Origin: a virus
Length of the DNA: 6,150 nt
Reading direction: 5' to 3' (one strand)
Virus record (IMG/VR): IMGVR_UViG_3300031088_000007
Coordinates: 1 to 6,150 of that record
A model generated the notes under the pieces. That model did not search any database and had not been told where the DNA came from. It worked only from the letters and a program-made list of their open reading frames with translations. Within the stretch, counting starts at the first letter, position 1; each line of letters opens with the position of its first letter. This document shows positions 1 through 6,150 of this stretch, in pieces. A program made the translations under genes and the position numbers.

Positions 1-236
1 CGGTAGAAACCAAGGCCCGTCCTTCGGCGGTAAAAGCCCGTCCCTACGGGCGGTAGAAGCCAAGGCCCGTCCTTCGGCGGTAAAGGCCCGTCCCTACGGG
101 CGGTAGAAGCCAAGGCCCGTCCTTCGGCGGTAAAAGCCCGTCCCTACGGGCGGTAGAAACCAAAGCCCGTCCTTCGGCGGTAAAAGCCCGTCCCTACGGG
201 CGGTAGAAGCCAAGGCCCGTCCTTCGGCGGTAGAAC
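1..236. repeat. Tandem array of a 50-bp unit: 4 full copies plus a partial fifth, truncated by the window edge
   Basis: The unit cggtagaaaccaaggcccgtccttcggcggtaaaagcccgtccctacggg repeats at 1-50, 51-100, 101-150, 151-200 and 201-~236. Copies differ by A/G substitutions at unit positions 9, 14 and 35. Each unit is two related half-repeats of 27 and 23 bp, each carrying a short GC stem-loop (ccg-tcctt-cgg and gcccg-tcccta-cgggc). A 50-bp period is not a multiple of 3. Confidence 0.95.
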
Positions 237-257
237 ATAGGCCAGTCCTCGTTAACG

Positions 258-282
258 AAAAAAAGGGGCACGAAGCCCCTTT
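258..282 (-). terminator. Rho-independent terminator after the major coat gene
   Basis: The minus strand reads AAAGGGGC-TTCGT-GCCCCTTT and the trailing T-run totals seven. The GGGGC/GCCCC stem is extended by A:T pairs. It lies about 20 nt downstream of the coat gene stop, as with the gVIII terminator in Ff phages. Confidence 0.8.
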
Positions 283-301
283 AGTGATCCAGCAGGCCGA
301 T

Positions 302-427
302 TTAACGGACGACGCGACGGACCCAGCCGACAGCCGCGATAGCGACCACGACACCGATGATGACGACACCAGCACCACCGATATCGGTGACGGCTGTACC
401 TGCTGCAGTTTTGATGGCTTCCAACAT
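302..427 (-). CDS. Major coat protein (pVIII-like, class II Pf3/Xf style, no signal peptide), 41 aa
   Basis: Hand translation gives MLEAIKTAAGTAVTDIGGAGVVIIGVVVAIAAVGWVRRVVR. It has an acidic/amphipathic N-terminus, an IGG motif, a hydrophobic helix and a basic C-terminal WVRRVVR. GGGAG lies 9 nt upstream. The ATG overlaps the upstream stop (TAATG). A terminator follows. It is absent from the supplied ORF track, apparently because it is short. Confidence 0.85.
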   Translation of the reverse strand: MLEAIKTAAGTAVTDIGGAGVVIIGVVVAIAAVGWVRRVVR

Positions 428-678
428 TATTCAGAACTCCCTGAGTGGTTTTGAACTACATTTATTAAGGCCCGAACACCCCACGCTGTCGCCCATACAG
501 ACACGATCATCGCGGAAATATAAGACCCATCTTCGGCAGAAAGAGACAGCAGGCTGTTTGCCAATTCAGCCCCACTTTGGACAACGTATTGGCACGTTGA
601 CAAATCTGTAGCAGTCGGGTCGAGACGCAGCACCAAGGAACCGTCTGGCTGCTGGACCGCCCGAACGCAACTAGCCAT
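427..678 (-). CDS. Hypothetical 83-aa protein with a C-terminal hydrophobic helix (candidate minor virion or assembly protein, pVII/pIX position)
   Basis: The ORF sits between the ssb-like gene and the coat gene and is coupled at both ends by TAATG overlaps. It has a hydrophobic segment ISAMIVSVWATAWGVRALINVV. No family was recognised by eye. Confidence 0.55.
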   Translation of the reverse strand: MASCVRAVQQPDGSLVLRLDPTATDLSTCQYVVQSGAELANSLLSLSAEDGSYISAMIVSVWATAWGVRALINVVQNHSGSSE

Positions 679-983
679 TACGCGGCCTTGCGCTCAGCTT
701 CAGCGAAGCCGGTAATGGTGGTTTTGTATTCGCCTTGATACGGACGCAGTTCGATGGTCACGTCGAGGACGCAGGGGAACTTCACACCGGCGCACGACTG
801 GACGACAGCGGCGCTCTGGACAGGCATCTCGATCAGCTCGTAACCGAAGCCCTCGACGGTCATGCCGCCCATCTTGCCGGGCTGGATCGGAGCCAACGTA
901 AGCATGTTCATCATGTCGTAGGGATTCTTGCTCTCTTTGCCAATACCATGGCCGCGCTTGATTCCAGCACAAAACAATTTCAT
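678..983 (-). CDS. Putative ssDNA-binding protein (pV-like), 101 aa
   Basis: Size and position (upstream of the coat module) fit pV. A strong RBS, GAGGGGGA, lies about 5 nt before the ATG. The stretch GIGKESKNPYDMMNML loosely recalls the Ff pV RQGKPYSLNEQL region. The function is inferred mainly from synteny. Confidence 0.6.
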   Translation of the reverse strand: MKLFCAGIKRGHGIGKESKNPYDMMNMLTLAPIQPGKMGGMTVEGFGYELIEMPVQSAAVVQSCAGVKFPCVLDVTIELRPYQGEYKTTITGFAEAERKAA

Positions 984-1008
984 GGGTTCCCCCTCAGTAA
1001 TTTAGGAA

Positions 1009-1034
1009 TTTAGGTAAAAACTAATTTACCTAAA
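1009..1034. promoter_or_regulatory. Perfect 10-bp inverted repeat (operator candidate) in a divergent intergenic region
   Basis: tttaggtaaa (1009-1018), 6-nt spacer, tttacctaaa (1025-1034). An additional direct copy of aatttagg lies at 998-1005. The repeat sits between the minus-strand ssb-like start (983) and the plus-strand RHH-like start (1099). On the minus strand, TAAATT -10-like hexamers overlap it. Confidence 0.55.
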
Positions 1035-1098
1035 AAGTAATGCAGCGAGGCAAATACTAATTCGCCTAAACTACTACGTCCAGTTTTTTAGTTTCCGT

Positions 1099-1296
1099 AT
1101 GGCCATGAAGACAACCTCCACCCTGAACGTTTCACCCGGTTTGCATAAAATCGTGAAGGTTGGAGCAGCAGAAAACGGCTGGAAACTGGGAGAATATGCC
1201 GATGCGGTAATAGAAATTGGCCTAAAACATTTGCAGGAAGTTAAGGAATTGATGGATTCGAGAACTAATGTTTCCACCGATGCAATTGACAAATAA
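1099..1296 (+). CDS. Putative ribbon-helix-helix (Arc/CopG/MetJ-like) DNA-binding protein, 65 aa; the only plus-strand gene
   Basis: MAMKTTSTLNVSPGLHKIVKVGAAENGWKLGEYADAVIEIGLKHLQEV fits a beta-strand (STLNVS), helix A, G-containing turn and helix B pattern. The composition is charged and protein-like, whereas the antisense ORF 1074..1316 is Ser/Cys/Phe-rich. No clear Shine-Dalgarno was seen. The gene lies in a low-GC island. Confidence 0.5.
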   Translation: MAMKTTSTLNVSPGLHKIVKVGAAENGWKLGEYADAVIEIGLKHLQEVKELMDSRTNVSTDAIDK

Positions 1297-1302
1297 AGTG
1301 TC

Positions 1303-2427
1303 TCAAAATGGCACAATTTTTTGCAGATGATTGAAGTACCCAGCTTTGATCAGGCGCTTTGAGTCAGAGCCGGAGTCGAGCGCCTTGCATATCTCTTCGG
1401 GAGTGTTGCCCAATTTCAACAGGCTATGTACCAGAGAGCCGTACGAGTTGCGAGCGTTGAGCTTCATCTTTTCGATTTCGGCCTCAGTCTCCGTCAACCT
1501 CAAGGCAGGCCGGACCCCGTCAGCAAGCCCAATCACGCGAGCGCAGAACGGGTAAGCCCCGGCGAAGTACTCGTCACGCCGAAAGAGCATCGCGTACTGG
1601 TCACTATCCAAGTCGCGGTCAGCATTGGTATACCGCACCTCTGCACGCAGCCACTCAACCACAGACACGTCACCTACGCACCCGACAGACCCGTCGATCC
1701 TGTACGAGACGACATCTAGCTCGGTCTGGTCTTCCAGCCACTGAGCAGGCAGCTTGCCGAACTGCTCAAGCCCCTTCTCGTAAATGCAAATACGCTTGCT
1801 ACTGGATGGCGCACCAACGTACAAAGTCCTCCCCATGTTGCCGTATGACCCTTCGGAGCCGTGACGTTGACAGGAAGGCTTACGTCCCCCTGCTTTCAGC
1901 TGAAACTCACCAGCAGCCAATGCAGCCTCTGCATCATCGTAAGTGACCTCCCCGTAGTAGAAATCGAGCGCGTAGTCGATTCGGGTCAATCTTGCGCGCA
2001 CCTCAATTAGCATGTGCTGGACAAGCTCGACCCTGTAATCACACCATTGCTTGCAGGCAGCACCGGAGAAGGAAACGAAATTCCGCCCATGCGGAGCACC
2101 CCATGCCATCAAACCGATGTTCTCGCCGTTTTGCATCAGCTGAGCTGATTTTGGGTACCCTTGCCAACCGCGGGGTTGTTCACGGAATTGAAGATCGAGA
2201 GTGAACGATTCAGCATAACGTTGCAATTCGGCAACGGGTTGCATTGAAGTAAAAGAAAGGTAATCTATCTTGCATTTTTGGCTACTTTGAGCCTGAAAAA
2301 TGGCAATTTGGGGGGGGGAAACTAGGTTACCCCCCGTGTTACTAGACGGGGGGCCGAAGTTGGCGACTTCGGAAAGGTCGAGAGAATCGACGTCAAAATC
2401 TGAAAAACCGTCTACAATTCCGGTCAT
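1303..2427 (-). CDS. Rolling-circle replication initiator, Rep_trans type (CTXphi RstA / pT181 RepC-like family)
   Basis: Motifs read by eye: IDYLSFT, TRIDYALDF, TLYVGAPSSSKRICIYEKG and WLRAEVRY. The track start at 2433 is a TTG. I prefer the ATG at 2427 (MTGIVDGF...), which has AGGG 7 nt upstream. The CDS contains a C9 homopolymer. Confidence 0.8.
   Translation of the reverse strand: MTGIVDGFSDFDVDSLDLSEVANFGPPSSNTGGNLVSPPQIAIFQAQSSQKCKIDYLSFTSMQPVAELQRYAESFTLDLQFREQPRGWQGYPKSAQLMQNGENIGLMAWGAPHGRNFVSFSGAACKQWCDYRVELVQHMLIEVRARLTRIDYALDFYYGEVTYDDAEAALAAGEFQLKAGGRKPSCQRHGSEGSYGNMGRTLYVGAPSSSKRICIYEKGLEQFGKLPAQWLEDQTELDVVSYRIDGSVGCVGDVSVVEWLRAEVRYTNADRDLDSDQYAMLFRRDEYFAGAYPFCARVIGLADGVRPALRLTETEAEIEKMKLNARNSYGSLVHSLLKLGNTPEEICKALDSGSDSKRLIKAGYFNHLQKIVPF
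2300..2308. repeat. G9 (C9 on the coding strand) homopolymer inside the rep N-terminal region
   Basis: The plus strand reads tttgggggggggaaa. The coding strand reads GTT TCC CCC CCC CAA (VSPPQ). A complementary C6 run lies at 2320-2325. Confidence 0.9.
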
Positions 2428-2502
2428 TGGCAAGCCCTAAGCTATTTGTCAATCAACCCCGGGATGCGTCAACATCGCCGGGATTTTTCGTTTCTAAGGT
2501 TC

Positions 2503-2519
2503 CCGTCCCTGAGGGACGG
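2503..2519. promoter_or_regulatory. 7-bp stem / 3-nt loop hairpin in the rep-upstream intergenic region (origin element candidate)
   Basis: The sequence is ccgtccc-tga-gggacgg. The cccgtccct string (2502-2510) is the same 9-mer that forms the core of the 50-bp tandem array. Confidence 0.5.
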
Positions 2520-2531
2520 TCTGCATACACT

Positions 2532-2553
2532 GGGGAGGATGATCACCTACCCC
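2532..2553. promoter_or_regulatory. 22-bp imperfect dyad in the rep-upstream intergenic region
   Basis: ggggaggatgatcacctacccc has outer GGGG/CCCC arms. The core GG(A)TGATCACC is a perfect 10-bp palindrome apart from one extra A. Function unknown. Confidence 0.4.
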
Positions 2554-2633
2554 TAACTACCGACACGCACCAACACAAACGCTCACAATTGCTAGACTCA
2601 CCCGTCTGAGTGGTTTAGCAGGAAAGAGGTGTT

Positions 2634-2909
2634 TTAGCGTTTCCTCAACAAACGATCCCGCAGGATACGCTCGACCGCCTGACCCAGCGTCAAATCCTCT
2701 GCATCAGACTTTTTCCGATCCACGTAAGCACGGAGAGCGCAAGCGACCTCTTGGTCAAGATCGAGCGTCATGGTCTCAAGACCAGCAGCCGCTAACCGAG
2801 CACGATACGCAGCCATACGACTAGCACCAGTAGCAGCCTTGCCAGTGGCCGGACGCCCCCGACGCTTTGCAACGCCGGGCAGTTCCATTGTTACCTCATC
2901 CTTGCGCAT
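2634..2909 (-). CDS. Small basic putative DNA-binding regulator, 91 aa (N-terminal RGRP arm, possible C-terminal RHH-like fold)
   Basis: The N-terminus KRRGRPATGKAATGASRMAAYRARL is basic. The C-terminus MTLDLDQEVACALRAYVDRK...LTLGQAVERILRDRL fits a strand-helix-helix pattern. AGGGGGA precedes the ATG at 2909. An alternative start at 2888 (MELPG) is preceded by GAGG. Twin palindromes and a TATAAT box lie directly upstream. Confidence 0.6.
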   Translation of the reverse strand: MRKDEVTMELPGVAKRRGRPATGKAATGASRMAAYRARLAAAGLETMTLDLDQEVACALRAYVDRKKSDAEDLTLGQAVERILRDRLLRKR

Positions 2910-2932
2910 AATTCCCCCTATCCAATAAATCT

Positions 2933-2938
2933 ATTATA
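2933..2938 (-). promoter_or_regulatory. Consensus -10 box (TATAAT on the minus strand) upstream of the regulator gene
   Basis: Plus-strand attata at 2933-2938 reads TATAAT on the minus strand, about 24 nt upstream of the ATG at 2909. It abuts the proximal palindrome. No good -35 was found at 16-18 bp spacing. Confidence 0.5.
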
Positions 2939-2939
2939 C

Positions 2940-2951
2940 GTCACTTGTGAC
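2940..2951. promoter_or_regulatory. Operator candidate O1: perfect 12-bp palindrome GTCACTTGTGAC
   Basis: GTCAC-TT-GTGAC lies immediately upstream of the TATAAT box, in the promoter spacer position on the minus strand. Confidence 0.6.
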
Positions 2952-2970
2952 AGGAATACGGGTTTTATTT

Positions 2971-2984
2971 CGTCACTTGTGACG
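2971..2984. promoter_or_regulatory. Operator candidate O2: the same palindrome, extended to 14 bp (CGTCACTTGTGACG)
   Basis: This is an exact second copy of cgtcacttgtgac, 32 bp (about 3 helical turns) from O1. Confidence 0.6.
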
Positions 2985-3004
2985 GTTATTTTATGGGGAA
3001 GTTT

Positions 3005-3053
3005 GGACCCCCGGTCCTCGCGCCCGGCGGTGCGGGCGCGGTCCCTCGGGTCC
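3005..3053. other. GC-rich compound stem-loop just downstream of the zot-like stop
   Basis: The outer stem is ggaccc (3005-3010) with gggtcc (3048-3053). The inner 8-bp stem is cgcgcccg (3019-3026) with cgggcgcg (3033-3040), with a 6-nt loop. An alternative small hairpin is ggacc-ccc-ggtcc (3005-3017). No U-tract follows on the minus strand. Confidence 0.5.
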
Positions 3054-3054
3054 A

Positions 3055-4269
3055 CTATGGCGCAGCAGGAGCAGGAACCGTAGCAGTCCTGACATTAGGC
3101 CGATTAGGTGGCCCGGTTTCGGTATCAGCAGCAGGCCGCATAGGGCCAGAAAGCGTGTCAGGAGCCTCGTTAAAGGCGATGACCTGTGGCGCACCATAGT
3201 TCTGACGCAAAGGCACATCAGGCGTCGCCTGCAGTGTCTGAGCACTCCTATTGGCTGTCTGTTCGTCACGACGCGCAGGCTCAGGGTCAAAATCCATGAA
3301 CCGACCATTGCGCGCGATCGACATGCACATGTTGAAATCAATATCCATCGGCGTAGCCTGCTGCGTATAGCACTTACACCGGATCTCTTTGCCGGCGACA
3401 GAGACAGATCCGATCTGCACACACATCGCCGGCACAGGCACCCGCACAGGCACTGTCAAAGCGTCATATTTCGGCGCAGTCTCAGGAAGGGACACTACGC
3501 GAGGCGTCTGATTGAACATGTACTTTTTGGCGTCAGCAACCGGATCGACCTCATCTGGCGGTGAAGCCTGAGAAACGTTCGCCGTATCGACCACGTTCAC
3601 AGCACCGGGGCCGCCGAAATCAGCAGAGTGCTGGTCAGGTTCTTTCTCATAGCGAGACGCGTATTTCTTCATCACGAACCAGCCTGAGAAGATGACCAGG
3701 AGGACGAACCCAATCGCGAGGAAAATCTTGGCGGGGATGGCACGCTTGACGGTGTGGACTTCAGCACTCTTGTAGTAGCCGAACACCTCCTTTGGATATT
3801 TCCACTTGAACGGAATAGCGGACTTTTGCGCGGCCTGATTTTGGGGAGCGGGGTTACAAGCGGACCATTCGTAAATCGTCGCCCGGTTCATGCCGAACTT
3901 ACGAACAGCGTGGAAATGCTGCCCGACGAGCTGGCGAACAAAGTTGTCGACCAAGGAAGGATGCTGCGTGATCAGGTAAATGTCGATGCCCTTGTGCCGG
4001 TGCGTAGCAAGCTCGTCGTAATGAGCAGGGAGCTTGGCGCCATTGGGCTTCTTCGGGAACACAAATTGCGCCTCATCGAGAACGACGATGGACCCTGCAG
4101 GGCAATCCATCCATTCCTCGGGCTTTTCTAGAGCAGTCCAAGGAAGGTTCAAGTCCTTGATGTTGTTGTAGAAAACTTCGCGCTGTTCGAGCTCGGCTTT
4201 GCGCTTGATAAACCACAACGCGTAGAGAGTTTTGCCGTTACCCGGCAGGCCAGTAATCAGCGTAATCAT
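3055..4269 (-). CDS. zot: Zot / pI-like phage assembly ATPase, 404 aa
   Basis: The N-terminus MITLITGLPGNGKTLYALW carries a Walker A motif (GLPGNGKT), and IVVLDEAQ is a Walker B motif. A central TM helix is IFLAIGFVLLVIFSGWFVM. The C-terminal domain is Cys-containing with a Pro/Ala-rich tail. The start overlaps the upstream stop (ATGA). Confidence 0.9.
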   Translation of the reverse strand: MITLITGLPGNGKTLYALWFIKRKAELEQREVFYNNIKDLNLPWTALEKPEEWMDCPAGSIVVLDEAQFVFPKKPNGAKLPAHYDELATHRHKGIDIYLITQHPSLVDNFVRQLVGQHFHAVRKFGMNRATIYEWSACNPAPQNQAAQKSAIPFKWKYPKEVFGYYKSAEVHTVKRAIPAKIFLAIGFVLLVIFSGWFVMKKYASRYEKEPDQHSADFGGPGAVNVVDTANVSQASPPDEVDPVADAKKYMFNQTPRVVSLPETAPKYDALTVPVRVPVPAMCVQIGSVSVAGKEIRCKCYTQQATPMDIDFNMCMSIARNGRFMDFDPEPARRDEQTANRSAQTLQATPDVPLRQNYGAPQVIAFNEAPDTLSGPMRPAADTETGPPNRPNVRTATVPAPAAP

Positions 4270-4565
4270 TTAAGCACCATCTTTTTGAGCGTACCGCCAA
4301 GCGCACGCATCGTGAGGGAGACAGCAACGGCAGAAAACACCACGGACAGGGCCTTGTCCATCCAGAGGTAGCCGACGAGCTGGAGAGCATCAGCAGGCAT
4401 CCCACGGACACCACTGATTGCAGCGTCCTTGAGAAAACCGATACCAGTATCGATGCCCTTGTAGCTGACGAAGCCAACGCCGAGGGCGAGGATAGCGCGA
4501 CCGATCAAGGTAGCCATCGACGCGGCCAGCGCGCCCATGAGGGCAGGAATGAAGAGTGCAAACAT
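4266..4565 (-). CDS. pVI-like small integral membrane protein, 99 aa
   Basis: The protein has multiple hydrophobic helices (MFALFIPALMGALAASMATLIGRAILALGVGFV, ALSVVFSAVAVSLTM). It occupies the typical pVI/Ace position between the pIII-like and zot-like genes. AAGGG lies 6 nt upstream of the ATG. It may belong to the small membrane protein family found upstream of zot genes, which would need an HMM check. Confidence 0.7.
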   Translation of the reverse strand: MFALFIPALMGALAASMATLIGRAILALGVGFVSYKGIDTGIGFLKDAAISGVRGMPADALQLVGYLWMDKALSVVFSAVAVSLTMRALGGTLKKMVLK

Positions 4566-4568
4566 GAT

Positions 4569-5972
4569 TTACCCTTGAAGGACAGAACGCGACACGATCA
4601 TGTACGCGAGGATGAGAGCGCAGGCCATGACGACACCGCGCAAAGGCTGGATGTTGGTGCAAAGCTGCCCGAACTCGACAGTCACAGAGCGCCCCATCAC
4701 AGTCATGGTTTTGTTAGGCAGGCAGGACCCACCACCGATGAAGCCTGTCTGATCTAGGCCGGGCTTGCTGAGGTCAATCTCAGTACCCTTCATCGTCTCT
4801 TCGATCTTCGCTTTCATGGGATCAGCACCCGAGAGGATCGAGTTACCAAGGGCAGTTTGAGGCGATGCTTTCAACGCGTCCTCATCAGCCTTACCCCTAC
4901 ATTCCATGGCAGCGGCCGCACGCAGAGTAGCGCACTGGACAGCATCGCCAACGCACTGAATCTGGCCACAGGTACCAGTGACAGAACCTTCACGACACAC
5001 AGAAAGATTGGGATTGGTCTTGCACAGATCGTATTTGTCATCCTCAGTAGGACGGTCAGCTTTACCAGCGGCACCGGAAGGAGTAGCAGAGGTGTCAGCG
5101 GTACCAGACGTTGTCTTTGTACCGTCCGGTTTCGTGGCTGTAACCGTAACGGTCTTCGTCGTGGAGCCATCAGCGTTTGTCGTTATGACGGTCTTCGTGT
5201 TGGTGGTGGTGCCATCCGCAGCCGTCTCGTTTTTCTCCGTCTCAGTTTTCGGCTGCACGGGCTTAGCCGGAGGCGTCGAACCTGTACCGATGCACATGGG
5301 GATGCCTGACAGACTCATACCCGCGTGAACGGTACCAGCTGGACATGGCCCCTTGCCGGGGTCGTCAGTCGGTTTAGGCGGGTTCTCGATAGGGGGCGAC
5401 TTCACAGGAGGATCGGCAGGGACCTCCGGGGTATCGTTGCCACCGACGCCGGGCTTGTCCTCACCAGTGAATTTCTCTCCAGTGCGCTTCACCATCCACA
5501 TGCAGTAGGAGCCTGTTGCAGACTTCCGGCAGACCATCATTTCCATGGCGGTGACAACACAGCCAGCGTAGCTACCGGGCGCGCTATACGGGCCAGCAGC
5601 TGGATAGTTCCAGCGGCGAACGATAGGGTTTTTGTCAGCACATGGATCAGGGACGACCTCGGGAGGAACCGCTTTCGCCTGGCATCTTCCGAGAGCATTG
5701 TTGAAGTACGGTTCGTCGGCATAGCAAGTCCGAGGATAGACCGCCAGATACCGCTGCTCATCAGCACCGATTTTTCCGTAGCAATCCGACCCTCCAATCA
5801 AGCGAGTGAATACGATTCCATTCACGGCACCACGTTTGCAAGCGTCAAGGGCAGTAGTTCCATTAACCCCTGAGCTGCTGCCGTAATAGCTGTCAGCGGC
5901 AAAAGCCAGCCCAGAGAACAGAGCAAGCGAGAAGCCAACAAGACCCCATGCAAAGAGCCGTAGCGCCCTCAT
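4569..5972 (-). CDS. pIII-like minor coat / adsorption protein, about 467 aa from the preferred start
   Basis: The preferred ATG at 5972 gives a classic signal peptide, MRALRLFAWGLVGFSLALFSGLAFA-AD. After it come a Cys-rich N-domain, a Pro-rich linker (PEVPADPPVKSPPIENPPKPTDDP), a Thr-rich repetitive linker, a Cys-rich C-domain and a C-terminal anchor VVMACALILAYMIV. The track start at 6062 is a GTG abutting the repeat array and is unlikely. Confidence 0.75.
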   Translation of the reverse strand: MRALRLFAWGLVGFSLALFSGLAFAADSYYGSSSGVNGTTALDACKRGAVNGIVFTRLIGGSDCYGKIGADEQRYLAVYPRTCYADEPYFNNALGRCQAKAVPPEVVPDPCADKNPIVRRWNYPAAGPYSAPGSYAGCVVTAMEMMVCRKSATGSYCMWMVKRTGEKFTGEDKPGVGGNDTPEVPADPPVKSPPIENPPKPTDDPGKGPCPAGTVHAGMSLSGIPMCIGTGSTPPAKPVQPKTETEKNETAADGTTTNTKTVITTNADGSTTKTVTVTATKPDGTKTTSGTADTSATPSGAAGKADRPTEDDKYDLCKTNPNLSVCREGSVTGTCGQIQCVGDAVQCATLRAAAAMECRGKADEDALKASPQTALGNSILSGADPMKAKIEETMKGTEIDLSKPGLDQTGFIGGGSCLPNKTMTVMGRSVTVEFGQLCTNIQPLRGVVMACALILAYMIVSRSVLQG

Positions 5973-6028
5973 CGCAGCAAAATCCAGAACGCACCACACA
6001 CAGCAATAATCACAGCGAAACCAGCCAT
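5969..6028 (-). CDS. Candidate 19-aa hydrophobic micro-protein upstream of, and coupled to, the pIII-like gene
   Basis: Hand translation gives ATG GCT GGT TTC GCT GTG ATT ATT GCT GTG TGT GGT GCG TTC TGG ATT TTG CTG CGA TGA = MAGFAVIIAVCGAFWILLR. A perfect GGAGG (6038..6034) lies 5 nt upstream. The stop overlaps the pIII-like ATG (ATGA). Not in the ORF track. Confidence 0.45.
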   Translation of the reverse strand: MAGFAVIIAVCGAFWILLR

Positions 6029-6067
6029 AGACACCTCCACACGTTAATGAAAATTGAAGCACCAGAA

Positions 6068-6150
6068 CCCGTCCCTACGGGCGGTAGAAACCAAGGCCCG
6101 TCCTTCGGCGGTAAAAGCCCGTCCCTACGGGCGGTAGAAGCCAAGGCCCG
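6068..6150. repeat. The same 50-bp tandem repeat array, entered from the other side
   Basis: A partial unit cccgtccctacggg lies at 6068-6081. Then 6082-6131 is identical to unit 1 (1-50), and 6132-6150 is identical to 51-69. The variant positions allow only this one register against the left-end array. Confidence 0.95.

Follow-up and report, generated by a model that had tools for sequence, protein, structure and literature searches.

An accessory, apparently mobile array of bulged hairpins in an inovirus and in unrelated rolling-circle replicons

We analysed a window of 6,150 nucleotides of viral DNA, positions 1 to 6,150 of IMG/VR record IMGVR_UViG_3300031088_000007, whose ends lie within a tandem array of short hairpins. 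As judged from comparison of the sequences that carry it, this array is an accessory, laterally mobile and strand-specific cassette of rolling-circle replicons. This follows from its absence from close relatives, its constant orientation at four kinds of site, its association with three Rep families, and a unit identity between carriers that exceeds the identity of the flanking genes. We show that the array does not depend on the Rep, the origin or the structural genes of the phage, and that close relatives do without it. Its sharing with other rolling-circle replicons, including a plasmid, is not visible from a single sequence. For the role of the array, the reading that we tentatively prefer is that of an auxiliary signal on the + strand resembling a single-strand origin.

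Layout of the array in the inovirus genome

Tandem Repeats Finder describes positions 1-232 as a tandem repeat with a period of 50, 4.6 copies and 96% matches (score 436), and places a second piece of the repeat at 6064-6150. Bases 6082-6150 exactly duplicate 1-69, so the contig closes on itself inside the array through a 69-nt terminal overlap, and the inovirus circle measures 6081 bp after this overlap is removed. The array of ~250 nt occupies 6068-6081 together with 1-236, which corresponds to 5 x (27+23) nt, and its units abut head-to-tail, all as direct copies and with no spacers between them. An earlier note on this sequence had considered that the two ends might join and had described the 50-bp array as having a nested 27/23 structure with A/G polymorphisms; the terminal overlap bears out the former, and the repeat search and the unit register bear out the latter. 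The coat-gene terminator lies on one side of the array and a small ORF preceding pIII on the other. The features of this region, and two hairpins near rep that are discussed below, are as follows.

1-236, minus strand: main array block, alternating 27-nt TACCGCCGAAGGACGGGCYTTGGYTTC and 23-nt TACCGCCCGTAGGGACGGGCYTT units, given on the coding strand (Tandem Repeats Finder, unit register and hairpin covariation)
6064-6081, minus strand: pIII-proximal end of the array, the last 23-nt unit, which bases 1-3 complete across the join
6082-6150, no strand: terminal overlap of the circular assembly, an exact copy of 1-69 and not additional array
233-257, minus strand: spacer from the terminator to the first intact unit, with a decayed unit GAGGACTGGCCTATGTTC (the 'pre' sequence of the unit alignment)
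6029-6067, minus strand: spacer from the array to the next gene, with a ribosome-binding site GGAGG at 6034-6038 (read from the sequence)
252-282, minus strand: intrinsic terminator of the coat gene, an 8-bp GC-rich stem at 262-282 followed by a T-run (terminator search, also present in folds)
302-427, minus strand: major coat protein gene, 41 aa, Phage_Coat_B
5969-6028, minus strand: small conserved hydrophobic ORF MAGFAVIIAVCGAFWILLR of 19 codons, whose stop overlaps the pIII start (homologues in carriers L001 and L112 and in phages PE226 and p12J)
4569-5972, minus strand: pIII-like adsorption protein, with a likely true start at 5972 followed by a signal peptide
2503-2519, minus strand: single intergenic hairpin CCGTCCC-TCA-GGGACGG upstream of rep
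2330-2353, minus strand: candidate plus-strand origin hairpin CCCCCCGT-CTAGTAAC-ACGGGGGG in the 5' part of rep (also conserved in PE226 and other Rep_trans-type relatives)

Between the coat stop and the following gene lie 354 nt, indeed the largest non-coding stretch, the other gaps being ~200, 145 and 115 nt. The earlier note had placed the array between the coat terminator and pIII and had noted that in well-studied inoviruses the structured intergenic region lies next to the replication gene. The location is indeed unusual compared with the Ff phages, and the placement stands, except that the conserved 19-codon ORF intervenes before pIII. We also agree that the array is non-coding and is not a CRISPR. 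A coding array was rejected because a repeat period of 29 or 50 nt shifts the reading frame from unit to unit and because the ORFs crossing the array are not the same in different carriers; as for CRISPR, spacers and cas genes are missing and Rfam gave no CRISPR-DR match. A promoter in or adjoining the array was rejected as well, as no promoter-like site was found flanking or within it.

The window ends within the array, and the copy number seen there is a lower bound or an estimate. The same array occurs inside circular contigs from other metagenomes, with 5 units (L003 and L004) or 3 units (L005), and because the terminal overlaps of these contigs fall elsewhere the array is not an assembly artefact; contigs from four more samples break within its first units. 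The proteins of L005 are identical to those of the window while its array differs by exactly two units, in agreement with the variable copy number that the note had suspected. Every carrier holds 3.5-10 units, and the array of the window's lineage was seen in ~10 samples. The array breaks short-read assemblies of these phages and can give false circular closures and false copy numbers.

The hairpin module, its carriers and its absence from relatives

The conserved module is a bulged-A mini-hairpin of ~20 nt on the coding (viral +) strand, (C/T)TAC-CCG-CC(C)-GNA-GG(G)-A-CGG-GC, with a GC stem of 5-6 bp, a 3-nt loop and the bulged A. The modules are joined by 3- or 9-nt linkers, giving unit lengths of 23, 27 and 29 nt, and the hairpin core is kept throughout. 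The stem CCG-CC(C)/GG(G)-A-CGG is paired in 73 of 73 cells and includes two pairs that changed on both sides (C-G to U-A and C-G to G-C), plus one paired deletion. The bulged A is invariant among 13 unit variants, and the loop is G-N-A in all variants except one, the L111 lineage having AAA loops. The oligonucleotide motif d(C-GNA-G) is an unusually stable DNA mini-hairpin. The same stability has been stated in connection with the phiLf origin (bioRxiv 10.1101/2023.12.30.573655). The stem favoured by the energy model, GCCCGT/ACGGGC, is paired in 78% of cells and shows zero compensatory changes, and the folding z-scores are modest, at -1.8 and -2.2 when the region is folded entire and from -0.1 to -3.3 for individual units. 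The stem-loops described in the earlier note are present, but their predicted stability is modest and the conserved stem differs from the energy-model stem. On the comparative evidence the array hairpin is structurally constrained, with the support coming from compensatory changes and not from thermodynamics.

Other hairpins in these genomes were compared with the module. The single hairpin at 2503-2519 has the same 3' arm (GGGACGG) as the array hairpin and no bulge; it belongs to the Rep module, and L013 retains it with a G-T wobble. We considered whether the array had taken the place of an intergenic GNA-loop hairpin common to the whole family, and rejected this for most relatives, in which the hairpin forms part of a phiX-like nick site that goes with a different Rep. 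An CCCGAAGGG hairpin in L013 and L015 lies within a segment of ~60 nt that the window lacks, a weak hint of replacement. Mimicry of a CTTG nick site by the array unit was also rejected, the linkers of the plasmid array being CGTGG, ACTGG or AGTGG.

Three unrelated Rep families are represented among the carriers (Rep_trans/phrog_453, phrog_3419 and Rep_1/phrog_11698). The window has a Rep_trans protein, L001 and L111 have phrog_3419 with a phiX-like CTTG nick motif, and L019/L107 is a plasmid of ~2.5 kb with Rep_1. Near-identical units, which never change orientation relative to the genes, occupy intergenic sites of at least four kinds: the stretch between the coat terminator and the small ORF in the window, L001 and L112, the region upstream of rep in L112, that downstream of rep in L111, and the gap between rep and an ORF in the plasmid. 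L112 holds two arrays, those of L001 and L111 are at different positions, and four of the six sites directly follow a T-run or terminator. The candidate nick motifs are on the sense strand, which is the strand bearing the array hairpins. Units are 96-100% identical between carriers, their flanking genes 45-70% identical at the nucleotide level, and the carriers' assembly proteins only ~40-60% identical to each other. Two new carriers were reached through 2 array-derived ORFs in a search of 5.8 billion proteins with the translated repeat peptide, which was aimed at ORFs miscalled across arrays and returned nothing from named genomes. The carrier replicons share a community and probably one host.

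The sister plasmids L108-L110 are without the array, and in them the Rep stop and the next start simply overlap; some of the array-less sisters come from the same samples as the window phage. The plasmid insertion carried non-repeat flanks and resembles recombination, not transposition. As a candidate target-site duplication it shows only a 5-nt ATGAT repeat, which is uninformative because it also restores the stop and start codons.

Among the phages, the array and its motif are absent from L013, which has the same intergenic region and a Rep 93% identical to that of the window. The array is also absent from L008 and L016 (Zot 60-61%, and g83 72% for L008), from the nearest cultured relatives PE226 and p12J (Zot ~40% identity), from 79 of 80 Zot relatives in IMG/VR and from prophage relatives in Duganella and Glaciimonas. 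No remnants or lone unit copies were found in these relatives, and presence is all-or-none. The earlier note had itself named absence from close relatives as an outcome that would count against a functional element of the phage, and this absence from L013, L008, L016, PE226, p12J and the IMG/VR relatives is what we observe. A core phage function (plus origin, Rep iterons or essential packaging signal) is therefore not supported.

Database searches agree with a narrow distribution. Megablast of the whole window against GenBank phages gave no match, the nearest cultured relatives being visible at the protein level only, and blastn of a 117-nt synthetic array at E<=1 gave none against PLSDB plasmids and GenBank phages. 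An Rfam scan of the window, L001 and L019 at E<=10 returned only noise, with neither a CRISPR-DR nor a ToxI-type match. An exact 20-mer scan of the JGI metagenome collection found 2 contigs, one of them bacterial-looking (L018); on this chromosomal-looking contig the 20-mer core lies near TTGGCTTY motifs. Pattern scans of IMG/VR with the GTA unit and with a two-hairpin pattern recovered L001 only, and the scan with the 27-nt unit core gave no match. The 18-nt GAA hairpin was found as 7 single copies in GC-rich tailed-phage contigs, after stop codons, and because the flanking motifs are missing we take them as generic terminator-like hairpins or chance matches. In the JGI metagenome, PLSDB, GenBank phage and protein collections we found no support for a common host REP-like chromosomal repeat.

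Possible roles of the array

Our preferred though tentative interpretation is that the array is an auxiliary single-strand-origin-like signal. The cassette would have been inserted, in one orientation, into the few permissive intergenic sites of unrelated rolling-circle replicons that pass through an ssDNA intermediate. Its hairpins would fold in the single-stranded form, since every carrier has an ssDNA stage and the hairpin is always on the displaced or packaged (+) strand. Once folded, the hairpins could act in cis as a signal that depends on a host factor, most likely as an extra initiation site for the complementary strand in the conversion of ssDNA to dsDNA, where they would provide stable landmarks on SSB-coated DNA at which the host priming machinery starts. 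The tandem copies would offer redundancy, and the array would expand and contract by slippage.

All carriers are rolling-circle replicons with unrelated initiators, and on them the array is a non-coding, structured and Rep-independent element whose orientation to the displaced strand is constant across the four kinds of site, a small sample. Single-strand origins are defined as orientation-specific, and the RCR plasmid pHP13 lacking one is still maintained (PMC4595007). The variation in linker and unit length around a kept core fits hairpin recognition better than mimicry of an RNA of fixed length. Against this interpretation, the array-less sisters share all other non-coding DNA, so they presumably already own a working complementary-strand origin, and the array would presumably be a second and redundant one. 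The predicted stability of the hairpin is unremarkable, and the AAA loops in L111 break the GNA rule. The orientation argument rests on about four independent sites, and such agreement has a chance of roughly 1 in 8; moreover, the same-sense orientation suits an RNA-level role equally well.

Presence in some genomes and absence from others, shifting positions and the two arrays in L112 are also expected of a selfish mobile repeat. Such a selfish or neutral satellite of hairpins, REP- or MITE-like, would survive where it is tolerated without benefit to the phage, and we consider it conceivable but rather doubtful. It could be mobilised in trans by an ssDNA-specific enzyme of the host or of a co-resident element, or spread by copy-choice between co-replicating single strands, with slippage resizing the arrays. 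It would account for the all-or-none distribution among close relatives, same-sample sister plasmids included, for the differing positions in L001 and L111, and for the restriction to a few permissive gaps of compact genomes, mostly just behind a T-run or terminator. A recent spread would leave the units highly identical, as they are, and the core on the chromosomal-looking L018 is a further point in its favour. However, no transposase or donor was identified, and in the collections searched the motif is very rare (2 metagenome contigs, 2 of 5.8 billion proteins, 0 plasmids and 0 GenBank phages). An ssDNA replicon tends to delete direct repeats, yet 3.5-10 units are kept, and in the window's lineage across ~10 samples. 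The invariant bulged A and the compensatory changes point to constraint, though they could serve mobilisation, and the non-repeat flanks of the plasmid insertion look like recombination. An element acting as RNA through read-through transcription appears unlikely, whether as a decoy that imitates a repeat RNA of the host (a CRISPR repeat, as Racr do, or a type III antitoxin, as pseudo-ToxI does) or as weak terminators or stabilisers that set the coat-to-pIII ratio. The array is always in the sense orientation, and known RNA decoys are likewise accessory, non-coding tandem repeats of variable copy number on phages and plasmids (PMC10651486, PMC5449768, PMC3401426). The 29-nt unit with its stem-loop of ~16 nt has, in our own comparison, the size of a type I-E/I-F CRISPR repeat, the GGGC-TTTT ends of the 23-nt units in the window's lineage resemble weak terminators, and the 18-nt hairpin occurs singly in terminator-like positions in tailed-phage contigs. 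On the other side, no Rfam family matches at E<=10, no toxin or cas gene is near the array in the carriers, and unit lengths of 23, 27 and 29 nt are hard to reconcile with imitation of one defined repeat. The array of three phages directly follows a strong intrinsic terminator, so little array transcript is expected; there is no flanking promoter-like site, and the plasmid units are without a U-tract.

The orientation would also suit a portable packaging signal, whose + strand hairpins are recognised by the inovirus assembly machinery and with which the plasmid hitch-hikes as a natural phagemid, but we regard this as improbable. The packaging signal of Xanthomonas phiLf-type phages is a GC-rich hairpin of 20-26 nt with an optional bulged A, and is interchangeable between phages (bioRxiv 10.1101/2023.12.30.573655). 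In the window and L013 the GGGACGG arm is common to the rep-side hairpin and the array hairpin, and relatives of the plasmid co-occur with the phage in the same samples. However, phages sharing the assembly machinery do not share the array: L008, L016, PE226 and p12J package without it, 79 of 80 Zot relatives lack it, and the carriers themselves have divergent assembly proteins. Ten tandem copies, or two arrays in L112, are unexpected for a signal that marks one virion tip, and the array hairpin departs from the phiLf consensus GGX(A/-)CCG(C/T)G. We give a similarly low chance to the wider proposal of a portable ssDNA-handling signal for any rolling-circle replicon, notably a packaging signal captured by the 2.5-kb cryptic plasmid and exported in phage virions. 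Least credible, and largely refuted by the comparative data, is an element specific to phage replication or integration, such as Rep iterons, a plus or minus origin or a XerCD attachment site. The size of the non-coding region, its repeated hairpins and the one similar hairpin upstream of rep had suggested it, and the earlier note had listed several of its forms. The same unit alongside three unrelated Rep families, and its absence from L013 despite the 93%-identical Rep, speak against a Rep-specific role, and the array is missing from the Duganella and Glaciimonas prophage relatives too. The plus origin probably lies elsewhere, the separate conserved hairpin at 2330-2353 being the better candidate. 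As to integration, the search for a dif-like sequence was negative: in the whole window E. coli dif matches best at a site outside the array, with 13/28 mismatches, a weak test since the host dif may differ.

To our knowledge, the cis signals on the ssDNA form (complementary-strand origin and packaging signal) are unknown for nearly all filamentous phages outside Ff. Here a short, sequence-defined and constrained hairpin module has been placed repeatedly, in one orientation, in unrelated rolling-circle replicons of one community, by natural selection or by a mobilising mechanism. If it is a host-dependent ssDNA signal, it would offer a handle on the host factor that converts or packages these genomes and a portable phagemid part in Burkholderiales. 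Were it a selfish repeat, it would represent a family specialised in ssDNA replicons and would mark genetic exchange between phages and plasmids. A packaging role would imply a natural phagemid or satellite system and the first sequence-defined packaging signal for these inoviruses.

Comparison with known repeat and origin systems

Iterons resemble the array as non-coding direct repeats on a small replicon, but they co-vary with Rep, whereas the array is common to three unrelated Rep families and is missing beside a near-identical Rep. The type III antitoxin ToxI, phage pseudo-ToxI and the RNA anti-CRISPRs (Racr) are, like the array, accessory non-coding direct repeats in sense orientation on plasmids and phages, with variable copy number. 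Their unit has a fixed length (34-45 or 28-37 nt), whereas that of the array is 23, 27 or 29 nt and follows a strong terminator. Unlike those loci, the array does not adjoin a toxin or cas gene and is not matched in Rfam, and the neighbouring ORFs of all carriers are without a toxin domain. The phiLf-type packaging hairpin is also short, GC-rich and found in inovirus DNA, with an optional bulged A in its stem (bioRxiv 10.1101/2023.12.30.573655), but the array differs from it in its 7-10 tandem copies, its sequence, its mostly coat-pIII location, its presence in a plasmid and its absence from close relatives.

The array shares more features with the RAYT-mobilised REP/BIME elements: each is a short imperfect palindrome, rich in GC and bulged, with a conserved tetranucleotide beside it, and each occurs in clusters between genes, often after terminators, and is polymorphic in presence. 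The tetranucleotide is mirrored, however, with GTAG 5' of the hairpin in REPs and (C/T)TAC 5' of it in the array, where GTAG lies 3' of the hairpin if the opposite strand is read. Within BIME clusters the units alternate in orientation; those of the array are all direct and head-to-tail. REPs are chromosomal, with hundreds per genome, whereas outside small rolling-circle replicons the array unit was hardly seen in the collections that we searched.

The single-strand origins of plasmids (ssoA, ssoU and ssoT) and the complementary-strand origins of ssDNA phages (Ff, G4 and phiX174) are single, complex structures in the case of the known sso (~50-200 nt), whereas the array consists of direct tandem hairpins of 14-16 nt; blastn against PLSDB plasmids gave no match, and no known sso motif was recognised in it. 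Like the array, all of these origins are non-coding, structured elements of rolling-circle replicons. The sso and the array are alike in being specific for strand and orientation, independent of Rep, dispensable and exchanged between replicons with different Reps, and host-dependence, a property of the sso, is proposed for the array. In phiX174 and G4, too, an intergenic gap beside the capsid genes, away from the plus origin, contains the complementary-strand signal.

Genome and array unit

The window has the layout of a typical small inovirus, with its main ORFs all on the minus strand:

302-427, minus, coat protein, 41 aa, Phage_Coat_B
427-678, minus, g83, 83-aa minor protein
678-983, minus, RstB-like ssDNA-binding protein
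1099-1296, plus, 65-aa ORF
1303-2433, minus, Rep_trans replication initiator
2634-2909, minus, reg91, 91-aa regulator
3055-4269, minus, Zot/pI
4266-4565, minus, pVI (DUF2523)
4569-6062, minus, pIII-like protein (likely true start 5972)

Bases 6082-6150 are an exact copy of bases 1-69, and the contig is therefore a 6081-bp circle that closes inside the array. Its closest cultured relatives are the Ralstonia phages PE226 and p12J (Zot identity ~40%). A host in the Burkholderiales is probable, as genomes of Duganella and Glaciimonas contain prophage relatives.

The 50-nt tandem array that the earlier note read at the window start was recovered by TRF (1-232, 4.6 copies, 96% matches), with a continuation at 6064-6150; removal of the overlap leaves 5 x (27+23) nt, beginning ~20 nt past the intrinsic terminator of the coat gene and ending ~40 nt short of the next start codon. 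We rejected an assembly artefact, because the array is internal in L003, L004 and L005, circular contigs of the same lineage from other metagenomes, whose overlaps fall in pIII. L003 and L004 carry five units and L005 three, and L005 encodes proteins identical to those of the window and differs in length by exactly 100 nt; lineage contigs from four further samples break off in the first one or two units. The proposed copy-number variation thus appears as three versus five units, counts best taken as lower bounds or estimates.

On the coding strand the 27-nt unit reads TACCGCCGAAGGACGGGC-YTTGGYTTC and the 23-nt unit TACCGCCCGTAGGGACGGGC-YTT. When 13 unit variants, drawn from every carrier, are compared, the stem that the energy model favours, GCCCGT/ACGGGC, pairs in only 78% of cells and has no compensatory change. 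Pairing holds in 73/73 cells for a second stem, CCG-CC(C)...GG(G)-A-CGG, which encloses a 3-nt loop and has a bulged A; it shows a C-G to U-A double change in the array carriers L001 and L111 and a C-G to G-C double change in a third, L112, and in the 27-nt unit one C and one G are lost as a pair. There is little or no variation in the bulged A or the flanking TAC/GGC, and the loop is GAA, GTA, GGA or GCA, with AAA in L111 as the exception; GNA loops are typical of stable DNA mini-hairpins, a point quoted also for the phiLf origin. Predicted stability is ordinary; what speaks for the hairpin is covariation within a small set of variants.

A perfect 7-bp hairpin, CCGTCCC-TCA-GGGACGG, lies at 2503-2519, upstream of the rep promoter region, and is kept in the array-less relative L013, where an A-to-G change retains a G-T wobble. 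The array hairpin has exactly the same 3' arm, so this one may be an ancestor or functional cousin of the unit.

Distribution of the array

The array is very probably an accessory, laterally mobile and strand-specific cassette, seen so far only in rolling-circle replicons. Near-identical units were found in five places besides the window array.

Arrays outside the window lineage
L001: inovirus with an unrelated HUH-type Rep (phrog_3419); 7 x 29 nt, coat terminator to small ORF, same site as in the window
L111: replication module related to that of L001; 7.7 x 29 nt downstream of rep, a site that is empty in L001
L112, first array: inovirus with Rep_trans 37% identical to the window's; (27+23) x 3.5, coat to small ORF
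L112, second array: separate variant array, ~100 nt upstream of rep
L019/L107: ~2.5-kb circular plasmid with Rep_1 initiator; at least 8 x 29 nt, inserted precisely at the junction of the rep stop and the following ORF

In the sister plasmids L108 and L109 (Rep 88% identical) and L110 (85%), the array is missing and the stop and start codons overlap at this place; L108 and L109 share their samples with L003 and L007, contigs of the window lineage. From one carrier to another, unit identity is 96-100% and that of the neighbouring genes 45-70% at the nucleotide level, and in every case the array has the orientation of the genes and candidate nick motifs.

Only 1/80 IMG/VR relatives carries the array. 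Array and motif are absent from PE226, p12J and relatives at 46-61% Zot identity, among them L013, which matches the window in Rep (93%), regulators and the rep-proximal intergenic region, yet has no array. A covariance model scan of 650 kb of relatives found no unit remnants. Rfam, PLSDB plasmids and GenBank phages gave no match to the unit, and of 5.8 billion proteins only two are ORFs that run through such arrays.

These patterns bear on roles suggested earlier. Rep iterons and a plus origin are unsupported because three unrelated Rep families carry the array and L013 does without it, and an essential packaging signal because relatives, cultured phages included, lack it. A dif-like attP site is likewise unsupported; that the array is not CRISPR was borne out.

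In L112 the hairpin array runs straight into an unrelated T-rich tandem array (2805-2908, 24 nt x 4.4, GGCTTTTATTTCGCTTTTCGCTTC), which separates it from the small ORF. One exact 20-nt core copy occurs in L018 (reverse strand, 340-530), a bacterial-looking contig with a LytTR response regulator, in a long non-coding stretch beside other hairpins, each preceded by ATTCTRTTGGCTTY, which is similar to the array linker TTGGCTTC; the copy may be related to the unit, as a chromosomal form, or be a chance match.

Small ORF, candidate origins and operators

A 19-codon hydrophobic ORF (MAGFAVIIAVCGAFWILLR; 5969-6028, minus strand) has its own GGAGG ribosome-binding site, and at ATGA its stop codon overlaps the start of pIII. 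Homologues of 19-21 codons are conserved at this position ahead of pIII in L001 (MAGICIMLAVLGSFWILFRE), L112, PE226 and p12J (MEGYFV...AWILFS), unannotated in the latter two, and the product is probably a small virion or assembly protein. The mechanical pIII ORF begins at GTG 6062 (minus strand); its true start is likely ATG 5972 (minus strand), after which comes a typical signal peptide, MRALRLFAWGLVGFSLALFSGLAFA/AD. Compared with the window, pIII of the contigs L002, L003, L004 and L006 is 81-88% identical, with mostly N-terminal differences, and all other proteins 94-100%; L015 has a 72% identical pIII on an otherwise different backbone, suggesting that the receptor-binding module has been exchanged or has diversified.

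Three Rep types each have a candidate plus origin. For the window, the array is unsupported in this role, and the better candidate is the 2330-2353 hairpin, CCCCCCGT-CTAGTAAC-ACGGGGGG, inside the 5' part of rep, a strong candidate for the plus-strand origin or nick site of Rep_trans inoviruses. It is conserved across Rep_trans-type relatives (among them PE226, L008, L013, L039, L056, L058, L067, L070, L076 and L102), with an invariant stem and the loop NNNGTAAY. Just past Zot, L001 (reverse strand, 2725-2765), L009-L012, L014, L016 and L017 have a GC hairpin of 7-8 bp with a GNA loop, and TAAACTTGTAYTAGGGACA comes after it; this resembles a phiX174-type CTTG nick site and probably serves the phrog_3419 Rep type as plus origin. 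On the plasmid L107, GAAGCCCCTTGGTACTACTGCG (1135-1160), conserved at the nucleotide level in L108, L109 and L110 within the variable 5' part of rep, is a candidate double-strand origin of this 2.1-2.5-kb cryptic Rep_1 plasmid family, whose members are common in the protein database (137 relatives, almost all of them on ~1.4-5.5-kb contigs).

Operator-like repeats lie upstream of both window regulators. Two copies of the inverted repeat GTCACAAGTGAC, conserved in L013, surround a TATAAT box at about 2940-2985, upstream of the reg91 gene, and are likely an operator/promoter. The 8- and 16-nt repeats at 999-1041 (AATTTAGG / TTACCTAAA), between the RstB-like gene and the divergent 65-aa ORF, whose Omega-repressor-like match is weak (E=0.008), are likely the operator of a ribbon-helix-helix regulator.

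Possible roles and known systems

Tentatively, and with fairly low confidence, the array would act as an auxiliary signal on the + strand, similar to a single-strand origin (sso). Single-strand origins work independently of Rep and in one orientation, and they can be dispensed with or exchanged (PMC4595007). An ssDNA stage is common to all array carriers, the hairpin core is constant while the spacing varies, and the loops are mostly of the stable GNA kind, all consistent with such a signal. Against it, the carriers probably already have an sso, and to our knowledge no sso is a tandem array of mini-hairpins. A selfish hairpin satellite, which we rate only slightly less probable, would account for the hopping, the two arrays in a single genome and the all-or-none presence, but no donor or enzyme was identified and the arrays persist in deletion-prone genomes.

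The sense orientation of the arrays, and an analogy with pseudo-ToxI and Racr, would suit an RNA decoy or attenuator; we regard this as unlikely, given the lack of a family match, the variable unit length and the position behind a strong terminator. More improbable still is a portable packaging signal that lets plasmids hitch-hike, modelled on phiLf-type phages, whose packaging signal is a short bulged hairpin, since relatives with similar assembly proteins package without the array.

Our literature search returned no tandem hairpin array common to inoviruses and plasmids, and we know of none described. The cassette does not show the full set of features that define any family considered; we rate it as belonging with the structured intergenic repeats and cis signals of rolling-circle replicons, where by analogy its closest likeness would be to an sso module in way of working, and to a REP element in appearance.

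Follow-up and report, generated by a model that had tools for sequence, protein, structure and literature searches.

A putative Omega-like repressor gene and its candidate repeat operator between the replication and coat genes of small inoviruses

Gene layout and composition of the locus

Why should a small opposite-strand gene, embedded in a segment of low G+C content, lie between the replication gene and the ssDNA-binding and coat genes of an inovirus? The question is raised by IMG/VR virus record IMGVR_UViG_3300031088_000007, of which positions 1 to 6,150 were analyzed (this 6,150-nucleotide stretch is called the window below). A preliminary description of the window pointed out that gII and gV are adjacent and co-transcribed in typical inoviruses, and in two reference phages rep is indeed adjacent to the next gene. 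The closest cultured phages by Zot infect Ralstonia, and in the closest of these, PE226, rep is followed directly by ORF1 (a hypothetical protein with no Pfam match), with no trace of the cassette described here. In Dulem virus 61, the widest-coverage Rep match, rep also adjoins the next gene, and an opposite-strand gene lies upstream of rep.

All recognizable inovirus genes of the window (pIII-like, DUF2523, Zot, Rep_trans, RstB-like and coat B) are on the minus strand. The ribbon-helix-helix (RHH) ORF, read as 1099..1296 on the plus strand (65 aa), is the only plus-strand ORF in the window with homologues and a coding signal. With the last nucleotide of its stop at 1296 and the rep stop codon at 1303-1305, it is separated from rep by a 6-nt gap; both the sole plus-strand gene and the short gap had been described before, and both are confirmed. 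On the other side, the RstB-like gene, which is the ssb-like gene of the window, is the first of a block that continues with an 83-aa gene and the coat gene. The main features of the locus are as follows.

678..983, minus strand: RstB-like, putative ssDNA-binding gene, divergent from the RHH gene (Pfam CTX_RstB, 2.5e-7; PHROG 929)
984..1104, no strand: putative control region separating the divergent RstB-like and RHH genes (36.5% G+C, conserved, TTTAG-enriched)
1105..1296, plus strand: predicted regulator gene of the RHH (Omega-like) type; 63 aa, or 65 aa if translation starts at ATG 1099
1303..2433, minus strand: Rep_trans/RstA-like replication initiator gene, convergent with the RHH gene (Pfam Rep_trans, 6.7e-16; PHROG 453, 7e-53)

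The island of low G+C content reported at 984-1302 is clear: its G+C content is 41.1% (39.7% at 991-1320) versus 55.0% for the whole window, and the minimum among 319-nt segments of the sequence (39.5%, with a mean of 54.6% and sd of 4.2) starts near 999. The 115-bp intergenic region (984-1098) is 36.5% G+C and the ORF 43.4%, while the flanking values are 54.1% for the remainder of rep and 56.5% for the RstB-like gene. The low-GC tract also reaches into the 3' end of rep, as had been proposed, with about 42% G+C in the last 20 codons. The GC3 value of the RHH ORF is 0.44, and that of all other genes is 0.50-0.74.

The RHH gene and its product

Comparison with relatives shows that the RHH ORF is a real gene under selection. 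Its dN/dS is 0.09-0.40, and the variable sites are distributed 16/8/30 over the three codon positions, an excess at the third. Homologues are found in clusters P0001-P0004 and about 20 further clusters, and length and position are kept as identity within the family falls to about 30%. The 65-aa ORF of the preliminary description therefore stands as a selected gene, while its start at 1099 is doubtful: the first ATG is missing from L012 and L026, and the one at 1105, which gives a protein of 63 aa, is therefore probably the conserved start. There is no obvious Shine-Dalgarno sequence upstream of ATG 1105. The minus-strand frame 1074..1316, whose conservation in relatives had been named as evidence against the proposed cassette, contains internal stops in L008 and L012 and was rejected as a real gene. 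A tblastn search of phage records with the 65-aa protein returned spurious matches only (E=8). The dS of the RHH ORF is unusually low, which hints at extra constraint on the DNA itself, beyond what a repressor/operator model would impose.

The RHH-like pattern first noticed in the 65-aa protein was upheld by profile (HMM) comparison and by structure prediction. In a profile search of the PDB, the Omega repressor (2bnw, 1irq) was the sole match at E <=1 (E=3.2e-4), with its beta-strand and helix A aligned in register with the window protein. Pfam Omega_Repress (PF07764) matches 18 of 24 family members, with a best E of 4.6e-7, and precomputed PF07764 matches exist for P0026 and P0023, the latter from a 16-kb phage-like contig in which it lies where two operons diverge. 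The window protein itself scores 16.9 bits against Omega_Repress (E=0.008), below the gathering cut-off of 33.3 bits, and by this measure it is a remote relative and no formal member. Other Pfam matches among the 24 are to HicB (10 members), FitA-like RHH (7) and RHH_10 (5), with further matches to CopG_antitoxin, ParG, ParD and NikA-like families.

The AF2 model from a 26-sequence alignment (pLDDT 86) has residues 1-10 extended and helices at 11-24, 28-41 and 43-59. This corresponds to the N-terminal beta-strand and two alpha-helices of the roughly 45-residue RHH domain, with helix 43-59 as an extra element; the N-terminal segment is extended and unpaired in the monomer, as expected of an RHH protomer. 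An earlier model from five sequences (pLDDT 68.5; uninformative Foldseek matches, with E above 2) is superseded. The top 40 Foldseek matches to the PDB are nearly all RHH proteins (CopG, Arc, CdbA, SvtR, NikA, MatP, AmrZ), with RMSD of 1.3-2 Å over about 42 residues and E of 0.2-1, none individually significant. The predicted structure and the similarity to established RHH families together identify the window protein as having an RHH fold, distantly related to the plasmid Omega repressor.

Repeats in the divergent region

Three repeat features were recognized between the RstB-like gene and the RHH gene.

996..1075, no strand: array of about ten 8-bp units, a candidate iterated operator (from periodicity and TRF)
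1009..1034, no strand: perfect 10-bp inverted repeat TTTAGGTAAA-N6-TTTACCTAAA (arms 1009-1018 and 1025-1034), called site O1
1048..1067, no strand: imperfect palindrome AGGCAAAT-ACTA-ATTCGCCT, called site O2, in register with O1 at a distance of 36 bp

The perfect inverted repeat at 1009-1034 was part of the preliminary description and is indeed present, with a 6-nt spacer; when the mononucleotides of the 115-bp region were shuffled, 7 of 5000 sequences reached arms of at least 10 bp. The site is kept in L001, L005, L008 and L012, and its arms are lengthened to 11-12 bp in L013 and L026. An equally valid reading of O1 is a near-palindromic site repeated directly at a spacing of 16 bp. Two tandem copies of AATTTAGG are found at 999-1014, within the longer array. 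Units 1-6 of the array, in register, are mutually alike (AGTAATTT, AGGAATTT, AGGTAAAA, ACTAATTT, ACCTAAAA and AGTAATGC), and units 7-10 are degenerate (AGCGAGGC, AAATACTA, ATTCGCCT and AAACTACT). TRF detects repeats of period 8 (999-1014) and period 16 (1007-1041), and the self-similarity of 996-1075 was reached by 33 of 5000 shuffles at lag 8 and by 22 of 5000 at lag 16. A direct-repeat family, D2, pairs 1012-1034 with 1048-1070 at 83% identity.

The TTTAG motif is enriched 30- to 100-fold in the divergent region over the rest of the genome. The region is 89-99% identical within the close clade, while the dS of the ORF reaches 0.6-0.8, and it is near-invariant next to genes that are saturated at synonymous sites. 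O2 lies inside a core (1032-1069) that is 94.7% identical to that of L025, a relative with a CRI replicase. Arrays of 8-nt units also occur in L015 (5.2 copies of AAAAGATA), L019, L027 and Pseudomonas phage PMBT54. The repeats are non-random and conserved.

The type of repeat follows the type of RHH protein. TTTAG repeats without GATAA are found at all 10 loci whose RHH protein has a T[KS]TLN[VI] beta-strand, whether the replicase is Rep_trans or Phage_CRI, and GATA-type repeats without TTTAG at both loci of the LKNLKV type (L015 and L028). Across this sample of 12 phylogenetically related loci, in which the second type is represented by two loci only, the repeat motif tracks the RHH beta-strand type (TLNV/TTTAG, NLKV/GATAA) and not the Rep family. 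The TLNV and NLKV types differ at residues that align with Omega positions 29 and 31, which we take to be the base-contacting residues in Omega-DNA structures. The RHH protein of L025 is only about 50% identical overall, and because its 38-bp core (1032-1069) is still about 95% identical, this core could be a promoter or a host-factor site, not an RHH operator; against this, the beta-strand residues are conserved in the L025 protein.

A repressor/operator model

We consider it fairly probable, from the sequence comparisons and the structural model, that the cassette is an Omega-like autoregulated repressor/operator system that gates ssb-coat expression. We infer that the RHH protein binds the repeats, and likewise which way the regulation runs, where the promoters lie and what follows for the physiology of the phage. 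RHH dimers would bind cooperatively to the 8-bp sub-sites, direct and inverted, across 996-1075, including the inverted repeat at 1009-1034. Binding would repress the RHH gene's own promoter, and would also repress or roadblock transcription into the RstB-like, 83-aa and coat genes, whether this transcription starts at a local promoter or reads through from rep. Rep expression would thereby be uncoupled from that of the ssDNA-sequestering and virion genes, and the ceiling placed on virion production could lead to a carrier state and possibly to superinfection immunity.

The RHH gene is the only plus-strand gene, and its promoter must therefore lie in or near the 115-bp region. The -10-like hexamers that had been proposed for the ssb/coat operon fared less well: a sigma-70-like consensus scan found no promoter in 900-1400 and one in the whole window, and hand inspection gave weak candidates only. 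One feature at the other end of the gene resembles a terminator.

1297..1314, plus strand: 6-nt gap and weak hairpin with a T-run over the rep stop and last codons (terminator-like match at 1298-1314)

It is at most a possible weak terminator of the RHH transcript, because its fold is no better than those of shuffled sequences (z = -0.25). No terminator-like site was found after rep on the minus strand. An extended version of the model, which we regard as doubtful, treats about 900-1310 as a self-contained mobile switch of non-integrating inoviruses. Transcription of rep and the RHH gene would meet head-on with no effective terminator between them, RHH filaments would roadblock ssb-coat read-through, and the phage would alternate between two states, RF maintenance and virion production; the switch would move among unrelated replicases and define immunity types.

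Comparison with known systems

The closest known counterpart of the protein is Omega (ParB_pSM; PF07764) of Streptococcus pyogenes plasmid pSM19035, which is likewise small, has the RHH fold and alone reaches significance in the PDB sequence search. Omega acts on arrays of 7-bp repeats that adjoin one another, some direct and some inverted (PMC9499535); the candidate array of the window has 8-bp units, also in both orientations. The base-contact positions are T/R in Omega and T/N in the window protein, which also differs in its extra C-terminal helix and in its inovirus rather than Firmicute plasmid context. None of the partners of Omega (the ParA ATPase delta, the copy-control gene copS, the toxin-antitoxin pair epsilon/zeta) is found among the window's 10 genes.

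Arc and Mnt of phage P22 and CopG of plasmid pMV158 (1par, 1b01, 1ea4) have the same fold, with Foldseek RMSD of 1.4-3 Å and target-normalized TM of 0.6-0.8, but no detectable sequence similarity to the window protein. They too are small autoregulated repressors at compact promoter regions of mobile elements, and CopG regulates a rolling-circle replicon. However, they are co-transcribed with their targets or located directly upstream of them, and they act at one or two palindromic operators with no 8-bp array.

Among filamentous phages, a comparable small repressor system is the RstR/ig-2 immunity region of CTXphi, with analogues in Pf4r and the repressors of VGJphi-type and RSM/RSS-type phages. 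RstR likewise opposes the main operon across a short divergent region, in a phage with RstA-like (Rep_trans) and RstB-like genes. However, RstR is a helix-turn-helix (HTH) protein encoded upstream of and divergent from rstA, whereas the window gene encodes a predicted RHH protein, sits downstream of rep in convergent orientation, diverges from the RstB-like gene, and splits rep from ssb. The window gene is thus neither HTH nor upstream-divergent of rstA, and is not of the CTXphi RstR type.

A matching layout occurs in PMBT54, a cultured inovirus. Its ORF2 (WJZ46451, 'MatP_C domain-containing protein') is a 64-aa antisense RHH-like gene between rep and the ssDNA-binding genes, with its 3' end overlapping that of rep, and 3.9 copies of the 8-bp unit TCGTGTTT, a motif unlike that of the window, lie about 50 nt upstream of ssb. 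In sequence, ORF2 is only marginally similar to the family of the window protein (hhalign E=0.003, probability 11%). Its authors only suggest an involvement in replication (PMC10534721). PMBT54 also encodes a second, sense-strand Omega-like RHH protein (ORF13) just upstream of rep, the position occupied by a 91-aa gene in the window; homology of the RHH family to either is unsupported (hhalign E 0.42 for ORF13 and 0.13 for the 91-aa protein).

The Ralstonia phages PE226 and p12J are the closest cultured phages by Zot (about 40% identity), with a similar gene order in inovirus genomes of about 5.5-7 kb. In p12J, an unannotated 112-aa opposite-strand ORF between rep and ssb has weak HTH matches; it is not RHH and is unrelated in sequence. 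Because this ORF occupies the same slot, the interval between rep and ssb seems to be used for a regulator in p12J too.

History of the cassette and alternative explanations

All relatives that were compared, five of them close lineages and the other seven more distant contigs, have the RHH gene in this position and orientation; they are inoviruses of about 6 kb with either a Rep_trans or a Phage_CRI replicase. The 3' ends of the RHH gene and rep are separated by 6 nt in the window clade and by 27 nt in L013; they overlap by 16-19 nt in L026 and L028, by 56-62 nt in the CRI-type L015, L019, L025 and L027, and by 32 nt in PMBT54. The intergenic G+C content is 24-41% across the window clade, the relatives and PMBT54. 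All of these share an architecture defined here as an antisense regulator between rep and ssb, namely an opposite-strand gene for a small protein with a DNA-binding fold, whose 3' end abuts or overlaps rep, and an AT-rich, repeat-bearing region divergent from an ssb-like gene. Searches of IMG/VR yielded one contig of the same clade. The whole window had no nucleotide match among 50,697 GenBank phage records, and tblastn with the RstB-like protein found no match in phage records. An Rfam scan of the window likewise returned no family.

The cassette has a history of its own. Between the window and L001 it is 96-99% identical, versus about 80% for the flanks, and dS is 0.15 in the cassette, 0.87 in the RstB-like gene and 1.27 in rep. 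Codons 1-28 of the RstB-like gene (900-983) belong to the highly conserved block of the identity profile, with a dS of 0.34 in this comparison versus 1.13 for the remainder of the gene. With L013, blastn finds 978-1307 and nothing else in the gene region, and with L026 the 978-1315 match is conspicuous against the genes on either side. Because the nucleotide similarity of the cassette to relatives stops at the rep stop, a recombination junction at the 3' end of rep is plausible. Conservation above that of the flanks suggests either recombinational exchange or constraint on the DNA itself. The preliminary description had proposed a separately acquired cassette; the separate history is supported, but a recent or idiosyncratic insertion is not, since the cassette is present in all relatives examined.

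These data bear directly on a second reading, in which RHH is a superinfection-immunity repressor and about 900-1310 is a mobile immunity module, swapped among inoviruses as is rstR-ig2 of CTXphi, with TLNV/TTTAG and NLKV/GATAA as heteroimmune groups. The identity and dS contrasts with L001, the isolated matches to L013 and L026, and the deviant GC3 would all be expected of such a module, as would the pairing of one cassette type with two unrelated Rep families in genomes that are strongly mosaic. However, the immunity region of CTXphi is the most divergent part of its genome and the cassette is the most conserved part here, and the low dS could reflect DNA constraint instead. No integrase, prophage or lysogeny functions were found in the genome, and scans of 185,579 species-representative genomes with RHH and RstB-like alignments found no copy. 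We judge this reading rather unlikely.

An improbable third reading is that the divergent region is a cis-acting replication or packaging element (a plus- or minus-strand origin, or a packaging signal), with RHH as an origin-binding, copy-number or centromere protein comparable to CopG, relaxosome RHH proteins or Omega/ParB. RHH proteins do control rep genes of rolling-circle plasmids, as with CopG of pMV158. The nucleotide conservation is very strong and extends to synonymous sites, and both palindromes, O1 and O2, are able to fold into hairpins when the virion strand is single. Omega, for its part, binds centromeres as well (PMC9499535). On the other hand, the repeat type follows RHH and not Rep, with Rep_trans and Phage_CRI phages sharing the TTTAG array and the 38-bp core; because the repeats are common to two unrelated Rep families, a Rep-specific origin in particular was judged unlikely. 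The ssDNA of the divergent region does not fold as an origin or packaging hairpin any better than shuffles (z = -1.47), and the genome has no ParA-like gene. Better candidates for such an element are a separate array of 50-nt hairpin repeats (1-232) and a conserved block at 2280-2520, near the 5' end of rep.

It is highly improbable that RHH acts as an orphan antitoxin or in anti-defence, or that the ORF is unexpressed and conserved purely as DNA: weak family matches to HicB, FitA-like, CopG_antitoxin and ParD would fit the former and the unusually low dS the latter, but there is no partner gene (the convergent rep stop follows after 6 nt and the plus strand is otherwise empty), and dN/dS below 1, the third-position excess, a family extending to about 30% identity with length and position kept, and a confident fold prediction all speak for an expressed protein. 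A type II RHH antitoxin (CopG/ParD/FitA/HicB) was rejected because no toxin gene is adjacent in the window or at any of the related loci (12/12).

Implications for inovirus biology

To our knowledge, the control of persistent, tolerable virion output in filamentous phages is understood for only a few models. These are translational repression by pV in Ff, RstR/LexA in CTXphi and Pf4r in Pf4. Under the repressor/operator model, the cassette suggests a different and recurrent solution to the problem of limiting virion production. The ratio of rep to ssb decides between double-stranded replication and single-strand production, and a regulator with rep on one side and the ssDNA-binding and coat genes on the other would allow this ratio to be set transcriptionally. 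If the ordinary reading is true, the gene is one more small phage repressor, useful yet unsurprising. The family is compact (63 aa plus about 80 bp of DNA) and has at least two natural protein/repeat pairings (TLNV/TTTAG and NLKV/GATAA), which makes it easy to use in tests of how RHH proteins recognize DNA and a possible supply of orthogonal repressor/operator parts.

The analysis also corrects existing annotation. The genes of the cassette are labeled 'hypothetical' in all sources, the p12J ORF has no annotation, and the repeats of PMBT54 are annotated as a CDS (ORF3).

Organization of the phage genome

The window of 6150 nt is essentially one complete small inovirus, and all of its recognizable inovirus genes are carried on the minus strand:

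6062..4569, minus strand: pIII-like gene
4565..4266, minus strand: DUF2523/pVI-like gene
4269..3055, minus strand: Zot/pI gene
2909..2634, minus strand: 91-aa gene
2433..1303, minus strand: Rep_trans/RstA-like initiator gene (rep)
983..678, minus strand: RstB-like (ssb-like) gene
678..427, minus strand: 83-aa gene
427..302, minus strand: coat B gene
282..262: strong intrinsic terminator, after coat B in minus-strand order

No nucleotide similarity to the window was found among GenBank phage records; judged by Zot, the nearest cultured phages are the Ralstonia phages PE226 and p12J (~40% identity). The first and last 69 nt of the window are identical, which makes circular closure likely, short of proof, since both ends lie inside a tandem-repeat array and the closure could therefore be repeat-driven. 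This array (1-232 plus 6064-6150) repeats a 50-nt unit ~5 times (96% matches), every copy containing two GC-rich hairpins (GCCCGT-CCCT-ACGGGC and CCG-TCCTT-CGG), and separates the coat-gene terminator from the pIII-like gene. The related contigs L008 and L013 have similar arrays at the corresponding place; the 50-nt array may serve as a packaging signal, as an origin or as some other cis element.

Mosaicism is extreme when the window is compared with L001, L008, L013, L025 and L026. The stretch in common with the close relative L001 is limited to 577-2521 (85%), and similarity to the more distant contig L025, whose replicase is of CRI type, covers the pIII-like gene (4898-5753, 77%) and the region of the 91-aa gene (2640-2984, 78-82%) but not rep. 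The 5' end of rep and the sequence upstream (2280-2520) are 93-98% identical to L001, versus ~80% for the remainder of rep; this block contains the hairpins G8...C6 (2311-2335) and CCGAAGT...ACTTCGG, and is a candidate for an origin or for rep control.

The antisense gene between rep and the ssb-like gene

The sole plus-strand gene of the window is the ORF at 1099..1296 (65 aa), which lies between the RstB-like gene and rep, with a 6-nt gap between its stop and that of rep. As the preliminary description had noted, the region is a low-GC island: G+C content is 41.1% in 984-1302 and 39.7% in 991-1320, versus 55.0% for the whole window, and the window's G+C minimum for stretches of this length falls here. 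Low G+C extends into the 3' end of rep (~42% in the last 20 codons), and the GC3 of the ORF is 0.44, versus 0.50-0.74 in all other window genes. Because the first ATG is absent from the relatives L012 and L026, the conserved start is probably the ATG at 1105, giving 63 aa.

Four close homologues (98, 86, 74 and 67% identity) all occupy the corresponding position in related phage contigs. Across five lineages, pairwise dN/dS is 0.09-0.40 and the variable sites at codon positions 1/2/3 number 16/8/30. Judged by these comparisons, the plus-strand ORF is a real gene; both the selection signal and the confident fold prediction speak against a non-coding reading. The overlapping minus-strand ORF 1074..1316, the rival frame in the preliminary description, is interrupted by internal stop codons in L008 and L012, and hence is neither the conserved frame nor a real gene.

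Profile matches and the predicted structure identify the 63-aa product as a ribbon-helix-helix (RHH) protein, bearing out the fold that had been suspected from its residue pattern. The only sequence matches of the family profile in the PDB are to the Omega repressor of pSM19035 (2bnw, 1irq; E = 0.004 with 5 sequences, 3.2e-4 with 26 sequences), in an alignment that places beta-strand and helix A in register. The Pfam family Omega_Repress is matched by 18 of 24 family members (best 4.6e-7), and other matches among the 24 are to HicB, FitA-like RHH, RHH_10, CopG_antitoxin, ParG, ParD and NikA-like families. The window protein scores 16.9 bits against Omega_Repress, under the 33.3-bit cut-off; by this measure it is a remote relative of that family and no formal member. 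The AlphaFold2 model (26-sequence alignment, pLDDT 86) has an extended N-terminal segment, helices at 11-24 and 28-41, and a third helix at 43-59. Among the 40 best Foldseek matches to PDB entries, nearly all are RHH proteins (CopG, Arc, CdbA, SvtR, NikA, MatP, AmrZ and the antitoxins VapB, TacA and AtaR), with an RMSD of 1.3-2 A over ~42 residues, a TM-score normalised to the target of up to 0.79, and, for so small a domain, E-values of 0.2-1.

An exhaustive profile search yielded 21 representatives of the RHH family, nearly all of 49-83 aa, and a second, word-index search yielded 24 clusters, almost all on contigs of ~6 kb. One 49-aa member, P0023, is encoded at a divergent operon junction (10001-10150, plus strand) of the 16-kb contig L017, which also has a gene for a DnaB-like helicase and probably represents a tailed phage or a plasmid; the family therefore reaches beyond the inoviruses.

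A periodic repeat array as candidate operator

The 115-bp divergent region (984-1098) contains the previously noticed perfect inverted repeat TTTAGGTAAA-N6-TTTACCTAAA (1009-1034), whose arm length is reached by 7 of 5000 shuffles of the region, and the direct repeat AATTTAGG, present twice in tandem at 999-1014. The inverted repeat proves to belong to a longer array with 8/16-bp periodicity that spans 996-1075, for which TRF gives periods of 8 and 16; its self-similarity is reached by 33/5000 shuffles at lag 8 and 22/5000 at lag 16. In register, the array reads as the 8-bp units AGTAATTT AGGAATTT AGGTAAAA ACTAATTT ACCTAAAA AGTAATGC AGCGAGGC AAATACTA ATTCGCCT AAACTACT, the first six mutually alike and the last four degenerate. 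Two palindromes, spaced 36 bp apart, are in register with it:

1012-1031: palindrome O1
1048-1067: palindrome O2

The -10 hexamers proposed for the divergent region found no confirmation.

Comparable arrays are present in relatives, including 5.2 copies of AAAAGATA in L015. The repeat motif tracks the predicted DNA-reading strand of the RHH protein and not the replicase, the smaller of the two strand classes (LKNLKV) consisting of only two loci and the loci of both classes being related to one another. All ten loci with a T[KS]TLN[VI] beta-strand have 1-5 copies of TTTAG in the divergent region (~30- to 100-fold enriched) and no GATAA or AGATA, and they comprise both Rep_trans and CRI types. 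Both LKNLKV loci, L015 (CRI type) and L028 (Rep_trans), have GATA-type repeats and no TTTAG. In the alignment, the residues that distinguish the two strand types fall at Omega positions 29 and 31, which are the base-contacting residues in Omega-DNA structures. The binding sites of Omega are arrays in which 7-bp repeats of either orientation follow one another without gaps (PMC9499535). The repeats thus far behave, in sequence comparisons, as the candidate operator of the RHH protein.

Conservation and possible exchange of the cassette

At every related locus examined, the RHH gene separates rep from the ssb-like gene and runs opposite to them, and the divergent region is repeat-bearing and AT-rich (91-131 bp, 24-41% G+C).

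Table. Replicase type and arrangement of the RHH and rep 3' ends
Window, L001, L008: Rep_trans; 6-nt gap
L005, L012: rep incomplete at contig end, not typed; 6-nt gap
L013 and L014 (one phage): Rep_trans; 27-nt gap
L026: rep incomplete at contig end, not typed; 16-nt overlap
L028: Rep_trans; 19-nt overlap
L015, L019, L025, L027: Phage_CRI + G2P_X_C; 56-62-nt overlap

Because the position is kept while the replicase varies, the cassette (RHH gene plus divergent region) travels with the ssb and structural side, joined to two unrelated replicase families. The preliminary description had viewed it as a separately acquired repressor-operator cassette. Its presence in every related locus examined contradicts a recent insertion peculiar to this genome, and the comparisons support an apparent RHH repressor/operator cassette with its own evolutionary history.

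That history is evident in the contrast with the flanks. Nucleotide identity to L001 is 99% in the divergent region and 96% in the ORF, versus 83% in the RstB-like gene and ~80% in rep, and dS is 0.15 in the cassette versus 0.87 and 1.27 in these two genes. Against L008, dS is 0.62 in the cassette and ~3 (saturated) in the flanks, while dN is 0.18 versus 0.07-0.11. By blastn, 978-1307 is the sole gene-region match to L013, and a match to L026 at 978-1315 stands out from both adjacent genes; the matched intervals correspond to the cassette, with similarity stopping at the rep stop, and the RstB-like proteins of L013 and the window have only 32% identity. Recombination between lineages, with breakpoints near 900 and 1310, may have exchanged the cassette, in agreement with the recombination junction suggested earlier and with the strong mosaicism of these genomes. 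It is also possible that a function of the DNA as such limits change at synonymous sites in the cassette.

A role of the repeats as an origin or packaging element is unlikely: the array and a 38-bp core (1032-1069; 94.7% identical in the CRI-type L025) are common to phages with unrelated replicases, the single-stranded DNA folding of the divergent region is unremarkable, and better candidates exist elsewhere in the window. An Omega-like partition role for the RHH protein lacks a ParA partner, and an antitoxin role lacks a toxin.

Proposed mechanism

No other gene lies on the plus strand, so the promoter of the RHH gene must be in or next to the 115-bp region. In the regulatory model, RHH dimers would coat the 8-bp array cooperatively, repressing the RHH gene's own promoter and preventing transcription, whether started locally or reading through from rep, from entering the RstB-like, 83-aa and coat block. 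No terminator-like site was found on the minus strand after rep, and the one hairpin that follows the RHH gene folds no more stably than shuffled sequence does. In all relatives the 3' ends of the RHH gene and rep adjoin or overlap, making head-on transcription unavoidable, and this may add to the control. Initiator expression would thereby be transcriptionally uncoupled from that of the ssDNA-binding and virion genes, allowing the balance between double-stranded replication and single-strand production to be set independently; superinfection immunity is perhaps a further outcome. The window genome has no integrase, and no prophage copy was found in 185,579 species-representative genomes, consistent with an episomal carrier lifestyle.

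The cassette can be viewed as an Omega-like RHH regulator with an iterated operator, in a slot of inovirus genomes that is unusual yet recurs, a neat and easily testable regulatory design with familiar parts. RHH genes of this family are mostly annotated 'hypothetical', and no description of an antisense RHH cassette between rep and ssb was found in the literature beyond the annotation of Pseudomonas phage PMBT54.

The same slot in other phages

The rep-ssb slot is not unique to this RHH family. In PMBT54 (OR047306.1), the 64-aa ORF2 runs antisense and shares 32 nt with the rep 3' end; it is annotated as a MatP_C (an RHH-type domain) protein, for which the authors go no further than to suggest a part in replication (PMC10534721), and its similarity to the window family is marginal (hhalign E=0.003). 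At 1765-1795, ~50 nt upstream of the ssb gene ORF5, PMBT54 carries 3.9 tandem copies of the 8-nt TCGTGTTT. These repeats sit within the annotated 'hypothetical' ORF3 (1663-1797), which may be a regulatory repeat region instead of a gene. Phage p12J (NC_005131.2) has an unannotated 112-aa ORF (170-508, minus strand) that lies between rep (ORF9) and ORF1, the ssDNA-binding gene, and runs opposite to both; its HTH_3 and Xre-like matches are weak and under threshold, and it is probably a missed regulator gene in the same slot. In PE226, on the other hand, the next gene, ORF1 (annotated as a hypothetical protein, without a Pfam match), follows immediately after rep. Dulem virus 61 shows the same adjacency, and its opposite-strand gene is upstream of rep, in the classical repressor position.

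The 91-aa gene of the window (2634-2909, minus) is upstream of rep on the same strand. The N-terminus of its product is basic (RGRPATGK...), and by eye the C-terminal segment (MTLDLDQEVACALRAYV...LTLGQAVERILRDRL) resembles an RHH; the product has no Pfam match, its PHROG matches are only to families of unknown function, and hhalign against the 63-aa RHH family is not significant. Two copies of the palindrome GTCACTTGTGAC (~2940-2951 and ~2970-2981) are found upstream of the gene, whose position parallels that of the Omega-like ORF13 of PMBT54.
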